A stretch of 64,000 nucleotides of DNA, from the sequence record PP952733.1. One strand, written 5' to 3'. Positions 1 through 64,000 of the stretch are shown here, piece by piece. A model generated the notes under the pieces. It saw nothing but the letters and a program-made list of their open reading frames with translations. It was not told the DNA's origin and made no database searches. How positions within the stretch are numbered: the first letter of the stretch is position 1; each line of letters starts with the position of its first letter. The DNA comes from Escherichia phage vB_EcoM_H12. Made by a program: the position numbers and the translations under genes.

Positions 1-1100
1 GCCCCCTTAACATTCTCTTAACAATTTCTTAACAATCCCTACATAGTTATGCTTGTTAGAGACTTGTTAGCCCCTTGTTAAATCTCTGTTAAGACCACGT
101 AAAAGCCTTGTAAGAGCCTTTAGCATAGCCTTTAAAGCCCCTGTAAAGCCCTATAAAGAGCTTTCTACATAGTTGGGGTGTAATTACTAGGAAGAGACTA
201 AAAAGAGCTTATAAGGAGCTATAAAGGGCTTTTAAGAGGGCTATTTAAAAAGTCACTAAGAGGGAAAGGGAACGATAAGAAAAGAGATAGTGACCATGTT
301 AATAGCTTGTTAAAAAGATTAAACACTTGTTAGGAACTTGTTAATTATCTTAACAAAATAACTCTTTAAAATTAACTTGTTAGCTCTTGTTAGTCATCTG
401 TTAAGACTCTGTAAAGCCTATGTATCAACTGTTGAGACTCTGTTACAGCCTTGTTAGTTCTGTTAAGAATCTGTTAAGACCTCTGAAGAGATGTTAAGAG
501 GATGTAGTAGCTGTTAAGAGATTGTTAAGGATATTTTAAAATTTTGCAAAGGGATGGTAAGGGAGCTGTTAAGGGCTACCAAGCAGATATACATCTTTTA
601 CAGATATTTTTCAGTTCCTTCAAAGACCCTAAAAAATGACTTGATAGTCCTATTTTATAAAAATTTTAAAATTCTGAATAATTACCTAAACAGTCTTCTA
701 AAAATACAGGCATAAACAGGCTTATAAGATACCTTGTTAGTACCGTGTTAGACCTTGTGAGATAAGGTCTGTAAAGATATTCCTGTTAAGTTTGTTAAAA
801 CAGTCTATATAGAGGCTTAGTAATACCTAGTGAACACCTATAGAGGGTAACATAGCTGACATAGAGATTAAGAGGTGTATAGGAGCTTCTAAGAGGGTAT
901 AGAGGTATGGTTAAGGTGATTGTATAGGTTGTTAAGAGGGCTTGTTAGAAGGTTTATTAGAAGGCTATTTAGAAGGTTTATACAGAGGGGCTATTAAGAC
1001 CACTAGATAGTTACTAAGATACTATATAGTACTATATAACTATATAGAGAGTAAGATTAAGAAGGTTGTTAAGAAGGGTAGATATTTTATTCACATATGA
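1..1100. repeat. Non-coding array of about 30 short direct repeats (consensus YTGTTARR, often CTGTTAAGA or CTTGTTAG), plus TAAGAGG-like motifs
   Basis: Repeat copies counted by eye, nearly all in plus orientation, several at 10-12 bp spacing (e.g. 375/386/398 and 461/471/483); two inverted copies (TTAACAA) near position 20; no ORF of 60 aa or more in the track for 1-1180. Confidence 0.7.
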
Positions 1101-1180
1101 TGGTGACCCAGAGGTTGGGACAACCGATAAAATTTTATAAAAATTAAAAAGCCCCCAATTAAGGAGGCTCTTAAGATATT

Positions 1181-1774
1181 TTAAATCAGTGTTTCCAGAA
1201 CTGTTTTCAATGATGACTTGGTTGTCTGATAAAAATGAGTAAATCCATTGTTGTTATCAAATACCTGCATCATGATGTCATCTCCCTTGATTGGGTACAC
1301 TCGGATATCATAGTGAAAACCATTAAAGACACAAGAACCACTACAGAATGCTCTAAAGTCATCCACTGAGATATACTCTTCATGTCCTGTGATTTTTATA
1401 CAAACACCTTTACTCGGTCTCTTAGGGTTGATATCTTCCATCACAGACATACTCTGTCCACCAAGAGATACCATAGTGACCACTTTACGGTTCTTCTGTT
1501 TAAAGTACATCTTAACTTTCTGCAAAGTGTCTTCATAGAACGGATAAGACTTCTCTACAAAGACTCCTTCAAGTGGGTCTTTACCATTTTGAACCTCTCT
1601 GTAACCCCGTACTGCAAAGATAATTTGTTCTAACCTATTAAGGCTTTCTTCGTAGAGTGCTCCACGAATATCATTCCAGTCAAGGACTAGGTAGTTACCT
1701 TCAACTTCTTTTAAGTTATCTTTTTCCATAACTATCACACCATTATCGTAAGACTTGGTAATCTGGGACTGCAA
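1181..1774 (-). CDS. hypothetical protein (197 aa)
   Basis: ORF in track; first gene of a leftward co-oriented block; no motif recognised. Confidence 0.5.
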   Translation of the reverse strand: MQSQITKSYDNGVIVMEKDNLKEVEGNYLVLDWNDIRGALYEESLNRLEQIIFAVRGYREVQNGKDPLEGVFVEKSYPFYEDTLQKVKMYFKQKNRKVVTMVSLGGQSMSVMEDINPKRPSKGVCIKITGHEEYISVDDFRAFCSGSCVFNGFHYDIRVYPIKGDDIMMQVFDNNNGFTHFYQTTKSSLKTVLETLI

Positions 1775-2207
1775 ACTTGTTGTCTTTGTTTTTAATGAGG
1801 TCTTCTTTTGTTACAAAGAATGTAAGCCCACATAAGTGTGTATGGTGGCTATCATACTCAAATACTTTAAGTAAGTATTCACCGTCATCATAAACATGCT
1901 CTACTACACCTTTTGCAACAACCTTTCCAGTCTTGAAATCTTTAAGTGGATATACATTACCAACTTTAGGAACTGTTTTCATCTCAGGTTCTTTTAGCTT
2001 CTCACCAGCTTCTACATCACCTAGTAAGTGAGAACTCTCAAACGCTACATATTGCATATAAGCTTCTGAGCATTCCCAGATAAAACAATGTACAAGAGCC
2101 TTAGCAGCATGTCTTGAACAATTCAACTTATCGCAAATCTCTTTGTACATTTCATCTTTAGTTGAGTTGTCGAGCATTGCTTTTCGAACTGTTTCTTTAA
2201 CTTTCAT
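1743..2207 (-). CDS. hypothetical protein (154 aa)
   Basis: ORF in track, short overlap with neighbours typical of phage operons. Confidence 0.5.
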   Translation of the reverse strand: MKVKETVRKAMLDNSTKDEMYKEICDKLNCSRHAAKALVHCFIWECSEAYMQYVAFESSHLLGDVEAGEKLKEPEMKTVPKVGNVYPLKDFKTGKVVAKGVVEHVYDDGEYLLKVFEYDSHHTHLCGLTFFVTKEDLIKNKDNKFAVPDYQVLR

Positions 2208-2625
2208 AAGCTCTCCGAATAACCCTATTAAGCATCTCTAAAGTCAGCTTTCCAGATTCTAAATGTGGCATAATGAGCTTTAAAGCTTCTTCAACATCAT
2301 GCACGACATCTATTATACCTTCTTCATAGGCTTCTACAAGGATATCTTTTACGTTTTGTGGGTTAACTTTTTGCGGTATCACTAGACGCATATCAAACTC
2401 ATTTGCTTGAGGATGGTTCTTACCTTGCCAATAACCGTCTTTGTTAAAGCTGATGTAGTCACCATGATAAAAGTGTATACCATTAGCTTTAAACTTTTCC
2501 AGCACAAGGCATTGAATGGGGTATTCAGTATTCCAATCCCTAACTCCTATAGCCTTCACTGTTGCGATATACTTCTGTGTTTTTGCATCTACGATGTCAA
2601 GTTCTTGACCAGCAATGATTTGCAT
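2197..2625 (-). CDS. hypothetical protein (142 aa)
   Basis: ORF in track; no motif recognised. Confidence 0.5.
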   Translation of the reverse strand: MQIIAGQELDIVDAKTQKYIATVKAIGVRDWNTEYPIQCLVLEKFKANGIHFYHGDYISFNKDGYWQGKNHPQANEFDMRLVIPQKVNPQNVKDILVEAYEEGIIDVVHDVEEALKLIMPHLESGKLTLEMLNRVIRRAYES

Positions 2626-2679
2626 ATTCGCTACCTTCTAAGTTTCTACAAAGGGGCTATCAAGTAACCCCTCAAGTTA

Positions 2680-2904
2680 CTACTCAGACTTTTCAGTCTT
2701 CTTATCGGATTTCTTACTAGTCTTCTTCTCAGCTTTCTGCTCAGGTTCCTTCTCAGAAGTTGCCTTGATAACCATATCAAGAAGCTCTGATAAGTCACTC
2801 TTCAGCAGAGTAACAGGCTGCTCATTGTAGAAGTTTTTGTCAAGATAAACTTTGAACTCTTCAATAGAAGGAAATCCAAAAATTGGTACAGGTGTCTTAA
2901 TCAT
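2680..2904 (-). CDS. hypothetical protein (74 aa), lysine-rich C-terminus
   Basis: ORF in track; C-terminal KAEKKTSKKSDKKTEKSE tail. Confidence 0.4.
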   Translation of the reverse strand: MIKTPVPIFGFPSIEEFKVYLDKNFYNEQPVTLLKSDLSELLDMVIKATSEKEPEQKAEKKTSKKSDKKTEKSE

Positions 2905-2980
2905 TACTTAGTTTCTCCATAGGCATCTTTTAAGATTGCCTTGTTAATCATTTCAGCGATTGCAAAACGAACACATACAG

Positions 2981-3484
2981 CTATAATTGTAGGTTGCATT
3001 CTTTACTTACCTCTTCAAGTTTAACCTCAGAGTCCTTAAGTCGTTTCTTATGAACTCTGAATCTCATTAGTGCGATGATGATACCAACTAAAGGAACAGC
3101 ATACAAGTACCAAACATCATACCCCTTTGCAGTAATCTGTGTAATGGTCAAGTCTTGAGCTATGGAACTGATTGCTGATACTGCCAGTAATGTTGCTAAG
3201 AAAAATGCCAGTACCATTACCGTACTTAAACAACCTCTGGCATGGTGTTCATGCTTAATGCACTTATTCTTTTCGTCAACAACCCTGTTATAGTCGTTTG
3301 TAAAGTCTCTGTAGAAAGCTTTCAAGTATTCTTTATTGTATCCTTCAAAGCAACCTGTACCGTACCAATAATCACCACCAAAATGTGCTATGATACCAGT
3401 GTCCCCATTCGGTTTAGTTACTCTCAAAGAGGTGTGATGACGAGTGTCTTGATAATCTATTTTGTATCTTTCTTCGTAAATCAT
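2981..3484 (-). CDS. putative membrane protein (167 aa)
   Basis: Two hydrophobic helices (VMVLAFFLATLLAVSAISSIA and AVPLVGIIIALMRF) in translation. Confidence 0.5.
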   Translation of the reverse strand: MIYEERYKIDYQDTRHHTSLRVTKPNGDTGIIAHFGGDYWYGTGCFEGYNKEYLKAFYRDFTNDYNRVVDEKNKCIKHEHHARGCLSTVMVLAFFLATLLAVSAISSIAQDLTITQITAKGYDVWYLYAVPLVGIIIALMRFRVHKKRLKDSEVKLEEVSKECNLQL

Positions 3485-3699
3485 TTTCTAATCCCTCTCA
3501 ATCGTTTGTTCCACTCAAGGTCAACAAGTCTTTGTAGGACTTTCCCTCTAGGTGTTACACCTCTTAAGTCTGCATCGTAACAATGGTAAAAGTCACCTTC
3601 AGCGTATCTACCATAGCATTTTCTGATATTCTGACTCCTACGATACTGCTCTAACAGGGACAGTTTGTAGTAATCTTCAACTGTAGTTAGTTTTTTCAT
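3481..3699 (-). CDS. hypothetical protein (72 aa)
   Basis: ORF in track, start overlaps stop of upstream gene. Confidence 0.4.
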   Translation of the reverse strand: MKKLTTVEDYYKLSLLEQYRRSQNIRKCYGRYAEGDFYHCYDADLRGVTPRGKVLQRLVDLEWNKRLRGIRK

Positions 3700-3782
3700 T
3701 CTTTCACCACGTATCTTCTCAAGAAAATAAAAAGGGAACTACCTCTCGATAGCTCCCATCATAGTTAATACTGCATATTTGG

Positions 3783-4364
3783 TCAAGAGTATTTTTTAGG
3801 CAGTAATGCACTGCGCTTGTTACTCTCTTCACTCAATAGTGCGATAAATTCATCACCTTTCCCTTTCCACGGACTGAATGTAGGGATGTGCTCTCGGATA
3901 GCCTCAATCACTGTTTTCAGGGCGTTGTTCTTTAACCACCAATCAGATACTGCCGAAGCTACAATGTAGTAAGCACCATCATCTGTGAAGATTGGCTCAG
4001 AGATACATGGTGAAATCATAGTGGTAATGATAGAACCATTATTCATGTAGTATGTTCTTTTTTCAACCTTGTCAAGCAGTTTATGAAGGTCTGCAAAGAG
4101 ACTTACCACCTCTTTATGGTCAATATCTTTTTCAAGATTTGCCCTGTATTTCAATAGTGCAGCATCAACCTCTTTATCATTGAATTTGAAGTATTGAACT
4201 TCTTCATTCACACATACACTGATGTTGTTGGTGTTTATCGTCAATTTGCACAGTTTGACTGGAGAGTTAATGTTGGTCTGAAAAAGTGCTACACAGCCTT
4301 CTACATTCCCGAAATGTTTGACTAATGTAACTTCTGGTTGGATGTGCTCATGTTCTTCTGACAT
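3783..4364 (-). CDS. hypothetical protein (193 aa)
   Basis: ORF in track. Confidence 0.5.
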   Translation of the reverse strand: MSEEHEHIQPEVTLVKHFGNVEGCVALFQTNINSPVKLCKLTINTNNISVCVNEEVQYFKFNDKEVDAALLKYRANLEKDIDHKEVVSLFADLHKLLDKVEKRTYYMNNGSIITTMISPCISEPIFTDDGAYYIVASAVSDWWLKNNALKTVIEAIREHIPTFSPWKGKGDEFIALLSEESNKRSALLPKKYS

Positions 4365-4708
4365 TATAGTTTCCTCATTAAATACTTTTTAAGTTGTGTG
4401 TTAGGTTTCTCAAAAACTTCTATAGAAGATATCTTGACAGACTCACCACGCATACCTGTATGTTTAAATATGTAATACTCTAACATCCCTATGTACTTTG
4501 CTGGTAAGTCATGTTTGACATAGACTGTTACAGAATCTTCAAATTCAACAACCTTTGTACCATCCTTGTAGTTAAACTCTTTAGGATGGTTGTAGTTGTC
4601 GATGTCGTACATTAAAAAGAGTCTTTTCCGTTGCATGTCAAGCTTATTGGTTAAAGATTCTTTGATATCTGAGAAGTTTTTATATACTATGACATGGAGC
4701 TTACTCAT
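4364..4708 (-). CDS. hypothetical protein (114 aa)
   Basis: ORF in track, abuts upstream gene. Confidence 0.5.
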   Translation of the reverse strand: MSKLHVIVYKNFSDIKESLTNKLDMQRKRLFLMYDIDNYNHPKEFNYKDGTKVVEFEDSVTVYVKHDLPAKYIGMLEYYIFKHTGMRGESVKISSIEVFEKPNTQLKKYLMRKL

Positions 4709-4994
4709 CGTTAAACTCTCTGACGAAGAAATAGTTGACTTTGTTATTACCTACCATAAGGTCAAAGCAGGTGTTCTCAAAAGGTTTATTGTAGGCATCA
4801 TAGGAAGTGTACGTATCAGCTACTTGTTTAGTATTGAGCTTTTTACTTGATGGATTTAAGAGGCCACCATACAGTTTCTTGATAGCCTCTTCTACAACAG
4901 ACCAGATAATTTCGTCAGTAATTTCTTCGTACAGGTCAAGTTCACGCTCTAGTGAGAAGTCACAAATAGGGAAGATAACCTGTACTTTGCTCAT
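4701..4994 (-). CDS. hypothetical protein (97 aa)
   Basis: ORF in track. Confidence 0.45.
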   Translation of the reverse strand: MSKVQVIFPICDFSLERELDLYEEITDEIIWSVVEEAIKKLYGGLLNPSSKKLNTKQVADTYTSYDAYNKPFENTCFDLMVGNNKVNYFFVREFNDE

Positions 4995-5389
4995 TAACGA
5001 ATAACCTGTGTGACTTGAATTGCTTCAGTTACGGACAAATCACCAACTTTCTCTTCTTTGATGAAAGTAAAGGTGAGTTCAACAGGTTCTTGCTCTTCTT
5101 GCTCAACTGGAATACCGTTAAGCTCATCAAAGATTGATTGGGTAGTCCAGTCTTCTCCACCATCTGGATAGTGGATGGCATAAAGAGGAAACTCTAAATT
5201 ATACCAAGCAAAAACAGGACAACCGTCTGCATCATCTCGGCATCTGTGGAGGTACGTATTTGTACCTTCAAAATGCAAATGAAGATTGCCATTCTTCTCA
5301 AATAGAAGAGCATCTCGCAGGTCTAGTTCCTCATTTTCGCTGTAACGACTGACATCAACTTTAACGTGGATATGACTGTTATTATTCAT
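4994..5389 (-). CDS. hypothetical acidic protein (131 aa)
   Basis: ORF in track; Glu/Asp-rich segments. Confidence 0.5.
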   Translation of the reverse strand: MNNNSHIHVKVDVSRYSENEELDLRDALLFEKNGNLHLHFEGTNTYLHRCRDDADGCPVFAWYNLEFPLYAIHYPDGGEDWTTQSIFDELNGIPVEQEEQEPVELTFTFIKEEKVGDLSVTEAIQVTQVIR

Positions 5390-5780
5390 AAAAACCTCTC
5401 TCTGCTTGTTCGATTTTTGCTCTTAAAGTTTCGCAATGCTGTAAATGGTAGTTAGCTTCTTGTTCATGTGTTGCTAACTGCCTTTCAAGAACAGTTTTAT
5501 AGTAACCTGCAAGTTGCTCTTTTGTCAATGGGTGCTCTGAAATAATATCAAGTCCACTTTCACCAAGAGGATTGAATTGTCCATGCTCATTGACATTGTA
5601 AGTCTCAAACTTGAACATACCATTGTTCACAGACTCAATAGGTGACAGTTCAACAAGCTCTACAGTAAACCGTGTATACACCTTGTCGCCTCTTGAAACT
5701 ACATTGTTTCCAATGATGCGTACAAGCGAACCATTACGAGTGTATTTAAAAGTCCCAAAATCACTAGCCCAAAGCTTCAT
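5382..5780 (-). CDS. hypothetical protein (132 aa)
   Basis: ORF in track; AAGGAG-like RBS upstream of start on minus strand. Confidence 0.5.
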   Translation of the reverse strand: MKLWASDFGTFKYTRNGSLVRIIGNNVVSRGDKVYTRFTVELVELSPIESVNNGMFKFETYNVNEHGQFNPLGESGLDIISEHPLTKEQLAGYYKTVLERQLATHEQEANYHLQHCETLRAKIEQAERGFYE

Positions 5781-5791
5781 AGTTTTCTCCT

Positions 5792-5821
5792 TAGAAAATA
5801 AAAAAGGCTCCCGAAGGAGCC
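5792..5821 (-). terminator. Rho-independent terminator-like hairpin downstream of endolysin gene
   Basis: GGCTCC-CGAA-GGAGCC stem-loop (5806-5821) followed on the minus strand by a T-run (plus-strand AAAATAAAAAA). Confidence 0.5.
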
Positions 5822-5831
5822 TATGAAGATA

Positions 5832-6296
5832 TTACTTTGGATATACACTGTCAAGATAAATGTCAGCTTCCATTCTACGTCTGTTTTTCAAGCCGTTTGA
5901 AGTGACCTTCTTACCTTTGACTGTAATCTTGTTCCACCACTGCATAGCTTCTGCACAACCTACCTTATTACCAGCATTGTGGCGCTTGATAAATGTAGAG
6001 TCCTGCATAGCTGTGATACCAATGTTATATGTTTCACTTACAAGTGCATCGAACTCATTCTGAGAAGTTGGAGCCTTGATAGCTTTGTTCACTGCTGCAA
6101 CAAACTTTTCAACATCTGCGAGAAGATACTGTTCAGCTTGTTCAGCCGTGATTTTCATACCCATCTTAACAGGTTTACCAGAAATACTGGTTGTCCCATA
6201 CCCAATTGTTGGGATTCCAGCAGAGTCTTCGTAAGCCTCTAACTTAAGACCCTCAAAGAACTTAATGGCTTCTAAACCTTTTCTTGAGAGTTGCAT
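5832..6296 (-). CDS. endolysin, GH24 (T4/lambda-type) lysozyme family
   Basis: N-terminal motif LEAIKFFEGLKLEAYEDSAGIPTIGYGTT matches the catalytic Glu / TIGYG signature of phage lysozymes. Confidence 0.8.
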   Translation of the reverse strand: MQLSRKGLEAIKFFEGLKLEAYEDSAGIPTIGYGTTSISGKPVKMGMKITAEQAEQYLLADVEKFVAAVNKAIKAPTSQNEFDALVSETYNIGITAMQDSTFIKRHNAGNKVGCAEAMQWWNKITVKGKKVTSNGLKNRRRMEADIYLDSVYPK

Positions 6297-7429
6297 TATT
6301 CACCTCCTGCTGGATTAACTGTAACTGTTGCCGCATTAGATGTTACCGAACCACCTGCGCCAGTTACTACACAAGTGTAGCTTCCTGCATCAGCAGCGGT
6401 TGCACCTTCTTTGGTGTAAGTTGCAGTAGTTGCGTCTGGGATGTTTTCCTCACCCTTCTTCCACTGATAGCCTGTTGCACCTGTTGCCACAACATTCAGC
6501 GTTAAGGTCTCACCTTCAGTGATTTCTTGATTGGTTGGCTGTTGAGTGATTACAGGAAGAGCATTCACAGTTACTGTCGCTGCATTAGATGTGACTGAAC
6601 CACCTGCACCAGTTACAACACAAGTGTAAGAACCTGCATCTGCTGGAAGCGCACCAGTCTTGCTATAGGTAGCATTTGTAGCTGAAGGGATGTTAGAGCC
6701 ATCTTTCTTCCACTGGTAACCTGTTGCACCTGTTGCAGTCACTTCCAAGCTAATGCTTCCACCCTCATTGATGGTCTGGCTAGAAGGTTGCTTGGTAATC
6801 ACTGGTAGAGCATTAACAGTAACTGTTGCCGCATCTGAAGTAACACTTGTCCCAGCCTCTCCAGATACAACACAAGTATATGAACCAGCATCGGCAGGTA
6901 CTACAGATTGTTTTGTGTAAGTTGCAGAAGTGGCACTGGAGATGTCCTCACCATCCTTCTTCCACTGATATCCAGTGGCGTTATTTGCGATAACGTTTAA
7001 GGTCAGTGTGTCACCCTCATTAACCGTTTGGTTTGTTGGTTGCTGAGTAATTGCGGGTGGCTTAATAGCATCCTTCAGCTTAGCATTCAACATTGAGAAC
7101 GGCTTAACCCTCGCCAACCACTCACAATACACTGTATCAACGTCTTTACCATTGATGATTGCATACTGTAAATCCATGAAGAAATCAGCAGTCCTCATCT
7201 GTGCACCAACACTGTAAAGGAGTTCATCACTAAAAGGGACTTTGTAGTCTGGTTTGTAGTCAAACTTCTCAACCTCTGCAATATCAGCTTCAGGCCAATA
7301 TGAGCTATAGGTGAGTGGTAAAATAGCTTCTTGATATGTTCTAAAATCATATCTCTTACCAGCCTTTACATTTGCGATGAAGCCCTTCACAAATTCTTTG
7401 AAGTCTGGGTAAGTCTTTGCTTTAATCAT
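6296..7429 (-). CDS. protein with N-terminal domain plus three tandem Ig-like repeats (377 aa)
   Basis: Three consecutive ~85-aa repeats (ITQQPTNQ...GYQWKKDG...AGSYTCVV...ATVTVN); N-terminal ~120 aa is paralogous to the adjacent 123-aa protein. Confidence 0.6.
   Translation of the reverse strand: MIKAKTYPDFKEFVKGFIANVKAGKRYDFRTYQEAILPLTYSSYWPEADIAEVEKFDYKPDYKVPFSDELLYSVGAQMRTADFFMDLQYAIINGKDVDTVYCEWLARVKPFSMLNAKLKDAIKPPAITQQPTNQTVNEGDTLTLNVIANNATGYQWKKDGEDISSATSATYTKQSVVPADAGSYTCVVSGEAGTSVTSDAATVTVNALPVITKQPSSQTINEGGSISLEVTATGATGYQWKKDGSNIPSATNATYSKTGALPADAGSYTCVVTGAGGSVTSNAATVTVNALPVITQQPTNQEITEGETLTLNVVATGATGYQWKKGEENIPDATTATYTKEGATAADAGSYTCVVTGAGGSVTSNAATVTVNPAGGE
6299..7072 (-). repeat. 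Three tandem ~258-bp coding repeats (Ig-like domain units)
   Basis: Direct repetition visible in the protein and in the nucleotide sequence. Confidence 0.7.
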
Positions 7430-7797
7430 TTCTTTTTAGCCTCTAAACGTGCGTTTAATCTGAAATAGCCTTTATGTTGTGGAGACACATCACTAACAAC
7501 AATACCTTCAACTTTATAACCCTTACCAATTACATACTGGATATCCATAAGAAACGTACCAAGACCAACAATGTGGAACATTGGGTATAGTAACTTATCT
7601 GAATCTGGAAGTTTGATGTCTGGTTTATAGGTAGGTTGCTCGGCAGTTGGTGTAATATCTTCTTCAGGCCATCTACTCATTCTCCATGTTAAAGGTGATG
7701 AAATAACATCGTTAAGATTGTATTTTTCACCATTCTCCACGGAGCGGATATAGGATTGTAGGAAGCAATAAAAGTCTTTTGCACTCTTAGCCTTCAT
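7426..7797 (-). CDS. hypothetical protein (123 aa), paralog of N-terminal domain of the Ig-like repeat protein
   Basis: Shared motifs KDFxxFxxxxIxxVxxGxxY, WPExDI, YKPDxKxPxSDxLLY, FxMDxQYxIxxGxxV with 6296..7429. Confidence 0.55.
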   Translation of the reverse strand: MKAKSAKDFYCFLQSYIRSVENGEKYNLNDVISSPLTWRMSRWPEEDITPTAEQPTYKPDIKLPDSDKLLYPMFHIVGLGTFLMDIQYVIGKGYKVEGIVVSDVSPQHKGYFRLNARLEAKKK

Positions 7798-7844
7798 TAA
7801 ATATCCTTATAAATAGATAAAGGGGCGTTAGCCCCTGTTGACAC

Positions 7845-8435
7845 TTAAGCTTTGGTCTTAAGTAGGTTCTTAAGCTTTTTGAGATTCATGCTCTCGTCAA
7901 ACTTAAAACCAAATCCATTGACATAATCAATGAACTCGGATTTCTTACTAAGTGATAGTGCGTAACTCATATCAAAGTTATTACTTGTTTCTGCGTCTGG
8001 ACTAGAGTTCACATCAAATGAAATTTCTGTAGGTTCTTGTTTGCTGCTTCTCATGTTATCAATCAATAGACAGGTATAGTTTGCTGGATAGAAGTTAACA
8101 CTCCCGTCAACATACCCATACTTATTATTGTGAATGAGGCTGGAAAATACCTTAAGGAATGTTTCTGCGTCGTGGCATACAAGTTTGAATTGACTACATT
8201 CACCAAGAGCCACTAAAGAGTAAGGACTTTCACTATCAATGTCATAATTCGGATTTGATGTTGTAACCGTCACACGCATCAGGTTATTGGCAATAGTCTT
8301 CTGCTTAAAAGAATTTGGAACATAGTGAAGACCTCTGTCACACTGATTAACTAACTCTTTCAATAGGTCGTTTGCATATGGTGAATTAATTGATACAGAG
8401 CCATCACTATTGTAATTAAAACTTACTGTTAACAT
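7845..8435 (-). CDS. hypothetical protein (196 aa)
   Basis: ORF in track. Confidence 0.5.
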   Translation of the reverse strand: MLTVSFNYNSDGSVSINSPYANDLLKELVNQCDRGLHYVPNSFKQKTIANNLMRVTVTTSNPNYDIDSESPYSLVALGECSQFKLVCHDAETFLKVFSSLIHNNKYGYVDGSVNFYPANYTCLLIDNMRSSKQEPTEISFDVNSSPDAETSNNFDMSYALSLSKKSEFIDYVNGFGFKFDESMNLKKLKNLLKTKA

Positions 8436-8662
8436 TTTTCAGTTCTCCTGCGATTTATAATTTTGCTGCAATAGAGAAACGAAGTAAACTCACTGGAAGA
8501 AACCATTAAGTGTTGTTCACTAGATTGAGCCATTGCCCTGAAATACATTCCAGTCAAAGCATCATAGTGACTATTCTTTCCAATTGAGGTTATATAGCCA
8601 TGACTCTTTGCAGTTTGATATAAATCTATAATATCTGCGATTTCTAATTGGGAACTACACAT
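8429..8662 (-). CDS. hypothetical protein (77 aa)
   Basis: ORF in track; GAGG-type RBS upstream on minus strand. Confidence 0.4.
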   Translation of the reverse strand: MCSSQLEIADIIDLYQTAKSHGYITSIGKNSHYDALTGMYFRAMAQSSEQHLMVSSSEFTSFLYCSKIINRRRTEKC

Positions 8663-8805
8663 AGATAATCCTCTTGTCTTCTGTAATTTTGAAAGAACAG
8701 GTACAGACCAATTTCAGAGGATGAATAGTAGAGTAACTCTACCCTTTTTGATTCCTTACAGTGATTGGTATTTTTACCTTTCTTCGGGTTATTTGATTTT
8801 CTCAT
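8644..8805 (-). CDS. small basic protein (about 53 aa; start moved to internal ATG)
   Basis: Internal ATG preceded by AAGGAG; track ORF 8644..8826 starts further upstream. Confidence 0.3.
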   Translation of the reverse strand: MRKSNNPKKGKNTNHCKESKRVELLYYSSSEIGLYLFFQNYRRQEDYLCVVPN

Positions 8806-8903
8806 TAAGTCTCCTTTGTAGAACAAGGCAGACCTACAGCTTTAAGTAAGATGGTACAGTAATCCATACAACAAGTCAAGAACTATTGCAAGTTAAAAAA
8901 GTT

Positions 8904-8928
8904 GTTGACAAAGTACTTGACAAGGTGT
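8904..8928 (+). promoter_or_regulatory. Conserved 25-bp promoter-like element GTTGACAAAGTACTTGACAAGGTGT at divergent junction
   Basis: Two TTGACA boxes 12 bp apart after an A-tract; near-identical copy (one mismatch) at 50936-50960. Confidence 0.55.
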
Positions 8929-9054
8929 AGGCTTATAAATACTTAGAAGATAACTTAAAAGGTTCCTCTAAAAAGGCTATTTAAACAGATATCTTTCTGG
9001 ATATCTATCTTTTATCTTAAAAGCCTTTTAAGAGGTCTTATAAGAGGCATACCA

Positions 9055-9426
9055 ATGAAAAACAGAACAAACAAAGGCCAGTTTAAAAAAGGCCAGTCTG
9101 GAAACCCATCTGGAAGACCAAAAGGCTCTCGTAACAAAAGCTCACTTGTAAAAGCTCAACTGACCATTGATAATTCTGCTGAGTTTGCTGCAAAGTTGTT
9201 TGAAGCGATTGTTACAAGGGACGCTGCTAAGCTTGCAGAGTTTGGTCTAAACACAGATGACGTAACCATCAAGAGCATGATTGAGGTCGGTAAAACTATC
9301 ATGACTCACTCAGCAGGTGAGATGAAAGCAATTGCAGCAGATACTAAGAAGACCCCTGATAATGGTGGTCAGTCACAGACAGATAACAAACCAACGTTCT
9401 CTGCTGTAGCTACTCTCAAAAAATAA
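9055..9426 (+). CDS. hypothetical protein (123 aa) with basic Gly/Pro-rich N-terminus
   Basis: AAGAGG RBS; N-terminal KGQFKKGQSGNPSGRPKGSRNK. Confidence 0.5.
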   Translation: MKNRTNKGQFKKGQSGNPSGRPKGSRNKSSLVKAQLTIDNSAEFAAKLFEAIVTRDAAKLAEFGLNTDDVTIKSMIEVGKTIMTHSAGEMKAIAADTKKTPDNGGQSQTDNKPTFSAVATLKK

Positions 9427-9507
9427 TTTTAAAAGGTGTTGACAGGCTCTACAAAGTTGCTCTAAAGTCTGTCACATCAAACAACAAATGAGAGAAGAGA
9501 GTAAAAT

Positions 9508-10923
9508 ATGAGCGAATTATTTAAACATGCGCACCTTCATGCAGGTCGAACTGAAAATGGTGCTGTAAACCATACTTCATCAATGTCTGCTCTGGTAGAC
9601 TTCTACAAAGCCGCTGGCTCAAGCCGTAGCAATGTAGAAATCTTACCAGACCTGTTCTACAAAGCTTTGCGTGAGGATGTTGATGTTGCAGTTCGTATTT
9701 TACTGCATATGCGAGATGTACGAGAAGGTATGGGTGAGCGTAAAGCTTTCCGAACTGTTTTACTTCAAGCGATTGAAGATAAAGTTTTAGAGCCTACACA
9801 GGTTCTTCGCATTATGGATAAGATTGCAGAACTTGGTCGTTTTGATGACTTCAAAATCTTCGTAGGTACTCGTTTTGAGACAGATGCCTTCAAACATTTA
9901 GAAGCAGCATTACTAGACCCTGCAACAGCAGGTTTAGCGGCTAAGTGGTTACCACGAGTAAAACCACGCCACAAACAGTTTGTAAAACGTTTCTGTAAGT
10001 TTGCAAACTTAAGTGAGAAGGAGTATCGCACGCTGTTATCTGCACTGTCTGATACGGTTGAGCAAAAAATCTCTGCTAATGAGTTTGGTAAGATTGACTA
10101 CAGCAAGATTCCTTCACTCGCTGCTGCACGTTACCAAAAGCTCTTTAACCGTAAAGATGGGGAACGTTACAAAGCTTACATCGAGTCCCTCTCAAAAGGT
10201 GAGGCTAAGATTAACGCTGGTGCTGTTTACCCATACGATGTGATTAAATCTATCAAGTATGGTAATGCAGATGTTGCTAATGAGCAGTGGAAAGCACTAC
10301 CAAACTGGATGGCAGAAGGTGAGAACATCTTGTGTATGACTGATGTTTCAAGCTCAATGTCTTGGGTGAATCTTGGTTCAATCACTGCCCTTGATATTGG
10401 TGTATCACTTGCTTTGTATGTAGCAGAACGCAACACTGGTTGCTTTAAGAATGAGTTAATGGTTTACTCAACAAACCCTCACTTCATCGAACTGAGTGGT
10501 GATTTACGAAACCGTCATCGTCAGGTAATGCGTCATGTTGAATACGGTTCAACTAACTTACAAGCAGCTTTTGACCGTATTCTTGAGGTAGGTAAGCGAA
10601 ACAACTTGACTCAGAAAGATATGCCAAGTAAGCTTATTATCTTCTCCGATATGGAGTTCAATCAGGTTGATGGAGCTAACGGTCGTACAAACTTTGAAGC
10701 AATTCAGAGTAAGTACAAAAAAGCTGGATACGAAATGCCACAACTAGTATTCTGGTACTTAGCAAACCGTAATGGTACTTGCGAAGTATCTGTTAAGGAT
10801 AATGGTGTAGCAATGGTATCAGGGTTCTCTCCAGCCACTTTAAAAGCTCTGCTTGGTGGTGAGAAGTTTGACCCAATCAGCATAATGCTCAAAGCGGTAA
10901 TGATTGACCGTTACATCTGGTAA
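9508..10923 (+). CDS. vWA-domain protein with MIDAS motif and long helical N-terminal domain; candidate Ro60-like (TROVE-vWA) protein
   Basis: DxSxS MIDAS motif (CMTDVSSSMSW) about residue 277 preceded by hydrophobic strand; about 270-aa N-terminal domain; TROVE-like assignment is inference from domain layout only. Confidence 0.6.
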   Translation: MSELFKHAHLHAGRTENGAVNHTSSMSALVDFYKAAGSSRSNVEILPDLFYKALREDVDVAVRILLHMRDVREGMGERKAFRTVLLQAIEDKVLEPTQVLRIMDKIAELGRFDDFKIFVGTRFETDAFKHLEAALLDPATAGLAAKWLPRVKPRHKQFVKRFCKFANLSEKEYRTLLSALSDTVEQKISANEFGKIDYSKIPSLAAARYQKLFNRKDGERYKAYIESLSKGEAKINAGAVYPYDVIKSIKYGNADVANEQWKALPNWMAEGENILCMTDVSSSMSWVNLGSITALDIGVSLALYVAERNTGCFKNELMVYSTNPHFIELSGDLRNRHRQVMRHVEYGSTNLQAAFDRILEVGKRNNLTQKDMPSKLIIFSDMEFNQVDGANGRTNFEAIQSKYKKAGYEMPQLVFWYLANRNGTCEVSVKDNGVAMVSGFSPATLKALLGGEKFDPISIMLKAVMIDRYIW

Positions 10924-10934
10924 AAAGTTTTAAA

Positions 10935-10970
10935 AAGGGTATTGACAATGTGTTTAATACCCTTTAATAT
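10935..10970 (+). promoter_or_regulatory. Sigma70-like promoter (TTGACA-17-TAATAT) embedded in a 9-bp inverted repeat
   Basis: TTGACA at 10942-10947, TAATAT at 10965-10970; AAGGGTATT / AATACCCTT arms flank the -35 box. Confidence 0.55.
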
Positions 10971-11033
10971 GTTCTACATAGAAACGAAATGAGAGCTTTT
11001 CTAAGATACTGAAAAATATTTTAAAAAAGTTCT

Positions 11034-11062
11034 TGACAACCACTAAAAAATAATGTTAAAGT
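11034..11062 (+). promoter_or_regulatory. Promoter-like element upstream of tRNA array
   Basis: A-tract then TTGACA at 11034-11039; weak -10 (TTAAAG). Confidence 0.4.
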
Positions 11063-11088
11063 GGTTACATAGAGTTTGAAAAGTTTAT

Positions 11089-11165
11089 CTCTGTTTAGCT
11101 CAGCTTGGTAGAGCGTTCCGTTTGGGGCGGTAAGGCCGGAGGTTCAAGTCCTCCAACAGAGACCA
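11089..11165 (+). tRNA. tRNA-Pro (anticodon UGG)
   Basis: Cloverleaf folded by hand: 7-bp acceptor CTCTGTT/AACAGAG, anticodon loop TTTGGGG, T-arm GGAGG-TTCAAGT-CCTCC, CCA encoded. Confidence 0.85.
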
Positions 11166-11172
11166 AATTAAT

Positions 11173-11250
11173 GTTCCAGTAGACAAAATGGTAAAGTCAC
11201 CACTCTTTCAAAGTGGATATTTGAGGGTTCAAATCCCTTCTGGAACGCCA
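11173..11250 (+). tRNA. tRNA-Glu (anticodon UUC)
   Basis: Acceptor GTTCCAG/CTGGAAC, anticodon loop CTTTCAA, T-loop TTCAAAT, CCA encoded. Confidence 0.8.
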
Positions 11251-11257
11251 GTTTTGA

Positions 11258-11330
11258 CAGAAGACCAATTGCAGCAAACTTAATCTTATTCATCTGACAC
11301 GAAATCGGACAAAGAAGAGATTTGGTCTGG
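11258..11330 (+). ncRNA. Stem-closed RNA-like element A (CAGAAGACCAAT...TTTGGTCTGG)
   Basis: Terminal inverted repeat AGACCAA/TTGGTCT enclosing about 50 nt; conserved CAGCAA next to 5' arm; one of four related elements. Confidence 0.4.
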
Positions 11331-11341
11331 TCATTAAGAAT

Positions 11342-11418
11342 TGCGGGTATAGAGAAAGGGCGTCTCACATGTCTCATTAGCATGGTATCGGCAGGTTCGA
11401 CTCCTGCACCCGCCTCCA
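11342..11418 (+). tRNA. tRNA with anticodon CAU (Met or Ile2 type)
   Basis: Anticodon loop CTCATTA, T-arm GCAGG-TTCGACT-CCTGC, CCA encoded; first acceptor pair mismatched. Confidence 0.75.
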
Positions 11419-11424
11419 AATTTA

Positions 11425-11488
11425 CAGAAGACCGTTTACAGCAATATTTATTAAATTTTTAGCGGAAAAATTGAAAGATACGGTCTGG
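11425..11488 (+). ncRNA. Stem-closed RNA-like element B (CAGAAGACCGTT...ACGGTCTGG)
   Basis: Terminal inverted repeat AGACCGT/ACGGTCT; compensatory changes relative to elements A and C. Confidence 0.4.
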
Positions 11489-11501
11489 TAATACTAAACA
11501 T

Positions 11502-11578
11502 GGTTAGGAAGCACATAAGGTATGTGCGGTCGCCTGTTAAGCGAATGGCACAGGGTTCGAATCCCTGACTAACCGCCA
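11502..11578 (+). tRNA. tRNA-Asn (anticodon GUU)
   Basis: Anticodon loop CTGTTAA, T-arm CAGGG-TTCGAAT-CCCTG, CCA encoded. Confidence 0.8.
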
Positions 11579-11587
11579 AATTTAAAT

Positions 11588-11675
11588 GTGTCGTTATCCC
11601 GTAGATGGTAGCGGTGGGGACTGTAAATCCCTTGTCATTGAGACTCGGTAGGTTCGACTCCTACACGGCACACCA
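11588..11675 (+). tRNA. tRNA-Tyr (anticodon GUA), long variable arm
   Basis: Anticodon loop CTGTAAA, about 14-nt variable arm, T-loop TTCGACT, CCA encoded. Confidence 0.8.
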
Positions 11676-11681
11676 AATAAA

Positions 11682-11759
11682 GGTTATGTAGTTTAATCTG
11701 GTTAAAATACTCCCCTGTCACGGGAGATGATGAGGGTTCAAATCCCTTCGTAACCGCCA
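11682..11759 (+). tRNA. tRNA-Asp (anticodon GUC)
   Basis: Anticodon stem CTCCC/GGGAG with loop CTGTCAC, T-loop TTCAAAT, CCA encoded. Confidence 0.8.
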
Positions 11760-11845
11760 AATTATAATAAGTATTTCAAAATGATGTTTGAGAGGGCTAT
11801 TCAGCCCCTCCCTTAAAGAGTTTTTACGAGTATTCTTTAAAGGAG

Positions 11846-11918
11846 CAGAAGACCAAATTCAGCAAGTTACTTAAAATTTCAAGCCAATTTAATTTTGAAA
11901 AATTTAAAACTTGGTCTG
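11846..11918 (+). ncRNA. Stem-closed RNA-like element C (CAGAAGACCAAA...TTGGTCTG)
   Basis: Terminal inverted repeat AGACCAA/TTGGTCT; conserved CAGCAA after 5' arm. Confidence 0.4.
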
Positions 11919-11932
11919 ACTCAACAAATTTA

Positions 11933-12064
11933 CAGAAGACCGTTTACAGCAAAACTTAAACAATCTATTTCTCCGGTAAAGAAAAGGCGAAGGTTCGATT
12001 CCTTCACTCGGCAGATGTCGAGTTGGTGTAATGGTAGCACTTAAGATGATAAACAACGGTCTGG
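11933..12064 (+). ncRNA. Stem-closed element D with permuted tRNA-like module (Y RNA-like candidate)
   Basis: Closing stem AGACCGTT/AACGGTCT; inside, in order: T-arm GAAGG-TTCGATT-CCTTC (11989-12005), 7-bp hairpin ACTCGGC-AGAT-GTCGAGT (12006-12023), D-arm-like TGGTGTAATGGTAGCAC; no anticodon arm or CCA. Confidence 0.45.
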
Positions 12065-12065
12065 T

Positions 12066-12209
12066 AATTATCTTTGTAGATAAGTTATTAAGCTTACTTG
12101 TGAGTATGCGACCACAAAGGGTGAAAGGGTAAATTCTAGATTTAAACCCAACAACGCACATCGCTACAGACCTTAAGCAAGTCTGGGTAGCTTATCTACA
12201 AAGATAATT
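12066..12209 (+). repeat. 19-bp perfect inverted repeat (AATTATCTTTGTAGATAAG / CTTATCTACAAAGATAATT) enclosing about 105 nt
   Basis: Arms at 12066-12084 and 12191-12209 are exact reverse complements; inner hairpin CAGAC-CTTAAGCAA-GTCTG. Confidence 0.6.
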
Positions 12210-12223
12210 TAATGGAAGTGTAG

Positions 12224-12289
12224 CAGAATGGTGATGCGGCAGACTTTTAATCTGACAGGCGATGGGTTCGAATCCCTCCACTTCTACCA
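12224..12289 (+). tRNA. tRNA-Lys (anticodon UUU)
   Basis: Acceptor GGAAGTG/CACTTCT, anticodon loop CTTTTAA, T-loop TTCGAAT (T-stem has two mismatches), CCA encoded. Confidence 0.7.
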
Positions 12290-12293
12290 ATAT

Positions 12294-12370
12294 GGTTCAG
12301 TCGCAGATAAGGTAATGCAGGGGTCTCATAAGCCCTATGAATGTGGGTTCGATTCCCATCTGAACCTCCA
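12294..12370 (+). tRNA. tRNA-Met (anticodon CAU), second copy
   Basis: Anticodon stem with three consecutive G-C pairs, loop CTCATAA, T-arm GTGGG-TTCGATT-CCCAT, CCA encoded. Confidence 0.75.
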
Positions 12371-12371
12371 A

Positions 12372-12447
12372 GCTGGTATAGTTAAGAAGGTTATAACACT
12401 CCCCTGATAAGGGAACATCGGTGGTTCGATTCCACCTACCAGTACCA
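12372..12447 (+). tRNA. tRNA-Ile (anticodon GAU)
   Basis: Anticodon loop CTGATAA, T-arm GGTGG-TTCGATT-CCACC, CCA encoded. Confidence 0.8.
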
Positions 12448-12462
12448 ATTTCAATAAAGTTG

Positions 12463-12491
12463 TTGACATTGAGATGTGACCACTTTATAGT
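12463..12491 (+). promoter_or_regulatory. Sigma70-like promoter TTGACA-17-TATAGT inside tRNA array
   Basis: TTGACA at 12463-12468, TATAGT at 12486-12491, upstream A-tract. Confidence 0.55.
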
Positions 12492-12783
12492 AACTAAAAT
12501 ACTTCATAATATGTATAATTCAAACACCAATACATGAGCGTTAGACGTAACACAATGTGGGGAAATTTGTTGTACATATTCTGAATAGTTTTCGTTGCGT
12601 AGCGTCTATTTTGCAAATTTAAAATAAATGCAAACGACAATGTTTTTCTGGCAGTAGCTTGATAGGCTAAACACCAGTGAGGTCTTCCAATCCCTCATCA
12701 AAGAATTTGGCGTACTAGCCCACGGTATGATTAATAAGGTGGGCATCTTTAAGTACTTTCTAAGAGAGTCTTTAAAGATTAAT

Positions 12784-12860
12784 GCACCCTTAGTTCAATT
12801 GGATAGAGCAACGGTCTTCTAAATCGTTAGTTACAGGTTCGAATCCTGTAGGGTGTGCCA
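12784..12860 (+). tRNA. tRNA-Arg (anticodon UCU)
   Basis: Acceptor GCACCCT/AGGGTGT, anticodon stem ACGGT/ATCGT with loop CTTCTAA, T-loop TTCGAAT, CCA encoded. Confidence 0.8.
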
Positions 12861-13001
12861 AATAGTTAGCAGATTGCTTAGACGACCTTATCGGGTCTCC
12901 GTGTAAGGAGGTGGTCTGTATCTCATGTTTCCAGAACATGTAAATAATCTGAGAAGGGGCTTTACAGTGTTGCGAAAATACGGTAAGCTTCGAATTATAG
13001 T

Positions 13002-13084
13002 GTGGGACGATGTTAAGACTCTAAGGCATGAGCAACGGCCTCCAAAACCGTTTCAAAGGGGTTCAACTCCTCCGTCCCATGCCA
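13002..13084 (+). tRNA. tRNA-Trp-like (anticodon CCA), atypical expanded D region
   Basis: Acceptor GTGGGAC/GTCCCAT, anticodon loop CTCCAAA, T-arm AGGGG-TTCAACT-CCTCC, CCA encoded; about 26 nt between acceptor and anticodon stem. Confidence 0.45.
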
Positions 13085-13097
13085 AAGTCTTATTAGG

Positions 13098-13185
13098 GGT
13101 AGGTAGCGGCTAATGGCAGCCAAACAGTCTTGAAAACTGTTGCCACTGTAGAGATACGGTGAGGGTTCGACTCCTTTACTTACCG
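13098..13185 (+). tRNA. tRNA-Ser (anticodon UGA), long variable arm
   Basis: Anticodon stem ACAGT/ACTGT with loop CTTGAAA, long variable arm, T-loop TTCGACT; CCA not encoded. Confidence 0.75.
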
Positions 13186-13340
13186 CCTAATAAGATTTAA
13201 AACCAAGCTTCATTCGGATGTTGCTTTGGTATCCCTCGTGTATTGTCGTACACAAGTAAAGCACCTAGTAGGTGTCACGGAGAAGAGATAATATCAAGCT
13301 CTCCAAAGGTTCTAGTCACCGGATTAAACAAGACTATGCA

Positions 13341-13361
13341 AAGACCTATTTAGGTCTTTTT
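13341..13361 (+). terminator. Terminator-like hairpin inside tRNA array
   Basis: AAGACCT-ATTT-AGGTCTT followed by TTT; AT-rich stem so probably weak. Confidence 0.4.
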
Positions 13362-13440
13362 AGAGGGCTTCTAAGGTTATTACAGCTTGTTGTGGAACCT
13401 TGTTGCTTAGGTTCTTAGAAGTTCTCTAAAAAGATTTAAT

Positions 13441-13518
13441 GGGAGATTGACGGTAATTGGTAAACCTACCATCCTTAGAAGTTGGTGTTTGAGGGTTCGA
13501 ATCCCTTGTCTCCTACCA
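13441..13518 (+). tRNA. tRNA with anticodon UAG (leucine-type anticodon) but short variable arm
   Basis: Acceptor GGGAGAT/GTCTCCT, anticodon loop CTTAGAA, 5-nt variable loop, T-arm GAGGG-TTCGAAT-CCCTT, A73, CCA encoded. Confidence 0.7.
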
Positions 13519-13525
13519 AATTAAT

Positions 13526-13601
13526 GCAGGTGTAGCAAAATGGTTATGCGGCTGACTCTTAATCAGTAAGACGATGGGTTCAATTCCCTCCACCTGTACC
13601 A
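13526..13601 (+). tRNA. tRNA-Lys (anticodon CUU)
   Basis: Close paralog of the UUU tRNA at 12224; anticodon loop CTCTTAA; CCA encoded. Confidence 0.75.
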
Positions 13602-13605
13602 AATT

Positions 13606-13681
13606 GGGGTCATAGTTTATATGGTTAAAATTCGAGTTTTGCAAACTTGGGAACTGAGTTCAATTCTCAGTGACTCCACCA
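13606..13681 (+). tRNA. tRNA-Ala (anticodon UGC)
   Basis: Acceptor GGGGTCA/TGACTCC, anticodon loop TTTGCAA, T-arm CTGAG-TTCAATT-CTCAG, CCA encoded. Confidence 0.8.
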
Positions 13682-13687
13682 ATTAGT

Positions 13688-13762
13688 GCATCCATAGTTT
13701 AAACGGGAAAATTACAGTCTTCCAAACTGAGGTTGAGGGTTCGATTCCCTCTGGATGCTCCA
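13688..13762 (+). tRNA. tRNA-Gly (anticodon UCC)
   Basis: Acceptor GCATCCA/TGGATGC, anticodon loop CTTCCAA, T-arm GAGGG-TTCGATT-CCCTC, CCA encoded. Confidence 0.8.
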
Positions 13763-13769
13763 AATTAAT

Positions 13770-13845
13770 GCTCCTATCGTATAATTGGCTATTACGGTTG
13801 CCTTGTAAGCAACTTATCAGGGTTCGAATCCTTGTGGGAGCACCA
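13770..13845 (+). tRNA. tRNA-Thr (anticodon UGU)
   Basis: Acceptor GCTCCTA/TGGGAGC, anticodon stem GTTGC/GCAAC with loop CTTGTAA, T-loop TTCGAAT, CCA encoded. Confidence 0.8.
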
Positions 13846-13850
13846 ATTCA

Positions 13851-13936
13851 GAGGTCAAGTGAAAGACCGCTTTGAGTCAACTGAAGACCGTAACAAATCC
13901 CACGGAGTTGAGTTAGCGGCACAACTTCAGACCTCT
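13851..13936 (+). ncRNA. Structured hairpin element between tRNA-Thr and tRNA-Val
   Basis: 6-bp closing inverted repeat GAGGTC/GACCTC around about 75 nt with nested complementary segments (TCAACT/AGTTGA) and a GAAGACCGT motif; no canonical T-loop. Confidence 0.35.
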
Positions 13937-13941
13937 TTCAT

Positions 13942-14016
13942 ACTCGCTTAGTTTATATGGTAAAACATCACCCTTACAAGATGAAGAAAAAGGTTCAAGC
14001 CCTTTAGTGAGTACCA
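13942..14016 (+). tRNA. tRNA-Val (anticodon UAC)
   Basis: Acceptor ACTCGCT/AGTGAGT, anticodon loop CTTACAA, T-arm AAAGG-TTCAAGC-CCTTT, CCA encoded. Confidence 0.7.
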
Positions 14017-14017
14017 T

Positions 14018-14095
14018 GTTCCAGTATCCCAATTGGCAGAGGATGCAAGCTCAAACCTTGTACTAGTGACGGTTCGAATCCGTCTTGGAACACCA
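14018..14095 (+). tRNA. tRNA with anticodon CAA (leucine-type anticodon) but short variable arm
   Basis: Acceptor GTTCCAG/TTGGAAC, anticodon stem GCAAG/CTTGT with loop CTCAAAC, 6-nt variable loop, T-arm GACGG-TTCGAAT-CCGTC, A73, CCA encoded. Confidence 0.7.
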
Positions 14096-14100
14096 ATTTT

Positions 14101-14176
14101 GCAGGATTAGTTCAAATGGATAGAGCAACAGTCTACGAAGCTGTTAATAGGGGTTCGAATCCCTTATCCTGCGCCA
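14101..14176 (+). tRNA. tRNA-Arg (anticodon ACG)
   Basis: Acceptor GCAGGAT/ATCCTGC, anticodon stem ACAGT/GCTGT with loop CTACGAA, T-loop TTCGAAT, CCA encoded. Confidence 0.8.
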
Positions 14177-14195
14177 ATTTAAAGAGGCTATTTAG

Positions 14196-14753
14196 ATGAG
14201 ATATTTGAAGTATGCTTCATGGATTTTCTTAGCTTTGTTAGAGCCATTTGCAGCAATCTTAGCAGTTATCTTAGCACCTTTTGTAGTTCCATTCTACAGT
14301 GAAAAGAAAGGACACTTACCTTTCGGCTTCAGATGGATGGAAACATATGACAACCCAATTGATGGTGATGAAGGTCATGTTGAACGATGGGCTAAGATTA
14401 GAAAGATTGGTAAGCTTGGTGTCTATATGCAGAGAGTTGGTTGGCTCTGGAGAAACAAAGCTTATAACTTCTCTTACCATGTGTTAGGAAGAGATGTAAA
14501 AGATGTTACTAAGTGGAAAGGTAATATCAATGTAAGTTCTAACCCTGAAGATAATCAGACAGGTTATCTCCTAATGTGGAACAGTAATGCTTGGGGATTA
14601 TTCGCTTTTATCCCATCAATTAAAGTCTTTGGTAAGCAATTCTACTGGAGAATTTATGTTGGATGGAAACTTAAAAGTGTTGTTCCAAAAGAAAGAGCAT
14701 TCTCAAGGGAAAGAGTTATGTTGGCATTCTTTATTCATCCACTAAGAAAGTAA
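14196..14753 (+). CDS. putative membrane protein (185 aa) encoded inside the tRNA array
   Basis: AAAGAGG RBS; N-terminal hydrophobic helix (WIFLALLEPFAAILAVILAPFVVPF); Trp-rich. Confidence 0.55.
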   Translation: MRYLKYASWIFLALLEPFAAILAVILAPFVVPFYSEKKGHLPFGFRWMETYDNPIDGDEGHVERWAKIRKIGKLGVYMQRVGWLWRNKAYNFSYHVLGRDVKDVTKWKGNINVSSNPEDNQTGYLLMWNSNAWGLFAFIPSIKVFGKQFYWRIYVGWKLKSVVPKERAFSRERVMLAFFIHPLRK

Positions 14754-14761
14754 AGATTTAA

Positions 14762-14837
14762 AGGGGATTAGTTTACAAGGTTAAAACCTCGGTCTTTGAA
14801 ATCGAAGAAGTTGGTTCAATTCCAACATCCCCCGCCA
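14762..14837 (+). tRNA. tRNA-Gln (anticodon UUG)
   Basis: Anticodon stem TCGGT/ATCGA with loop CTTTGAA, T-arm GTTGG-TTCAATT-CCAAC, CCA encoded; first acceptor pair mismatched. Confidence 0.75.
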
Positions 14838-14839
14838 AT

Positions 14840-14918
14840 GCTCCATTACTCCAATTGGTAGAGAGGCCAGACTTAAAATCTGTGTTATGTATCGGTTCGA
14901 ATCCGATATGGAGTACCA
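14840..14918 (+). tRNA. tRNA with anticodon UAA (leucine-type anticodon) but short variable arm
   Basis: Acceptor GCTCCAT/ATGGAGT, anticodon loop CTTAAAA, about 7-nt variable loop, T-arm ATCGG-TTCGAAT-CCGAT, A73, CCA encoded. Confidence 0.7.
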
Positions 14919-14923
14919 AATTT

Positions 14924-14999
14924 AGCGGTATAGCATAACTGGCAATGCAGCAGTCTCTGAAGCTGTCTTATTAAGGTTCAAATCCTTATGCCGCTGCCA
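14924..14999 (+). tRNA. tRNA-Gln (anticodon CUG)
   Basis: D-stem GCAT/ATGC, anticodon stem GCAGT/GCTGT with loop CTCTGAA, T-loop TTCAAAT, CCA encoded. Confidence 0.7.
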
Positions 15000-15030
15000 C
15001 TTCTAAGGATTCTTACGAGAGTCCTTAAAT

Positions 15031-15106
15031 GTGGCCTTATCATAAATGGTAATGACCCATGCTGTGAACATGGTCTATACGGGTTCAAATCCCGTAGGTC
15101 ACCCCA
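15031..15106 (+). tRNA. tRNA-His (anticodon GUG)
   Basis: Acceptor GTGGCCT/AGGTCAC, anticodon stem CCATG/CATGG with loop CTGTGAA, T-arm ACGGG-TTCAAAT-CCCGT, CCA encoded. Confidence 0.8.
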
Positions 15107-15111
15107 ATTTA

Positions 15112-15188
15112 TAGTCCAAGTAGCTTATATGGTTAAAGCGCGTGTCTGAAAAACATGAGAAGAGGGTTCAAATCCCACTGGACTACCA
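15112..15188 (+). tRNA. tRNA-Phe (anticodon GAA)
   Basis: Acceptor TAGTCCA/TGGACTA, anticodon loop CTGAAAA, T-loop TTCAAAT. Confidence 0.75.
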
Positions 15189-15204
15189 ATTTCAAAGGTG
15201 CTTA

Positions 15205-15939
15205 ATGAAAGAGATGACAGAACAAGGTAAGGAGATTTTTAATCTCTTAAAAACTGGTAAAGGGTTATCTAACCCCCTTATTACTGGTGCAGCAGTTCTC
15301 GGTGGAACAGTAGCTGCCTCTACATCACTTGTAAGCTCTATTAGCTCTGTAACAGACCCTACAATAAAGGATAAGCTTATTGCTGCTGGACTTACAACAG
15401 TTCTGCTTAACAGCTTTACCACAAGTCTGACAAGCACTACATCAACTACTAAAACACTGACAGATTACGGTCAAAAGTCCATTGATGAGTTTTCATCACG
15501 TATGCAGGTAGCAAAAGGTTATTCTAATGTTATGGGTGCAGCAGGTGAACAAGTTGGCTGTACACCATTTAGTGGTATTATGGGTGTTGCTACAGAGTAC
15601 GGTCAAAAAGCTATTGACACAATTAACAGCACACTAGACGGTGTTAATGATGTATTAAGTGACTTACAAGACGCTATTGACAAAGGTCTTGATACTATTT
15701 CTGATTTAGCTAACCAAGCTGTTAGTAAGATTAATGAAGGTATCTCGAAGATTACAGCTTATGCAGATGAAGTTGTGCAGATGATTGAAGAAGAAGCTGC
15801 CCTTATTGCAGAGTACCTTAAAACAAATATCAATGGGTTCTTAGCAGGTATCTTACCAGACTGGTTTGATGATGCTTGTAAAACTGGTGTAATTGATACT
15901 ATTGCAACACCAGAGATGAAGAACGCATTACAGAAATAA
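15205..15939 (+). CDS. hypothetical Ser/Thr-rich protein (244 aa) inside the tRNA array
   Basis: Start moved from track 15142 to ATG 15205 (AAAGG RBS) so it does not overlap tRNA-Phe; low-complexity S/T segment. Confidence 0.5.
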   Translation: MKEMTEQGKEIFNLLKTGKGLSNPLITGAAVLGGTVAASTSLVSSISSVTDPTIKDKLIAAGLTTVLLNSFTTSLTSTTSTTKTLTDYGQKSIDEFSSRMQVAKGYSNVMGAAGEQVGCTPFSGIMGVATEYGQKAIDTINSTLDGVNDVLSDLQDAIDKGLDTISDLANQAVSKINEGISKITAYADEVVQMIEEEAALIAEYLKTNINGFLAGILPDWFDDACKTGVIDTIATPEMKNALQK

Positions 15940-15941
15940 AT

Positions 15942-16034
15942 GGAAGATTAACCCTAAAAGGTAAGGGAGCAGTTTGCTAAACTGCCAGTAGCTGAGAAAT
16001 CGGTGTACCAGTTCAAGTCTGGTATCTTCCTCCA
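15942..16034 (+). tRNA. tRNA-Ser (anticodon GCU), long variable arm
   Basis: Acceptor GGAAGAT/ATCTTCC, anticodon stem GCAGT/ACTGC with loop TTGCTAA, long variable arm, T-arm ACCAG-TTCAAGT-CTGGT, CCA encoded. Confidence 0.8.
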
Positions 16035-16038
16035 ATTT

Positions 16039-16114
16039 GAATCCGTGACAGAAATGGATATGTACCTGTCTGCAAAACAGGTTTATAAGGGTTCGAGTCC
16101 CTTCGGATTCTCCA
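16039..16114 (+). tRNA. tRNA-Cys (anticodon GCA)
   Basis: Acceptor GAATCCG/CGGATTC, anticodon stem CCTGT/ACAGG with loop CTGCAAA, T-loop TTCGAGT, CCA encoded. Confidence 0.8.
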
Positions 16115-16276
16115 AGTTATTTTACTCTCTCTCAATTAAAATAATAATAATGCCCTGCTATAAGTATTCTTCCTTTCGCTACCGAAGAGTATTTTTAGAC
16201 AGGGCTTTTTTACAGAGTTATACTTTATAAGAAGACTTATACAGTATGTCTCTGACGTACATTGTGGTTTCTCCTT

Positions 16277-16300
16277 GACGGTCTCTGTACCGTCTTTTTT
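16277..16300 (+). terminator. Rho-independent terminator after the tRNA array
   Basis: GACGGT-CTCTGT-ACCGTC hairpin followed by TTTTTT. Confidence 0.7.
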
Positions 16301-16336
16301 AAGGGGAAACATGGTTAAATATTTGGAGAAAACATA

Positions 16337-16537
16337 ATGAGCGAGACCGTTTATAAAGAACTTTATGAAGCTAATAAGAAGCTAGAATTTATGCAGAATA
16401 CTATCATGGCAATTGCAGACAGATTATCTGTAGCAACAGGTATTGATATTAAAGAAGCATCTATGGATGCACTTCTTGATGCTGTTGATGCAAAGTTCGA
16501 AGTTAAGAAAGAAGAGACTGCTACAGACTCTGAATAA
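16337..16537 (+). CDS. hypothetical small acidic protein (66 aa)
   Basis: GGAG RBS; just upstream of large terminase; too small to call small terminase. Confidence 0.4.
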   Translation: MSETVYKELYEANKKLEFMQNTIMAIADRLSVATGIDIKEASMDALLDAVDAKFEVKKEETATDSE

Positions 16538-16558
16538 TTCTATTTGCGGAGGTGCTTA

Positions 16559-18160
16559 ATGGACTTAAATGCTGTTAAGCAGAAGCGAGTGGAAGATGTT
16601 AGGAAAGTCCTAGCTGGAGAGTTGGGGCTTTCTGATGAAGTAAAAGAAATTATCAAATCATTCGGTAAAGACCCCTCTAAATTCCTTCCAACTCAAATTC
16701 TGACTTTATTAAGATACACACCAGACCAAGTTAGACTTATCTTCAAATTGATGACTGATAAGAACTATGTAGCCCCTCAGCCGGGTTCTCAAGAGGTCTT
16801 TTTAAATACTAATGCTGACTTGGTTCTCTATGGTGGTGCTGCTGGTGCTGGTAAGACTGCTGCATTGTTAATGGACTCTTTAAGGTTTATTGATGACCCT
16901 AACTATAACGCTGTCTATTTCCGTCGAAACACAACACAGTTACAAGGTGGTTTGTGGCCTGCTGCAAAGAAACTATTTGGTAAGTTTGGTGGGGTTCCTC
17001 ACGAGCAGAAGATGACTATCACATTCCCTTCTGGGGCAACTATCAAGTTTACCTATCTAGAACTTGAAAAGCACGCTGAAGGTCATCAGGGTATTGAATA
17101 CTCAGCCATTTACTTTGACGAAGGTACACACTTCTCTGCTTCACAGATTTCATACCTACAGACTCGTCTACGTTCTGGGGCTGAAGGTGATTCATACATG
17201 AAGATTTCTATGAACCCAGACAGAGACCACTTTATTTATGATTGGGTAGAACCATTCTTAGATGAAGAAGGTTACCCAGACCCTGAAAAGTGTGGTCGTA
17301 TTCGTTGGTATGTAATGAATGATGGTGTTATGGTTTCTGATTGGGAGAGAGACAAGATTCTTGAAATGTTTCCTCTTGAGATTCCTCAAACATATACATT
17401 CATCTCTGGTACGATTGATGATAACCCAATTCTTGACTTCTTAGAACCTAAATATCGTGGTAAGTTGGAAAACAACACCCCTGTAAACGTTGCAAGACTT
17501 CGTTTCGGTAACTGGAAGGCTCGTGCAGAAGGTTCAAACTATTGGCAAAGACAATGGTGTGAAATTGTTGATTCACTCCCAGAAGATGTATTCGATGTCA
17601 GAGCATGGGACTTAGCAGCAACTTTACCATCTGAGATTAACCCTAATCCAGACTGGACAGCAGGTGTTAAGATGGGTAAATCTAAAAAAGACGGTTGCTA
17701 TTATATCATTGATGTAGTAAGATTTAGAGATAGACCCTCTGGAGTCGAAACACAAATTAATTTGACTGCTGAAAGTGACGGTAAGCGAACTGGTATTTTT
17801 ATCCCTCAAGACCCAGGCGCTGCTGGTAAATCCTACGCAACATCCCTCATCAGGAAACTTGCCGAGAAAGGTTATCGAGCAAGAGCTAAACCAACAAATA
17901 AAGATAAAGTTACCCGATTTGCGGGGTTTTCTGCTGCTTCTGAAGCTGGACTTGTAAAAGTCTTGAGAGGTAGTTGGAACGAAGCTTACTTCCAAGAACT
18001 TGAAGGTTTTTGTGGTGATGGTAAAACTAAAGATGACCAAGTGGATGCTACCAGTGATGCTTTCAACAGTCTTAACGAAGTTAAATTATTCAAGCCACCA
18101 TCAATGGGTGCTCACACAGACTTAGTGAGAGGAAACCCATATGAGGGGCTTAGACGTTGA
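16559..18160 (+). CDS. terminase large subunit
   Basis: Walker A LYGGAAGAGKT; start moved to ATG 16559 preceded by GGAGG (track starts at TTG 16544). Confidence 0.85.
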   Translation: MDLNAVKQKRVEDVRKVLAGELGLSDEVKEIIKSFGKDPSKFLPTQILTLLRYTPDQVRLIFKLMTDKNYVAPQPGSQEVFLNTNADLVLYGGAAGAGKTAALLMDSLRFIDDPNYNAVYFRRNTTQLQGGLWPAAKKLFGKFGGVPHEQKMTITFPSGATIKFTYLELEKHAEGHQGIEYSAIYFDEGTHFSASQISYLQTRLRSGAEGDSYMKISMNPDRDHFIYDWVEPFLDEEGYPDPEKCGRIRWYVMNDGVMVSDWERDKILEMFPLEIPQTYTFISGTIDDNPILDFLEPKYRGKLENNTPVNVARLRFGNWKARAEGSNYWQRQWCEIVDSLPEDVFDVRAWDLAATLPSEINPNPDWTAGVKMGKSKKDGCYYIIDVVRFRDRPSGVETQINLTAESDGKRTGIFIPQDPGAAGKSYATSLIRKLAEKGYRARAKPTNKDKVTRFAGFSAASEAGLVKVLRGSWNEAYFQELEGFCGDGKTKDDQVDATSDAFNSLNEVKLFKPPSMGAHTDLVRGNPYEGLRR

Positions 18161-18167
18161 TAGCTAG

Positions 18168-19643
18168 GTGAGAAGAATGGCAGATATTACAGAAACACAA
18201 GAAAGCTTACCACCATTTAGAATGGGTGAAGTAGGTTCTTTGGGTCTGAAGGTTAAGAATGGAAGAATCTATGAAGAACCTCGTCAGGCACTAAGGTTCC
18301 CTGAAAGTATTAAAACTTTCCAATTAATGATGCGTGACCCTGCTGTAGCAGCATCTGTAAATATTATTAAGATGTTTGTCAGAAAAGTCAACTGGAGATT
18401 CGTACCTCCAAAGGGAAAAGAGCAAGACCCTAAAATGCTTGAAAGAGCAGACTTCTTTAATTCTTTAATGGATGACATGGAGCATGATTGGGCAGATTTT
18501 ATTAACTCTGTAATGTCATTCTGCACTTATGGGTTCTGTGTTAACGAAAAGGTTTATAAGAAACGTCAGGGTAAAAAAGGAAAGTACCAGTCAAAATTTG
18601 ATGATGGTCTAATTGGGTGGGCTAAATTACCAATCAGAAACCAGTCAACGCTTGATAAGTGGTATTTTGACGAAGATTTTAGAAAAGTTACTGGTGTTAG
18701 ACAGAATCTGAGAAATGTTTCACATATTGCTGGAGCAATCAATCTCGGAGAAAGACCACTAACAAGAAAACTTCCACGAGCTAAATTCATGCTGTTTAAG
18801 TATGATGATGAGTATGGTAACCCAGAAGGTCGTTCACCATTACTTAATGCTTATGTACCGTGGAAATATAAAGTACAGATTGAAGAGTATGAAGCTGTTG
18901 GTGTTTCAAGAGACTTAGTAGGTATGCCAAAGATTGGTTTACCACCAGACTATCTGGATGAAAATGCAGAGCCTGAAAAGAAAGCTTTCGTACAATACTG
19001 CAAAACTGTTGTTAATGACATGATTGCTAATGACAGAGCAGGCTTAATCTGGCCTAGATATATCGACCCAGAAACTAAAGAGGATATCTTTGAGTTCTCA
19101 TTAGTTTCTAGACAGGGTGCTAAAGCATATGATACAGGTTCTATCATTGACAGATATTCCAAGCAAATTATGATGGCATTTATGTCAGATGTTCTTGCTA
19201 TGGGTCAGTCAAAATATGGTTCATTCTCTCTTGCAGATTCTAAGACAAGCCTGTTAGCAATGTCAGTAGATATCCTGCTGAAGCAAATTAAGAACGTAAT
19301 TAACCGTGATTTAGTTGCACAGACTTATGCTCTTAATATGTGGGATGATGAAGAACATGTACAAATCACATACGATGATATCGAAACTCCAGACCTTGAA
19401 GCAATTGGTTCTTATATTCAGAAGACTGTTGCAGTAGGTGCTTTGGAAGTTGACAAAGAGCTATCTAACAAACTTAGAGAGCATATTGGTCTTCCTCCTG
19501 CTGATGAGTCTCAGCCAGTATCTGAAAAGCTTTCTCCAAATAGCCAAAGCCGTTCAGGAGATGGTTATAAGACCGCTGGAGAAGGTACTGCAAAGACACC
19601 TTCAGCGAAAGACCCAAGCACAGCAAATAAGGCAAATAAATAA
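18168..19643 (+). CDS. portal protein (putative)
   Basis: About 490-aa ORF directly after large terminase; track start is GTG, alternative ATG at 18177. Confidence 0.7.
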   Translation: MRRMADITETQESLPPFRMGEVGSLGLKVKNGRIYEEPRQALRFPESIKTFQLMMRDPAVAASVNIIKMFVRKVNWRFVPPKGKEQDPKMLERADFFNSLMDDMEHDWADFINSVMSFCTYGFCVNEKVYKKRQGKKGKYQSKFDDGLIGWAKLPIRNQSTLDKWYFDEDFRKVTGVRQNLRNVSHIAGAINLGERPLTRKLPRAKFMLFKYDDEYGNPEGRSPLLNAYVPWKYKVQIEEYEAVGVSRDLVGMPKIGLPPDYLDENAEPEKKAFVQYCKTVVNDMIANDRAGLIWPRYIDPETKEDIFEFSLVSRQGAKAYDTGSIIDRYSKQIMMAFMSDVLAMGQSKYGSFSLADSKTSLLAMSVDILLKQIKNVINRDLVAQTYALNMWDDEEHVQITYDDIETPDLEAIGSYIQKTVAVGALEVDKELSNKLREHIGLPPADESQPVSEKLSPNSQSRSGDGYKTAGEGTAKTPSAKDPSTANKANK

Positions 19644-20143
19644 TGGCTGAAGTTATCTCTATTTCAAATGCTACACGAGTGCATTCGTATAGGGGTGTCC
19701 TTATCATTACTGATAAGTTATCTGTAGAGGCTGGCTCAAGGGTCAGCCTTTCAGGTTATGTTAGTGATGGTGGAGTCTCTGACGTTTTCACTATTTGCAG
19801 GTTACTTGATGCACCAATGAGTGGTAAACCGTTTATTTCAGGAAATTGTAGTGAAATTGTTAAAATTCCATTTGACAGTTCATGCCTTTTGGGTGTAAAG
19901 TTATATAACTGCGAGAATAAACGTATCAATGTTAATAGCATTGAAGCCGCTTTCATTACCCTCGACACTGCATTTCAATCCCCAATGACAGTTAACAAAG
20001 AAACAAACAGACTTGAATACATTTTTTCACAAAATGATTACAAAGTACTTGTCAAAGGTAAAGTATATGATATGATTGTAAATGTGGTAGATGAATCTGG
20101 TAACCATTCAACAGTCCTTAAACAAAAAGTAAGGTTTAATTAA
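19643..20143 (+). CDS. hypothetical head-module protein (166 aa)
   Basis: ORF between portal and protease genes. Confidence 0.45.
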   Translation: MAEVISISNATRVHSYRGVLIITDKLSVEAGSRVSLSGYVSDGGVSDVFTICRLLDAPMSGKPFISGNCSEIVKIPFDSSCLLGVKLYNCENKRINVNSIEAAFITLDTAFQSPMTVNKETNRLEYIFSQNDYKVLVKGKVYDMIVNVVDESGNHSTVLKQKVRFN

Positions 20144-20475
20144 TGGGAACATTAACTATTGATGGTAAGAATAAAATCCTCGCCACGCTAACCCCAACGA
20201 CTATTATTTTACACAATGTAGACCCAACGGCAGACCCTACAGCAAATAAGGTTACTCAGCCAGTGGCTATTTATTTTTCTGAACCGGATAATGGCTTAAT
20301 TGTCTCAGAAGATACAGTTAATATTACTGTTCCAGCTTCTGCAACGGTCTCACACTATAGCTTGTGGGATGCTAACGATAAATGCGTGGCAACTGGTGCT
20401 CTTAGCAAACCTCAATTCTTTGCTGAAGAAGGTATCTATGTTATCTCTTCAGTCTCTGTAGATTTAAACAAATAG
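20143..20475 (+). CDS. hypothetical head-module protein (110 aa)
   Basis: ORF abutting flanking genes. Confidence 0.45.
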   Translation: MGTLTIDGKNKILATLTPTTIILHNVDPTADPTANKVTQPVAIYFSEPDNGLIVSEDTVNITVPASATVSHYSLWDANDKCVATGALSKPQFFAEEGIYVISSVSVDLNK

Positions 20476-20486
20476 GGTGAGTAAAA

Positions 20487-21833
20487 ATGAGTTCGAATAT
20501 CTTCAGACTTGCTGATAGATTATTCAACCAACCTTTACTAGCCACTGAATCATTAGCTCACTCAGCAGCAACTTATGTGAATAACAGATTGCTGGGTGAT
20601 GTCCAAGCAGCAGTAAACTTTGATAAACCCAAAGGTGAAGCAAGAAGTCTTTTAAAAGTAAAAGATGATATTGCTATTGTTCCTATTATGGGTGGCTTAA
20701 CCCATCGTATGACATTCATTGATGCAATGTGTACAGGTGGTTTAAGCTCTTATGAAGGTTTACGCAGAGGCTTTGACGAAGCTTTAGCAGATGAGTCAAT
20801 TAAGACTATTGTTCTGCACATCGATTCTGGTGGTGGTGAAGCTTCAGGTTGCTTTGAATTAGCACGTCACATTATGGCTTCAAGAGGCCAAAAGAAAATT
20901 ATTGCTTATGTAGATGAGTTCGCTTGTTCCGCTGCATATGCTCTTGCATCTTCTGCTGAAGAAATTATTGCATCACCAGATGCAGATGTTGGTTCTATCG
21001 GTGTAATCATGGTTCATCAGGAATTAACTAAGGCATTTGAAAAGAATGGCGTAACAATTAACGTCATCAAAGCTGGTGAGTTTAAAGGTATGGGTTCACC
21101 ATTCCAAGCACTTTCAGAAGAAAGCAAAGAAAGACTTCAAAAGAGAATTAATGATACCTACGCAACCTTCACAGGTTTTGTAGCTGAATCACGTAATATC
21201 TCTGAAGAAGCTGTAAAGAATACTGAGGCGAATGTTTATTCTGCTCAGGAAGCTCTTGAACTTGGTTTAATTAACTCAATCATGTCTCAAGATGATTTCT
21301 TAAATTACTTACAAGGTTCTGAAGAGGCTCCTGTAAGTTTAAACGTTAACAATTCAGGTGAAGAAATGACTGAACAAGAAAAGCAAGAACTAGAAGCTTT
21401 GCGTCTTCAGGTTGCTCAAATGAAAGCTAAAGAACAGGAAGCTGCTTTGTCAGATTTGACTAATAAGATTTCTGCTTCTGCTGAAGCTTTTGGATTTGAT
21501 GCAAAAGAAGCTGCAACGACTATTTTAGGTGCTGGTCTTGATAACCCTCTGAGTGTTCTGTTTATGAATGCTATGGAAGGTGCTAACCAGAAACTTAATG
21601 AAACTATCGCGTCCCATGCTTCTGCAATGGAAGAAAAAGAATCAGAAATTACCAAGCTGAAAGAAACTGCTGGTGCTGTTCTTGAACATTCCAACGCTAT
21701 GGAAGAAGTGGGTAATGACGGCGAAGCTGATTTAGTTGAAGAAGAAAAAGAACCAGCTAAGAATGCTTCCGAAGACACCGCTGAACAACGCAAACTGGCT
21801 CTCCAGAATGCTCTAAAATCTCTTATCAAATAA
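20487..21833 (+). CDS. prohead protease (S49/ClpP-like) fused to coiled-coil scaffold-like C-terminus
   Basis: N-terminal half has S49-like segments (IVPIMGGLT, HIDSGGGEASG, YVDEFACSAAYALAS); C-terminal half is Ala/Glu-rich. Confidence 0.7.
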   Translation: MSSNIFRLADRLFNQPLLATESLAHSAATYVNNRLLGDVQAAVNFDKPKGEARSLLKVKDDIAIVPIMGGLTHRMTFIDAMCTGGLSSYEGLRRGFDEALADESIKTIVLHIDSGGGEASGCFELARHIMASRGQKKIIAYVDEFACSAAYALASSAEEIIASPDADVGSIGVIMVHQELTKAFEKNGVTINVIKAGEFKGMGSPFQALSEESKERLQKRINDTYATFTGFVAESRNISEEAVKNTEANVYSAQEALELGLINSIMSQDDFLNYLQGSEEAPVSLNVNNSGEEMTEQEKQELEALRLQVAQMKAKEQEAALSDLTNKISASAEAFGFDAKEAATTILGAGLDNPLSVLFMNAMEGANQKLNETIASHASAMEEKESEITKLKETAGAVLEHSNAMEEVGNDGEADLVEEEKEPAKNASEDTAEQRKLALQNALKSLIK

Positions 21834-21844
21834 GGAACACAATA

Positions 21845-22222
21845 ATGGCATATCAAGGTTTTACTAAGTTAGGTAAAAGAGAACCTCTGAATGATATCAT
21901 TCTTTGGGAACAGGTTACCCCAACAGGCCACTCTCGTAAAGAGTACACCCCACAGGCATCTACAGAATATCGTGTAGGTGAGGTTCTGAAGGCAGACGGT
22001 ACTAAAGTTACAGCAGGGCAAGAAGCTCAGGCTGATTCGGTATGTATCGTTAACTTCTATGCAGACCTGCAACTGTCTTACCACGGTCAGTTGAAAGTTG
22101 TTGGTATTTACCGCGACGCAGAACTAAAAGACCTGCTTACTCTTGAGTCAGGTGTTGATGCTGCCGCAGTCAAGACAGCTCTGGCTGCTAAAGGTATCGA
22201 TTTCGTACCAACTGGCCTGTAA
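21845..22222 (+). CDS. putative head accessory or decoration protein (125 aa)
   Basis: Position between protease/scaffold and major capsid genes; no motif. Confidence 0.4.
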   Translation: MAYQGFTKLGKREPLNDIILWEQVTPTGHSRKEYTPQASTEYRVGEVLKADGTKVTAGQEAQADSVCIVNFYADLQLSYHGQLKVVGIYRDAELKDLLTLESGVDAAAVKTALAAKGIDFVPTGL

Positions 22223-22255
22223 TAACAATAATAAGACATTCTGGAGAATTTTACA

Positions 22256-23359
22256 ATGTTGACTAATTCTGAAAAAAGCAGATTTTTCCTTGCTGACCTG
22301 ACTGGTGAAGTCCAGTCTATCCCAAATACTTATGGGTATATTTCCAACTTAGGTCTGTTCCGTTCAGCACCAATCACCCAAACTACTTTCCTTATGGATT
22401 TGACTGATTGGGATGTTAGCTTGCTTGATGCGGTAGACCGTGATAGCCGTAAAGCAGAGACTAGCGCACCTGAGCGTGTTCGTCAAATCAGCTTCCCAAT
22501 GATGTACTTCAAAGAAGTTGAAAGCATTACTCCTGATGAAATTCAGGGTGTACGTCAGCCAGGCACTGCAAACGAACTGACTACTGAAGCTGTAGTACGT
22601 GCTAAGAAGCTGATGAAGATTCGTACCAAGTTCGATATTACTCGTGAGTTCCTGTTTATGCAAGCTCTGAAGGGTAAAGTTGTTGATGCTCGTGGTACTC
22701 TGTATGCTGACCTGTACAAGCAGTTCGACGTTGAGAAGAAGACTGTTTACTTCGACCTTGACAACCCTAATGCTGACATCGACGCTTCTATTGAAGAACT
22801 GCGTATGCACATGGAAGACGAAGCTAAGACTGGCACTGTAATCAACGGTGAAGAAATTCACGTAGTTGTTGACCGTGTATTCTTCAGCAAGCTGACTAAA
22901 CACCCTAAGATTCGTGATGCCTATCTTGCACAGCAGACCCCACTGGCTTGGCAACAGATTACTGGTTCTCTGAGAACTGGTGGTACTGACGGCGTTCAGG
23001 CTCACATGAACACTTTCTACTACGGTGGTGTTAAGTTTGTCCAGTACAACGGTAAGTTCAAAGACAAGCGTGGTAAGGTTCATACTCTGGTGAGCATTGA
23101 TGGTGCTGGTGCAGAGGTTGGTGTAGGACACGCTTTCCCTAACGTTTCTATGCTGGGTGAAGCAAACAACATCTTCGAAGTGGCATATGGTCCATGTCCT
23201 AAGATGGGTTATGCAAATACGCTTGGTCAGGAACTGTACGTATTTGAATACGAAAAAGACCGTGACGAAGGTATCGACTTTGAAGCTCACTCTTACATGC
23301 TGCCATACTGTACTCGTCCTCAGTTGCTGGTAGACGTTCGTTCTGACGCTCAAGGCTAA
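22256..23359 (+). CDS. major capsid protein (lambda gpE-like family)
   Basis: 367 aa; GGAG RBS; segments resembling lambda E-type capsid proteins; position after protease and accessory protein. Confidence 0.75.
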   Translation: MLTNSEKSRFFLADLTGEVQSIPNTYGYISNLGLFRSAPITQTTFLMDLTDWDVSLLDAVDRDSRKAETSAPERVRQISFPMMYFKEVESITPDEIQGVRQPGTANELTTEAVVRAKKLMKIRTKFDITREFLFMQALKGKVVDARGTLYADLYKQFDVEKKTVYFDLDNPNADIDASIEELRMHMEDEAKTGTVINGEEIHVVVDRVFFSKLTKHPKIRDAYLAQQTPLAWQQITGSLRTGGTDGVQAHMNTFYYGGVKFVQYNGKFKDKRGKVHTLVSIDGAGAEVGVGHAFPNVSMLGEANNIFEVAYGPCPKMGYANTLGQELYVFEYEKDRDEGIDFEAHSYMLPYCTRPQLLVDVRSDAQG

Positions 23360-23380
23360 TATTCTTAAGGAGGGTTATGA

Positions 23381-23830
23381 ATGTGCTATACAGGCGACCC
23401 AGCCAATAACCCTCTTGATAGAGTAAGAATCCTCTGCACAGACACCAATAATGATGAAATTCTTATTGAACAGTCTGTGCTAGAGTGGTTCTATCTAGAA
23501 TCTGGAAAGGATGAAAAGAAAGCAGCCATCAAAGCTCTTAAATATTTACTCTTTCAAGTAGCCAAGATGGGAGATGAGAAGGTTGGTGGTGTTTATTTAC
23601 GTAACTCTTCCAGATTCAAATCTCTGAAAGCTGTTTATGACGACCTTGTTAAAAGCTCTGTTTCAGGACTACCCTATGCAGGTGGTATTAATCAGTGCGA
23701 CATTGATATGCGTCGTCAAAATCCTTGCTCTGTCAAGAAATACACAGAATATGGTGATGCTGCCAGATACGAAGGCAGAGATTACTGCAACCGTGTTAAT
23801 GGCGTATTTATTATCGAGCGAGATGAATAA
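23381..23830 (+). CDS. putative head-tail connector protein (149 aa)
   Basis: Position after capsid gene; GGAGGG RBS. Confidence 0.4.
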   Translation: MCYTGDPANNPLDRVRILCTDTNNDEILIEQSVLEWFYLESGKDEKKAAIKALKYLLFQVAKMGDEKVGGVYLRNSSRFKSLKAVYDDLVKSSVSGLPYAGGINQCDIDMRRQNPCSVKKYTEYGDAARYEGRDYCNRVNGVFIIERDE

Positions 23831-24312
23831 TGGTTAAAAGGGTTATTCACCCCGCTAGAGCAAAATTAGTCGGGGCTATGAAGAACTTGCAAACGGCTAA
23901 TGCTCAAGTTGGGTATTTTCAAGAACAAGGTCAACATAGCTCTGGTTTTTCTTATCCTGCTTTAATGTATTTACAAGAAGTTATTGGGGTTCCCTCAGCT
24001 TCTGGTAAAGTATATCGTAGGTTGTTTGAAATCACTATGATGCTAAACAGACAGACCTTGTTAGAGCAGACTAAGAAGAATCTATATAAGCAGCTTAGCA
24101 GTCTCAACACAGACCCTTCAAATACCTTAGAAGCATTTGCAAAGAATGCTCAGAAGGCAATTAAAAGAGGTTTTGGTAATTCTGCTATACTCCCTCCTAA
24201 CGCACCTTCCACAGTCAAGAAAAAAGGCTTTAACGCACCTCTTGTTGAGACAGGTGACTTAAGGGACAACCTTGCTTATAAAATTTCTACTAAGAAGGGT
24301 ATTAAAAAATGA
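23830..24312 (+). CDS. putative head completion or adaptor protein (160 aa)
   Basis: Position in head-tail joining region. Confidence 0.4.
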   Translation: MVKRVIHPARAKLVGAMKNLQTANAQVGYFQEQGQHSSGFSYPALMYLQEVIGVPSASGKVYRRLFEITMMLNRQTLLEQTKKNLYKQLSSLNTDPSNTLEAFAKNAQKAIKRGFGNSAILPPNAPSTVKKKGFNAPLVETGDLRDNLAYKISTKKGIKK

Positions 24313-24710
24313 GACTCTTAAACAGACACAGCTTTGTAGTAAAGCGTAAAGTCTCTGAAGACGGTTATTATAATGATGATGGTGATTGGGTAGCTTCACA
24401 AGATATTGTAGAGGTTAACTGTAAAGGTAATATCCAGCCATACATCAAAGGTTCTGTAAAGAACGGTACACAGATTGCTTTACCAGAAGGTATTAGACTC
24501 ACTGATACGAGAATCTTGTATACCACATATAAACTTAGAACTTCAGATGATGTAGAGTGGAATGAGTCTGACATTGTTATGATTGATGGTCATGAGTATG
24601 AAGTATTTATGACTATGGATTGGTCACAACAATTAGCCCATACGTCCCATTATGAATATATCATTATTAGAAGGGATAAAATGAATGCAGTTAGAAACAG
24701 CAGAACTTGA
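24309..24710 (+). CDS. hypothetical virion protein (133 aa)
   Basis: ORF in late operon. Confidence 0.4.
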   Translation: MRLLNRHSFVVKRKVSEDGYYNDDGDWVASQDIVEVNCKGNIQPYIKGSVKNGTQIALPEGIRLTDTRILYTTYKLRTSDDVEWNESDIVMIDGHEYEVFMTMDWSQQLAHTSHYEYIIIRRDKMNAVRNSRT

Positions 24711-25284
24711 AAAAGGTCTAGTTAGAACCTTAGTGGATGTTATTGGTCACAGACTAGCTCGTGATAAAAATAATAGACCAAATGTAATTAGAGCTTACCC
24801 TTCTGATAACTCAAATGACAAAGGTTTAAAACCTGACCAGCCATTTATTACCGTATATTGTCAAGATGCTGCAACACCTTATGGTTGGGTTCTTGATAAG
24901 TTTGTTGAGGATGATGTAGTTTGCTATAGAATTGCTTTTCAAATTCCAGTATTAATTACGGTAAATGGTAAAGGTGCTCACAGTATTATGCTTGAGCTTA
25001 AACAACGATTAGAGATGAGTTCAGTCAGAGATTTAATTCTTGAAGAGACAGGAGCTACAGTTTTAGACACTGGAGCTATCCCAAATGACTACACTTATCT
25101 TAATACAGATTTCGAAAATTCTGCACCTCTTGTTGTAACTCTTGTAAAAAATTCAGTCCTGAAAGATGAACGTGGAGGTATCATTGAACGTGTCATTGTT
25201 GATGGTGAATTAGTTTACGAAGAAGGACAAGAGCCACCAGAATATACTATCCATCTAGATGTAGACTCCAAAGGGGTAAAATAA
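24685..25284 (+). CDS. hypothetical virion protein (199 aa)
   Basis: ORF in late operon. Confidence 0.4.
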   Translation: MQLETAELEKGLVRTLVDVIGHRLARDKNNRPNVIRAYPSDNSNDKGLKPDQPFITVYCQDAATPYGWVLDKFVEDDVVCYRIAFQIPVLITVNGKGAHSIMLELKQRLEMSSVRDLILEETGATVLDTGAIPNDYTYLNTDFENSAPLVVTLVKNSVLKDERGGIIERVIVDGELVYEEGQEPPEYTIHLDVDSKGVK

Positions 25285-26637
25285 ATGTGGAATCCAATTG
25301 TTAATGTAGATATTACATTGAACACCGCAGGAACTACAAGAGAAGGTTTTGGGCTGCCACTATTTTTAGCTTCAACAGATAACTTTGAAGAAAGAGTCCG
25401 TGGTTACACTTCCTTAACTGAAGTTGCTGAAGATTTCGATGAAAATTCTGCTGCATATAAGGCTGCTAAACAACTTTGGAGTCAGACTCCTAAAGTAACT
25501 CAGCTTTATATTGGTAGACGTGCTATGCAGTACACTGTATCAATTCCTGATGAGGTTACTGAGAGCACCGACTATTCTTTAACTGTAGCTGTGAGCGGTG
25601 GAGTTTCTCAGCCATTCCAGTACACTTCACAGTCAGAAGATACTGCTGAGAAGGTGCTACAGCAGCTTAAAACTCAGATTGAAGCAGAACCTTCTGTAAA
25701 AGACCTTGTTACTGTCAATGTAACTGGTGCTGGCGGTTCAGCAACAATGGTAATCACCAAAGCTGGTGTCAACGACTTCGTGAAGGTTACTACTACAGCA
25801 CAAACAGTGTCAATTGCAAGCACAACTGCTGACACAGCATCGACTGCTCTGGCAGCTATTGAAGCGTATTCAACTGACTGGTATTTCATTGCAGCAGAAG
25901 ACAGAACTCAACAGTTTGTCTTAGCAATGGCTTCTGAGATTCAAGCTCGTAAGAAGATTTTCTTTACAGCTAACTCCGATGTAGCAGCACTGCAAGGTAC
26001 AGAATTAGCGAGTGCAAATGATGTTCCAGCACAGCTTGCTAAGAATCAGTACACTCGTACAGTTTGCTTGTGGCATCACACAGCAGCAGAAGACTATCCA
26101 GAAATGGCTTATATTGCTTATGGTGCTCCGTATGATGCAGGTTCAATTGCTTGGGGTAACGCACAGTTAACTGGTGTAGCTGCTTCTCTACAGCCATCTA
26201 ATCAGAGACCTCTGACAAGTATTCAGAAGTCAGCTTTAGATGCACGTCACTGTAACTTTATTGACCTTGATGGTGGTGTTCCAGTGGTTCGTAGAGGGAT
26301 TACTTCTGGTGGGGAATGGATTGATATCATCCGTGGTGTTGACTGGTTAGAATCAGACCTGAAAACTTCTCTGAGAGACTTGCTAATTAACCAGAAGGGT
26401 GGTAAGATTACTTATGATGATACTGGTATTACCCGTATTCGTCAAGTCATTGAAACCTCTCTGCAAAGAGCAGTCAACAGAAACTTCCTGTCATCTTACA
26501 CAGTTAATGTTCCTAAAGCCTCTCAAGTTGCTTTGGCAGACAAGAAAGCTCGTATCCTGAAAGATGTTACCTTCGCAGGTATCTTGGCAGGGGCTATCTT
26601 GGATGTTGACTTGAAAGGTACAGTGGCTTACGAATAA
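25285..26637 (+). CDS. putative tail sheath protein (450 aa)
   Basis: Size and position upstream of a 148-aa tube-like protein, chaperones and tape measure; no motif. Confidence 0.45.
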   Translation: MWNPIVNVDITLNTAGTTREGFGLPLFLASTDNFEERVRGYTSLTEVAEDFDENSAAYKAAKQLWSQTPKVTQLYIGRRAMQYTVSIPDEVTESTDYSLTVAVSGGVSQPFQYTSQSEDTAEKVLQQLKTQIEAEPSVKDLVTVNVTGAGGSATMVITKAGVNDFVKVTTTAQTVSIASTTADTASTALAAIEAYSTDWYFIAAEDRTQQFVLAMASEIQARKKIFFTANSDVAALQGTELASANDVPAQLAKNQYTRTVCLWHHTAAEDYPEMAYIAYGAPYDAGSIAWGNAQLTGVAASLQPSNQRPLTSIQKSALDARHCNFIDLDGGVPVVRRGITSGGEWIDIIRGVDWLESDLKTSLRDLLINQKGGKITYDDTGITRIRQVIETSLQRAVNRNFLSSYTVNVPKASQVALADKKARILKDVTFAGILAGAILDVDLKGTVAYE

Positions 26638-26652
26638 TAGAGGTAAATTGGA

Positions 26653-27099
26653 ATGGCTATGTATCAGCAATATTCCCCTAAAGACGTTGTGTGTAGCTGG
26701 AATGGTATTGCCATTGAAGGCTTTGCCCCAGACTCATTCTTACGTCTACAGAGAACATCACCACTTGTGACACCAGTTGTAGGTGCAGGTGGTCAGGTTG
26801 CTCTGACAAGAAATGCAGACAAGACAGGTACTATTGAGATTGAGCTAATGCAGACTTCTCTCTCTAATCAGATGCTTTCTGCAATTCAAGCTAAACAAGA
26901 CAATATGGAACTTGAAGAAGATATCTCTTCTAACTTCGTAATCTACGACCCATCAGGCTCTGTTCTGGCAACTGGTATTAATGCTTGGTTGCAGGAATTA
27001 CCACAGATTGAACTTGGTCGTGACCAGAACTCTAAAACTTGGATTTTTGGTTGTGAGAAGCTAGACTACACTTCTACAATTCCAGCGTCAAGTGTTTAA
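26653..27099 (+). CDS. putative tail tube protein (148 aa)
   Basis: Size and position; followed by a strong terminator-like hairpin. Confidence 0.45.
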   Translation: MAMYQQYSPKDVVCSWNGIAIEGFAPDSFLRLQRTSPLVTPVVGAGGQVALTRNADKTGTIEIELMQTSLSNQMLSAIQAKQDNMELEEDISSNFVIYDPSGSVLATGINAWLQELPQIELGRDQNSKTWIFGCEKLDYTSTIPASSV

Positions 27100-27111
27100 T
27101 AAATCCTATAA

Positions 27112-27144
27112 GGGGGAGACTTTAAAAGGTCTTCCCCTTTTTTG
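27112..27144 (+). terminator. Rho-independent terminator after putative tail tube gene
   Basis: GGGGGAGAC-TTTAAAAG-GTCTTCCCC hairpin followed by TTTTTTG. Confidence 0.65.
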
Positions 27145-27172
27145 TTTCTTTTAAAAGTATTAAGGAATCACA

Positions 27173-27571
27173 ATGAAAACAGAATCTAGAGTAATTAATG
27201 GTAAGAAAGTAAATATCGTTCTGCTTGGGGCAAGAGATGGTATTAAGATGTCTATGAAGTTGGGTAAAATTGTTGTTCCAACATTTGCACAGATGCTGTC
27301 AAGCCTGACTGATAAAGATAAGAAAGAAGCTCCAATGGTTCCATTTAAAGAACTTGTTGAAGCTTGTTTTGACAGAATTGAAGAAATTAACCTTGAAGAA
27401 ATGGCTACCCTGTTATTTCAAGGGGCAACTGTTGATGACTTCCCACTTAATATTGATACATACTTCCAAGCAAACTATGGTGAATTTATTGATTACTTAG
27501 TATTTGCGCTGGAGGCAAACTTCGGAAGTTTTTTCGAAGCAAGCATTTTCAAAAGCCTAACTTCTCAGTAA
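27173..27571 (+). CDS. tail assembly chaperone (132 aa)
   Basis: Position upstream of tape measure; slippery heptamer near 3' end. Confidence 0.55.
   Translation: MKTESRVINGKKVNIVLLGARDGIKMSMKLGKIVVPTFAQMLSSLTDKDKKEAPMVPFKELVEACFDRIEEINLEEMATLLFQGATVDDFPLNIDTYFQANYGEFIDYLVFALEANFGSFFEASIFKSLTSQ
27529..27535 (+). other. Candidate -1 frameshift slippery heptamer T_TTT_TTC
   Basis: X_XXY_YYZ heptamer aligned to the zero frame; the -1 frame runs without a stop into the downstream 79-aa ORF. Confidence 0.5.
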
Positions 27572-27573
27572 AC

Positions 27574-27812
27574 ATGGGTAACACTCTACAGACACCACTG
27601 ACTGATGCTGCTGTAGAGGCAACCTATGAAGAAGCAGACGAGATGAAATTTGTGCTTGCTATTTATGGTATGGAAGGGTGTAAAGAAACACTTGACCAAC
27701 TCTTTGCTATGACATTCTCTGATTTATTATCATTGAGACAATTTCTTGAGATTCAGAGGTCGTATAAAGAGGAAATTGCTTACAACGAACTTAGAAGAGC
27801 AGGAAAAATGTA

Positions 27813-27813
<1 letters not shown>
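27574..27813 (+). CDS. tail assembly chaperone frameshift extension (79 aa ORF in -1 frame)
   Basis: In -1 frame relative to 27173..27571 and abutting tape measure start. Confidence 0.45.
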
Positions 27814-33197
<5,384 letters not shown>

Positions 33198-33198
<1 letters not shown>

Positions 33199-34667
33199 TG
33201 GCAGGATTAACTACAACAGGATTACAAACTCTAAGATATCAGGAGATTTTTGATAATATCAAATCAAGACTTCTTAGAGATATTTCACCCAATCTTGACG
33301 TTTCTGAAGATAGTCAATTAGGACTCTTCCTAGCTTCAATTGCAAGGTCTTTAGCAGATACTCATGAGATTCTATCAGAAATCTACGATGGTGGGACAAT
33401 TGATAAAGCTGAAGGTTTTAACCTTGACGACATTACAGCTTTGAACGCGGTGTATAGGTATGTTGCTCAGGCAACAAGAGGTCAGGTTGAGTTTACTGGA
33501 ACAACTGGTGCTACCATTCCTTCAACAACAAGATTAAGAAGTACTGCCGGAAACATCTTTTATCCAGTTAATAACATTACCCTTACTCCATCATATTGTG
33601 TTGAAGCTATCCTTGAAGTTAACTCTTTACGAACTGATGCAGATTATGTTATTATTATTGATAACGTCATTTTCTCATATAAACCAACCTCATTAGACAC
33701 AATCACCACGCTGCTAACAAAATTAGCAGAAGCTATTAATGGTGGTATTGTAGCAAAAGCAGAAGTCATTAATGATGGAGCCGCACTAAGAGTCTATAAA
33801 GACGAGGGTGATATCATTGCAAGAACAAACCCTATGGTTGTCACTGCAACAACGTTTCTGACCTTTACAAAAATTACAACTATTTCAGATGTAGTAGCTG
33901 AAGAGGTTGGTGCTACCCCTGCTTTGGCTGGTACGCTTATTGAGATTGAGACAACTGTTGATGGTCTTGACAGTATTTATAACAGGTATGATTTAACAAC
34001 TGGTAGAAACGAAGAAACTGACACAGAACTTAGACAGAGATATTTAGAATCTTTAGCAGTTACTGGTGTAGGGACTTTGGATGCAATTGTAGCTGCTGTT
34101 AAAAGAGTTCAAGGTGTCTCAGATGCTTCAGGTGTTGAAAATGATACTGAAGAGACAAGCTCAGAAGGTCTTCCACCAAAATCTTTTAAGATTGTTGTGG
34201 TTGGTGGTCAAAATGATAATGTTGCTCAAGCAATCTGGGATACAAAACCTGCTGGTATTAGGGCTTATGGCTCAATTTTTGGTACAGCCCATGATTTAGG
34301 TGGTTTGGCACATAATATTTATTTTAGCAGACCAACACCAAAATACGCATTTGTTAAAGTCTCTTACTCTTTATATGATGAAGAAAGCTTGACAATCCCT
34401 GAAGAGGATATCAGAGACAGCATTGTACAAGGTATTAATGCTTATGGAAGAACTCTTAAGGTTGGTAATGATGTTATCCCTAACAGAATCTATGGATATA
34501 TCTATGACGTGATTAAAGGTATTGAGATTAATGAGGTTAAAGTAGCCTTATCAAACAGCCAATCAGTCCCACCTAGTGACGGGCAGTATACTACAGCAAG
34601 AATTACTGTTGACGGTGACCAATATACTGTTTGGGAAAGCAGCCAGTATACCATCACTAAGGAGTAA
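33198..34667 (+). CDS. putative baseplate J-like protein (489 aa)
   Basis: Size and position. Confidence 0.45.
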
Positions 34668-34669
34668 TA

Positions 34670-35524
34670 ATGTTTGAAAAGATTGATAGTGTTTATTACA
34701 AAACACTTGATGAAAGGACTGTAACACAGTTTAAAGATAAATTTATCTATACAAGTATCTTGAAAGCAATCACTGATGAATTACAAACTCTAGAGGATGT
34801 TTGCTGGCAGATGCACACAGAGAGAAATATCAGGACGTCAGTAGGCCAACAACTTGATAACATTGGCTCACTGATTAAAGTTCCTAGACCTTTAGGTGCA
34901 GATGATGAAACATATAGGGCTATGCTTTATATTCAAATCTTCCTAAGACGCTCTGACACCACCCCAACATTCTTGCAAAAAGCAATTATGACGCTATACG
35001 GTGCAACTTTCTCTCAGATTTTTGAGCATATTACTCCTAAGATTGGTGGTATCGTTATCCGTATCAACACTAGAAAAAGCGTTCTAGATGCTGCATATAC
35101 ACTATCAAAGATTTCTGCAACAACTACTGGCTCCGCTGTTATCTTAAGAGATGTTACTTTAAATGGGACTGCTTGGACACCTGTAGAGGTTGCTGATTCA
35201 TCACTTGCTATTGTTGATGATAAAGAGAACTGGTTTGTAACTGATGCTAACAGGGGTCTTGTCACAAATAACACTGGTGGCTCTCTGGAGTCCAACTTAG
35301 TAGGTAGTCTTGCAGATGCTGGTGTTATTGATGGTTACTTTAGGGTTGACAGAACAGCAAACTCACAGAGTGATGATTATATGACTGTAGATAGGTCCAA
35401 TAATAGTGGCTATTTCATCGTTGGTAAAGAAGCTATTGCAGGTGGTGCATATGGAATCATGGCTGAGGTTGCACAAATTGTCAAAGGCAGAAAAGATAAA
35501 TCACAACAAGAAGGAAATTCTTAA
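34670..35524 (+). CDS. putative baseplate or tail-fiber-associated protein (284 aa)
   Basis: Position upstream of tail fibers. Confidence 0.4.
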
Positions 35525-35826
35525 TGGCAGTTTTAAATTGGTCTACAAATGAAGTAGATACTGATGGTAACCAGTTAAAAGTTTTACCACCACCGGAAGT
35601 TCAAGAGACAGGTCTTTTAAAGGGTGAACCTATGGGTAGACAGTGGTTCAACTATATTATCAACTACCTGCTTAATAAAGTAAACGGCACTGTTGGTGAA
35701 GTTCGCTCATATGCAACTCAGCAACCAGATTTAGTAGCCAATGGCTGGAAACTAATTAAGTCTGAGACAGGGACTGCAACAACAAGTACAAAGAACCTTT
35801 ACACATATGAATATGTAGGAGCTTAA
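35524..35826 (+). CDS. small tail protein (100 aa)
   Basis: Position. Confidence 0.4.
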
Positions 35827-35828
35827 TA

Positions 35829-37004
35829 ATGGCAGTCGGTGAAATTCAAATTAGTGCCTTGCCACAAGCGGCATTACCTGTTGATTTAAGTGATATCTTC
35901 CATCTTAAGCAAGGTGTTGAGGATAAAAGATGTACGCTTGAACAGTTGTTAGCACCTCACGCATCTTTGAGGAATAATCCTCATGGTGTAACCAAATCGC
36001 AAGTGGGTCTTGATAATGTTATTAACTCTCTTCAATTAGTTGCAGCTAATAACTTGTCAGACATTGTGAATGTTGCTGAGGCAAGAGCAAATCTACAAAT
36101 TATGTCGTCAGAGGAAGTGAATAACTTAATTCAGCAACATATTGACGACAAAAGTAACCCACACAATACAACGAAAGCACAGGTCGGTTTAAGTAATGTT
36201 CAGAACTGGACAACATCTAATCTGTACAACGAAGATGCTGATAAGTACGCCACCGCGAGAGCAGTGAATAATTTATACAAAGCTATTCAAGCATCATATC
36301 CAGTAGGGACTATTCATCTATCTGTTAACTCTGCCAACCCATCCACTTACTTGCTTTGTGGAGGTACTTGGGAGTTAGTTTCTAAAGGTAGAGCACTAGT
36401 TGGTTACGATACAGATTCTAGACCTGTTGGTTCAATGTTTGGTTCTCAGACTGTAGCATTAACGAATAATAATTTACCAGCACACACACACTCTATCTAT
36501 CTAACAGGTGGTGGTCATACACACTCTGCAAGTGTATCTATCTCTAGTTTTGATTATGGTTCAAAGAGTACATCAACTTTTGACTACGGTACAAAAACGA
36601 CTAATAGTGCTGGTGCTCATACTCACACGTTTAGTGGTACAACAAGTAATGCTGGTAACCACAACCACAGAGTACCTATGAGGGGTAATGATAGGGGTGG
36701 TACAAATGCTATTACTGCATCTGCTGATGCTGGTGTTGGTAATGCTATGTATACTGATTTAGCTGGTGCTCACACCCATAGCTTCTCAGGCACAACTGCA
36801 TCATCTGGTGCTCATAGCCATACTCTTGCAATTGGTGCTCACAGCCACACTGTTAATATTGGTTCACACAGTCATACGGGCACTGTTACTGTTTCTAGCT
36901 CTGAGCATACACACTCAGGGACATCTGGTTCTGTTGGTGGTGGTCAAGCTTTCAGTGTTGAGCAACCATCTTTTGTAGTATATGTGTGGCAGAGAACAGC
37001 TTAA
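35829..37004 (+). CDS. tail fiber protein with His-rich repeat tip
   Basis: Repeated PHxxTKxQVGLxNV motifs and C-terminal GAHTHxFSGTT / GAHSHT repeats; C-terminus related to 37051..39600. Confidence 0.7.
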   Translation: MAVGEIQISALPQAALPVDLSDIFHLKQGVEDKRCTLEQLLAPHASLRNNPHGVTKSQVGLDNVINSLQLVAANNLSDIVNVAEARANLQIMSSEEVNNLIQQHIDDKSNPHNTTKAQVGLSNVQNWTTSNLYNEDADKYATARAVNNLYKAIQASYPVGTIHLSVNSANPSTYLLCGGTWELVSKGRALVGYDTDSRPVGSMFGSQTVALTNNNLPAHTHSIYLTGGGHTHSASVSISSFDYGSKSTSTFDYGTKTTNSAGAHTHTFSGTTSNAGNHNHRVPMRGNDRGGTNAITASADAGVGNAMYTDLAGAHTHSFSGTTASSGAHSHTLAIGAHSHTVNIGSHSHTGTVTVSSSEHTHSGTSGSVGGGQAFSVEQPSFVVYVWQRTA

Positions 37005-37013
37005 TTTCTTTAC

Positions 37014-37034
37014 AGGGGCTTTGTAGCCCCTTTT
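37014..37034 (+). terminator. Terminator-like hairpin between the two tail fiber genes
   Basis: GGGGCT-TTGT-AGCCCC followed by TTTT. Confidence 0.55.
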
Positions 37035-37050
37035 AAGAGGAAAATTTATA

Positions 37051-39600
37051 ATGGCAGATTACAAATTGAGTCAATTAAACTCAATCGACACAATTCGTTC
37101 AGAAGACCTATTGCACATCAGAGTTAAGAAAAGACCTGAAATGTTGGGTGACGAAGACCGTAGAATGACCTATCAAGACTTCTTAGCTTCCTTCAAACTA
37201 GAAAGGTTTGTTCAGATTGCTGGGAGTACTATGGTTGGGGATTTAGGTATTGTCAAGTTACTTTACGGTGGTAAGGCAGTATTTGACCCAACAGGCTCTT
37301 CTGAGATTACTATTGGGGATATTTTAAAGTCTTTTAAAATTAACTCAAATGGGCTTAAACTCACTATTGCAGATGCCACAAGGTCGGCAACTGTTTATCA
37401 TACTTTGAATAAACCAAGCCCTAATGAACTTGGTATGAGAACTAATGAAGAGAATGATGCAAGATATGCAAGGCTTGCTGTTACAAACACATTCTCTGGG
37501 ACTCAGAACATTCAAGGTGATGCTAACTTACTTCGCCTTAGAAACCGAAATGCAAACAATGCACAATACATTGAAGGTGTAAACCCAGATGGTTCAGCTA
37601 GATGGTGGGTTGGTATTGGTAGCAATGGTTCTGACGAAGTAAAACTGTACAATAACAAATACAACTCAGTCTTGACTGTTGCAAGTAATATCTCTGTTAA
37701 TAAGTCTTTAGCAATCACTGGACAAGTCCAACCTTCAGATTTCTCTAACTTAGATGCTAGATACTTTACTCAGACAGTTGCTAATCAGAGATTTGCACAG
37801 TTAGCTGGTAATAACACTTTTACAGGTGCTAACACATTTAGGACTATGAGTGTTATTTCAAATGCTGCTGCTATCACACTGCAATGTGCATCAGCAAACG
37901 AATCCCTGTATCTACTTGCAAAAGATTATGAAGGTGGAAACTTATGGTATCTCGGTAAAGGTAGTTCAGGTGCTGGTGTAACTATCTACAACTATACCAC
38001 TAACACCTCTTTGGTCTTAGATGCTGCTGGAGTATCAGCAAATAAAAATGTCAGAATCACTGGACAAGTTCAACCTTCAGATTGGGCTAACATTGACTCT
38101 AGATATATTCCGGCAGCAACATTAAGTACAATTGCAAGAACTAATGCAAGGAATACTTTTAATGGTGTACAGACAGTTGTTACGGATAATGAAGGTCTGA
38201 TTGTTAAAAACTCTACTCAGAATAGACCATTATATATTCGTGGTGTGGACACTACTAATGTATCAAGATGGTGGATTGGTGTTGGTGGTGCTGATACGAA
38301 TGATGTTACCCTAAATAACAGTTATTCTGGAACCCAATTGGTTCTCGGAAATACAACATCATACATTAACAAAACATTGACTATTGCTGGACAAGTTCAA
38401 CCTTCAGATTTTTCTAACTTAGATGCTAGATACTTTACGCAAAGTGCTAGTGATAGCAGATACCTAAGAATCAGAAGCACTAGCTTCAATGTGGGAAACA
38501 CTGATAAGTGGGCTAAAATTGCCACTGTTGTGATGCCACAATCAGCATCAACTGCTGTTATTGAGGTATTTGGTGGGTCAGGTTTTAATATTAATACACC
38601 ACAACAAGCAGGTAAATGTGAAATTGTTCTGCGAACTTCAAATAACAATCCAAAGGGCTTAAATGTTGTTGCTTGGAGAACATCAGACAACACCATTGTC
38701 AGGGATATTGGTTATGTGAATACTTCTGGAGACACCTATGATATTTACTATCTTGCTGGTACGTATCAAAACAGCACAACGACAAGGGTTCAGTCTTCTA
38801 GTAATGCAAGTGTACAGTTGTTTGAAGTCCCACAGACATTTGATGATGCTCCACAAGGTATTGTGAAGGGTACAATTGCAAAATACTACACAAGTTTGCA
38901 AAAACCAACCCCTTCAGAAATTGGTGCATACACTAAAGCAGAGACTGACCAGAAGATTGCAGAAGCAATTAGTGACTCTACAGACCTGAATAAAATCTAT
39001 CCAGTAGGTATTGTGACGTGGTTTAATAGTAATGTTAACCCTAATACAGCACTTCCTGGTCTAACTTGGACGTACCTGAATAATGGTGTTGGCAGAACTA
39101 TTAGAATTGCAGCAGCAAATGGTTCAGATGTTGCTACAACTGGTGGTTCAGACTCTGTAACGTTATCTGTTGGTAACTTGCCTTCACACACGCATAGTTT
39201 CTCTGCTACTACTTCATCATTTGATTATGGTACTAAGACTTCTAGTACAACTGGTAACCATAACCATAACAGAGGGACTATGGAGATTACTGGTACAGTA
39301 GGTTACTTTAGAAGTGACTCTAGCAGCTTCTACACAGCAAGTGGTGCATTTACACTTGGTAGCTCAACTGCTTCTAAAGGCTTTACTGGTTCTCACTTCA
39401 CTTATGGTATCCCTGCTAACTTCAATGCGTCAAGAACTTGGTCTGGTGTAACTAACACAACTGGTAACCACAGCCACACTGTTGGTATTGGTGCTCACAG
39501 CCACACAGTTAGTGGTAACACAGGTGGTACTGGTTCTGGTTCAGCATTTAGTGTTACTAACCAGTTCTACAAGTTAATGGCTTGGGTGAGAACTGCTTAA
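37051..39600 (+). CDS. large tail fiber protein (849 aa) with His-rich repeat tip
   Basis: Repeated QVQPSD(F/W)(S/A)N(L/I)D(A/S)RY modules; C-terminal LPSHTHSFS and GNHSHTVGIGAHSHT repeats. Confidence 0.7.
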   Translation: MADYKLSQLNSIDTIRSEDLLHIRVKKRPEMLGDEDRRMTYQDFLASFKLERFVQIAGSTMVGDLGIVKLLYGGKAVFDPTGSSEITIGDILKSFKINSNGLKLTIADATRSATVYHTLNKPSPNELGMRTNEENDARYARLAVTNTFSGTQNIQGDANLLRLRNRNANNAQYIEGVNPDGSARWWVGIGSNGSDEVKLYNNKYNSVLTVASNISVNKSLAITGQVQPSDFSNLDARYFTQTVANQRFAQLAGNNTFTGANTFRTMSVISNAAAITLQCASANESLYLLAKDYEGGNLWYLGKGSSGAGVTIYNYTTNTSLVLDAAGVSANKNVRITGQVQPSDWANIDSRYIPAATLSTIARTNARNTFNGVQTVVTDNEGLIVKNSTQNRPLYIRGVDTTNVSRWWIGVGGADTNDVTLNNSYSGTQLVLGNTTSYINKTLTIAGQVQPSDFSNLDARYFTQSASDSRYLRIRSTSFNVGNTDKWAKIATVVMPQSASTAVIEVFGGSGFNINTPQQAGKCEIVLRTSNNNPKGLNVVAWRTSDNTIVRDIGYVNTSGDTYDIYYLAGTYQNSTTTRVQSSSNASVQLFEVPQTFDDAPQGIVKGTIAKYYTSLQKPTPSEIGAYTKAETDQKIAEAISDSTDLNKIYPVGIVTWFNSNVNPNTALPGLTWTYLNNGVGRTIRIAAANGSDVATTGGSDSVTLSVGNLPSHTHSFSATTSSFDYGTKTSSTTGNHNHNRGTMEITGTVGYFRSDSSSFYTASGAFTLGSSTASKGFTGSHFTYGIPANFNASRTWSGVTNTTGNHSHTVGIGAHSHTVSGNTGGTGSGSAFSVTNQFYKLMAWVRTA

Positions 39601-39679
39601 TCACTTGTTGACTGATTGTTAAGATGGTGTTAATATTCTTTATGGGTATTCTCACCATCTTGGCTGATGAGGTGATTAA

Positions 39680-39877
39680 ATGCCTACAATCCTAGCAATT
39701 CTTCTAAAAAATCTAGGTAGCTTCTTCTGGAAACTCATTTTATCCCTTCTAAGTGAATACATGATTGAGAAAGTGTTCTTTAAGCTTGCAAGATATCTTG
39801 CGAGTAAGACAGATACACCTATTGATGATGAGTTCGTAGATAACTTAGAAAAAGCTTTTAAGGGGGAGAATAAATGA
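39680..39877 (+). CDS. small membrane protein (65 aa), holin-like candidate
   Basis: N-terminal hydrophobic helix; last genes of late operon. Confidence 0.35.
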   Translation: MPTILAILLKNLGSFFWKLILSLLSEYMIEKVFFKLARYLASKTDTPIDDEFVDNLEKAFKGENK

Positions 39878-40245
39878 AGTGGCTAGAGGAAGCTTTTAAA
39901 AATAATATTGGTGCAATTGTAGTTGGTATTTTTAGTGTTATTGGGATGTATACCACCATGCAAGTTTCGGATGGTAAGCAAGAAGTGTCTGTCACAACAA
40001 AGTTACAGCAGCTAGATAATTATAGCAAATCTAATTACTCAGCTATTCGTGATTTACAGTCTGACATGAGACTGATTCAGCTAGGGATGGAGAACCAGAA
40101 AGTTCAGTTAGAGAATGTTAAGGGTGAGAACGCAAAACTTACTAAAACTCTGGACAAATTCTCTGACAGTGTGAACAATCTGGCTCAATCAGTATCAGCC
40201 TTGCAAGCTATTACTGAAAAGAACACAAAGAATACTGAAAAATAA
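39874..40245 (+). CDS. membrane-anchored coiled-coil protein (123 aa)
   Basis: N-terminal hydrophobic helix (IGAIVVGIFSVIGMY) then helical region. Confidence 0.4.
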   Translation: MKWLEEAFKNNIGAIVVGIFSVIGMYTTMQVSDGKQEVSVTTKLQQLDNYSKSNYSAIRDLQSDMRLIQLGMENQKVQLENVKGENAKLTKTLDKFSDSVNNLAQSVSALQAITEKNTKNTEK

Positions 40246-40252
40246 AATTTAA

Positions 40253-40277
40253 GGCTCCTTTTTACGGGAGCCTTTTT
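40253..40277. terminator. Terminator hairpin at convergent junction
   Basis: GGCTCC-loop-GGAGCC followed by TTTTT on plus strand and A-rich tract upstream; between convergent late and thyA blocks. Confidence 0.6.
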
Positions 40278-40280
40278 GTT

Positions 40281-41180
40281 TTACTTGCCTACTGACAGAG
40301 GTGCTTCAATCTTACCTGCATGTTGGTAGTTATTAATCCCACCAATAAAATCACTTGCTGTAAGATGTTTTAAGTCACTTAAAGTGTTAAGTGGAATACC
40401 AATCTCAAAAGTTGGTGCATGGAACTCTTCATTGTTCATCAGTTCATAAACCTGCTTCATATGGTTCTGATAAATCTGAGTATCTCCAAAGACACCTATC
40501 AAGTACCGTGGAGTGTATCCAGTCATCTTACAAAGAACTTCCAGAATAAAACCGTAAGATGCAATATTAAACGGAAGTCCTAAAAAGGTGTCTACTGAAC
40601 GCTGATACCATTGTAAGTCAACTTCACCCTCGTTAGTGATATAAATCTGAAACAGAACATGACAAGGTGCTAAAGCCATCGAGTTTGCTGCAATATCTGC
40701 TGCATTCCAAGCATTAACAAGCATGTAACGGTCTGTGATATCACCCTTCATCTTCGTTACTAAGGTCTCTAGTTGGTCTACAACACAACCATTATGACCT
40801 TCAAAGTTTCTCCACTGAACCCCATAGATTCTTCCACCTGCATCCTCTAACCAATCTTGTTCAGAAGAATAATTAGAGCTTAACCAGCGTTTAAAATCAT
40901 CTGACCAGATAGTCCAGCGTTCCCCATCATTTTCACCCCAAGTGCGGTAACGGAGTTCACCCAGCTTATTCTCACCGTTCAGGAACCATAAAGCTTCACC
41001 GATAACTTGTCGTGTAAACACCTGTTTAGATGTTAAGAGTGGGAAACCAGTTCGCATATCAAAACGAAACTGAGGTGGAGCAAATGCAGAGATAACATCA
41101 CCAGTTCGTGTAGTACGCAGTTCACCAACGGATAAAACATGGTTCAGGATATTTTTGTAACTTGTATCTGCTTGTGACAT
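40281..41180 (-). CDS. thyA: thymidylate synthase (ThyA family)
   Basis: LAPCHVLFQ with catalytic Cys, QRSVDTFLGLPFNIASY with dUMP-specifying Asn; DHFR gene adjacent. Confidence 0.85.
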   Translation of the reverse strand: MSQADTSYKNILNHVLSVGELRTTRTGDVISAFAPPQFRFDMRTGFPLLTSKQVFTRQVIGEALWFLNGENKLGELRYRTWGENDGERWTIWSDDFKRWLSSNYSSEQDWLEDAGGRIYGVQWRNFEGHNGCVVDQLETLVTKMKGDITDRYMLVNAWNAADIAANSMALAPCHVLFQIYITNEGEVDLQWYQRSVDTFLGLPFNIASYGFILEVLCKMTGYTPRYLIGVFGDTQIYQNHMKQVYELMNNEEFHAPTFEIGIPLNTLSDLKHLTASDFIGGINNYQHAGKIEAPLSVGK

Positions 41181-41181
41181 A

Positions 41182-41727
41182 TCAAAAGTGTCCTTTTACT
41201 TGTGGTGTATAGATATCAAAAGTTGCTTTTCCATCTGCTGATGGTCTTGACTGAATCTTAGCGAAAATTTTACGGTCATGCAACTTGTCAAAGAAGTTCT
41301 CAAAAGGTAGATATACAGTTGCCTCTTCATTAACTTCATGGAAAACTGTATGGAACACTACATCAGCATACGGTAAAGCACTGACAAGGATACCTGAACC
41401 ACCAATTACGAAAACATCTTCTTCAATATTACTGTCAAGATACTTTAAAAATGCTCCAAAAGAGTCTTGATGAGCTTTAGCAAACATAACATCATCTTTA
41501 CTAAAATCTATACCGTAATAAGGCACAGAGTTTGTCAAGATAAGGTTTTCACGTTCAGGTAAAGGGTTACTTCCCAGAGTCTTGAAAGTCTCATTACCCA
41601 TTACTACTAAGTTGTCTTTAGTGAGTCTCTTAAACTCTTGCATATCCTCTTTATGTCGAGGCCACGGCATACCAGTTGGAGTACCAAACTCACCATTTTC
41701 ACCACTTGCAAAGATTAATTTAATCAT
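41182..41727 (-). CDS. dihydrofolate reductase
   Basis: N-terminal IKLIFASGENGEFGTPTGMPWP and GNETF motif; AAGGA RBS; adjacent to thyA. Confidence 0.75.
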   Translation of the reverse strand: MIKLIFASGENGEFGTPTGMPWPRHKEDMQEFKRLTKDNLVVMGNETFKTLGSNPLPERENLILTNSVPYYGIDFSKDDVMFAKAHQDSFGAFLKYLDSNIEEDVFVIGGSGILVSALPYADVVFHTVFHEVNEEATVYLPFENFFDKLHDRKIFAKIQSRPSADGKATFDIYTPQVKGHF

Positions 41728-41984
41728 TTTGTAAATCCTTTCTTAATGAACCAGTTGATAACATTCTTCACAGCTTTATTGCTATGGTAGATTAAGTGTG
41801 GCGTAGGCTGGTATGAACCATAAGCCCAGAAAGCAATAATTTCACTACACCCTGTACACCTTGTACTCTCTTCAGCAATATGACCGTTGACTATTTCACT
41901 TACCTCACCTTGTAAGTCTGTGCATCCACAATGTGGACAACGGATAGGTGCTCCGTCAGACTCATAGCAGTGTTCAATTTTCAT
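41724..41984 (-). CDS. small zinc-ribbon protein (86 aa)
   Basis: CPHCGC ... CTGC cysteine pairs. Confidence 0.45.
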   Translation of the reverse strand: MKIEHCYESDGAPIRCPHCGCTDLQGEVSEIVNGHIAEESTRCTGCSEIIAFWAYGSYQPTPHLIYHSNKAVKNVINWFIKKGFTK

Positions 41985-42500
41985 TTATTTAACCTCAAAA
42001 ACTGGTTCAAGAACCAATATAAAATCTACACAGTCATCTTCTTCATCCAGAATACCATCAAAGTTCTTAGGAACGAAGTCGAAGAGGCTCATAACAAAGC
42101 AGTCAGAAGTAACCCTAATAGTGCCTCCCATATTCTCTACAGTCAACACTGTACGGCTTTCTTTTACCTCTCTCAGAAGATTACTCACAAAGTCATCTAA
42201 GAAGTACTTCATCAGTGACTTAAAGCCTTTAGGGTAATCTGTACCAGAGTATGTTTCAATCTGAGGTACAAGCTTAACATTTATACTGGTCTTTGTTAAG
42301 AATGTGCTAGAGAACATGCTATCAGGTAACTTACAAACAGTCTTTTCAGTACCTTCATGTTCAATCTCAACAAAACCAGCTTCATCGCCACATGTGACTA
42401 TTTTAAAAGATGCTTCATTATCACCCTGTGAAGCCATAAACTTTTTAAGCATCACTTTAAGGAAATCTGCATGAGCATCTTGTAAGTATATATCAATCAT
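41985..42500 (-). CDS. hypothetical protein (171 aa)
   Basis: ORF in track. Confidence 0.5.
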   Translation of the reverse strand: MIDIYLQDAHADFLKVMLKKFMASQGDNEASFKIVTCGDEAGFVEIEHEGTEKTVCKLPDSMFSSTFLTKTSINVKLVPQIETYSGTDYPKGFKSLMKYFLDDFVSNLLREVKESRTVLTVENMGGTIRVTSDCFVMSLFDFVPKNFDGILDEEDDCVDFILVLEPVFEVK

Positions 42501-42513
42501 AATTCATCACCTA

Positions 42514-42873
42514 TTATGGGAACAGACATTTGATGTCATCGTTTTTGAAAACGAAGCTTGTGTAGTTGTGACCGTCAACATCCAGCCAAACAGCCTGAAC
42601 ATCTACACCATCAAGATTGTGGTAAAGCTCTTTGATGAAGTGGTCTTTCACAATCTGGCTGCTAGTTGTCTCCAGCTTAATGTTTGAGATTGCTGAACCT
42701 ACAGCCATATAACCCATGACACGTTTCTTCTCAGTATGCTTAATCTTACCATCTTTGTAAGCCATAATGAGATTGGAAAGAATCTTCACACCATAATACT
42801 TTTCAAGGTGAGTAGGTACACCATAAAAGCCTAATGCGAAATTTTCAGAGTGGATAATGTTTTCACGTTTCAT
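42514..42873 (-). CDS. hypothetical protein (119 aa)
   Basis: ORF in track. Confidence 0.5.
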   Translation of the reverse strand: MKRENIIHSENFALGFYGVPTHLEKYYGVKILSNLIMAYKDGKIKHTEKKRVMGYMAVGSAISNIKLETTSSQIVKDHFIKELYHNLDGVDVQAVWLDVDGHNYTSFVFKNDDIKCLFP

Positions 42874-42874
42874 A

Positions 42875-43174
42875 TTAATCTGCCAGCCTTAAATTAAAAT
42901 TAACACCAAATTTTTCGCATACTTCCAACATAAACTCAAGAGAGACATTACCAGTGAGATTGATTATGTTGGATACGCGAGCCTGAGAGATACCACAAAT
43001 TTTAGCAACTTGCTCTTGAGAAAGACCTCTGGATTTAATCTCTCTCTTAAAACGATGTGCAACGAAGTCTCTCATTTCGTCTACATCCATTGGACAAATA
43101 TAATTCTCCATTTCAGCCTCTCTGTCAGCCTCCCAATCATCTTGTGGAGCATAAGGGTCAAAAACCTCATTCAT
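42875..43174 (-). CDS. HTH (XRE-like) transcriptional regulator
   Basis: Helix-turn-helix LSQEQVAKICGISQARVSNIINL; start moved to internal ATG (track start is TTG at 43204). Confidence 0.55.
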   Translation of the reverse strand: MNEVFDPYAPQDDWEADREAEMENYICPMDVDEMRDFVAHRFKREIKSRGLSQEQVAKICGISQARVSNIINLTGNVSLEFMLEVCEKFGVNFNLRLAD

Positions 43175-43379
43175 CTTTCTTCTTCCGTTTTCGTGAAGTG
43201 TCAATCAATGAATCTATGTTTGTAGACCTAACCTTTTCACGTTCATCGTTAAGATAATCGTCAAGAATCTTTTCAATCTGTGAATCATCTTGACAGATAA
43301 CTGTAAAGACTGTAAAGCCGTCTGTATCATCAATTATCTTACCATAACCGCTTCTGGGATGTAACTTTTTAAGAGCCAT
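43167..43379 (-). CDS. hypothetical small protein (70 aa), basic C-terminus
   Basis: ORF in track. Confidence 0.35.
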   Translation of the reverse strand: MALKKLHPRSGYGKIIDDTDGFTVFTVICQDDSQIEKILDDYLNDEREKVRSTNIDSLIDTSRKRKKKDE

Positions 43380-43380
43380 A

Positions 43381-43764
43381 TCAAATACCTGTGCAGCTTC
43401 TGTTTTCTAAGAAATACTCAACACCATACATAGCTTTTTGCATCAAATCTTCTTTAAACTGCATGCGATGATTGAGCATAGCCTGTACATCAATATCATC
43501 AGGGTGCTTCTCTTTAATGTTTGCAGATTGCAGGAAATACTCTGCAAGAACACGATACTGATAGTCAGTTACCTTATCAGTCATCTCTGTTAAAGACTCT
43601 TCAGAGATTGGTTTAAGTAGCTCACCATTAGATAGAGCAACACCTTTAACAATCTGACAAGTGTCTTCTGGAACACCTGATAAGTCCACATTTGGAAGTT
43701 CTGTTGCATTGACTGGTAAATTCATTGCCATAACCATTGCAGCAGCTAATAAAATCTTTTTCAT
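43381..43764 (-). CDS. secreted or periplasmic protein with signal peptide (127 aa)
   Basis: N-terminal MKKILLAAAMVMAMNLPVNA signal-peptide-like sequence. Confidence 0.55.
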   Translation of the reverse strand: MKKILLAAAMVMAMNLPVNATELPNVDLSGVPEDTCQIVKGVALSNGELLKPISEESLTEMTDKVTDYQYRVLAEYFLQSANIKEKHPDDIDVQAMLNHRMQFKEDLMQKAMYGVEYFLENRSCTGI

Positions 43765-43860
43765 AATGACCTCAAAGTTATATTAAATTTTGTATTACAT
43801 TGAGTATAAAAATAAGCTATAACACCTGACTTGTCAACAGATTTTATAGCTTATTTGGCA

Positions 43861-43997
43861 GATTTTTTATAAGGCTACTGCCATCCTTCCATACCTTACC
43901 ACACCAAACCACACCATACCGAGCCACACCCTACCAGACCCTACCAAACCCGACCGAGCATCACTTAAAAATCCTCTTAGAAGACTCTTAAGTGATG
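43861..43997. repeat. ACC-rich intergenic repeat copy 1 with 10-bp inverted repeat
   Basis: GGCTACTGCCATCC then ACC/CCA-rich tract, then CATCACTTAA ... TTAAGTGATG; homologous to 45261-45388. Confidence 0.65.
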
Positions 43998-44009
43998 TAA
44001 TCGAATTTT

Positions 44010-44108
44010 AATGTAGCTCCGATTAACTACCCGCACTTTACCAAACCTCACCCTACCCTACCAGACCTTACCTAACCGCGCCGTACCTCATTAAAAGACC
44101 CTCTTAAA
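44010..44108. repeat. ACC-rich intergenic repeat copy 2 (degenerate)
   Basis: CTACCC..ACCAAACCTCACCCTACCCTACCAGACCTTACC tract similar to copies 1 and 3. Confidence 0.5.
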
Positions 44109-44139
44109 GACCTTTTAAAAAGGAGCCTCCGAAGAGGCT
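44109..44139 (-). terminator. Terminator-like hairpin downstream of 44151..44591
   Basis: AGCCTC-CGAA-GAGGCT with T-run on the minus strand. Confidence 0.5.
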
Positions 44140-44150
44140 ACCTAGTCAAC

Positions 44151-44591
44151 TTAGAAAGGTTTTCTACGTTGCTTATTAATGTTAGCTTTCATAGCAGCTA
44201 AATGGTTTTGCTGTTCAATCAGTCGTGAGCGTTCTTGATGGCTAAGTGCCATAGTGTTCACATTCTCAATCGCTTGAGTGGCTTGCTTTAAAGCTCGACC
44301 AATCTTGCCAGACATTTTACGTTTTGCAATAGTTGCTTGATGCTTAGGTTCAACCACACGATAACCAACACCCATTGAAGCAACCAGATAAATCTTCTCT
44401 TCTTTAAGAAGCTTCTCAATAAACTTCTCAAGTCGGTTTAGACGTGTAAGCGCATAAGCCTTCATTTCATCTTCGTACTTAACAATGTCACCTTGATAAG
44501 TTGGCTTCACAATACCTAAGAATGTGTCCATCTCAGAATGTGATACAGTGTCACCGTAACTAAACTTTGCTGCTAATGCTTTTGTATTCAT
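44151..44591 (-). CDS. hypothetical protein (146 aa)
   Basis: ORF in track; flanked by ACC-rich repeats. Confidence 0.5.
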   Translation of the reverse strand: MNTKALAAKFSYGDTVSHSEMDTFLGIVKPTYQGDIVKYEDEMKAYALTRLNRLEKFIEKLLKEEKIYLVASMGVGYRVVEPKHQATIAKRKMSGKIGRALKQATQAIENVNTMALSHQERSRLIEQQNHLAAMKANINKQRRKPF

Positions 44592-44593
44592 AA

Positions 44594-45199
<606 letters not shown>

Positions 45200-45260
45200 T
45201 TAGTTGATTGTTAAGTTGTTTGTAAAGAACCCTCAACAGAAGACTCTTTAGAAACTTGGT

Positions 45261-45388
45261 AGATTTTTAACGTGGCTACTACCATCCACCCAGACTTTAC
45301 CATACCTCACCAGACCATACCTCACCTGGCCGCGCCTTGCCTTGCCAAACATCACTTAAAAACCCTTTTAAAAGACTCTTAAGTGATG
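45261..45388. repeat. ACC-rich intergenic repeat copy 3 with 10-bp inverted repeat
   Basis: GGCTACTACCATCC then ACC-rich tract, then CATCACTTAA ... TTAAGTGATG; homologous to copy 1. Confidence 0.65.
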
Positions 45389-45442
45389 CTGGTGAGTACC
45401 CGTTGGTTTATGCTGCTCAGTATACTCACCAAATTTTCTATG

Positions 45443-45631
45443 TCAACAACTTTCTAATAAAGTTTTATGAAGATTTTGCTTAACAACCCGCCTCACATGT
45501 CTGTGCTCTTTCTTAATAAAGAGTGACCTCTTCTTGATAGAGCGCCTATTCTTGTAAGTGTTGCTAGGGTATTTATCATGAACCGGACAACAACTACCCG
45601 GTTTTGCAAACTTGATAATCTCTCTTTTCAC
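45443..45631 (-). CDS. small basic protein (62 aa)
   Basis: ORF in track; Lys/Arg-rich. Confidence 0.35.
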   Translation of the reverse strand: MKREIIKFAKPGSCCPVHDKYPSNTYKNRRSIKKRSLFIKKEHRHVRRVVKQNLHKTLLESC

Positions 45632-46734
45632 TATTCATAATCTCGTATAACCAGCCCAACAGGGAACTGTAAAGACCCCTTACGAGTCATCTTCTGGAAC
45701 TGAACCGTTAAAGGCTTCCCGATAAACTCTTCAGGATGCTCAGCAAGATACTGTTTCTTCTCATGAGTAGTCTTCCATGAGACATCTACAAAGACGTTAG
45801 GAAGAGTCTCTACAACGAACTTGCCATGACCACGTTTATCGGTCTTTACACCAGTCACTTTAAACTCTTCAGTGTGCATCTTCTTGTGTTTAATCAAGAA
45901 GTATGAACGGTGACAACACTCGTAGAAGGAGTCTTCAGAGATTGAACGGTACATTGCACCTTCAAACTTAGCTTCAACCCACTTATCATGAGCTTCATCG
46001 AACTCTTCCCAAGAATTTACACGACGAGACTTAACAGGGACAACTTTACAGCCATCTCTAAAGTCATTCAATGGTGAAGTCTCAATAATATCTCTACGCT
46101 CAGGCCACGTCTTAGTACTGTCACAGATATCGTACCAGTAAAACTTGAGCAAGTGTCTGTCAGGATTGTCTTCATTTTTAATCATAGAGACAATATCTTC
46201 TAAGTCCCACCCATGAGCATAAATCTCTCCATCAAATTCATCAACATCTTTGTGGAGCCTTAACATTGCCATAATGTCAGGTATTAGTTCAGTAGGGATT
46301 TTGTAAACAGTATTTTCACGAGAATATGCTGTGAATACACTGCCAATACTTAAGTGCCTTGAAATCCTACAACGGACACCATCAAGTTTCGGTTGAGCAT
46401 CAGCAGGGAACTTCAGATACTTTGCATGACTAACCTTTGCAGCATCATGAGCAAGCTGTACACCTACCTTCTCAGTATTCTGTGCAGACTCTTTTGTGTA
46501 AGCATAACCTTTGCGGTCAACTTGTTTTTTATACTTAGCAGCAACTTCAAAGAGAGCTTGCTGTTCAGCGTTACGCTCGTTCTTTTTACCGATGTTTTTA
46601 GGTTCTGCTGTATACTCTTCAAACATCATCTTGCCATTTTCTTTACCGTAGGTTGTAATAACTTTGTCACCTACAGCGACACATGACCAGACGTTAAAAG
46701 AGCCATCTTTATTTTGTTTGTATAGAGTTGTCAT
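45631..46734 (-). CDS. ATP-dependent DNA ligase
   Basis: KxDG adenylation motif (PKLDGVRC); start moved to internal ATG preceded by GAGGA. Confidence 0.75.
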   Translation of the reverse strand: MTTLYKQNKDGSFNVWSCVAVGDKVITTYGKENGKMMFEEYTAEPKNIGKKNERNAEQQALFEVAAKYKKQVDRKGYAYTKESAQNTEKVGVQLAHDAAKVSHAKYLKFPADAQPKLDGVRCRISRHLSIGSVFTAYSRENTVYKIPTELIPDIMAMLRLHKDVDEFDGEIYAHGWDLEDIVSMIKNEDNPDRHLLKFYWYDICDSTKTWPERRDIIETSPLNDFRDGCKVVPVKSRRVNSWEEFDEAHDKWVEAKFEGAMYRSISEDSFYECCHRSYFLIKHKKMHTEEFKVTGVKTDKRGHGKFVVETLPNVFVDVSWKTTHEKKQYLAEHPEEFIGKPLTVQFQKMTRKGSLQFPVGLVIRDYE

Positions 46735-46735
46735 T

Positions 46736-46927
46736 TTATTCCTCTGAGTGATACCAAGTATTGCAAGCATTACATGCGTAAAGCTCTAAGTCATTTTTAT
46801 CTGGTTTATGAAAACAGTTTGCTCCGCAGTGGCAACGAAATGGCTTTCCATCAACTGTAAGGATGAAGGATTGAACCTTTCCATCAGGAGTTCGTACAGC
46901 ATTTTTATGCTTATCTTCTTTGTTCAT
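46736..46927 (-). CDS. small zinc-finger protein (63 aa)
   Basis: CHC ... C ... CNAC cysteine/histidine pattern. Confidence 0.4.
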   Translation of the reverse strand: MNKEDKHKNAVRTPDGKVQSFILTVDGKPFRCHCGANCFHKPDKNDLELYACNACNTWYHSEE

Positions 46928-47083
46928 TTTATCTCTTGCCTTTGTCAGATTTCATATATGACATGTTACTACGCCTTTTAATGAAATGCACAACGCATTT
47001 TGGTGTATTTTTTGCATCTTTGATGTGCAACCTTTCGAAACTGCGCACTGTGAAGGTTGCATCTGTCATTGTTTGCTTAGGTT

Positions 47084-47290
47084 TCATTTTCTCTTACCAC
47101 CAATCTCTACGTCGATAACTTGAACATCACCAGCAACATCAAACTTATGGATGATGCTTTCCACAGTGTAAGTCCAACCCTCGATGCGAACCAACTCACC
47201 TTCTCGTGGGATGATTGGGTTACGTTGAGCTACGGTTGTAGTGGAGTGAACAACATCATAACAATAGATATAGTTTACTAGGACTTCCAT
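47084..47290 (-). CDS. hypothetical protein (about 68 aa; start adjusted)
   Basis: Track ORF 47084..47389 overlaps the lipoprotein gene; internal ATG with GAGG RBS avoids the overlap. Confidence 0.4.
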   Translation of the reverse strand: MEVLVNYIYCYDVVHSTTTVAQRNPIIPREGELVRIEGWTYTVESIIHKFDVAGDVQVIDVEIGGKRK

Positions 47291-47300
47291 CGTGAAAACC

Positions 47301-47558
47301 TCACTCAATAACCGTAGTGTGTGATTGACCATTTTTCCCATAACTATAAGATGTTGTTGTTTGAGAGTTTGGACATCTGACAACAACAATATCTCTGCTT
47401 ATGGCATCACCATGTAACTTATAGACTTTGCAATCTTGCATCTCTGGTGGGAGGCTATAAGAAGCGTTTTTGTCCTCGTAAGAGGGGTTGCAGCCAGATA
47501 GAAAAATTACTCCAAGTGCAACCATTGCTTTCACACAACTCTTAACCTTATTGTTCAC
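47301..47558 (-). CDS. putative lipoprotein (85 aa)
   Basis: Signal peptide with lipobox (ALGVIFLSGC), small Cys-containing mature domain. Confidence 0.55.
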   Translation of the reverse strand: MNNKVKSCVKAMVALGVIFLSGCNPSYEDKNASYSLPPEMQDCKVYKLHGDAISRDIVVVRCPNSQTTTSYSYGKNGQSHTTVIE

Positions 47559-47690
47559 GATAGTCTACCTCTCTGTATGTTTTTAAATAGTGAGTAATGA
47601 GTTCTGGTAATTCACTACGTTTAACGTTTGAACGAAGAAGTGTCCAGTCAAAACCTTTACCAACCCTTCCCCAGAGACTGTACATTTTCT

Positions 47691-47924
47691 TCATAGCAAC
47701 TCCAGAATATCAATACGTTCACCTTTAAGTACTCCAGTACGGTCTTTTGCAATCTTACCGTCAACGATAAGGATGTGTGTAGACCTTAAAGCGTCGTTGT
47801 TAAAGGTTTTTACGAACTTACTAGGCATGACTACAATGGACATCTCCTGAATTAACTCTGGAGTGTAGCAGTTATCATGAAGTTGCTGAATAACGTCTGC
47901 AAGTGTCATTTTTGATGTCTCCAA
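47691..47924 (-). CDS. hypothetical protein (77 aa)
   Basis: ORF in track. Confidence 0.45.
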   Translation of the reverse strand: METSKMTLADVIQQLHDNCYTPELIQEMSIVVMPSKFVKTFNNDALRSTHILIVDGKIAKDRTGVLKGERIDILELL

Positions 47925-48115
47925 TATTCAATATCTACAAGTTCTTGTGCAATGCTTTTCAGATTACCTTTCAAGAAAACCTTCTCAGAACCTGAAAGAG
48001 ATGAATTGTCAATCAACCTGTTTATTCTCTCAAACAACTTCTGCTTACGATTCTTGATAGTTTCCTTTGAAGCACCTTTCATCATTGCTGCATGGGTTCT
48101 TCCACGGTGGCTCAT
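47906..48115 (-). CDS. hypothetical basic protein (69 aa)
   Basis: ORF in track. Confidence 0.4.
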   Translation of the reverse strand: MSHRGRTHAAMMKGASKETIKNRKQKLFERINRLIDNSSLSGSEKVFLKGNLKSIAQELVDIEYWRHQK

Positions 48116-48176
48116 AATCGCTCCTATATAAGATATTGTATAAGGTACTCTTCCATGAGCACCTTGTCAATACTAA

Positions 48177-50876
48177 TTAGTGAACCTCAAGCCAGCTTTT
48201 ACCAACCTTACCAGTACCTGTAACAAGTGTTTCTTTCTTAAGACCTAAGTTCTTAGAAGCTTGTCCATAATACCAGTCAGTAACTGCTTTCACTTCTGCC
48301 GTCATACTTTCTGGACATTCCCAGCTTGTTTCATCGTGATATGCGCAGAGCAAACGAGCACCAATAGCTGGTTGACGACCATTCAACTTCATCAAACCTT
48401 CGTCAATCATACGACGACAAGCAAGGTTAATTGCCTCGTTTTGAATCTGAGCCTCCGAACCCATAAGCAAATAATTCAATAGCTTATGTGGAGATTTACA
48501 CCATAACCAAGCTCCAGCAACCTTTACAAAACCCCCTTTAGAGATTGCAGCAGTCTTACCAAACACCTCTTCAAGTGCCTTTTTAGTCGCTTTGTAGTCA
48601 GCTTCCAAGTCATCTAGCAGCTTCTTAATTTTAGGCAAACGAATAAAGTAAGTCTGTTTAGTCAGTGCACCTTCCTGAGTAGTTGCAGCCTTAATTGTCT
48701 TAGCAAACTTCTCATCACCTGCACCGAACAGTAGTGCATAGATACCATTCTTAGCTTTCTTACGACCCTTACTAATCTCATGAAGAAGATTCTCATCCTG
48801 AGTAGCTCGACAAGTCAAGATATCCTGCTCATCATTCAAGCTAAAGTAAATACTGTTCAGTGTGTGTGCATCAGTCCCTGAATAGACAACGTAAAGGTCG
48901 TTCTCAGAGTCATAGTGAAGGTACTTATCAACCTCTGGGTTGAGGTACTCATCAAAGTGTTTGCAGTAATAGCGTCCATCTTCTTGACGAATAAACTCAA
49001 TCTCTTCTTTACCTTGCGTTACCGCTTTGGTGAAGTCTTTGTCACCCATAAAGTTACAAAGAAGAACTAGCTGGGCTGAGTTCATGTCTACAGAGACAAC
49101 GTTAGTACCTTCTTCACAAATCCACACTGCCCTCATTGGTTCCCCATAGACAGCAGCACCAGACGGTACGTTTACAATACCATACTGTGTCATACGTCCA
49201 GTTGAAGTACCAAACACCATTGCACCAGCACTAAGGCGACCATCTGGACGAATCTGGTTCAACCAACCTTTTTCATCATCCTTTGAGTTCTCAATAGTTC
49301 TGCGTCTGTGCATCAAAGTATAGTACTTAGCAATCTTCTGTCCAAGCTCACCTTCAATCGTATCATAAGATGATTCAGTAAGTTTTGGTGAAGTACGGAT
49401 TAAGCAAGGCTCAAGCAAATCTGTGTACTTCTTCACAGACCAGTTATGTTCAATGTACTGGACACCTTCATGTTCAACATAACTCAAACCACACCGTTCC
49501 ACCATCTCATCCCACTTAGGATGTTTTGTAATCATCTTTTTGTTGTCTTTGAAACGACAAACCTTAACAGGACGACCATCTGAGTCTTTCTTGTAGTTCC
49601 AGTCATCTGGAATCCAACCAACTGATTTCAAGTAGTCTTTAACAACTGCTACCTGAGTCATACGAGAAACTTCGAACTCAATTGGTGTATATGGTGCATC
49701 AATCAAACCTGTGTAGCGACTTGACTCAAGTTCAAAGTGGTTAACAACATGACTGTTATAGTACTTCACAGTTTTAACTGTTTTTACTGGCTTCCAGTCT
49801 TTACACTTCTTACCAATCTTTGCATTCAACTCATTGCAAATTGCACGAGCATCCTTCATTGCTACAAAGCCTTCCTTGTACTCTTCGCCAGTTACAGAGT
49901 TGGTTGGTGTATAGCAATTCCGCTTTTCAATGTTAAAAATCTTTGTAGTTGGCTTACCAAATGGCTTGATTTCATATGTCTGCATCTCACCGTTACGTAC
50001 CTGCTGACGATACTTTGTCTTAGGGTACTTGGTAATTCTCTTCAGTCCATCTGCATGACCGAATGCTTCAACATACTCATTCCAAGCTTTTGCAAATTCT
50101 TCTCCAGTGACTTTACCTTTGGTCTTAATAGTTGGAGGAAGATGTGGTTCAACTTCTGAAGCAAGCTCATTAGTCAACTTGTCAAGTTCCTTTACATGGA
50201 ACTCCATAAGTTCTTTATCAGCTTTCCAACCATTGATAGCTTGTTGACTCATCCAGAAAGATGTTTCTTTAGCTCGCATGTAGGTTTCATAAGTATCTAC
50301 GCCACACTTCTTCAGCTTGAGATATTCATTATCCAGTGCGCGTTTAGTTTTGGCGTTAATACGAATATCTTCTACAACACGAGTGAAGATTTCTGCATTC
50401 CACACACCCCAATGTTCAATCTCTGGTTTACGTACACCAACACGAGCACCCCATGCTGCCAAGCCATGAGCGCCTTTATAGCCTTTTGGAGTTGGTCTAT
50501 CCATCCACTGAACACGAGACTGGATAAGAGAATCCTGAAAGAAATTACTCCACGGCTTACACTTTGGATTATCAAAGTTCCACAAATCAGGTGCAATGTG
50601 ATTGAAAACCCACCAGTCATATCCCAGACCATTATGGATGCAAAGTCGTTTTGCCTTTAACGCAAACTCAACACCTTCACGCAAGCCACCCTTAATGTAC
50701 TTGGTATACTTGTGACCGAGGATAGGTTCATCTGTAAAGACCCATACAGGCGGCTCTTCATCGTCAGATTTATAGTCTGCGAAAGCCATTACGTGCACTT
50801 TAGTGAACTCAAGGAGTAAACCATCAGTTTCTGTATCACCAACTAAATGTAAGTTTTTAAAATCTACGTTTTCCAT
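48177..50876 (-). CDS. DNA polymerase, family A, with 3'-5' exonuclease domain
   Basis: Exo I motif HLVGDTETDGL near N-terminus; about 900 aa; start moved to internal ATG preceded by GAGGGA. Confidence 0.85.
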   Translation of the reverse strand: MENVDFKNLHLVGDTETDGLLLEFTKVHVMAFADYKSDDEEPPVWVFTDEPILGHKYTKYIKGGLREGVEFALKAKRLCIHNGLGYDWWVFNHIAPDLWNFDNPKCKPWSNFFQDSLIQSRVQWMDRPTPKGYKGAHGLAAWGARVGVRKPEIEHWGVWNAEIFTRVVEDIRINAKTKRALDNEYLKLKKCGVDTYETYMRAKETSFWMSQQAINGWKADKELMEFHVKELDKLTNELASEVEPHLPPTIKTKGKVTGEEFAKAWNEYVEAFGHADGLKRITKYPKTKYRQQVRNGEMQTYEIKPFGKPTTKIFNIEKRNCYTPTNSVTGEEYKEGFVAMKDARAICNELNAKIGKKCKDWKPVKTVKTVKYYNSHVVNHFELESSRYTGLIDAPYTPIEFEVSRMTQVAVVKDYLKSVGWIPDDWNYKKDSDGRPVKVCRFKDNKKMITKHPKWDEMVERCGLSYVEHEGVQYIEHNWSVKKYTDLLEPCLIRTSPKLTESSYDTIEGELGQKIAKYYTLMHRRRTIENSKDDEKGWLNQIRPDGRLSAGAMVFGTSTGRMTQYGIVNVPSGAAVYGEPMRAVWICEEGTNVVSVDMNSAQLVLLCNFMGDKDFTKAVTQGKEEIEFIRQEDGRYYCKHFDEYLNPEVDKYLHYDSENDLYVVYSGTDAHTLNSIYFSLNDEQDILTCRATQDENLLHEISKGRKKAKNGIYALLFGAGDEKFAKTIKAATTQEGALTKQTYFIRLPKIKKLLDDLEADYKATKKALEEVFGKTAAISKGGFVKVAGAWLWCKSPHKLLNYLLMGSEAQIQNEAINLACRRMIDEGLMKLNGRQPAIGARLLCAYHDETSWECPESMTAEVKAVTDWYYGQASKNLGLKKETLVTGTGKVGKSWLEVH

Positions 50877-50935
50877 TTTTACTCCCTCTAAAATCATTAA
50901 CCTCATACATTACTGCAAAAAATTATAAAAAGCAA

Positions 50936-50960
50936 GTTGACAATGTACTTGACAAGGTGT
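50936..50960 (+). promoter_or_regulatory. Conserved 25-bp promoter-like element GTTGACAATGTACTTGACAAGGTGT at second divergent junction
   Basis: One mismatch relative to the element at 8904-8928; two TTGACA boxes. Confidence 0.55.
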
Positions 50961-51071
50961 TAATCTTTGCGAAGTGGGTTTTTACTTAAAAGGTTACTTA
51001 ACAGTTTAACTATACAGATACTTTAAAACTCTTAAAAGATTATTTAATAGCTTTTAAAAAGCTTTAAAGTA

Positions 51072-51090
51072 TAACGTATAGAATACGTTA
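51072..51090. promoter_or_regulatory. Palindrome TAACGTA-TAGAA-TACGTTA, operator-like
   Basis: Perfect 7-bp inverted repeat 45 bp upstream of the first gene of the rightward block. Confidence 0.4.
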
Positions 51091-51133
51091 AGATAAAAGA
51101 TTAAAACTTAATAGTTACTTAAAAGAGGCTTAC

Positions 51134-51556
51134 ATGCAGAAAATGTTTGTTCACCCAGACATAGCTGACTTTGTTAGGGCTTTGCAGAAGTTGGAAGAAC
51201 TTGACATTGCTGCTCAACGGGAATATGCTCACCATCACAGGAGAATGGTTGATATACAACATGAAATAGAGTTGTCTGAAAACTATGAAGATGACTTAAA
51301 ATGCTCTGTATTTGAGCATATGAAAGATGTTGCTACAGCGAGACGTAAAGCTAAAGATACAGTTGCTTTACTAGATTCTCTTAAAAAGAGGTTGCAAAGT
51401 GGTACAGACCTGTGTAATCTAGCGTCACTGATTAACGATGTTGAAACTTCTTGGGATAGACATTACTATCCACGTTCTGAAAAGGCACTTGACTTTTCTT
51501 CATCAGAAAACTTAAAATATTCTAGAAAGAAACTTAACCAACTGAGAGAGAAATAA
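51134..51556 (+). CDS. hypothetical protein (140 aa)
   Basis: AAGAGG RBS; ORF in track. Confidence 0.5.
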   Translation: MQKMFVHPDIADFVRALQKLEELDIAAQREYAHHHRRMVDIQHEIELSENYEDDLKCSVFEHMKDVATARRKAKDTVALLDSLKKRLQSGTDLCNLASLINDVETSWDRHYYPRSEKALDFSSSENLKYSRKKLNQLREK

Positions 51557-51557
51557 T

Positions 51558-52370
51558 ATGAATACTACTGTAGACCAGATGCTTGAAGAAAAAGGTATTG
51601 ACGAAGCATTCTTAATCAATGCCGTAGAAAGCATGGCTATTATTCTTCGTGGAAACAACTACACAGAACAGTTTATGCCTGCAAGCTATAACTTGCCTAA
51701 AGACAAGTCTGATAACGGTGCTTTTGCAGAACAGGTTAATATGATGCTGTGTGACAAAACGCTTGCTTTAGCATCTATCGTTGTAGGTGTTGATGCTCTT
51801 GCAGAGTTCATTTTTTATGAGATGCAGAAAAATGACTATATTGCCATGACCTCTGAAGAAAAAGACTCGCTACTGCTCTTAGATAATAATGAGCTAGTTG
51901 ACCTGTTAATTTCGTCAACTAGTGCTGTTATGGCTGCTCTTGAGAAGCGCATGGAAGAGAAGTTGTCACGATATGAAAAACTTGATTGGGGTGTAGAAGA
52001 GTTAAACCCACGAATCAAAGAGATTATCCAGCAAACTAAAGACTCTTTAGCAGAAGCTGTGAAAGATGATTCTGTAGCTGATGTAGAACCACTACAGGTG
52101 AAGGTCGCTCTGATGATTCCAGCTATTTCTACAATGATGAATATCGTTGCACTAATCCAACTTTCTCAGATGTTGGGTGTCACCATTGAGTTCGTTGAGG
52201 AGATGACTGGTGGTGTAAGTATGCAAGCAATCAATGATGTTTTGGTAAACATTGGTGCTTCAATCATTGAAGAGAAACTGCGTATTAACTTCGGTGATGA
52301 TTTTGTGAAGCAAATCTCAGCTATGGCTGAAAAAGAACACTCACAGATTAATACTGACCGACTGCACTAA
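51558..52370 (+). CDS. hypothetical protein (270 aa)
   Basis: ORF in track. Confidence 0.5.
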   Translation: MNTTVDQMLEEKGIDEAFLINAVESMAIILRGNNYTEQFMPASYNLPKDKSDNGAFAEQVNMMLCDKTLALASIVVGVDALAEFIFYEMQKNDYIAMTSEEKDSLLLLDNNELVDLLISSTSAVMAALEKRMEEKLSRYEKLDWGVEELNPRIKEIIQQTKDSLAEAVKDDSVADVEPLQVKVALMIPAISTMMNIVALIQLSQMLGVTIEFVEEMTGGVSMQAINDVLVNIGASIIEEKLRINFGDDFVKQISAMAEKEHSQINTDRLH

Positions 52371-52431
52371 GTCTTTATAAACCTTACAAGCCTCCTTAGT
52401 TGGGGGCTTTTTAGTAATTAAGGGAGACAAA

Positions 52432-53175
52432 ATGAGTAATATTATTGCATTTACTGGAAAGGCACGTTCTGGAAAAGACACCTCATGTTCTATTGTTAAG
52501 AATATCTTAGAAGATGAGTATGGCTACAATGTTGCAGTAATGGCATATGCAGACAACCTTAAGCTATCTGCATCAAAGATATTTGACCTGACTTGGAATG
52601 ACCTATACGGTGAAACTAAAGAGACTCCACAGGTTTTTGATTTATCATACTCTGAACTAATGTTCAAAGTTACAGAAGCTATGGAGTTCACCTTCAGAGA
52701 TGAACGTTACCATATGGACTTTAAGCTTATGTCGGAGTTAACCGGACGATTAATCATGGAACTTAAGAAGGTCGCTAAACCGACTCTATTGACACGTCTG
52801 GGGTTTAGTAAAAAGTATAAATTCTCATCAAGGCAAATTCAACAGATTTGGGGCACTGAAGTTATCCGTAAAGTTATGGGTGACAAATTCTGGGCTAAAG
52901 ACCTCGAAACACGGATGGTTCGCTTCTTTGAATCTTGTTCACTAAGGAATCAAGAGGGTGTTGTTTTAATCAGTGACTTAAGGTTTGACTCTGAAGCTGA
53001 GTGGCTGAGTAGATTTGCACACCAAACTATTGAAGTAAAAAGAGACAATGTGGATAAGGTTTCATCACATGTTTCAGAAAATGGGATTTCTACCAAATAT
53101 GCGCGTGACATTATCCATAATAATGGTACTCTTGAAGACCTTGAAAGCAAGCTAAGAGCTATCCTGAAAATTTAA
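52432..53175 (+). CDS. deoxynucleoside monophosphate kinase-like protein
   Basis: N-terminal P-loop AFTGKARSGKDT resembling T4 gp1. Confidence 0.6.
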   Translation: MSNIIAFTGKARSGKDTSCSIVKNILEDEYGYNVAVMAYADNLKLSASKIFDLTWNDLYGETKETPQVFDLSYSELMFKVTEAMEFTFRDERYHMDFKLMSELTGRLIMELKKVAKPTLLTRLGFSKKYKFSSRQIQQIWGTEVIRKVMGDKFWAKDLETRMVRFFESCSLRNQEGVVLISDLRFDSEAEWLSRFAHQTIEVKRDNVDKVSSHVSENGISTKYARDIIHNNGTLEDLESKLRAILKI

Positions 53176-53183
53176 AATGGAGA

Positions 53184-53384
53184 ATGAAGATGAGAGTAAA
53201 AGATAATTTTAAGGTTATTGACCATCGTTTAGTGGAACTCTCATCTCTTTCCAATGAGGTAATGATTGAACGTCTTAAGAGAGTTGAATCACGAAGGAAA
53301 GAGATTGCAGATGAGATTCATGAACTGGACAAGATTGAAAATGGATTGAAGGCAGAACTACAACGAAGAGGTGCTAATGTCTAA
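53184..53384 (+). CDS. small coiled-coil protein (66 aa)
   Basis: ORF in track. Confidence 0.4.
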   Translation: MKMRVKDNFKVIDHRLVELSSLSNEVMIERLKRVESRRKEIADEIHELDKIENGLKAELQRRGANV

Positions 53385-55362
53385 AGGTCGTAAATTGAAA
53401 GAGGCTGGTCAGTTTATTGGTCATTGTGCATGTCCACGTTGTGGTTCATCAGATGCTGGTTCAATCTACCATCATGACGATGATTCTTATTCGATGACTT
53501 GCTTTAGTTGTAACAAAGGTTTCCCAGAGTGGGATTTTGATAAAGGACAAATCGTGAGCACTTATTCTACCGGTTCAGATAATAAAAACCGTACTTTCCG
53601 TGGAATGGATTTAGATGATGTAAAAGAAAACCTAGAAGCAATGGACTTGAAAGACAGGAAGATTCCTGCAAAAGTCCTTGAACGTTTGGGTATCAAGGTT
53701 GACATTGACAGTGATGGTGAAATTGACGCACATTTCTACCCAACTTACAAACGTAATGAAGATGGCAAGCTAGAACATGTTGGCTACCGTGTTCGTCACC
53801 GTTACCCAGAAGACCACCCAAAAGAACACCTACGTGGTAAGCTAAAAGACTTTTCAGGTGGTGTTGGAGATATTAAAGGCGAACTGGCAATGTTCGGTTC
53901 ATGGATTGCTCCAGAAGGTGGGAACCGACTGTTCATCTGGGAAGGTGAGATGGAATGTGCGACAGCTATCTACATGACTTCTTTGGCGATTAAAGATAAG
54001 TCTCGTCGTAAGAATTACTGTCACGTATCTGTTCCATCAGGTGCAAACATTAAGTCTATTAAGGACAACTATCAGTACATCACATCATTTGATGAGATTT
54101 ACTTGTGCTTTGATAACGATGAAGCAGGTGCTAAAGCTACCAAAGAGGCTGCTGGTATCCTACCTATTGAGAAGGTTCGTTTGTTCCAGTATCCAGAAGG
54201 TGTAAAAGACCTTAACGAATGGTGGACAAAGTTCTATAAAGAGAAAGACACAGTTCTGGAAGGATTTAAACAGCGTATCTACAACGCACCTCGTTACTGC
54301 CCTGCTGGTATCAAGAACTTCGCAGATGGTTTTGAGGCAATGAAGAATCGTGGTCAGATTCCATTGATTCCTTTCCCAGAATCTTTCGGGGATTTGAATA
54401 GGTTGACTTATGGTGGTTACGGTTTAGGTGAGATTACAACTCTGGCAGCACCATCTTCAGTAGGTAAATCAGCATACACCCGTGAAATGATTTACACTGC
54501 TTGGAAGGAAACCGATTACAATATTGGTGTAATTCCAGTTGAAGATACCTATGAAGAGTTGATGGAGATGCTATGTGCAATCCACCTGAGCAAGCAGATT
54601 TCTGAGATTCCTTATGACGAACGTGATTGGGATGAATTAAAGGAAGCACACGCAGAACTATCTAAAGGTCGTCGTATCCACATCGTAGACCATCAAGGGG
54701 CAATTGACCAAGATAACCTGCTGGAATTTGTTGACTATCTTGTTAACAGTTTAGACTGTAAGATTATTATTCTTGACCCTATTACGTTGGCTCTGTCACG
54801 TTCAGATACGGATGAAGAGGAAGTTTTGTCTGAACTATTGCGTCGTTGCAAACGCTATCAGTATGCACAGGTTAACGTCTGTCACGTTCGTAAGAGTGCA
54901 GGTGGTCAGAAAGCCAACTCTGAAGGTGGAGATATCTCTGAAGAGGATATTAAGGGTTCTGGTGCATACTTCCAGATTTCCATGAACAACATTCTGTTAA
55001 TGCGTAACAAGGTTGACCCAGACCCTGTTAAGAAAAACTTGACAAAAATCAAGTTAACTAAGTGTCGTCGTCATGGTAAGTCAACAGGTATTGCTGGTCA
55101 TACTTGGTACAATCCAGACACAGGACGTCTTATCAAAGCTTCTGGGTGTGGTGTTGACATTGATGGTGCAGCAGAAAATATTCGTCAACAGTTTGGTATT
55201 GGTGAAGCTGAAGACCATTATGATGACTCTTTACCTCATTATGAGGATGAAGTGTTTGACCGTGAGACTGGTGAAGTTTATACTGAAGAACAGCGTCAAA
55301 GCTCAACGATTCCACCTGTATTAAGTGAGGATGCAGATGACTGCCCGTTTGAAACTGAGTGA
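53371..55362 (+). CDS. bifunctional DNA primase-helicase (T7 gp4-like)
   Basis: Cys4 zinc ribbon (CPRCGSSD ... CFSCNKG), TOPRIM-like EGEMECATAI / FDNDEAG, helicase Walker A APSSVGKSAYT and Walker B IIILDPI. Confidence 0.8.
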   Translation: MLMSKGRKLKEAGQFIGHCACPRCGSSDAGSIYHHDDDSYSMTCFSCNKGFPEWDFDKGQIVSTYSTGSDNKNRTFRGMDLDDVKENLEAMDLKDRKIPAKVLERLGIKVDIDSDGEIDAHFYPTYKRNEDGKLEHVGYRVRHRYPEDHPKEHLRGKLKDFSGGVGDIKGELAMFGSWIAPEGGNRLFIWEGEMECATAIYMTSLAIKDKSRRKNYCHVSVPSGANIKSIKDNYQYITSFDEIYLCFDNDEAGAKATKEAAGILPIEKVRLFQYPEGVKDLNEWWTKFYKEKDTVLEGFKQRIYNAPRYCPAGIKNFADGFEAMKNRGQIPLIPFPESFGDLNRLTYGGYGLGEITTLAAPSSVGKSAYTREMIYTAWKETDYNIGVIPVEDTYEELMEMLCAIHLSKQISEIPYDERDWDELKEAHAELSKGRRIHIVDHQGAIDQDNLLEFVDYLVNSLDCKIIILDPITLALSRSDTDEEEVLSELLRRCKRYQYAQVNVCHVRKSAGGQKANSEGGDISEEDIKGSGAYFQISMNNILLMRNKVDPDPVKKNLTKIKLTKCRRHGKSTGIAGHTWYNPDTGRLIKASGCGVDIDGAAENIRQQFGIGEAEDHYDDSLPHYEDEVFDRETGEVYTEEQRQSSTIPPVLSEDADDCPFETE

Positions 55363-55374
55363 TAGTTATAAAAG

Positions 55375-55396
55375 AGAGGGGTTCATACCCTTCTTT
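55375..55396 (+). terminator. Terminator-like hairpin after primase-helicase gene
   Basis: GGGT-TCAT-ACCC followed by TTCTTT. Confidence 0.4.
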
Positions 55397-55433
55397 GAAG
55401 AAAAAAGTTTAAATAAATTTCAGGAAGAGTGTT

Positions 55434-55461
55434 TGACAAAGATTGATAGGTTCTATAGAAT
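55434..55461 (+). promoter_or_regulatory. Sigma70-like promoter TTGACA-16-TAGAAT
   Basis: TTGACA 55434-55439, TAGAAT 55456-55461. Confidence 0.5.
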
Positions 55462-55615
55462 GCTCTACATGAAATGTGATGGAGGCGTTGAGGTAGAAGA
55501 AAAGTTCCATCACAGTATGATAACAGTCACTATTACTATACCTCGACATAATATTGGTTGGTTGTTTATAATTAAAGAAAATGTGTTTGAATATCAAGTA
55601 TATCGGAGAATATCA

Positions 55616-55762
55616 TGAAACACTCTAAAGCATTTGAAAAAGTTTTTGGGGATTCCTTAAAAGCCACTGCTGGCAAACCAGCAAAATACTATGAAGAGAA
55701 GCGTGTAAGAACTGGAAAAACTGCACGTAAAGCAGCTTCTAAAGATAAGCACAACTTCCAGT
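55616..55762 (+). CDS. small basic protein (48 aa), not in ORF track
   Basis: ATG 55616 to TAA 55760-55762 reads MKHSKAFEKVFGDSLKATAGKPAKYYEEKRVRTGKTARKAASKDKHNFQ; between two promoters. Confidence 0.3.
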
Positions 55763-55771
55763 AATTAATGT

Positions 55772-55800
55772 TTGACAATAGAGTATCAACAAATTAGAAT
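55772..55800 (+). promoter_or_regulatory. Sigma70-like promoter TTGACA-17-TAGAAT upstream of SSB-like gene
   Basis: TTGACA 55772-55777, TAGAAT 55795-55800. Confidence 0.6.
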
Positions 55801-55836
55801 TGGTACTCTTCATAAATTGAGATAGAGGTTTAAATA

Positions 55837-56694
55837 ATGTCTAAAGTTGTTAAAATGAAAGCTCCGGTAGAGAAGTACAACGGTACTGAACGTCAAACTC
55901 TGCGTTACCTGCTGAAAGATGTCTGGTTTTATTACCTGAACACTTCACCACGTCCGGGAAAAGGTAAATCAATTGATAAGAAATTCCCAGGAAAAGACTG
56001 CAACTACAGTGTTTCAATTCTGGCAGAAGATGGTAACAAGCTGTTTAAAGAGTTCACTAAGTCTAAGAGAAACCCAGAAGGTTGGGATAAAGTTACTACT
56101 GAAGCAGTTGATGCAGATGACTTCGAAGAGAAGTTTGGTTGCAAACCACCATTTGAAGCAGACACTTACTACATCTTGAAAGTAAGTCGTGCAGCAGCTT
56201 ATAAGGATGGTGCTGTGTGGACAGCTAAACAGTCATTCCCTGTAATGCTGATTGAAGAAGTAAACGGTAAGCGTGTAGCTGTTAAGCAGCCGATGAAGAA
56301 AATCAAAGCTCAAGCATCTGATAAGCATGAAGATGACAAGAACTATGATGTAATTCATCCAGATATTGCAGTTGGTAACGGTTCTTTTGGTAGTGTGATT
56401 CTTTCTACTCACTTCTACACCTTTGAGAACAATGTTCTGACAAAACCTATTCAGGAACAGTTTATCATTGATACTCTTGTGCCTTACACTGGTGGTAACG
56501 GTGCTAATGGCGAACCTGAACTGGATGAAGACGAACTGGCTATGCTTGGTCTTGATGGTGTTGAAGATAACGGTGAAATCACTGAAGAAGATGCAAAAGA
56601 CCACAAACCTTCGAATGATTCTGATGATGGTGACGATGAAGACTTGCCAGACCCAGATGACGAAGGAGATGAAGACTTCGATACAGAAGACTAA
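55837..56694 (+). CDS. single-stranded DNA-binding protein (T7 gp2.5-like) with acidic C-terminal tail
   Basis: Strongly acidic C-terminus (DDGDDEDLPDPDDEGDEDFDTED); position in replication module. Confidence 0.6.
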   Translation: MSKVVKMKAPVEKYNGTERQTLRYLLKDVWFYYLNTSPRPGKGKSIDKKFPGKDCNYSVSILAEDGNKLFKEFTKSKRNPEGWDKVTTEAVDADDFEEKFGCKPPFEADTYYILKVSRAAAYKDGAVWTAKQSFPVMLIEEVNGKRVAVKQPMKKIKAQASDKHEDDKNYDVIHPDIAVGNGSFGSVILSTHFYTFENNVLTKPIQEQFIIDTLVPYTGGNGANGEPELDEDELAMLGLDGVEDNGEITEEDAKDHKPSNDSDDGDDEDLPDPDDEGDEDFDTED

Positions 56695-56756
56695 TCTCTA
56701 AAAGTTACTTTAAAGCCCTGTACTTAGTATGGGGCTTTTTCATATGGAGAGTCACA

Positions 56757-57797
56757 ATGGAGAAGTATACGCTAACAAAACTTCCCGATTCAGTTACACA
56801 TGTCTTTATTGATTCTGACAGTATTGCCTATAAAGGTGCTTGTGTAGTTGAGAAAGCAAAATATAAATACATCAATAAACTCACAGCAGAAGAATCTGAA
56901 TCATTTGATAATGCAAAAGATGCTGCAAGATGGTTAGCAGACCAGAGAATCTTTGTAGAAGAGCTTGGCCTAACATTTGATGAAGATGAATGGGAAAGAC
57001 AGACTTGGAAAGAAGCTAAGAGTGAAAAAGAAGCTATAATGGCGACTCAGCAGGTTCTTCAGGAATGGCTTAAGGTTGTTGGTAAAGAAAGAACTTGGGT
57101 AGGTTACTTAACAGAGAAGGGTGTACATAAACATAAAGACATTAAAGGTCTTGAGCACCAATATCAAGGTAACCGTAAAGAGGCTGTCACACCAACACAC
57201 TTAGTTGCTTGTCGTGAATATCTTCTGTCAAGACCAGAGTTCAAGCTTTTAAAAGGTGGCTTTGAAGCTGACTCAATCGTAATTGCTAAAGCTGAAAAGA
57301 TGGGTAAGAAGGCTGCTCTTATGAGTATTGACAAAGACCTTCGACAAGCTGAAGGGACTTATTGTATTGACATGACTTATGAGAAGTCACCACTAATTTT
57401 TATTGCTGACAATAATGTTGGTAATATCTGGGATTGTCCTATCAAATCAAAACCAAAAGCTGCAAAAACAGTTGGTGTAGGTTTTAAATTCTTGTGTTAT
57501 CAGGCTGTTGCTGGGGATAATGCAGACAACTACTTCGGCCTTAAAGGTGCTGGTAAAGTAGCTGTGATGAATGCTTTAGATGGTAAAGAGACCTATAAAG
57601 AGTGCCTTGATGCTATCTATGAACTCTATGCTAAAAAAGAGTCATACACCTATGTATCATGGGATGGACAGACTATCACAAAGACACCATTAGAGTTAAT
57701 GGAACAGCATTTCTGGATAGCATATCAAGAGAGAAATCCAAAAGATAATTTCTCTTTTAAGAAATATAATTGGGAGCCGTGTATGAATGAAGATTAA
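56757..57797 (+). CDS. RNase H / 5'-3' exonuclease (FEN family)
   Basis: Segments VFIDSDSIAYKG, YQGNRKE, GFEADSIVIAK, MSIDKDLRQ align by eye with T4 RNase H acidic-residue motifs. Confidence 0.65.
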   Translation: MEKYTLTKLPDSVTHVFIDSDSIAYKGACVVEKAKYKYINKLTAEESESFDNAKDAARWLADQRIFVEELGLTFDEDEWERQTWKEAKSEKEAIMATQQVLQEWLKVVGKERTWVGYLTEKGVHKHKDIKGLEHQYQGNRKEAVTPTHLVACREYLLSRPEFKLLKGGFEADSIVIAKAEKMGKKAALMSIDKDLRQAEGTYCIDMTYEKSPLIFIADNNVGNIWDCPIKSKPKAAKTVGVGFKFLCYQAVAGDNADNYFGLKGAGKVAVMNALDGKETYKECLDAIYELYAKKESYTYVSWDGQTITKTPLELMEQHFWIAYQERNPKDNFSFKKYNWEPCMNED

Positions 57798-58284
57798 AGG
57801 ATTTGGCAATTGTCCTACCTATGGTCATTGGGTATCTTTATGTGGGGAAGTTGACCCCACTAAACATTTTGGCTTTGTCTATTTAGTACACTGTAAGAAA
57901 ACCGGACAATACTATATCGGAAAGAAACAGCTTAATAGTGTGACCAAAAGAAAGGTTGCTGGGAAGACTCGGAAGAAGGTAGTCACTAAGGAAAGTGATT
58001 GGATGACTTACGAGACTTCTTCTGAGTATATTAAAAAAGATATTGAGAGCTTTGGAAAAGAATTTTTTGACTTTTACATTATTCAGACCTACTACACTAA
58101 AGGCGGTCTAGTTTATGGCGAAGCAAACCTTCAACATAAATTCGATGTAATGACAAAAAGGATTGACTCTAAGCTCAGACTCTTCTACAATGCCAATATT
58201 GCAGCAATTAAGTTTATTACTAAAGAAACTTATGAAGATGCTGAAAAAAGAATCCATAAGGTAATGAAAGCAAATTGTGCTTGA
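57787..58284 (+). CDS. GIY-YIG homing-endonuclease-like protein
   Basis: N-terminal FGFVYLVHCKKTGQYYIGKK matches the GIY-(10-11)-YIG pattern; free-standing small ORF. Confidence 0.65.
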   Translation: MKIKGFGNCPTYGHWVSLCGEVDPTKHFGFVYLVHCKKTGQYYIGKKQLNSVTKRKVAGKTRKKVVTKESDWMTYETSSEYIKKDIESFGKEFFDFYIIQTYYTKGGLVYGEANLQHKFDVMTKRIDSKLRLFYNANIAAIKFITKETYEDAEKRIHKVMKANCA

Positions 58285-58290
58285 TAACTA

Positions 58291-58554
58291 TTGAGAGAGA
58301 ATAAAATGTTTAACAAAAGCAAAGCTGTGAGTCATGTAGCAAAAGTTGACAGCAAGATTGAAGAACTTGAGCGCATCCTTGCAAATGCTAGAGAGTCAAT
58401 AATCAAAGAAGTTGAAGCTGTTGAATCTCAAATGCAGCACCTAATGCTTAAACGTCAAGAGCTACGTGAGCATCTAGAATATATTGAAACACGAGAGCTA
58501 AAAGTTAACAGATATTTTAAGGAGTCCGAATGTTTAACTCAAGAGAATCAGTAA
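58291..58554 (+). CDS. small coiled-coil protein (87 aa)
   Basis: ORF in track. Confidence 0.4.
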   Translation: MRENKMFNKSKAVSHVAKVDSKIEELERILANARESIIKEVEAVESQMQHLMLKRQELREHLEYIETRELKVNRYFKESECLTQENQ

Positions 58555-59285
58555 AAAACTGGAACCTTCGTTGTGGAAACACTCAAAAGCAACCTTACAG
58601 TAATGAGTATTGGGAATCTTTAAAATCTCAATCTCTGTGTATGCTTGAAGAAGCAAAAGAGCTTGTAAAAGCAATTGAAGAGAAAGACCCCATTGAGACA
58701 CTGGATGCTCAGGCAGATTTACAATATGTTCTTGACGGTTTGATTTACCTGTCACAACATGACCATAACGGTGCTATGGAAGCTGTTTGCCATAATAATG
58801 ACCTGAAGTACACAGACAACTATGAAGAAGCTTTAAAACGTCTTGCAGACATTGAAAAGCGTACTGGTCAAGAATGTATCATCAGAATGTCAGTAGTTGA
58901 TGGTAAAGAGTGGTATGCAATTGTTCGTGCAGCAGATGGGAAGATTATGAAGCAATCTAATCTCCCTAAAGTGCAGCTTGGTGAATACATTGTAGAACTT
59001 GAAAGCCAAGAACTTTTTGTGGTAGTATCTGAGACATGCGTTATCTGCAAAGGTATTGTATGTAGCTTAAAGGATTTGGGTGTAGATGGTTTTGTAGAAG
59101 TTAATCCAATTACCTCTAAAGCAGATAAAGATTTCTGTAAAGAGAATGGACTATGGATTGCAGATATTGTCTACTATGATGGTGAGCAGTTCCATGTAAC
59201 CTCATACCCGAAACTGAATTATGATGCTAATAACCTGAAGTGCTGGTTAAAAGGGGTTGGTTATAATGGATTCACAGAACATTAA
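58530..59285 (+). CDS. hypothetical protein (251 aa), possible MazG-like N-terminal domain
   Basis: EExxE ... E ... D pattern (LEEAKELVKAIEEKDPIETLDAQADLQYVLDGLIY); weak. Confidence 0.4.
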   Translation: MFNSRESVKNWNLRCGNTQKQPYSNEYWESLKSQSLCMLEEAKELVKAIEEKDPIETLDAQADLQYVLDGLIYLSQHDHNGAMEAVCHNNDLKYTDNYEEALKRLADIEKRTGQECIIRMSVVDGKEWYAIVRAADGKIMKQSNLPKVQLGEYIVELESQELFVVVSETCVICKGIVCSLKDLGVDGFVEVNPITSKADKDFCKENGLWIADIVYYDGEQFHVTSYPKLNYDANNLKCWLKGVGYNGFTEH

Positions 59286-59589
59286 TAAAGAAGGTGTGGC
59301 TCAGAAGAGCCACTTCTCAAACTACAATATTTCTATGACGGTGTTTATGAATGACCCGTTACTTGAGAAGTATGGTGAGACTCCAGATACACTTCTGGAT
59401 AATGAACAAGTTTTAAAAGCAGTCCTGTACAAATACGGGATTGATATTGAGAAAGAGTATTCTTTTGAAATCTGTCAACACAGGAATACTTTTGGTAAAG
59501 TTGTAATGGCTCCACTCTTCATGGGTGTAGAAAGAACTGACTATGGTTGGTTATATCTAAAAAGAAACTTGGAGAAATACCGTGTCTAA
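59257..59589 (+). CDS. hypothetical protein (110 aa)
   Basis: ORF in track. Confidence 0.4.
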   Translation: MVIMDSQNINKEGVAQKSHFSNYNISMTVFMNDPLLEKYGETPDTLLDNEQVLKAVLYKYGIDIEKEYSFEICQHRNTFGKVVMAPLFMGVERTDYGWLYLKRNLEKYRV

Positions 59590-59914
59590 AGCAAAAAAGT
59601 TATCTTATGATGACATTATCTCAGGTGCTAAATTAGGTGTTGATAGTATCGGACAAGATGTTAAGCACGGAGACACAGTTATGTACTGTGACGACCGAAG
59701 AGGCAGAAGTGCAATCTTGTTTGGAAGAGTTGTTTGCAAGATGCGAGGTAATTACGTTGTTGAAGACATGAATGTGGATGTCACAAAACAGCTTGAAATA
59801 ATTATGAATAGTAATATATCATGGTTCGTCAATTGTATGCACACTTCGTCAGTCACAAAGGTAAGTGATAAGTTTTACGATATGTGGCAGAATGAGCAAA
59901 TTTTCAAGATTTAA
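59582..59914 (+). CDS. hypothetical protein (110 aa)
   Basis: ORF in track. Confidence 0.45.
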   Translation: MSKAKKLSYDDIISGAKLGVDSIGQDVKHGDTVMYCDDRRGRSAILFGRVVCKMRGNYVVEDMNVDVTKQLEIIMNSNISWFVNCMHTSSVTKVSDKFYDMWQNEQIFKI

Positions 59915-59920
59915 ACTAGG

Positions 59921-59945
59921 GAGCCTCTTCGGAGGCTCTTCTCAT
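59921..59945 (+). terminator. Terminator-like hairpin upstream of nrdA
   Basis: GAGCCTC-TTCG-GAGGCTC followed by TTCTCATCT. Confidence 0.5.
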
Positions 59946-59960
59946 CTGTAGGATTCAAAA

Positions 59961-62195
59961 ATGATTAAGACAATTAAAAAATCAAACGGTACAGTAGTAA
60001 GCTTTGACCCAGAAAGACTGAATAAGTGGGCATCATGGGCAGATAAGCGTGGAATTATCTGGTCAGAAGTCACTATGGAAGCCATGAAGCGTGTCTATGA
60101 GGGTTGCACTACAAAAGAGATGCACCAAGCCATGATTGATGTTTGTGTTGATAAACAAACTCAAGAGTACTCAGATATGGCTGGACGGCTACTTCTGGGG
60201 ATTATCTACAAAGAAGCCTTTGGAGGCTTTACTAAGGTTCCTACGCTGGTTACCTTCGTTAAAAATATGGAGAGAGCAGGACTTTGGGAGAAGATGGACT
60301 ATTCTCAGGAAGAGCTTGAATATCTGCAAGGATACATTGTGCACTCAAAAGATATCTCTTACGGCTATGCAGTGTTGAAACAGTTCAGAGATAAATATGG
60401 TATCCGTGATATTAAAACGGGAAGACTTTTTGAGTCACCACAATTTATGTTTATGGGTATGGCTATGAAAGCCTTTGAGAAGCAACCAAAGCACCGTAGA
60501 CTGCAAGATGTTATTAAGCTGTACACTTACCTATCTGACCTGAAGATTAATGCTCCTACACCTTATCTGAATGGTTTACGTGCTACTAAGTCAGGTTATG
60601 CGTCATGCTGTTTGATTAAGGCAAATGATACTGCTGAGTCTCTTGGTATTGCTGCAAAGGTTGCTTATAATATGACCACAAAGCAAGCTGGTATTGGTAT
60701 GCTGATGGAGACACGTACTATTGGTGATGGTATCCGTCAAAATACGATTGAGCACATGGGTAAACTACCTTATTACAAGCTTGTACGTTCATCTGTAGAG
60801 GCAAACAAACAGAAGAGTCGTGGCGGTTCAGCTAATAACTTCTACACTGCTCTAGACCCGCAGATTGAAGATTTACTGCGTTTGAAGCACCCTACAACGG
60901 TTCCTTCTAAACGTATTAATGAGATGGACTATTCATTCGGCACAAACGATTATTTCTGGCAGTGTGTTCAGTATGATACAGATTGGTTGCTATTCTCTTA
61001 CAAAGATGCACCAAAACTCTATGACATGTTCTACACAGCATCTGCTGATGAGTTTGCTATGGCAGTTGGTCATGCAGTACATTCAGGTGTTAAGCACAGA
61101 CGAGTCAAGGCTCGTGAAATTGCTAAGCTGTTTATTCAACAGCGTTATGCTACAGGTCGTGTGTATCCATTCTTCACTAACAATGCAAACACACATACAC
61201 CATTTAAAGAACCATTGAAGATGTCAAATCTTTGTATGGAAATTGTATTGCCAGTGTATGGTTTTGAGAAAGAGACAGACCTTTACAGAGACGATGCTGT
61301 GAAAGAGGATGGTGAGGTGGCTCTTTGCTTCCTAGCTAGTTTGGTTGCAGGGAGAATTTCAGAAGATGAATACGCTGACGTTGCTTATTATGCTCTTGCA
61401 ATGGTTGACTCCGTTATTGACCTTATGGATTATCCGTATCCGTCGATGCGTAACCATGTTCAGAAGCGTCGTTCTGTTGGGATTGGCCTTACAAATGTGG
61501 CTCATTACCTTGCGAAGAACTACGTGAACTATTCTTCAAGAGCAGGTAAGACGAAGCTTCATGAGCTTGCTGAAATGCACTCTTACTACTTACACGAAGC
61601 TTCTTTGAGACTTGCTAAAGAGCGTGGTGTTCCAGAGTACATGAAGTTCACTAAGTATCCTGAAGGATGGGTTCCTCCAAAAACAGCTAACAAGAAGATT
61701 GATGAAAAGCATGACGCAAAACTACGATATGATTGGGATGACTTAGCACAGCGTATCAAAGAAAATGGTGGAATCCGAAACTCTGTATTAGAAGCTTACA
61801 TGCCTAATGAGAGTTCTTCACTAGCAACTAATACGACAAATGGCTTGTACCCAATTCGTGACTTTATTTTAACTAAAAAGTCTGCAACTGGTAACGTGCT
61901 GTTTATTGTTCCAGATTATGAAGAGTTGAAGTATGTCTATGAAATTGCTTGGGGTATTGACACCTTTGACCTGATTGATTGTTATGCAATTGTTCAAAAG
62001 TTCACTGGTCAAGCTATCTCTTCAGATTTCTATGTTGACTACGCAAAAGCTAAGAAGGTATCATTGGCTCAAGCTTTGAAATACATGATTTATGCTAACT
62101 CAGTAGGTATGAAAACCATGTACTACCTTAACAGTCGCATTGGTGTAGGTAAATCTGCACTACAAGATGCTTATTGCGAGGGTTGTGGTGTTTAG
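59961..62195 (+). CDS. nrdA: ribonucleotide reductase large subunit (class I, NrdA-like)
   Basis: 744 aa; active-site-like NLCMEI; C-terminal Cys pair (CEGCGV); followed by small subunit gene. Confidence 0.85.
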   Translation: MIKTIKKSNGTVVSFDPERLNKWASWADKRGIIWSEVTMEAMKRVYEGCTTKEMHQAMIDVCVDKQTQEYSDMAGRLLLGIIYKEAFGGFTKVPTLVTFVKNMERAGLWEKMDYSQEELEYLQGYIVHSKDISYGYAVLKQFRDKYGIRDIKTGRLFESPQFMFMGMAMKAFEKQPKHRRLQDVIKLYTYLSDLKINAPTPYLNGLRATKSGYASCCLIKANDTAESLGIAAKVAYNMTTKQAGIGMLMETRTIGDGIRQNTIEHMGKLPYYKLVRSSVEANKQKSRGGSANNFYTALDPQIEDLLRLKHPTTVPSKRINEMDYSFGTNDYFWQCVQYDTDWLLFSYKDAPKLYDMFYTASADEFAMAVGHAVHSGVKHRRVKAREIAKLFIQQRYATGRVYPFFTNNANTHTPFKEPLKMSNLCMEIVLPVYGFEKETDLYRDDAVKEDGEVALCFLASLVAGRISEDEYADVAYYALAMVDSVIDLMDYPYPSMRNHVQKRRSVGIGLTNVAHYLAKNYVNYSSRAGKTKLHELAEMHSYYLHEASLRLAKERGVPEYMKFTKYPEGWVPPKTANKKIDEKHDAKLRYDWDDLAQRIKENGGIRNSVLEAYMPNESSSLATNTTNGLYPIRDFILTKKSATGNVLFIVPDYEELKYVYEIAWGIDTFDLIDCYAIVQKFTGQAISSDFYVDYAKAKKVSLAQALKYMIYANSVGMKTMYYLNSRIGVGKSALQDAYCEGCGV

Positions 62196-62207
62196 TTTTA
62201 ACAACTA

Positions 62208-62227
62208 TGAGGGTCGTAAAAGACCCT
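62208..62227 (+). promoter_or_regulatory. Hairpin GAGGGTC-GTAAAA-GACCCTC between nrdA and downstream ORF
   Basis: 7-bp perfect stem; no T-run, so attenuator or processing site rather than a canonical terminator. Confidence 0.4.
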
Positions 62228-62250
62228 CTAAAAATAACTTTGGAGAGACC

Positions 62251-62526
62251 ATGTTAGAACTTATTAAAGCTGCAAGATTGAGAAGTAAAGATAGCTCATT
62301 GTATTTGTATTATGCGCCAAGAAAATCACTGTACTATATTGCAGATTTAGATTTAAAAGTTAAAATGCCAGATGGCTCTTGGAAAGAGCATATACGTTAC
62401 ACTGACTGTTTCAATCCTAAACAGACATATGCAAGGCCACTTGACATGTTTAAAACCGAACGCTGGGTTGTAATGACAACACCTGAAGCCAGAGAATTTC
62501 TTAATACAGGAAGATTACCAGAATGA
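62251..62526 (+). CDS. hypothetical protein (91 aa) between nrdA and nrdB
   Basis: Start moved to ATG 62251 preceded by GGAGAG; track ORF 62167 overlaps nrdA. Confidence 0.4.
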   Translation: MLELIKAARLRSKDSSLYLYYAPRKSLYYIADLDLKVKMPDGSWKEHIRYTDCFNPKQTYARPLDMFKTERWVVMTTPEAREFLNTGRLPE

Positions 62527-63596
62527 TTAACCAACACCCAATCTTTTTAGGTGGTGAGAGAAAAACTTTTGACTCACTTAACAAGCACTACCCAAAAATC
62601 TTTGAACTTTATAAACAACAAAAAGCACAAGACTGGTCAGAAGATGAGTTCCCTTTTGAACAATCCCGTCTTGATTTTGAGAGTGTCCCAGCATCAATGT
62701 CAGGTGTAATGCTTGAGATTCTTAAGTGGCAGTGGGAAGCAGACACTCAAGTTGCTAAGAGCTTGGCATTTGCCTTTGCACCCTTTATCTCTGATGACAT
62801 CTATGCAACTGCAATTATGAAGCAGTCTGAGATTGAAAACCTACATGCTCTTACTTACTCAGAGATTGTAAGACAATGTATTAAAAACCCTGAAACAATC
62901 TTAGATGAGATTAACCAGAATGTTGCTGTGCAAGACCGATTAAAAACTGTGAATCGTGTTCTTGAAGAATTATTGGATGAAGGGATAAACTACCGACTGA
63001 GTTATGTCCGTGATTCACTTCTGGACAAAGACCCTTTACACTTCCATAAAGTGATTCTAAAAGGTCTATTTGCAGTGACTGCACTTGAAGGTATATCTTT
63101 TATGGCATCCTTTGCATGTACTTTTGCACTTGATGCTCAAGATAAATTTCAGGGTATTGCTCAAGCTGTCCAGAAAATTATGCTTGATGAAATCCTTCAC
63201 ACTAAAATTGATATTGAAGTTTTAAAAGAAACTTTAAGAGATGATGAGTGGCAAAAAGCTTTCCAACAAATTCTTCCAGAGATTAAAGTAATCTTAGATG
63301 AAGTAGTTGAAAGTGAAGAAAAATGGTCGTATTATATCTTCTCCGAAGGACGTGCTGTAGTTGGTTTAAATACAAAGCTTCTTCATGAGTGGGTTTACTA
63401 TAATGCTGCCCCACTGTATGATATGTTTGGCATTCCCAGAGATTTTGTAGCTCCTAAAGAACCACCTTTGAAGTATATGATTAAGAAGATGGAAATTGAT
63501 AAAGAGCAGAATGCTAATCAGGAGCAACAGAACGGTGCGTACCTGTTGAATACTGTTGTAGATGATTTGAATAGTGGATTTTTAGAGGTTCCTTAA
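62523..63596 (+). CDS. nrdB: ribonucleotide reductase small subunit (NrdB-like)
   Basis: 357 aa; position directly after nrdA; helical ferritin-like segments (EILHTKIDIE). Confidence 0.8.
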   Translation: MINQHPIFLGGERKTFDSLNKHYPKIFELYKQQKAQDWSEDEFPFEQSRLDFESVPASMSGVMLEILKWQWEADTQVAKSLAFAFAPFISDDIYATAIMKQSEIENLHALTYSEIVRQCIKNPETILDEINQNVAVQDRLKTVNRVLEELLDEGINYRLSYVRDSLLDKDPLHFHKVILKGLFAVTALEGISFMASFACTFALDAQDKFQGIAQAVQKIMLDEILHTKIDIEVLKETLRDDEWQKAFQQILPEIKVILDEVVESEEKWSYYIFSEGRAVVGLNTKLLHEWVYYNAAPLYDMFGIPRDFVAPKEPPLKYMIKKMEIDKEQNANQEQQNGAYLLNTVVDDLNSGFLEVP

Positions 63597-63838
63597 TGAC
63601 TTATGTGATTTACTCCAAAACTGGATGCCCTCAGTGTGAGACTGCAAAGAATTTTGCAAAAGCTCGTGGTATTGACCATGTTGTGAGAATGTTAGGGCAG
63701 GATTATGAACTGTCAGACCTGATGGATATTGCACAGATGCCAGTTCGTCAGATGCCATTCATCATGAAAACTGATGGACAAAGCCTAAAGCCTGTTGGGA
63801 CGCTACAGAATTTTATGGCAGAGGTGAATAATGCTTAA
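63596..63838 (+). CDS. glutaredoxin-like (NrdH-type) redoxin
   Basis: CPQC redox motif near N-terminus; 80 aa; directly after nrdB. Confidence 0.6.
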   Translation: MTYVIYSKTGCPQCETAKNFAKARGIDHVVRMLGQDYELSDLMDIAQMPVRQMPFIMKTDGQSLKPVGTLQNFMAEVNNA

Positions 63839-64000
63839 ACGCATTTGGGAAGGTTTGGTTGTTGATGCACCAGCTATTGTGATTGGTATGCTGATTGTTA
63901 ACCTATTTACTGATTTTGAACAAGGTTCATTGTTTGGGGCCATGTTACTATGGGTTATCTTTGAAATATTAGAGATACAGCTAGGCATCACTGAAAAACT
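63829..64000 (+). CDS. partial ORF, hydrophobic small protein (runs off window end)
   Basis: ATG 63829 overlapping the redoxin stop; hydrophobic stretch; no stop before the window end. Confidence 0.3.

What the first reader, a model, noticed from the sequence alone, without database searches (positions are those of the whole stretch)
9508..12064. Candidate Ro60-like protein plus Y RNA-like tRNA mimic in a phage
The 471-aa protein at 9508-10923 has a vWA domain with a clear DxSxS MIDAS motif after a long N-terminal domain of about 270 aa, the layout of Ro60/Rsr (TROVE then vWA). About 1 kb downstream, element D (11933-12064) is closed by an 8-bp terminal stem (AGACCGTT / AACGGTCT) and contains, in order, a perfect T-arm (GAAGG-TTCGATT-CCTTC), a 7-bp hairpin whose strands would form an acceptor stem if the loop were opened, and a D-arm-like TGGTGTAATGGTAGCAC. 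That is a tRNA permuted so the acceptor end is closed and the anticodon stem is replaced by the long terminal stem, which is the architecture described for bacterial YrlA-type Y RNAs that bind Ro60 orthologs. It has no anticodon arm or CCA, so it is not a tRNA gene. The pairing suggests a phage-encoded Ro60/Y RNA ribonucleoprotein, possibly acting on tRNA or rRNA processing or decay.
Basis: partly seen in the sequence, partly recalled or inferred. Interest (0 to 1): 0.85.

Follow-up and report, generated by a model that had tools for sequence, protein, structure and literature searches.

The report
Phage Ro60-like protein with Y-like RNAs
A Felix O1-type phage encodes a ring-shaped Ro60-like protein and, just downstream among its tRNA genes, four small RNAs sharing one conserved stem-plus-CAGCAA signature (one of them a circularly rearranged tRNA look-alike); the same signature sits beside this protein's gene in very different phages, which points to a widespread, undescribed version of the Ro60/Y RNA particle.

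Summary

Element D (11930-12067) has the YrlA order of parts: terminal stem, V hairpin, T arm, closed acceptor hairpin, D arm. It fails the Rfam YrlA model and lacks the YrlA GNCGAA motif.

D is one of four elements (A-D) sharing a fixed module: a 7-bp helix starting A-G, then N-U-N-CAGCAA, cargo, the complementary strand, then G. In 65 distant phage loci with a DUF2828 gene, the strict module occurs 76 times on the gene's strand, against 5 on the other strand and 2 in shuffles. 62 of 75 lie within 1 kb of the gene. Models built only from distant phages recover A, B and C as the top three window hits, and D at 74 bits (E 5e-12).

Best reading: a new Y-RNA-like family partnering the DUF2828 Ro60-like clade. 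Binding is inferred, not shown.

The parts
9439..9468 (+). sigma-70-like promoter (TTGACA-18-TAAAGT) 40 nt upstream of the Ro60-like gene
   Evidence: consensus match only
9508..10923 (+). 471-aa Ro60-like protein: helical-repeat N-terminal domain (~1-270) followed by a vWA domain with MIDAS (D279-x-S281-x-S283, T349, D381). Pfam DUF2828+DUF7788; PHROG 850 'RNA-binding protein'. Ortholog of Bas63 gp130.
10942..11062 (+). two sigma-70-like promoters (10942-10970, 11033-11062) ahead of the tRNA / small-RNA cluster
   Evidence: consensus match only
11089..11250 (+). tRNA-Pro and tRNA-Glu. Processing of these and the following tRNAs would free the spacer RNAs (inference).
11255..11333 (+). Element A. 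Outer helix UGAC/GUCA; module helix 11262-11268 / 11322-11328; U-G-CAGCAA 11270-11277; 3' G 11329. The cargo holds hairpin UCUGA-CACGAAA-UCGGA. A fills the tRNA-Glu / tRNA-Met spacer.
   Evidence: independent CM R2 22.5 bits, E 0.018
11342..11418 (+). tRNA-Met (CAU), between elements A and B
11422..11491 (+). Element B. Outer helix UUAC/GUAA; module helix 11429-11435 / 11480-11486; U-A-CAGCAA 11437-11444; 3' G 11487. B fills the tRNA-Met / tRNA-Asn spacer.
   Evidence: CM R2 29.5 bits, E 5e-4, the top hit in the window
11502..11759 (+). tRNA-Asn, tRNA-Tyr, tRNA-Asp
11843..11922 (+). Element C. Outer helix GAG/CUC; module helix 11850-11856 / 11911-11917; U-U-CAGCAA 11858-11865; 3' G 11918.
   Evidence: CM R2 23.0 bits, E 0.014
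11930..12067 (+). Element D, the YrlA-like tRNA mimic. Outer helix 11930-11933 / 12064-12067. Module helix 11937-11944 / 12055-12062. U-A-CAGCAA 11945-11952; 3' G 12063. Anticodon-stem-like helix CUUAA 11955-11959 / UUAAG 12041-12045. V hairpin 11968-11984. T arm 11989-12005. Closed acceptor-like hairpin 12006-12023. U8 G9 12024-12025. D arm 12026-12040.
   Evidence: CM R3 (distant phages only) 74.3 bits, E 4.9e-12, full model
12214..12447 (+). tRNA-Lys, tRNA-Met, tRNA-Ile. The tRNA cluster continues to 16114 with no further modules.

Best explanation
The locus encodes a phage version of the Ro60/Y RNA ribonucleoprotein.

The 471-aa DUF2828/DUF7788 protein is a Ro60-like ring: helical repeats closed by a vWA/MIDAS domain.

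Elements A-D are its small RNA partners. They all carry one bipartite recognition module formed by their 5' and 3' ends. The module is a 7-bp helix whose distal pairs are always A:U and G:C. A single G follows on the 3' side. On the 5' strand the helix is followed at a fixed distance by single-stranded N-U-N-CAGCAA. Between the two strands of the module the RNAs carry variable 'cargo'.
- A-C carry a short hairpin, so they resemble YrlB.
- D carries a complete tRNA-like body whose acceptor end is closed and whose anticodon loop is replaced by the module, so it resembles YrlA.

The RNAs are transcribed with the tRNA cluster from early sigma-70-type promoters. They would be released when RNase P and the 3' processing enzymes cut out the flanking tRNAs, because each element almost exactly fills a tRNA-tRNA spacer.

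The protein would bind the module and so display or sequester the cargo. The particle would act in RNA surveillance or counter-defence during infection. The orthologous Bas63 gp130 is needed to overcome the Ppl defence system.

Shown here: the fold of the protein; the RNA module and its covariation; its tight same-strand linkage to DUF2828 genes across distant phages; D's membership of the tRNA-like subclass.

Inferred: direct binding, the maturation route, and the cellular target.
For: Protein.
- AF2 model pLDDT 88.
- The MIDAS residues are invariant.
- Mycobacteriophage homologs are annotated 'Ro-like RNA binding protein'.

Module.
- The distance from AG to U9 is exactly 8 in 80 of 83 instances.
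- In 67 distinct instances, pairs 3-7 use all four Watson-Crick types. 90.9% of cells are paired against 63.7% in shuffles, and the covariation score is 0.761 against 0.187, with 0 of 500 shuffles as high.

Linkage, in 65 diverse IMG/VR loci (39-47% protein identity, 773 kb).
- The bare sequence motif AGN6TNCAGCA occurs 92 times on the gene strand and 11 times on the opposite strand.
- 72 of the 92 have a perfect 6-bp partner plus G within 300 nt. The figures are 0 of 11 on the opposite strand and 5 of 92 for control 6-mers.
- The strict scan gives 76 hits on the gene strand, 5 on the other, and 2.0 in shuffles.
- 62 of 75 hits lie within 1 kb of the gene, although only 18.6% of flank bases lie there. 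None is inside the gene.
- The module also flanks the gene in Klebsiella FBKp34, Aeromonas LAh_6 and Cronobacter S13. It does so in Mycobacterium phage Rumpelstiltskin, Listeria WIL-1 and Campylobacter CJLB-7 as well.
- The link is to the gene and not to tRNAs: L027 and L090 have modules but no tRNA genes.

Independent models.
- R2, built from non-Ounavirinae stand-alone elements, gives B, C and A as the top three hits of the whole window.
- R3, built from nine distant tRNA-like elements with 19 of 23 pairs compensatory, gives D at 74.3 bits, E 4.9e-12. It also finds further untrained members in other loci, all on the gene strand.

D across Ounavirinae genera. The T and D arms are invariant and the acceptor-like stem changes by compensation. 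This is the pattern published for YrlA.

Sister tRNA-like elements give sub-threshold Rfam YrlA hits of 39.6 and 38.2 bits.

Precedent. Ro60 genes with adjacent same-strand Y RNAs are known in bacteria and 22 phages. phiLo Ro60 binds two adjacent Yrl RNAs.

Function. Bas63 gp130 (bas63_0130, the ortholog) counters Ppl.
Against: - No binding, transcript ends or stability were measured. Everything about the RNP is inferred from linkage.
- The protein has no sequence-level similarity to TROVE/Ro60.
- D gives no Rfam YrlA hit even at E<=10.
- The module does not resemble the Ro60-binding motifs of known Y RNAs (GGUCCGA, GNCGAA).
- 17 of 65 loci show no canonical module within 1.5 kb of the gene, although some of these use a CUGCAA variant.
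- Thermodynamic z-scores of A-D alone are unremarkable, at -1.1 to -1.9.
- Ppl is not known to act on RNA.
Confidence: 0.65

Rival explanations
1. The module is an RNA processing and ligation signal, analogous to the bulge-helix-bulge motif. It would mark intron-containing and circularly permuted tRNA genes, and D would be matured into a working tRNA.
For: - D has its 3' half before its 5' half.
- Several sister elements encode N-CCA right after the acceptor 3' strand: L009 7154-7288, L027 5378-5508 and 5752-5880, and the Mooglevirus D homolog.
- The same module occurs as a closed hairpin inside otherwise normal-order tRNA-like genes (L006 7003-7116, L008 2494-2610, L009 6896-7138).
- RNA ligase genes lie nearby in some phages: RtcB in Listeria WIL-1 and Rnl2 in LAh_6.
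Against: - D has no decoding anticodon. The anticodon-stem-like helix runs into the module.
- The only 7-nt-loop hairpin sits in the variable-arm position. Its loop is 6 nt in Felix O1, 7 nt here, and it is a different hairpin in Mooglevirus.
- The window's D has no CCA.
- Most module RNAs carry no tRNA-like cargo at all. Cargoes range from 20-nt stretches through short hairpins to 200-250-nt RNAs.
- The helix plus CAGCAA is not a 3-4-3 bulge-helix-bulge.
- No splicing endonuclease is known in these hosts (established knowledge).
Confidence: 0.08
2. The module is a cis-acting element rather than the handle of trans-acting RNAs. It could be a nuclease processing site, a stabiliser for the polycistronic tRNA transcript, or an autoregulatory operator of the DUF2828 mRNA. 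The tRNA-like cargo would be decaying tRNA duplicates.
For: - Minimal, cargo-less modules lie directly in front of the gene's ribosome-binding site in several loci. Examples are L032 5950-5985, L077 5907-5943, and L033, where the module's 3' G abuts AGGAG.
- The elements sit in tRNA spacers.
- The FBKp34 module-containing 'tRNA-Asp' looks like a degraded copy of the neighbouring tRNA-Asp.
Against: - An operator still implies that the protein binds the module.
- Elements occur in 2-8 copies per locus, upstream and downstream about equally (37 and 38). They also occur in loci without tRNAs.
- The tRNA-like cargo is under purifying selection with compensatory changes across phyla: 19 of 23 pairs, with invariant T and D arms. 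That does not fit decay.
Confidence: 0.12
3. The protein acts on its own as a protein-level inhibitor, for example using its MIDAS site to bind the Ppl defence protein. The module RNAs would belong to an unrelated system, or bind a host factor, and merely share an anti-defence/tRNA island with the gene.
For: - In Bas63 the phenotype was complemented by the gene.
- The gene sits among other counter-defence-type genes, such as NAMPT and PRPP synthetase in FBKp34.
Against: - The linkage holds across unrelated genome contexts and phage families. The only constant neighbour is the DUF2828 gene. The elements are on the same strand and 41 of 75 lie within 300 nt.
- Ro60 itself keeps a MIDAS domain while binding Y RNA.
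Confidence: 0.1
4. A-D are selfish or accidental repeats (miniature mobile elements or tRNA pseudogene debris) without function.
For: - Four copies of a 20-nt repeat lie within 800 nt.
- Homing endonuclease genes are inserted in this tRNA cluster in relatives.
Against: - The motif sits in a fixed register, and its helix covaries while the helix sequence itself is free.
- It is conserved from proteobacterial to listerial and mycobacterial phages.
- It shows strict strand bias.
Confidence: 0.02

Closest known systems
Bacterial Rsr (Ro60) with YrlA/YrlB Y RNAs (Salmonella, Mycobacterium smegmatis, 22 phages; Chen et al. 2014, PMC4201824; Rfam RF02553)
   Same: - A ring-shaped Ro60-fold protein with vWA/MIDAS.
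- One or more small RNAs encoded next to the gene on the same strand.
- The 5' and 3' ends of each RNA pair to form the presumed protein-binding stem.
- One RNA carries a tRNA-like domain in the order V, T arm, closed acceptor-like stem-loop, D arm. T and D are near-invariant and the acceptor stem covaries.
- Shorter companion RNAs lack the tRNA-like domain (YrlB; A-C here).
   Different: - The protein belongs to Pfam DUF2828/DUF7788, not TROVE. There is no detectable sequence similarity.
- D fails the YrlA covariance model.
- The conserved motif is a 7-bp AG-helix plus N-U-N-CAGCAA plus a 3' G, not GNCGAAN0-1G.
- There is one helix plus an internal loop, rather than the two stacked helices of the YrlA consensus.
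- The RNAs are embedded in a tRNA operon.
- The cargo is far more varied. It includes versions with normal tRNA termini and CCA, where the module closes the anticodon stem.
Thermus phage phiLo Ro60 with Yrl1/Yrl2 (NAR 2025, PMC12135203; PDB 9KOP, 9L5Y)
   Same: - Two adjacent Y-like RNAs.
- A proposed role in subverting host RNA metabolism or defence.
   Different: - The phiLo protein is annotated TROVE.
- Its RNAs were picked by a CGAA motif in an internal bulge and are not tRNA-like.
- Binding and PNPase recruitment were shown experimentally there. Nothing has been shown here.
Bas63 (Escherichia phage JohannRWettstein) gp130, PhageMaP preprint 10.1101/2024.10.10.617714
   Same: It is the direct ortholog (bas63_0130, same length and position). 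It was reported as structurally similar to Ro60 and as a counter of the Ppl defence system. The authors guessed that some of the neighbouring 'tRNA genes' might be Y RNAs.
   Different: The preprint names no RNA. The candidates found here are not annotated tRNAs. They are the unannotated tRNA spacers A-D, defined by a module shared with distant phages.
Vertebrate Ro60 with Y RNAs (PDB 1YVP, 2I91)
   Same: - Best structural match of the protein.
- The RNA ends form a conserved helix flanked by conserved unpaired bases, which serves as the protein handle.
- The rest of the RNA is variable.
   Different: - The motif, size and genomic organisation all differ.
- There is no tRNA-like domain in vertebrate Y RNAs.
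Circularly permuted tRNA genes (Cyanidioschyzon merolae type)
   Same: The 3' half (T arm, acceptor 3' strand) precedes the 5' half (acceptor 5' strand, D arm). The flanks pair with each other.
   Different: - There is no anticodon loop and no bulge-helix-bulge.
- No splicing endonuclease is known in the host.
- The same flanking module encloses non-tRNA cargo.

Membership tests
Ro60 / TROVE protein family | Sequence match to the TROVE domain (Pfam PF05731) or to Ro60 sequences | tested here: not met
   Pfam gives only DUF2828 (2.9e-29) and DUF7788 (1.3e-43). phmmer and a 40-sequence profile against all PDB sequences find no Ro60.
Ro60 / TROVE protein family | Fold: helical-repeat ring closed by a C-terminal vWA domain | tested here: met
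   [not shown]
Ro60 / TROVE protein family | MIDAS motif (DxSxS...T...D) in the vWA domain | tested here: met
   D279, S281, S283, T349 and D381 are invariant in alignment A1.
Ro60 / TROVE protein family | Binds Y RNA on the outer ring surface and misfolded RNA ends in the cavity | not testable with these tools
   Needs EMSA, CLIP or a structure.
YrlA Y RNA (Rfam RF02553) | Reaches the Rfam gathering score (69 bits) | tested here: not met
   D gives no YrlA hit at E<=10, in the 8-kb search and the 201-nt search. The model is present and working: it hits sister elements L006 6707-6814 (39.6 bits) and L027 5770-5880 (38.2 bits), both below threshold.
YrlA Y RNA (Rfam RF02553) | Order of parts: 5' stem, V, T arm, closed acceptor-like stem-loop, D arm, 3' stem | tested here: met
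   Sequence read; folds; consensus structure across Ounavirinae. Compared with the description in Chen et al..
YrlA Y RNA (Rfam RF02553) | GNCGAAN0-1G motif near the 5' end | tested here: not met
   The 5' 30 nt of D (UUUACAGAAGACCGUUUACAGCAAAACUUAAAC) contain no CGAA. The conserved motif is U-N-CAGCAA instead.
YrlA Y RNA (Rfam RF02553) | tRNA-type invariant nucleotides in the T and D loops (U8, A14, G18G19, A21, G53, U54U55C56, A58, C61) | tested here: met
   Read directly: U12024; D loop AAUGGUA; T loop UUCGAUU with flanking G and C. All are invariant in Ounavirinae.
YrlA Y RNA (Rfam RF02553) | Encoded next to, and on the strand of, a Ro60-type gene | tested here: met
   D starts 1007 nt after the stop codon on the same strand. 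The rule holds across distant loci.
YrlA Y RNA (Rfam RF02553) | tRNA-type modifications, RNase P cleavage, CCA addition | not testable with these tools
   Biochemistry needed.
Functional tRNA gene | Detected by tRNA finders; acceptor stem formed by free 5'/3' ends; 7-nt anticodon loop | tested here: not met
   ARAGORN makes no call. Rfam tRNA scores 22 bits against a cut-off of 29, as a 5'-truncated match. The acceptor stem is closed by an AGAU loop. The hairpin loop is 6 or 7 nt among close relatives.
Permuted tRNA gene (BHB-dependent) | Bulge-helix-bulge at the joined flanks and an intact anticodon arm | tested here: not met
   The flanks form a 7-8-bp helix with an AGA/G internal loop and a 4-bp outer helix. 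The anticodon-stem-like helix leads into the module.
Proposed family: DUF2828-linked 'AG-helix/CAGCAA' module RNAs | Fixed register A1 G2 N5 N8 U9 N10 CAGCAA; 7-bp helix to a downstream strand ending CU, then G | tested here: met
   A, B, C and D all fit.
Proposed family: DUF2828-linked 'AG-helix/CAGCAA' module RNAs | Recognised by covariance models trained only on distant phages | tested here: met
   R2: B 29.5, C 23.0 and A 22.5 bits are the top three hits of the window. R3: D 74.3 bits, E 4.9e-12.
Proposed family: DUF2828-linked 'AG-helix/CAGCAA' module RNAs | Same strand as, and within about 1-2 kb of, a DUF2828 gene | tested here: met
   A-D lie 330-1140 nt downstream of the gene. In other phages 62 of 75 lie within 1 kb.

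The most novel reading that the evidence does not exclude
The AG-helix/CAGCAA module is the handle of a large, previously unrecognised class of phage ribonucleoproteins built on DUF2828 Ro60-like proteins. These are found from enterobacterial to listerial, campylobacterial and mycobacterial phages.

The interchangeable cargo includes anticodon-arm-like hairpins, permuted tRNA bodies, CCA-ended tRNA bodies that might be chargeable, and 200-250-nt RNAs.

The cargo would serve as decoys or scaffolds that neutralise host immune nucleases aimed at tRNAs or other RNAs, or that recruit repair enzymes. That would explain the anti-defence phenotype of Bas63 gp130.
Probability: 0.3. Interest if true: 0.85.

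Novelty: new variant of a known kind. Interest (0 to 1): 0.72.

Why it matters
Ro60/Y RNA particles are conserved from bacteria to humans, but their function is still poorly defined, and the purpose of the tRNA-like domain of bacterial Y RNAs is an open question.

This locus offers several things.
- A genetically tractable phage system. Bas63 and Felix O1 relatives infect E. coli K-12 and Salmonella, and a knockout phenotype against the Ppl defence system already exists.
- A sharply defined RNA handle that can be mutated.
- Natural variation in cargo across hundreds of phages.

It also assigns a likely RNA partner to a DUF family with thousands of members (2885 proteins at E<=1e-5 among the 8000 candidates scored). 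It explains odd database entries: 110-120-nt 'tRNAs' and 'tRNA-OTHER' in phage records.

It suggests that unannotated tRNA spacers in phage tRNA arrays are genes in their own right. If the particle is a decoy or repair platform against RNA-targeting immunity, it adds a new type of RNA-based counter-defence.

Tried and rejected
1. Rfam scans of the region and of six related loci. No curated family covers the module. The YrlA model reaches only 38-40 bits on two sister elements and nothing on D, so I did not file D under YrlA.

2. Sequence-level tests for TROVE/Ro60 homology: Pfam, NCBIfam, phmmer, and a profile against PDB sequences. All were negative. Only the fold comparison shows the relationship.

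3. Covariance model R1, built from 35-nt pseudo-sequences (5' part, AAAA linker, 3' part). It cannot accommodate real cargo and returned only noise, so I abandoned it. R2 and R3, built from real elements, worked.

4. My first reading of D was a tRNA with the module inserted at position 26/27 plus an intact anticodon arm. I rejected this. The helix CUUAA/UUAAG occupies the anticodon-stem position, the hairpin lies in the variable-arm position, and its loop length is not conserved.

5. Permuted-tRNA-gene and intron hypothesis. Kept only as a minor rival (see the rival explanations).

6. Module-like matches elsewhere in the window: 14240-14448 inside the DUF7338 ORF, 25649-25695, and 52015-52077. 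All are off-register, have broken pairs, or lie in coding sequence. I treat them as chance.

7. Thermodynamic stability alone does not distinguish A-D from shuffles (z -1.1 to -1.9). The evidence is comparative.

8. Literature searches on DUF2828, YrlA+phage, Ro60+phage+Y RNA, Ro-like+tRNA-like, and Felixounavirus+tRNA-like found no description of these RNAs.

Full report
**Origin and surroundings.** The window is a Felix O1-like myovirus (Felixounavirus, Ounavirinae). Region 9400-12500 is 99% identical to Escherichia phage ECOH1 and 93-97% identical to about 240 other records, including Felix O1 itself. The finding lies at the start of the phage's tRNA array, which holds 26 tRNA genes between 11089 and 16114, all on the + strand. 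Sigma-70-like promoters precede the protein gene (9439-9468) and the array (10942-10970, 11033-11062). The gene directly upstream (9055-9426) is a DUF5681 protein.

**The protein.** ORF 9508-10923 encodes 471 aa.
- Pfam assigns DUF2828 (residues 172-264) and DUF7788 (275-455), with no TROVE domain.
- PHROGs places it in phrog_850, 'RNA-binding protein'. NCBIfam has nothing.
- The family is large and mostly viral. 2885 proteins scored E<=1e-5 among the 8000 candidates examined. tblastn finds it in 709 phage records, from Escherichia, Vibrio and Campylobacter to Listeria, Staphylococcus, Enterococcus, Bacillus and Mycobacterium phages. In the Mycobacterium phages annotators call it 'Ro-like RNA binding protein'.
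- In a 40-sequence alignment the MIDAS residues D279, S281, S283, T349 and D381 are invariant.
- An AlphaFold2 model built on that alignment is confident (pLDDT 88, pTM 0.88). It has an all-helical N-terminal 270 residues and an alpha/beta C-terminal domain.
- Foldseek against the PDB returns only Ro60 structures as its eight significant hits (E 6e-8 to 3e-6, full length).
- At the sequence level there is no signal, even with the family profile.

So the protein has the Ro60 fold but belongs to a separate sequence family. This was already noted for the direct ortholog, Bas63 gp130 (bas63_0130), in the PhageMaP preprint. That work found gp130 is needed to counter the Ppl defence system. The authors guessed that 'some tRNA genes' next to it might be Y RNAs, without naming any.

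**Element D.** Read as a tRNA, D carries U8, A14, G18G19, A21, the U13:G22 wobble, G53, U54U55C56, A58 and C61. Its acceptor stem is closed by a 4-nt loop. The helix CUUAA/UUAAG (11955-11959 / 12041-12045) sits where the anticodon stem would be and leads into the terminal stem instead of an anticodon loop. A 5-bp hairpin (11968-11984) sits where a long variable arm would be. This is the order Chen et al. described for YrlA: stem, V, T, acceptor-like stem-loop, D, stem.

Across Ounavirinae genera:
- The T and D arms are invariant.
- The acceptor-like stem changes by compensation: ACUCGGC/GUCGAGU here, ACACG/CGUGU in Suspvirus, and ACCCUUC/GAAGGGU followed by GCCA in Mooglevirus.
- The V hairpin is unstable in evolution. 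Its loop is 7 nt here and 6 nt in Felix O1, and Mooglevirus has a different hairpin.

D is therefore a selected tRNA-shaped RNA, but not a decoder. ARAGORN ignores it. The Rfam tRNA model gives 22 bits for its first half only.

**D is not a member of Rfam YrlA.** RF02553 is in the library and works. It hits two sister elements in other phages at 39.6 and 38.2 bits against a gathering score of 69. It gives nothing for D, even at E<=10 in a 201-nt search. D also lacks the YrlA motif GNCGAAN0-1G.

**A shared module.** D is one of four elements that open with CAGAAGACCnnUUnCAGCAA and close with nnGGUCUG (family D12). Each folds into three parts: an outer 3-4-bp helix, an AGA/G internal loop, and an inner helix whose variable positions covary between copies (AA:UU in A and C, GU:AC in B and D). 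Each element almost exactly fills a tRNA-tRNA spacer. A lies between tRNA-Glu and tRNA-Met. B lies between tRNA-Met and tRNA-Asn. C and D lie between tRNA-Asp and tRNA-Lys.

**The same module in distant phages.** Downstream of the DUF2828 genes of Klebsiella phage FBKp34 (51% protein identity, Stephanstirmvirinae) and Cronobacter phage S13 (41%, Straboviridae) I found the same arrangement with different helix sequences. Aeromonas phage LAh_6 has eight copies upstream of its gene.

From 83 distinct instances the module is fixed in register:
- A1 G2, five free positions, N8, U9, N10, then CAGCAA.
- The AG-to-U9 distance is 8 in 80 of 83.
- After the cargo comes the complementary strand ending C-U, then G.

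On 67 distinct instances, pairs 3-7 use all four Watson-Crick types. Pair 7 was not demanded by the scan and is formed in 62 of 67. Position 8 is mostly unpaired (44 of 67). Overall 90.9% of cells pair, against 63.7% in shuffles and 32-41% with slid partners. The covariation score is 0.761 against 0.187, with 0 of 500 shuffles as high.

**Linkage to the gene.** I fetched 80 IMG/VR loci encoding relatives and analysed the 65 that are not Ounavirinae (39-47% identity, 773 kb).
- The bare sequence motif AGN6TNCAGCA occurs 92 times on the gene's strand and 11 times on the other.
- 72 of the 92 have a perfect 6-bp partner plus G within 300 nt downstream. The figures are 0 of 11 on the other strand and 5 of 92 for control 6-mers.
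- The strict structural scan gives 76 hits on the gene strand, 5 on the other, and 2.0 in shuffled sequence. 40 of 65 loci have at least one, or 48 of 65 with a relaxed pattern.
- 62 of 75 hits lie within 1 kb of the gene, where only 18.6% of the flank bases lie. 41 are within 300 nt. 37 are upstream and 38 downstream. None is inside the gene.
- Some 'negative' loci use CUGCAA instead of CAGCAA, or are off by one in register.
- The module also flanks the gene in Mycobacterium phage Rumpelstiltskin (three elements right after the stop codon; variant UGG.../...CCA-G), Listeria phage WIL-1 (three right before the start) and Campylobacter phage CJLB-7 (two right before the start).
- Loci L027 and L090 have modules but no tRNA genes. 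The constant partner is therefore the DUF2828 gene, not a tRNA array.

**Cargo.** What lies between the module strands varies widely.
- About 20 nt with no structure. These minimal modules sit just before the gene's ribosome-binding site, suggesting autoregulation.
- 50-60 nt with one small hairpin, often with a 7-nt loop.
- 95-140 nt permuted tRNA bodies like D. Several have N-CCA encoded after the acceptor 3' strand.
- A normal-order cloverleaf lacking an acceptor stem (L078 8329-8427).
- RNAs of 200-250 nt.

The module also occurs closed by a 3-4-nt loop at the end of the anticodon stem of otherwise normal-order, CCA-ended tRNA-like genes. GenBank annotates these as 110-120-nt 'tRNA-Asp', 'tRNA-Ser' or 'tRNA-OTHER' (L006 7003-7116, L009 6896-7138, L008 2494-2610). 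All these topologies give the same overall shape: a tRNA elbow and acceptor arm attached through the anticodon stem to the module.

**Independent models.**
- R2 was built from 28 stand-alone elements of non-Ounavirinae phages. Its three best hits in the whole window, both strands with filters off, are B (29.5 bits, E 5e-4), C (23.0 bits) and A (22.5 bits).
- Nine tRNA-like elements from distant phages give an RNAalifold consensus of module helix, T arm, acceptor stem and D arm, with compensatory changes in 19 of 23 pairs.
- R3, built on that alignment, scores D at 74.3 bits, E 4.9e-12, over the full model. The runner-up (31.6 bits) is a tandem-tRNA junction, the artefact Chen et al. warned about.
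- R3 also finds untrained members in other DUF2828 loci at 42-88 bits, all on the gene strand.

**Interpretation.** The most economical reading is a Ro60/Y RNA system in which both partners have diverged beyond sequence recognition. The DUF2828 protein would bind the module. A-C correspond to the short Y RNAs and D to the tRNA-like YrlA type.

Release from the tRNA precursor by RNase P and 3' processing is inferred from the spacer-filling layout. The function is inferred from three things:
- Ro60 biology: gating and tethering of exoribonucleases, and the phiLo Ro60-Yrl-PNPase complex.
- The neighbours in other phages: RtcB ligase, an HD protein and NADAR in Listeria WIL-1; Rnl2 in LAh_6; CCA-adding enzyme in S13; NAMPT and PRPP synthetase in FBKp34.
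- The Ppl-counter phenotype of Bas63 gp130.

None of this shows binding. The rivals are a processing signal for permuted tRNAs, a purely cis-acting element, and a protein-only inhibitor with unrelated RNAs. They are weaker but not excluded.

**Novelty.** Phage Ro60 with Y RNAs is known (Chen 2014; phiLo 2025), and the Ro60 fold of this very protein has been noted (PhageMaP 2024). I did not find the RNA family in Rfam 15 or in the searchable literature. That covers its distinct module, its breadth across phage lineages and its modular cargo. I therefore rate it a new variant of a known kind.

Noticed in passing
window 12066-12209: Directly after D lies a 144-nt RNA-like element ('E') closed by a ~24-bp terminal stem (AAUUAUCUUUGUAGAUAAG... 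/ ...CUUAUCUACAAAGAUAAUU). MFE is -46.5 kcal/mol, z -5.5, with 0 of 200 shuffles as stable. It contains a mini hairpin AGACC-UUAAGCAA-GUCUG (12168-12185) reminiscent of a degenerate module. No Rfam match. Function unknown.
   Followed up: partly
window 11760-11845: The 86-nt stretch between tRNA-Asp and element C folds into three hairpins. MFE is -23 kcal/mol, z -4.1, with 0 of 200 shuffles as stable. It is unannotated and matches no known family.
   Followed up: partly
window 14240-14448: A module-like pair (AGAGCCAUU-UGCAGCAA ... GAUGGCUCU-G) lies inside the DUF7338 ORF (14196-14753, Pfam E 6e-62). It is one base off the canonical register and has 195 nt of coding 'cargo'. Probably chance, but it keeps the AG/CU-G signature and is also present in UAB_Phi87.
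   Followed up: partly
L091 2429-2980 (Listeria phage WIL-1): A ROOL RNA (RF03087; 87 bits, just under the 99.1 gathering score; E 4e-16) lies about 1 kb upstream of the DUF2828 gene and its three module RNAs, within a tRNA region. An RtcB 'tRNA splicing ligase', an HD-domain protein and a NADAR protein follow within 3 kb downstream. This echoes the bacterial rsr-rtcB linkage.
   Followed up: no
L006 7003-7116; L009 6896-7016 and 7026-7138; L008 2494-2610: GenBank 'tRNA-Asp' (114 nt), 'tRNA-Ser' (121 nt) and 'tRNA-OTHER' (113 nt) are tRNA-shaped RNAs with normal CCA ends. Their anticodon stem is capped by the closed module hairpin plus CAGCA. They are likely Y-like RNAs mis-annotated as tRNAs, and might even be chargeable.
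   Followed up: partly
L033 ~5935-5990; L032 5950-5985; L077 5907-5943: Minimal, cargo-less modules sit immediately before the DUF2828 start codon. In L033 the module's closing ...CAAACU-G runs straight into AGGAG. This suggests translational autoregulation by the protein.
   Followed up: no
L045, L062, L085 downstream of the gene (about 7400-7600): One clade of DUF2828 loci carries a ~170-nt downstream RNA whose 5' motif is CUGCAA rather than CAGCAA (for example GGAAUGC-AUA-CUGCAA ... GCAUUCC-G). This is a variant of the module that the strict scans miss.
   Followed up: partly
L006 579-3658 (Klebsiella phage FBKp34): Ribose-phosphate pyrophosphokinase and nicotinamide phosphoribosyltransferase genes (an NAD-reconstitution, counter-defence-type pair) lie immediately upstream of the DUF2828 gene. 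An IS200/IS605-type transposase accessory gene lies downstream of the tRNA array.
   Followed up: no
L002 3671-5036; L005 2997-3425; L004 4872-5324: HNH homing-endonuclease genes are inserted at different points of the tRNA / small-RNA array in Felix O1, mistaenkt and Michonne, but not in this window. The array is a hotspot for such insertions.
   Followed up: no
window 6296-7429 (- strand): This 377-aa protein has three tandem ~90-aa repeats (NALPVITxQPxxQ...GATGYQWKK...AGSYTCVV), which look like Ig-like domains. It is annotated 'tail protein' in UAB_Phi87.
   Followed up: no

Follow-up and report, generated by a model that had tools for sequence, protein, structure and literature searches.

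The window, the whole 64,000-nucleotide stretch of Escherichia phage vB_EcoM_H12 (PP952733.1) that was analysed, is Felixounavirus genome, assigned by sequence matches to a Felix O1-like myovirus. Genes on the - strand extend up to approximately position 8830 and the intergenic region after them is divergent. Next, the + strand carries a DUF5681 gene (9055–9426, ORF41 of phage Felix O1) followed by the 'vWA' gene (9508–10923, ORF42 of Felix O1), which encodes a protein of 471 amino acids with the Pfam domains DUF2828 and DUF7788 and ends in a TAA stop codon at 10921–10923. This gene is followed by an array of 26 tRNA genes on the + strand (11089–16114), with four 'GACC..CAGCAA' RNA elements interspersed in it at 11252–12072 and the terminase and structural genes beyond. 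The element described here is positioned between the 'vWA' gene and the array. The 3-kb stretch around it is 97–99% identical to many Felix O1-like myoviruses and is matched by 299 phage records, Escherichia phage ECOH1 (99.1%) being the top match.

A PDB search with the 'vWA' protein found no match by sequence. Its AlphaFold2 model (pLDDT 86.6, pTM 0.87) matches full-length Ro60, Rsr, and the Thermus phage Ro60, with TM scores of up to 0.65 and E values of ~1e-7. The protein is predicted from this model to be Ro60-like (TROVE + vWA) and is a putative RNA binder. The literature search found nothing on DUF2828 in phages. The four RNA elements of the array have a GACC-NN-TT-N-CAGCAA core closed by a long bulged stem, and one of them encloses tRNA-like arms. 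The same 'stem-(T)ACAGCAA-...-stem' motif adjoins DUF2828 genes in many distant phages. These 'ACAGCAA' elements, which match no Rfam family, are candidate Y-RNA-like partners of the Ro60-like protein. Only genomes that encode a protein annotated as TROVE were covered by the published survey of bacterial Y RNAs.

Predicted promoters between the Ro60-like gene and the tRNA array

The first promoter, P1 (10942–10970, + strand), has a -35 hexamer TTGACA at 10942–10947, a 17-nt spacer, and a -10 hexamer TAATAT at 10965–10970, with a predicted start at ~10976–10978. Directly upstream of the -35 hexamer is a UP-element-like A/T-rich tract, AAAGTTTTAAAAAGGGTA (10924–10941, + strand), and the A/T-rich stretch AAAAAGTTTTAAAAAGGG is at a UP-like position (about -60 to -38). 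This tract resembles the E. coli UP consensus (Estrem et al. 1998). The -10 hexamer is followed by a conserved start region, GTTCTACATAGAAACGAAA (10971–10989), which is partly common to the second promoter, P2 (GGTTACATAGAG), and has the form CTACATCGACACGAAA in Yersinia phage P778. P2 (11033–11062, + strand) is TTGACA-18-TAAAGT with a TG before the -10, and is located 91 bp downstream of P1, with 27 nt between it and tRNA-Pro. The tandem arrangement of P1 and P2, 91 bp apart, is found in all close relatives, and the tRNA-Pro of Kolesnikvirus is also preceded by a homologue of P2. As far as can be judged from these features, P1 is likely to fire and to be the first of two tandem sigma70-type promoters with UP-like tracts. 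The array of 26 tRNAs and RNA elements would be served by both P1 and P2.

Tandem P1 and P2 promoters with UP elements are also found before the stable-RNA genes of the E. coli rrn operons. The two systems are alike in having a pair of sigma70-type promoters ~90–120 bp apart, A/T-rich upstream tracts, and stable-RNA genes. They differ in that the phage promoters are putative and precede a tRNA array rather than an rRNA operon, and in that Fis sites and growth-rate control are known for the rrn operons.

A promoter-like site is also present before the Ro60-like gene, at 9439–9468 on the + strand, and has the form TTGACA-18-TAAAGT preceded by TTTTAAAAGG. It is annotated as a promoter in phage AYO145A and listed for UAB_Phi87, and it carries its own 9-bp repeat, with TGACAGGCT at 9440–9448 and AGTCTGTCA at 9466–9474. 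The arrangement TTTTAAAAA-N4-5-TTGACA is found at P1, at the sites at 9439, 11033, 8905, and 50937, and phage E9 has two more sites of this kind. P1 and P2 have an extended pattern in common, TTTTAAAAA-N4-5-TTGACA ... TACATAG, and the 9439 site has part of it. The sites at 8905 and 50937 and the two in phage E9, all of which are intergenic, share the TTTTAAAAA-TTGACA portion. Lineage L072 and Kolesnikvirus have, after a homologous promoter, a leader of the form 'GAGAGCTT...' and a tRNA-like element; of this leader the window retains only GAGAGCTT, at 10991–10998.

A sequence-only reading of this DNA had named P1 as the best consensus promoter in the window. It is not, as P1 matches the consensus at 10 of 12 positions and is one of 34 sites that do so, with six sites matching at 11 of 12. 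The hexamer match alone is therefore weak evidence for P1. Promoter-like matches are not enriched as a class either, with 32 found against 36.2 ± 6.4 expected from shuffles.

The inverted repeat and its conservation

The inverted repeat AAGGGTATT/AATACCCTT is present where the sequence-only reading had placed it. Its pairing is perfect, but it is 10 bp long, rather than the 9 bp first given, and starts 11 nt past the stop codon. The left (5') arm, AAAGGGTATT (10934–10943), and the right (3') arm, AATACCCTTT (10956–10965), are separated by a loop of 12 nt (10944–10955). Of the promoter spacer, the half nearer to the -10 is taken up by the right arm. The -35 box, which had been described as being within the repeat, is so only in part, with the TT in the left arm and the GACA in the loop. 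When G.U pairs are counted there are 12 pairs and the loop is 8 nt; only 3 pairs of the stem are G-C. The + strand RNA folds at -14.1 kcal/mol (z = -2.84), and the fold is retained within a 236-nt RNA context. The - strand RNA of the same site folds at -13.9 kcal/mol (z = -3.28).

Two rho-independent terminators were predicted here in phage Felix O1 by Whichard et al. 2010 (Viruses 2:710, Table 2). These are t42 (23547..23575, + strand, -10.2 kcal/mol) and t43 (complement 23542..23572, -9.2 kcal/mol). Their sequences, gggtattgacaatgtgtttaatacccttt and its reverse complement, are just after ORF42 and are identical to 10937–10965 of the window; they are the same element, predicted in silico only (TransTerm/Mfold) and without comparative evidence. 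The authors stated that how transcription passes the terminators was unknown. P1 is absent from the promoter list in that paper (P11, P41, P45, P102, and P117), from the supplementary table of UAB_Phi87, and from the Felix O1 and AYO145A records, in which no regulatory feature is annotated at this place. The hairpin is thus a prediction dating from 2010, and its overlap with P1 is new relative to the sources checked.

Considered alone, without comparative data, the repeat is no more than would be found by chance. Perfect repeats of 10 bp or more, with a loop of 3–20 nt, number 3 in the window, against 1.2 ± 1.1 in 30 Markov-1 simulations, and a 60-nt fold as strong as the hairpin is at about the 9th percentile of the genome's windows. 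Folding at -13.7 kcal/mol or below is seen at 3 of 12 promoter-like sites, with about 1.2 expected, which is not significant. A general rule that the promoters of this phage sit in hairpins was rejected for this reason, and because P2 and the DUF5681-to-vWA junction have no conserved hairpin; a 7-bp repeat at P2 is not retained among relatives.

The 101-nt region around the element is found in 252 phage records, in 251 of them at nearly full length, and the hairpin is kept in all of these approximately 250 related phages. There are 11 distinct versions of the region in 33 genomes of Felixounavirus, Mooglevirus, and Suspvirus. In these it forms an island of near-identity at 10924–10989, with variable synonymous sites in the 3' end of the gene on one side and far more diverged sequence at 10990–11030 on the other. 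The loop is the sole variable patch inside the island. Its GACA, the rest of the -35, is invariant, and 6 of the 8 remaining positions vary. The left arm is invariant in the 33 close relatives, and the arms as a whole have only three changes, these being A10956G (common), A10959G (in one contig), and T10964G (in Silverhawkium). The first two generate U.G pairs in the + strand RNA and the third disrupts one A-U pair near the base of the stem, so that 99.1% of the alignment cells are paired. No double-sided covariation was found among these 33 genomes.

These observations bear on whether the repeat has any function of its own, or is a by-product of the sequence needs of the promoter and of low divergence. 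The near-chance frequency of such repeats and folds in 64 kb is in keeping with a by-product, as are the left arm, which is largely UP element and -35, and the lack of double-sided changes in the close relatives. The P1 region is, however, an island between diverged flanks, and the spacer of the 9439 promoter, used as a control, diverges freely in the same genomes. The P2 spacer is also rather well conserved, so conservation of the P1 spacer is not unique. A by-product is nevertheless very improbable, because more distant lineages also have a stem around the -35, formed by other sequences. It is this conservation, with a stem of changed sequence at the same place in the deeper relatives, on which the hairpin is judged to be real and by which chance was rejected.

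The deeper relatives were collected by protein search and comprise homologues of 47–63% identity on contigs of 75–92 kb in which the DUF5681 and vWA genes are arranged as in the window. Of 13 lineages, 11 have a stem around the -35, and in each of these the best pairing of the 14 nt upstream with the spacer has p = 0.002–0.07 against shuffles of both segments. In L071 (63% protein identity) the geometry is identical; the A-U pair 10941–10958 is G-C there, with U.G and G.U at two further pairs. The stems AAAGTGG/CCACTTT, AAAGGGG/CCCCTTT, GGGGG/CCCCC, and TAGGGG/CCCCTA are found in other lineages. The alternative stems always enclose TTGAC(A/G), with one arm just upstream of it and the other 6–8 nt downstream. 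Across the lineages the left arm is of the types GGGTAT, GGGTG, GTGG, GGGG, and TAGGGG, with other G-rich arms replacing that of the window in the deeper relatives. The TTGAC(A/G) itself is invariant in all 13 lineages, with variation at the other loop positions, and a -10-like hexamer is found 17–18 nt downstream of the -35 in all 13, although in some it is degenerate (GACTAT, GATACT). The stop codon and the -35 are 18 nt apart in 8 of the 13.

Two lineages are exceptions. L078 has an 11-bp hairpin just after the -35, and in Yersinia phage P778 the repeat pairs the -35 with the -10. Further on, P778 has a separate G+C hairpin with a T-run, then a UP-like tract, TTGACG-18-TAAAGT, and the start region noted above. 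The P778 sequence is, on this comparison, an un-telescoped form of the hairpin-promoter arrangement.

At least four double-sided changes are found between lineages, a covariation that rests on ~7 stem types from non-independent lineages with registers up to 6 nt apart. A covariance model of the close relatives matched the deeper homologues weakly and mixed with false hits, and its match in L153 was driven by the conserved start region rather than by the hairpin; for these reasons its alignment was left out of the pair counts. Rfam, at gathering and at permissive thresholds, identified only tRNAs around the site. The changes between lineages argue for selection of the hairpin as an RNA structure, with arms under compensatory change.

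The sequence of the arms varies while their pairing persists, which favours a structure and disfavours a sequence-specific operator. The palindrome could otherwise act in the DNA, either as the operator of a dimeric regulator or as a cruciform that hides the -35, with P1 being shut off at some stage of infection. The positions of the arms would suit an operator, as they flank the -35 with half-site centres 22 bp apart, which is two helical turns. The window also encodes an Xre-type HTH regulator (42875–43204), and has a promoter-like site at 43837 on the - strand that is likewise within a long inverted repeat. No link of the HTH protein to the P1 site was seen, however, and the half-sites differ from one another at 3 of 10 positions in L071. 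There is no second copy of the palindrome in the window, nor at the other promoter-like sites in the full genome of phage E9. Beyond the two arms, a mismatch-tolerant search for the half-site returned a lone exact copy, at 28112. Shutting off P1 would in any case leave P2 to serve the tRNA array. A MerR-type promoter was rejected because the spacer is 17 bp, against 19–20 bp in promoters of that type, and because the palindrome lies across the -35 instead of being centred on the spacer. Extrusion of a cruciform is disfavoured by a loop of 12 nt. There is thus only a slim chance that the palindrome acts in the DNA, and binding of a protein to it, which the sequence-only reading had offered as one possibility, is not supported by the comparison.

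Strand, gene association, and termination

The other possibility offered at that time, a hairpin in RNA read through from upstream, is borne out by the compensatory changes across lineages and by the strand on which the pairing is kept. The hairpin of the + strand exceeds that of the - strand in stability by 2–9 kcal/mol in 10 of 11 lineages; for the eleventh, the script chose another helix. All of the wobble substitutions pair in the + strand RNA only and are A.C mismatches on the - strand. The sense strand is therefore the relevant one for the hairpin.

The hairpin might instead be mainly a - strand or bidirectional terminator that stops antisense transcription from the tRNA array before it enters the Ro60-like gene. 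On the - strand, 5–6 U directly follow the hairpin in 9 of 11 lineages, the fold has the lower z score given above, and t43 was predicted on the complement strand. A d'Aubenton-Carafa-type terminator score, in an approximate form, is above zero on the - strand only, in two lineages. The U-run is, however, the complement of the A-run in the tract upstream of P1, which doubles as the T-run of the hairpin on that strand. Such an A-run precedes the promoters of this phage generally, with or without a hairpin, and so requires no terminator to explain it. In addition to the mismatches and the lower stability on the - strand, there is no convincing - strand promoter or gene facing the hairpin, and the small - strand ORFs of the array overlap the RNA elements on the + strand. 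A terminator acting mainly on the - strand, or on both, is considered unlikely, although it is a real rival.

The hairpin tracks the Ro60-like gene rather than the type of promoter. Kolesnikvirus, which is without the Ro60-like gene, has no hairpin at its homologous promoter, and in the window the gene's other boundary, with the DUF5681 gene, has none that is conserved. In more distant phages (39–47% identity), 11 of 30 have a fold of -20 kcal/mol or below within the 72 nt after the stop codon of the DUF2828 gene. These are mostly G+C-rich stems, usually followed by a T-run, and in one such phage, L098, a TTGACA follows the strong hairpin immediately. Their occurrence at the same position suggests that the hairpin of Felixounavirus is the terminator of this gene, pushed onto the next promoter.

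The resemblance to intrinsic terminators, including bidirectional ones with an A-tract, stem, and U-tract, is in having a stem-loop after the stop codon, an A-run before it, and T-rich sequence after it, and in the canonical versions that the distant homologues of the gene carry at this place. The version here is weaker, with 3 G-C pairs, a 12-nt loop, and 3 U in the + strand tail (UUUAAUAU), and a U-run is lost altogether in the GGGGG and TAGGGG lineages. On the + strand the terminator score is negative in every lineage, and in most it is sub-threshold on both strands. Efficient intrinsic termination is unlikely because of this poor + strand U-tract and negative score, and the conserved role of the hairpin may be something other than termination.

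One such role would be regulatory, the hairpin being an RNA site within the Ro60-like mRNA's 3' UTR, either bound by the Ro60-like protein in autoregulation or used as a site of processing. The hairpin is tied to the presence of the gene and persists in lineages that have no U-tract, and the protein is, by prediction from its model, an RNA binder of the Ro60 type. Against this, the hairpin has no feature in common with the 'ACAGCAA' elements found alongside the gene in many phages, its stem is too short for RNase III, and nothing connects the Ro60-like protein with the hairpin RNA. A regulatory site of this kind is therefore rather improbable.

Two proposed signals at one gene boundary

The element is real and conserved. 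It is of an ordinary kind, though unusually well conserved, and consists of two ordinary signals telescoped into 37 bp at a gene boundary. On balance it is probably a leaky terminator or 3'-end hairpin of the Ro60-like mRNA, telescoped onto the first promoter of the tandem pair. At the level of the DNA, 10924–10970 would act as the sigma70-type P1, with its UP-like tract, perfect -35, 17-bp spacer, and TAATAT. P1 and P2 would then give the tRNA and small-RNA array its own transcription starts, separate from the upstream gene. Transcripts from the 9439 promoter through the Ro60-like gene would fold at 10934–10965, 11 nt past the stop codon, with the -35 hexamer in the RNA loop and, as a short U-rich tail, the first bases of the -10. 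The hairpin would mark the 3' end of the Ro60-like mRNA and act as a weak, leaky intrinsic terminator, or as a barrier to 3' exonucleases after the downstream tRNAs have been cut out, or as both. The comparisons show the sequence features, their conservation, the structural covariation of the stem, and an unchanged -35 in the loop; firing of P1, formation of the hairpin in vivo, and its effect on the transcripts are inferred from them.

The net outcome of such an arrangement would be that the two transcription units are insulated from one another. The sequence-only reading had proposed the reverse, with expression of the 'vWA' gene being coupled to the downstream array. A hairpin that comes right after the stop codon and is overlaid by an independent promoter keeps the units apart, and the classes seen by RT-PCR differ. 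In Felix O1, ORF41 and ORF42 reach their maximum at 25 min (middle), and ORFs 45, 46, 48, and 49 reach theirs at 5 min (early), in an RT-PCR that was not strand-specific and in which the ORFs tested in the tRNA region may not be real genes. Early ORFs in the tRNA region behind a middle ORF42 suggest insulation more than coupling, and fit independent early promoters behind ORF42. Mapping of transcript 5' or 3' ends for any Felixounavirus was not found in the literature searched.

There is also some potential for the two signals to overlap in function. RNA polymerase that releases the Ro60-like mRNA at the hairpin would be positioned over the -10/+1 region of P1, and could re-initiate at P1 without leaving the DNA. 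Harden et al. 2020 (Nat Commun 11:448) described retention of polymerase after termination and secondary initiation, mostly as antisense restarts and on model templates. The likeness to that system is in a terminator on top of a promoter, with a geometry that could allow a nearby restart. Such a hand-over would explain why the hairpin has been kept around the -35 through deep divergence, at the 18-nt distance from the stop codon found in most lineages, even where there is no U-tract. Its probability is nonetheless low. If it were to occur, transcription of the Ro60-like gene would feed the downstream tRNAs and the Y-RNA-like partners of the protein.

Promoters in which a hairpin is the recognition element are found in phage N4, for its virion RNA polymerase, and in F, as the single-strand promoter Frpo. 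These are like the element in that a promoter is associated with an inverted repeat. A hairpin promoter of this type was rejected for P1, as its -35 and -10 hexamers are of the ordinary sigma70 kind, duplex and 17 bp apart, and do not pair with one another.

The preferred reading, of a leaky terminator or 3'-end hairpin set upon P1, matters little by itself, and serves to refine the transcription map of the Felix O1-type phages. The tRNA array would have its own tandem promoters directly behind a terminator-like hairpin. A DNA signal and an RNA signal would share the same bases under selection, with the -35 having long been kept in a loop between co-varying arms. The context is of more weight than the element, with a Ro60-like gene directly upstream and candidate Y-RNA-like partners of its protein in the array.

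Inverted repeats at the promoters flanking the Ro60-like gene

The region between P1 and P2, the predicted tandem promoters located between the Ro60-like ('vWA') gene and the tRNA array, contains an A/U-rich hairpin of 17 pairs on the + strand (10991-11035). It lies between the predicted start of P1 and the -35 of P2, and its 3' arm is also the UP-like tract of P2. Two of the pairs are G.U, with pairing on the + strand only. The hairpin is only partly conserved in relatives, where a single compensatory change is seen and some of the pairs are broken. A tRNA-like element comes after the P1-like promoter in Kolesnikvirus (L033 and L034, both at 2330-2440) and in L072, a relative with 55% identity (4080-4215). 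The stem enclosing this element is GAGAGCTT(C/T)AG.GG / C.CT.AAGGTAGC, of which the window retains only the GAGAGCTT leader (10991-10998).

Upstream of the Ro60-like gene, the promoter also carries a repeat of its own, the 9-bp TGACAG(G/A)CT / AGTCTGTCA (9440-9448 / 9466-9474, + strand), which links the -35 with the -10/+1 region. The arms are conserved in close relatives and the intervening spacer is divergent. There is no U-tract 3' of the repeat. It is missing from deeper relatives, several of which also do not have the promoter itself.

Repeated elements in other intergenic regions

Besides P1, a second promoter-like site, on the - strand (43810-43856, TTGACA at 43837), has a -35 flanked by inverted-repeat arms. 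The repeat there is 13-19 nt long, AAATAAGCTATAA / TTATAGCTTATTT, and a T-run comes after it. The operon downstream includes an Xre-type HTH regulator (42875-43204), and the counterpart of the site in the related phage E9 has a folding energy of -17.8 kcal/mol (60-nt fold). A 39-nt palindromic element, CATCACTTAAAAA(T/C)CCT...AAGTGATG, occurs twice in intergenic regions of the - strand (43959-43997 and 45350-45388). Apart from these two copies and the hairpin at P1, the window has no perfect 10-bp repeats with a short loop. Short G/T-rich repeat runs (GGTTTGGTAGGGTCTGGTAGGGTGTGG..., read on the - strand) are present at 43881-43958 and 44030-44060, within the intergenic stretch that separates the palindromic element from the promoter-like site at 43837.

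Both divergent intergenic regions contain one copy of the motif TTGACAA(A/T)GTACTTGACAAGGTG on the + strand, with two -35-like hexamers and an A-run upstream. One is positioned before the DUF5681 gene (8905-8928) and the other beside the DNA polymerase gene (50937-50960). A looser third copy is found in phage E9 at 85244.

The Ro60-like protein and the RNA elements of the tRNA array

The 'vWA' gene (9508-10923, + strand) encodes DUF2828 and DUF7788. Its protein has no match in the PDB at sequence level. The AlphaFold2 model (pLDDT 86.6) retrieved full-length Ro60, Rsr and the Ro60 of Thermus phage phiLo with Foldseek (TMq <=0.65, E ~1e-7). The gene product is thus Ro60-like. Its homologues number more than 2,800, the majority on phage-sized contigs.

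Four RNA elements lie on the + strand within the tRNA array (11252-11340, 11419-11500, 11838-11915 and 11926-12072). They share the core AGAAGACC-NN-TT-N-CAGCAA and a bulged closing stem, ...GACCxxx / xxxGGTCTGGTA; tRNA-like arms lie inside the fourth. Small - strand ORFs at 11904-12161 and 12606-12746, annotated as genes in several relatives (e.g. orf047 and orf048 of AYO145A), overlap a + strand RNA element or intergenic stretches of the array, and may be spurious.

The CAGCAA elements have no match in Rfam, and no description of them was found in the literature searched. The 'stem-(T)ACAGCAA-...-stem' motif also adjoins DUF2828 genes in phages of just 29-45% identity. It is found in the sequences L028 (3520-3620), L029 (2680-2900) and L160 (~2330-2420), and directly 3' of the gene in L081, L082, L086, L087, L095, L099 and L100. 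The CAGCAA elements are therefore candidates for a Y-RNA-like role as partners of the Ro60-like protein.

What the first reader, a model, noticed from the sequence alone, without database searches (positions are those of the whole stretch)
11258..12064. Four paralogous stem-closed elements with compensatory base changes inside the tRNA array
Elements at 11258-11330, 11425-11488, 11846-11918 and 11933-12064 all begin CAGAAGACC, carry a conserved CAGCAA just after the 5' arm, and end with the complementary GGTCTG(G). Two paired positions co-vary: B and D have ACCGT / ACGGT while A and C have ACCAA / TTGGT. That pattern argues for selection on an RNA stem rather than on a DNA site. The enclosed sequence ranges from about 50 nt (A-C) to about 115 nt (D). 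They are not tRNAs and are not explained by any ORF.
Basis: seen in the sequence. Interest (0 to 1): 0.7.

Follow-up and report, generated by a model that had tools for sequence, protein, structure and literature searches.

The report
Class I-like RNAs beside phage Ro60
Four small structured RNAs between the tRNA genes of a Felix O1-type phage are probably partner RNAs of the phage's Ro60-like anti-defence protein, and they carry the same signature as the 'Class I' RNAs so far reported only from social amoebae.

Summary
Four same-strand elements (A 11255-11333, B 11422-11491, C 11843-11922, D 11930-12067) share a lower helix, an AGA/G internal loop, a 7-8 bp covarying helix and an unpaired (U/A)CAGCAA.

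A covariance model of the elements finds the same motif beside DUF2828/Ro60-like genes in about 100 unrelated phage and bacterial contigs. All 175 hits at E<=1 in three locus sets are on the gene's strand, mostly within 0.7 kb. The stems are 98-99% paired and differ in sequence.

D encloses a permuted tRNA-like domain (V, T, acceptor-like and D arms), which is the YrlA architecture.

The signature (AAG, 6-7 bp stem, UUACAGCAA, CUG, about 60 nt) is that of dictyostelid Class I RNAs. A model built only from amoeba sequences recovers the phage elements (E down to 6e-6).

Best reading: these are Y-RNA-like partners of a divergent Ro60, an RNA family not described outside Dictyostelia. Expression and binding are untested.

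The parts
9508..10923 (+). Gene for a 471-aa Ro60-like protein (Pfam DUF2828 + DUF7788, vWA with MIDAS motif DVSSSM at residues 279-284). Ortholog of Bas63 gp130. Proposed protein partner of the RNAs.
11033..11062 (+). Sigma-70-like promoter match (TTGACA-18-TAAAGT, TG extended) just upstream of tRNA-Pro. A likely start of the transcript that carries the tRNAs and elements A-D. A second match lies at 10942-10970.
   Evidence: Consensus scan only. The total number of such matches in the region is not above shuffles, so this is weak evidence.
11255..11333 (+). Element A (short type). Lower helix 11255-11258/11330-11333; loop AGA 11259-11261 / G 11329; upper helix AGACCAA 11262-11268 / TTGGTCT 11322-11328; UUG + CAGCAA 11269-11277; variable interior.
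   Evidence: Sequence. Fold. R1 41.5 bits, E 8e-8. Dictyostelid-only model R2 11.2 bits, rank 2 in 8 kb.
11422..11491 (+). Element B (short type). Lower helix TTAC 11422-11425 / GTAA 11488-11491; AGA 11426-11428 / G 11487; upper helix AGACCGT 11429-11435 / ACGGTCT 11480-11486; UUA + CAGCAA 11436-11444.
   Evidence: R1 55.3 bits, E 6.5e-11. Rfam Dicty_Class_I_RNA 20.1 bits, sub-threshold. R2 17.0 bits, E 0.003, best hit in 8 kb.
11843..11922 (+). Element C (short type). Lower helix GAG 11843-11845 / CTC 11920-11922; loop CAGA / GA; upper helix AGACCAA 11850-11856 / TTGGTCT 11911-11917; AUU + CAGCAA 11857-11865.
   Evidence: R1 41.6 bits, E 8e-8. R2 9.7 bits, rank 4.
11930..12067 (+). Element D (long, tRNA-mimic type). 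Lower helix TTAC 11930-11933 / GTAA 12064-12067; AGA / G; upper helix AGACCGTT 11937-11944 / AACGGTCT 12055-12062; UA + CAGCAA 11945-11952.
   Evidence: R1 aligns only the 5' part of D (11932-12000; 25.6 bits, E 3e-4 in 8 kb; E 0.03), because the model was built from short elements.
11955..12045 (+). Permuted tRNA-like domain inside D. Anticodon-stem-like helix CTTA 11955-11958 / TAAG 12042-12045; V arm 11968-11984; T arm GAAGG-TTCGATT-CCTTC 11989-12005; acceptor-like 7-bp hairpin ACTCGGC-AGAT-GTCGAGT 12006-12023; D arm GTGT-AATGGTA-GCAC 12026-12040.
   Evidence: MFE fold. Rfam tRNA partial hit, 22 bits, over the V and T arms. After cutting in the AGAT loop and joining the outer ends, ARAGORN calls a cloverleaf tRNA whose 34-nt 'intron' is the closing helix plus CAGCAA. 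The V-T-AS-D order is that described for YrlA (PMC4201824).

Best explanation
A-D are four small non-coding RNAs of one family. Each is closed by pairing of its 5' and 3' ends. Each shows an unpaired (U/A)CAGCAA immediately 3' of the 5' strand of that helix.

Proposed steps:
1. (Inferred) They are transcribed with the tRNA array. They are released when host RNases cut out the flanking tRNAs, and their paired ends protect them from exonucleases.
2. (Inferred from association and analogy) The helix plus CAGCAA module is the binding site for the Ro60-like protein encoded just upstream (the Bas63 gp130 ortholog). This parallels the GGUCCGA or GNCGAA module next to the terminal helix of animal and bacterial Y RNAs, which binds Ro60.
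3. (Inferred) The variable interior is the effector part. In A-C it is short and AU-rich. In D it is a tRNA mimic like YrlA, which could bring tRNA-handling enzymes or an exoribonuclease to the particle, or gate the protein's central cavity.
4. (Inferred) The resulting particle acts in RNA surveillance or counter-defence during infection.

Shown here: the structure and its covariation, the strict same-strand linkage to the gene across phyla, the Ro60 fold of the protein, and the tRNA-like anatomy of D.

Not shown: expression, processing, binding and function.
For: 1. Anatomy. All four elements share the same two-helix, internal-loop and CAGCAA layout.

2. Protein. The neighbouring ORF is a full-length structural homolog of Ro60 with a weak sequence link through vWA_Ro60. 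It is 98% identical to Bas63 gp130. That protein was shown to counter the ppl defence and was noted to resemble Ro60, and the authors guessed that its Y RNAs hide among the tRNAs (PMC11482910). Bas63 carries the same four elements in unannotated gaps.

3. Linkage. Model R1 gives 69 hits at E<=1 in the window plus 75 IMG/VR loci that encode homologs at 39-47% identity (the 5 near-identical loci were left out). All 69 are on the gene's strand, and 39 of the 44 non-window hits with E<0.01 lie within 0.7 kb of the gene. In 80 independent bacterial and MAG contigs there are 76 hits, all on the gene's strand. There are 30 hits, all on the gene's strand, in isolated phages of Escherichia, Listeria, Staphylococcus, Aeromonas, Campylobacter, Bacillus, Enterococcus, Mycobacterium and Synechococcus.

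4. Covariation. 98.4% and 98.7% of cells are paired, and 7 of 7 pairs change on both sides, in the seed and in the independent set.

5. tRNA-mimic members recur, for example in L013, L021, L029, L043, L050, L067 and LeBron. The LeBron member matches Rfam YrlA at 39.8 bits, E 1.6e-7.

6. Adjacency on the same strand is the criterion by which bacterial Y RNAs were found (PMC4201824). A phage Ro60 has been shown to bind adjacent Yrl RNAs (PMC12135203).
Against: No transcript, end-mapping or binding data exist for these RNAs.

gp130 expressed alone from a plasmid, or inserted into T7 without these RNAs, is enough to restore T7 growth on a ppl host (PMC11482910). So the RNAs are not needed for that activity.

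The window's elements fall below Rfam's curated thresholds for both YrlA (no hit for D) and Dicty_Class_I_RNA (20.1 bits against a threshold of 41.5).

The canonical Ro60-binding motif GNCGAA is absent.

The seed for R1 was picked by a motif-plus-stem scan, so its own pairing statistics are biased; the independent sets are what carry the weight. E-values come from a shortened calibration and are rough.

Vibrio phage phi-pp2 has the gene but gave no R1 hit at E <= 1. The motif-plus-stem scan found only one doubtful candidate there, which runs into the gene.
Confidence: 0.75

Rival explanations
1. They act in cis as protein-binding operators on the long transcript. The Ro60-like protein binds them to regulate its own mRNA or the tRNA operon (stability, processing, translation), and they are not released as free RNAs.
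For: In many loci the elements sit immediately upstream of the gene, as a 5' leader would. The tools used here cannot tell a free RNA from a domain of a longer transcript.
Against: In this window they lie downstream of the gene, past two promoter-like sites and interleaved with tRNAs. There are multiple copies, up to about 9 in Aeromonas phage LAh_8. Some members carry tRNA-like effector domains. The dictyostelid counterparts are abundant free RNAs of 42-65 nt shown by northern blot (PMC7919456).
Confidence: 0.1
2. They are processing or insulator hairpins of the polycistronic tRNA precursor: RNase III, E or P entry sites that help tRNA maturation.
For: They sit between tRNAs. The lower helix plus bulge could be an RNase target. 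YrlA-type RNAs can be cut by RNase P in vitro (PMC4201824).
Against: Only 4 of about 25 inter-tRNA spacers carry them. The same elements flank Ro60-like genes where no tRNA is annotated nearby, as in LeBron and LAh_8. The linkage is to the gene, not to tRNAs. The invariant single-stranded CAGCAA and the tRNA-mimic cargo are not explained.
Confidence: 0.07
3. They are decayed or rearranged tRNA genes. D would be a permuted tRNA pseudogene, or a true permuted tRNA matured through a circular intermediate, and A-C would be remnants.
For: D permutes into an ARAGORN-callable cloverleaf. Some GenBank records label tRNA-like features here as 'tRNA-OTHER' or 'tRNA pseudogene'.
Against: A-C have no T or D arm. 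The closing helix and CAGCAA are conserved across phyla while the interiors differ, which is the opposite of decay. The same V-T-AS-D permutation recurs independently beside the same gene family. No BHB-type splicing machinery is known in the host (own knowledge).
Confidence: 0.04
4. They are DNA-level repeats (miniature inverted-repeat elements, recombination or nuclease sites) or transcription terminators.
For: They have terminal inverted repeats and occur in several copies within 800 bp.
Against: All 175 model hits at E<=1 in three locus sets are on one strand relative to the gene. G-U pairs are tolerated. The arm sequences differ between genomes while pairing is kept. None of the terminator-like sites found in the region lies at the 3' end of an element on the + strand.
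Confidence: 0.02

Closest known systems
Dictyostelid Class I RNAs (Rfam RF01414; Aspegren 2004, Avesson 2011, Kjellin 2021 = PMC7919456)
   Same: Both are about 45-70 nt. Both have a 6-7 bp helix joining the 5' and 3' ends, with structure rather than sequence conserved. Both have the termini AAG...CUG. Both carry the motif (C)CUUACAGCAA directly 3' of the 5' strand and unpaired, followed by a variable A-rich interior. Occasional members have a tRNA T-arm-like hairpin (asu_can_20, ppa_can_99).

A model built only from 30 amoeba sequences finds the phage elements: 44 hits, 43 on the gene's strand, E down to 6e-6. It ranks B, A and C as 1st, 2nd and 4th in 8 kb of the window. The reciprocal sequence HMM scores 19 of 28 amoeba RNAs above all 140 shuffles.
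   Different: The phage elements are encoded by phages and (pro)phage-like bacterial contigs, inside tRNA operons or next to a Ro60-like gene. They have no DUSE promoter. They fall below Rfam's gathering score (20-29 bits against 41.5). Felixounavirus copies have an extra lower helix. Some members carry a complete tRNA mimic.

Class I RNAs were reported as unique to Dictyostelia. Their known binder is the RRM protein Rnp1A/CIBP, not a Ro60-like protein. Common descent versus convergence is not settled.
Bacterial Y RNAs YrlA and YrlB (Rfam RF02553; Chen et al. 2014 = PMC4201824)
   Same: Both are encoded next to a Ro60-type gene on the same strand, often several per locus. Both have a terminal helix with a conserved motif near the 5' end. 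One member per locus (D here) has a tRNA-like domain in the order V, T, acceptor-like hairpin, D. A sister element in phage LeBron matches the YrlA model at 39.8 bits.
   Different: The motif is (U/A)CAGCAA instead of GNCGAAN0-1G. The protein belongs to Pfam DUF2828/DUF7788, not TROVE. D gives no YrlA hit. Binding, tRNA-type modifications and a PNPase link have not been tested.
Thermus phage phiLo Ro60 with Yrl1/Yrl2 (PMC12135203)
   Same: A phage-encoded Ro60 homolog has small stem-bulge-stem RNAs encoded next to it. This is the only phage case with binding and structure data.
   Different: phiLo's protein is a canonical TROVE protein and its RNAs carry the CGAA motif. It forms complexes with host PNPase in vitro. 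None of this has been tested for the present family.
Metazoan Y RNAs (Rfam RF00019)
   Same: Both are about 70-110 nt RNAs whose ends pair. A conserved bulged helix near the ends binds Ro60. There are several paralogs per genome (four in humans; own knowledge).
   Different: There is no sequence similarity. Metazoan Y RNAs are Pol III transcripts with La-binding tails, and their binding motif is GGUCCGA on the 5' strand.

Membership tests
Dictyostelid Class I RNA (RF01414) | Length about 42-65 nt | tested here: inconclusive
   Measured from AG to CU of the upper helix, A is 67 nt, B is 58 nt and C is 68 nt. These are near or slightly above the range. D is 126 nt, but D. discoideum also has long members such as DdR-66 and DdR-67.
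Dictyostelid Class I RNA (RF01414) | Short (about 6 bp) helix joining the 5' and 3' ends, conserved in structure rather than sequence | tested here: met
   A 7-8 bp helix is present in A-D. 98.4% and 98.7% of cells are paired, with changes on both sides at all 7 pairs.
Dictyostelid Class I RNA (RF01414) | 11-nt motif CCUUACAGCAA adjacent to the 5' strand, with near-invariant U3, C6, C9, A10 and A11, and unpaired | tested here: met
   B and D read GUUUACAGCAA (5 of 5 key positions). A reads AAUUGCAGCAA (5 of 5). C reads AAAUUCAGCAA (4 of 5). The motif is unpaired in the folds.
Dictyostelid Class I RNA (RF01414) | Conserved termini: AAG at the start and CUGU at the end | tested here: met
   All four have AAG at the start of the upper helix (part of CAGAAGACC) and CUG at its end. 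The fourth base is G (A, B, D) or A (C) instead of U.
Dictyostelid Class I RNA (RF01414) | Score at or above the family's curated Rfam threshold (41.5 bits) | tested here: not met
   B scores 20.1 bits and D 12.8 bits. The best phage relative, L015, scores 28.9 bits. A broader amoeba-only model gives E = 6e-6 to 1e-3 for many relatives, and 17 bits (E 0.003 in 8 kb) for B.
Dictyostelid Class I RNA (RF01414) | DUSE promoter element about 60 nt upstream, with its own transcription unit | not tested
   DUSE is a eukaryotic promoter element and was not searched for. Here the elements lie inside a tRNA array downstream of sigma-70-like promoter matches.
Bacterial YrlA (RF02553) | Encoded next to, and on the same strand as, a Ro60 ortholog | tested here: met
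   The elements lie 330-1150 nt downstream of the Ro60-like ORF on the same strand. This linkage holds in all three locus sets. The protein is a structural homolog of Ro60, not a Pfam TROVE member.
Bacterial YrlA (RF02553) | tRNA-like domain with V, T, acceptor-like (AS) and D stem-loops in that order | tested here: met
   Met for D only, by fold and by ARAGORN on the permuted sequence. The T loop reads UUCGAUU and the D loop contains GG.
Bacterial YrlA (RF02553) | GNCGAAN0-1G motif near the 5' end (the presumed Ro60 contact) | tested here: not met
   No such motif lies near the 5' end of A-D. (U/A)CAGCAA occupies the equivalent place.
Bacterial YrlA (RF02553) | Match to the Rfam covariance model (gathering score 69 bits) | tested here: not met
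   D gives no YrlA hit at E<=10. The related LeBron element reaches 39.8 bits, E 1.6e-7.
Y RNA (functional definition) | Physically bound by a Ro60 protein in vivo | not testable with these tools
   This needs RIP, CLIP or EMSA with gp130 and its ortholog.
Ro60 / TROVE protein family (the partner protein) | HEAT-repeat ring plus C-terminal vWA domain with a MIDAS motif | tested here: met
Ro60 / TROVE protein family (the partner protein) | Match to Pfam TROVE (PF05731), or sequence-level similarity to solved Ro60 chains | tested here: not met
   Only DUF2828 and DUF7788 match. phmmer and profile searches of PDB sequences find nothing. The only weak link is vWA_Ro60 in 5 of 32 homologs, best E 9e-4.
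tRNA (RF00005) | Contiguous cloverleaf detected by ARAGORN or Rfam | tested here: not met
   A-D are not called. D gives only a partial hit of 22 bits over the V and T arms.

The most novel reading that the evidence does not exclude
The phage and bacterial elements and the dictyostelid Class I RNAs are one RNA family. They would be related by descent or horizontal transfer, possibly through giant viruses of protists, which also encode DUF2828 proteins. Their common partner would be a Ro60-like DUF2828 protein.

If so, three things follow. Class I RNAs are not an amoeba-specific invention tied to multicellularity. They would be the Y RNAs of a second, overlooked Ro60 lineage. And dictyostelids should encode a DUF2828-type binder, with the uncharacterised DdR-21 pull-down protein DDB_G0281243 as an obvious candidate to check.

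In phages the same particle would be part of a counter-defence module (gp130 against ppl).
Probability: 0.35. Interest if true: 0.95.

Novelty: new variant of a known kind. Interest (0 to 1): 0.85.

Why it matters
1. It names concrete candidates for the 'missing' Y RNAs of Bas63 gp130, a Ro60-like protein already shown to defeat the ppl defence system. The authors could only guess that these RNAs hide among the tRNA genes.

2. It defines a widespread RNA family that is absent from Rfam. The family is tied to DUF2828, a large uncharacterised protein family found in phages of Gram-negative bacteria, Gram-positive bacteria, actinobacteria and cyanobacteria, in prophage-like bacterial contigs and in giant viruses. 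It implies a second Ro60-type ribonucleoprotein lineage with its own recognition motif.

3. It connects that family to dictyostelid Class I RNAs. These are abundant RNAs discovered in 2004, whose function and key partners are still unknown, and which were reported to exist nowhere else. That turns an open question into direct tests of binding, structure and genetics in a tractable phage and E. coli system.

4. In practice, many phage records annotate spurious small ORFs or 'tRNA-OTHER' over these RNAs.

Tried and rejected
- Rfam at curated thresholds found only tRNAs (and one tmRNA) in the window and in 16 related loci. I first dismissed the sub-threshold Dicty_Class_I_RNA hit as chance and returned to it only.
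- ORF explanation. Small ORFs overlap the elements, and some records annotate them. I rejected this because conservation follows RNA pairing and strand, and because other records leave the gaps empty.
- Hammerhead or other small ribozymes, and group I introns. No Rfam support, and the elements are too short.
- Sequence searches of the protein against PDB chains, with a single sequence and with a profile, found nothing. Only fold comparison showed Ro60.
- DNA-level searches for relatives beyond Ounavirinae returned only tRNA matches. Protein-anchored loci were needed.
- Literature. DUF2828, PF11443 and DUF7788 return no functional paper in the held library. Three papers could not be read: Burroughs and Aravind 2016, the Sim et al. 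2020 review and Avesson 2011. Prior mention of DUF2828 as a Ro relative there cannot be excluded. SEA-PHAGES already labels the mycobacteriophage homolog 'Ro-like RNA-binding protein'.
- Whether Dictyostelium encodes a DUF2828 protein could not be tested. The AlphaFold-database libraries were unavailable. The paper's supplements hold no hit. DDB_G0281243 appears in no other held paper.
- No RNA-repair genes (RNA ligase, kinase, RtcB) were found among the ten neighbouring ORFs scanned in the window.
Full report
**Where the window comes from.** The window is a Felix O1-type phage (Felixounavirus). The region is 99% identical to Escherichia phage ECOH1, and about 300 phage records match it. ARAGORN finds 26 tRNA genes on the + strand between 11089 and 16114. 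The finding lies in the first part of this array.

**Checking the observation.**
- CAGAAGACC occurs exactly at 11258, 11425, 11846 and 11933 on the + strand, with only two other exact copies in 64 kb.
- Each copy is followed 2-3 nt after the arm by CAGCAA, and each element ends in GGTCTG.
- A and C have ACCAA/TTGGT where B and D have ACCGT/ACGGT.
- Folding adds a second, lower helix that also covaries (A TGAC/GTCA; B and D TTAC/GTAA; C GAG/CTC). An AGA/G internal loop separates it from the upper helix.
- The full extents are therefore A 11255-11333, B 11422-11491, C 11843-11922 and D 11930-12067.
- Single-sequence folding energies are unremarkable (z from -0.4 to -2.2), so the case rests on comparison with other genomes, not on thermodynamics.

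**The interior of D.** D contains, in order: a helix CUUA/UAAG, a variable-arm hairpin, a canonical T arm (GAAGG-UUCGAUU-CCUUC), a 7-bp acceptor-like stem closed by a tetraloop (ACUCGGC-AGAU-GUCGAGU), and a D arm (GUGU-AAUGGUA-GCAC). I cut in the tetraloop, joined the outer ends and appended ACCA. ARAGORN then calls a cloverleaf tRNA whose 34-nt 'intron' in the anticodon loop is exactly the closing helix plus CAGCAA. The V-T-AS-D order is the architecture reported for YrlA, the tRNA-mimicking bacterial Y RNA (PMC4201824).

**The neighbouring gene.** The ORF at 9508-10923 (+, 471 aa) ends 330 nt before A.
- It matches only Pfam DUF2828 and DUF7788 and PHROG 850 'RNA-binding protein'.
- It has a vWA MIDAS motif (DVSSSM here, DVSGSM in the family consensus).
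- Sequence searches against solved structures find nothing.
- An AlphaFold model built on 32 homologs has pLDDT 84 and pTM 0.85. Its top twelve Foldseek PDB hits are all Ro60.
- Five of the 32 homologs also touch Pfam vWA_Ro60.
- The protein is 98% identical to bas63_0130.

In the PhageMaP study, gp130 of phage Bas63 was found to counter the 'ppl' defence and to resemble Ro60. [quoted passage not shown] Bas63 carries the same four elements in unannotated gaps, or under small minus-strand ORFs.

**Is the RNA-gene linkage general?** I fetched 80 IMG/VR loci that encode homologs of the protein, 75 of them at only 39-47% identity.
- A simple scan for CAGCAA preceded by a stem of at least 7 bp gave 139 hits on the gene's strand, 52 on the other strand, and 60 on both strands of shuffled sequence.
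- Dozens of loci show 'aaAG[stem]nnnCAGCAA...[stem]CUg' next to the gene, with unrelated stem sequences.
- From 26 short elements I built covariance model R1. In that seed the 7-bp helix is 98.4% paired, and all seven pairs change on both sides.
- R1 found 69 hits at E<=1 in the window plus the 75 divergent loci, all on the gene's strand. Of the 44 non-window hits with E<0.01, 39 lie within 0.7 kb of the gene. In the window only A, B, C and D are hit.
- An independent set of 80 bacterial and MAG contigs with homologs at 33-43% identity gave 76 hits, again all on the gene's strand and mostly just upstream. For 33 of them the helix is 98.7% paired, with double changes at all seven pairs. Covariation is 1.03, against 0.30 in shuffles and at most 0.21 when the partner strand is slid.
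- In isolated phages, hits lie next to the gene in SUSP2, a Listeria Pecentumvirus, a Staphylococcus Sextaecvirus, Aeromonas LAh_8 (up to nine copies), a Campylobacter Fletchervirus, Bacillus MrDarsey, Enterococcus VRE9_1, mycobacteriophage LeBron and, weakly, Synechococcus phage B23. All 30 are on the gene's strand. Vibrio phage phi-pp2 gave no R1 hit at E <= 1.
- tRNA-mimic members recur in L013, L021, L029, L043, L050 and L067. One also lies downstream of LeBron gp53, which is annotated 'Ro-like RNA-binding protein'. There a short element is followed by a tRNA-like one, and the tRNA-like one matches Rfam YrlA at 39.8 bits, E 1.6e-7, below the gathering score of 69.
- The gene usually sits in or beside a tRNA array, but not always.

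**The link to dictyostelid Class I RNAs.** Rfam has no family that reaches threshold on these elements. The best sub-threshold family is RF01414, 'Class I RNA from Dictyostelium': B 20.1 bits, D 12.8 bits, L015 28.9 bits, against a gathering score of 41.5. Its consensus reads GaUcuC-CUUACAGCAA-...-GagAuC-UG.

Kjellin et al. 2021 describe Class I RNAs as follows (PMC7919456):
- They are 42-65 nt long, with a 6-bp stem joining the ends that varies by compensatory changes.
- They have an unpaired 11-nt motif CCUUACAGCAA next to the 5' strand, and conserved termini AAG...CUGU.
- Their function is unknown. They are abundant and developmentally regulated.
- They are stated to be unique to Dictyostelia.

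R1's consensus is AaAaAAG-GuugcUUACAGCAAACU...gcaaCCUGgUa, which is the same signature. To test this without circularity I took 30 dictyostelid sequences from that paper's supplement and built model R2 from them alone.
- On 775 kb of phage sequence, R2 gives 44 hits at E<=1. Of these, 43 are on the gene's strand and coincide with the R1 elements. E reaches 6e-6. Hits include SUSP2 (E 0.0011) and the Listeria, Staphylococcus and Aeromonas phages.
- In 8 kb of the window, R2 ranks B (17 bits, E 0.003), A and C as 1st, 2nd and 4th.
- In the reverse direction, a sequence-only HMM of the phage seed scores 19 of 28 amoeba RNAs above 4 bits (maximum 14.1). The best of 140 shuffled controls scores 2.0.
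- Some amoeba members even carry T-arm-like hairpins: asu_can_20 has CCUAGGUUCGAUCCCUAGC, and ppa_can_99 has UUGGUUCGAAUCCGA.

The window's own copies are weak matches to the amoeba models. The link is stronger through their relatives. Common descent versus convergence on a similar binding site remains open.

DUF2828-family proteins also occur in giant viruses of protists, including Pithovirus, CroV, marseilleviruses, mimivirids and Bodo saltans virus. That is a conceivable bridge between the two groups. I could not determine whether dictyostelids encode such a protein. One of the four proteins pulled down with Class I RNA DdR-21, DDB_G0281243, has no known function.

**Mechanism.**
- Shown: the RNA structure and its covariation, the conserved single-stranded motif, the same-strand linkage to a Ro60-fold protein across phyla, and the tRNA-mimic module.
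- Inferred by analogy with Ro60 and Y RNA systems: the helix plus CAGCAA is the protein's binding module. It would correspond to GGUCCGA and GNCGAA in animal and bacterial Y RNAs and to the CGAA-bearing Yrl RNAs bound by phiLo Ro60. The variable interior would be an effector that gates the ring or tethers other enzymes.
- Inferred from position: co-transcription with the tRNAs from promoter-like sites at 10942 and 11033, and release by tRNA-processing nucleases.
- A caution: gp130 alone rescues T7 on ppl hosts, so the RNAs are modulators or serve another task.

**Rivals.** These are cis-acting operators, tRNA-processing hairpins, decayed or permuted tRNA genes, and DNA repeats. They are weighed in their own section of this report. 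None explains the gene linkage, the strand bias, the unpaired invariant motif and the tRNA-mimic cargo all together.

**Verdict.** The elements are best read as Y-RNA-like partner RNAs of a divergent Ro60 (confidence 0.75). They are members of a large RNA family that I could not find in Rfam or in the held literature outside Dictyostelia, where its counterpart is known as Class I RNA. E-values from the session's models are rough because of the shortened calibration, the R1 seed was motif-selected, and nothing here demonstrates expression or binding.

Noticed in passing
window 12066-12210 (+): An element of about 145 nt lies between D and tRNA-Lys. It is closed by a nearly perfect stem of about 24 bp (MFE -46.9 kcal/mol, z -6.3 against shuffles). 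It has no CAGCAA and no Rfam hit. It is 94-99% conserved in Felixounaviruses but absent from SUSP2 and L008. It could be another structured RNA or an RNase III substrate. Some records annotate small ORFs over it.
   Followed up: partly
window 11757-11848 (+): The spacer between tRNA-Asp and element C folds into three hairpins (z -3.4), including a GC-rich GGGCU-AUUC-AGCCC hairpin. Its function is unknown.
   Followed up: no
L043 3734-3833: One element of the family encloses a complete, normally ordered tRNA (Rfam tRNA 52.9 bits at 3753-3824) between the closing helix plus CAGCAA and the 3' strand. So the module can flank a real tRNA as well as a permuted mimic.
   Followed up: partly
L172 (Aeromonas phage LAh_8) 1440-2961: Up to nine tandem copies of the element lie upstream of the Ro60-like gene, five of them back to back at 2591-2961. 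The annotated start of the gene (2866) overlaps the last copies and is probably too far upstream.
   Followed up: no
L164 (Mycobacterium phage LeBron) 4428-4616: Downstream of gp53 ('Ro-like RNA-binding protein', toxic when overexpressed according to PMC13148394) lie a short CAGCAA element and a tRNA-mimic one. The tRNA-mimic one matches Rfam YrlA below threshold. LeBron also encodes an RNA ligase and a polynucleotide kinase.
   Followed up: partly
L011, L012, L015, L016, L020 (about 5470-5720) and L009, L018, L028 (about 2840-3660): Many loci pair a short element with a long one of 200-330 nt that has the same closing helix plus CAGCAA and a conserved, apparently structured interior. Examples are GGAUCGGUACAGCAAAAAG...CGAUCC and AGAGUGG-gUUCAGCAAAC...CCACUCU. 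These long forms were not modelled.
   Followed up: no
L165 (Listeria Pecentumvirus) 5765-7018; L170 (Bacillus phage MrDarsey); L169 (Enterococcus phage): The Ro60-like gene often lies in or beside tRNA arrays and near RNA-repair-type genes (putative tRNA ligase, metallophosphatase or phosphoesterase, PhoH2 helicase-RNase). This fits an RNA-surveillance or repair context.
   Followed up: no
L171 (Synechococcus phage B23) 4848-4957: A 110-nt 'tRNA-OTHER / tRNA-Undet' is annotated directly after two weak CAGCAA-element hits downstream of the Ro60-like gene. It may be a mis-annotated tRNA-mimic member.
   Followed up: no
Dictyostelid sequences asu_can_20 and ppa_can_99 (PMC7919456, supplement 48): Two published amoeba Class I RNAs contain T-arm-like hairpins (GGUUCGAUCC and GGUUCGAAUCC). 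They resemble the tRNA-mimic members of the phage family. I saw no mention of this in the parts of the paper I read.
   Followed up: no
window 6296-7429 (-): A 377-aa ORF with three immunoglobulin-like domains lies next to the lysozyme gene (5832-6296). L025 also carries a phage-encoded tmRNA at 8236-8685.
   Followed up: no
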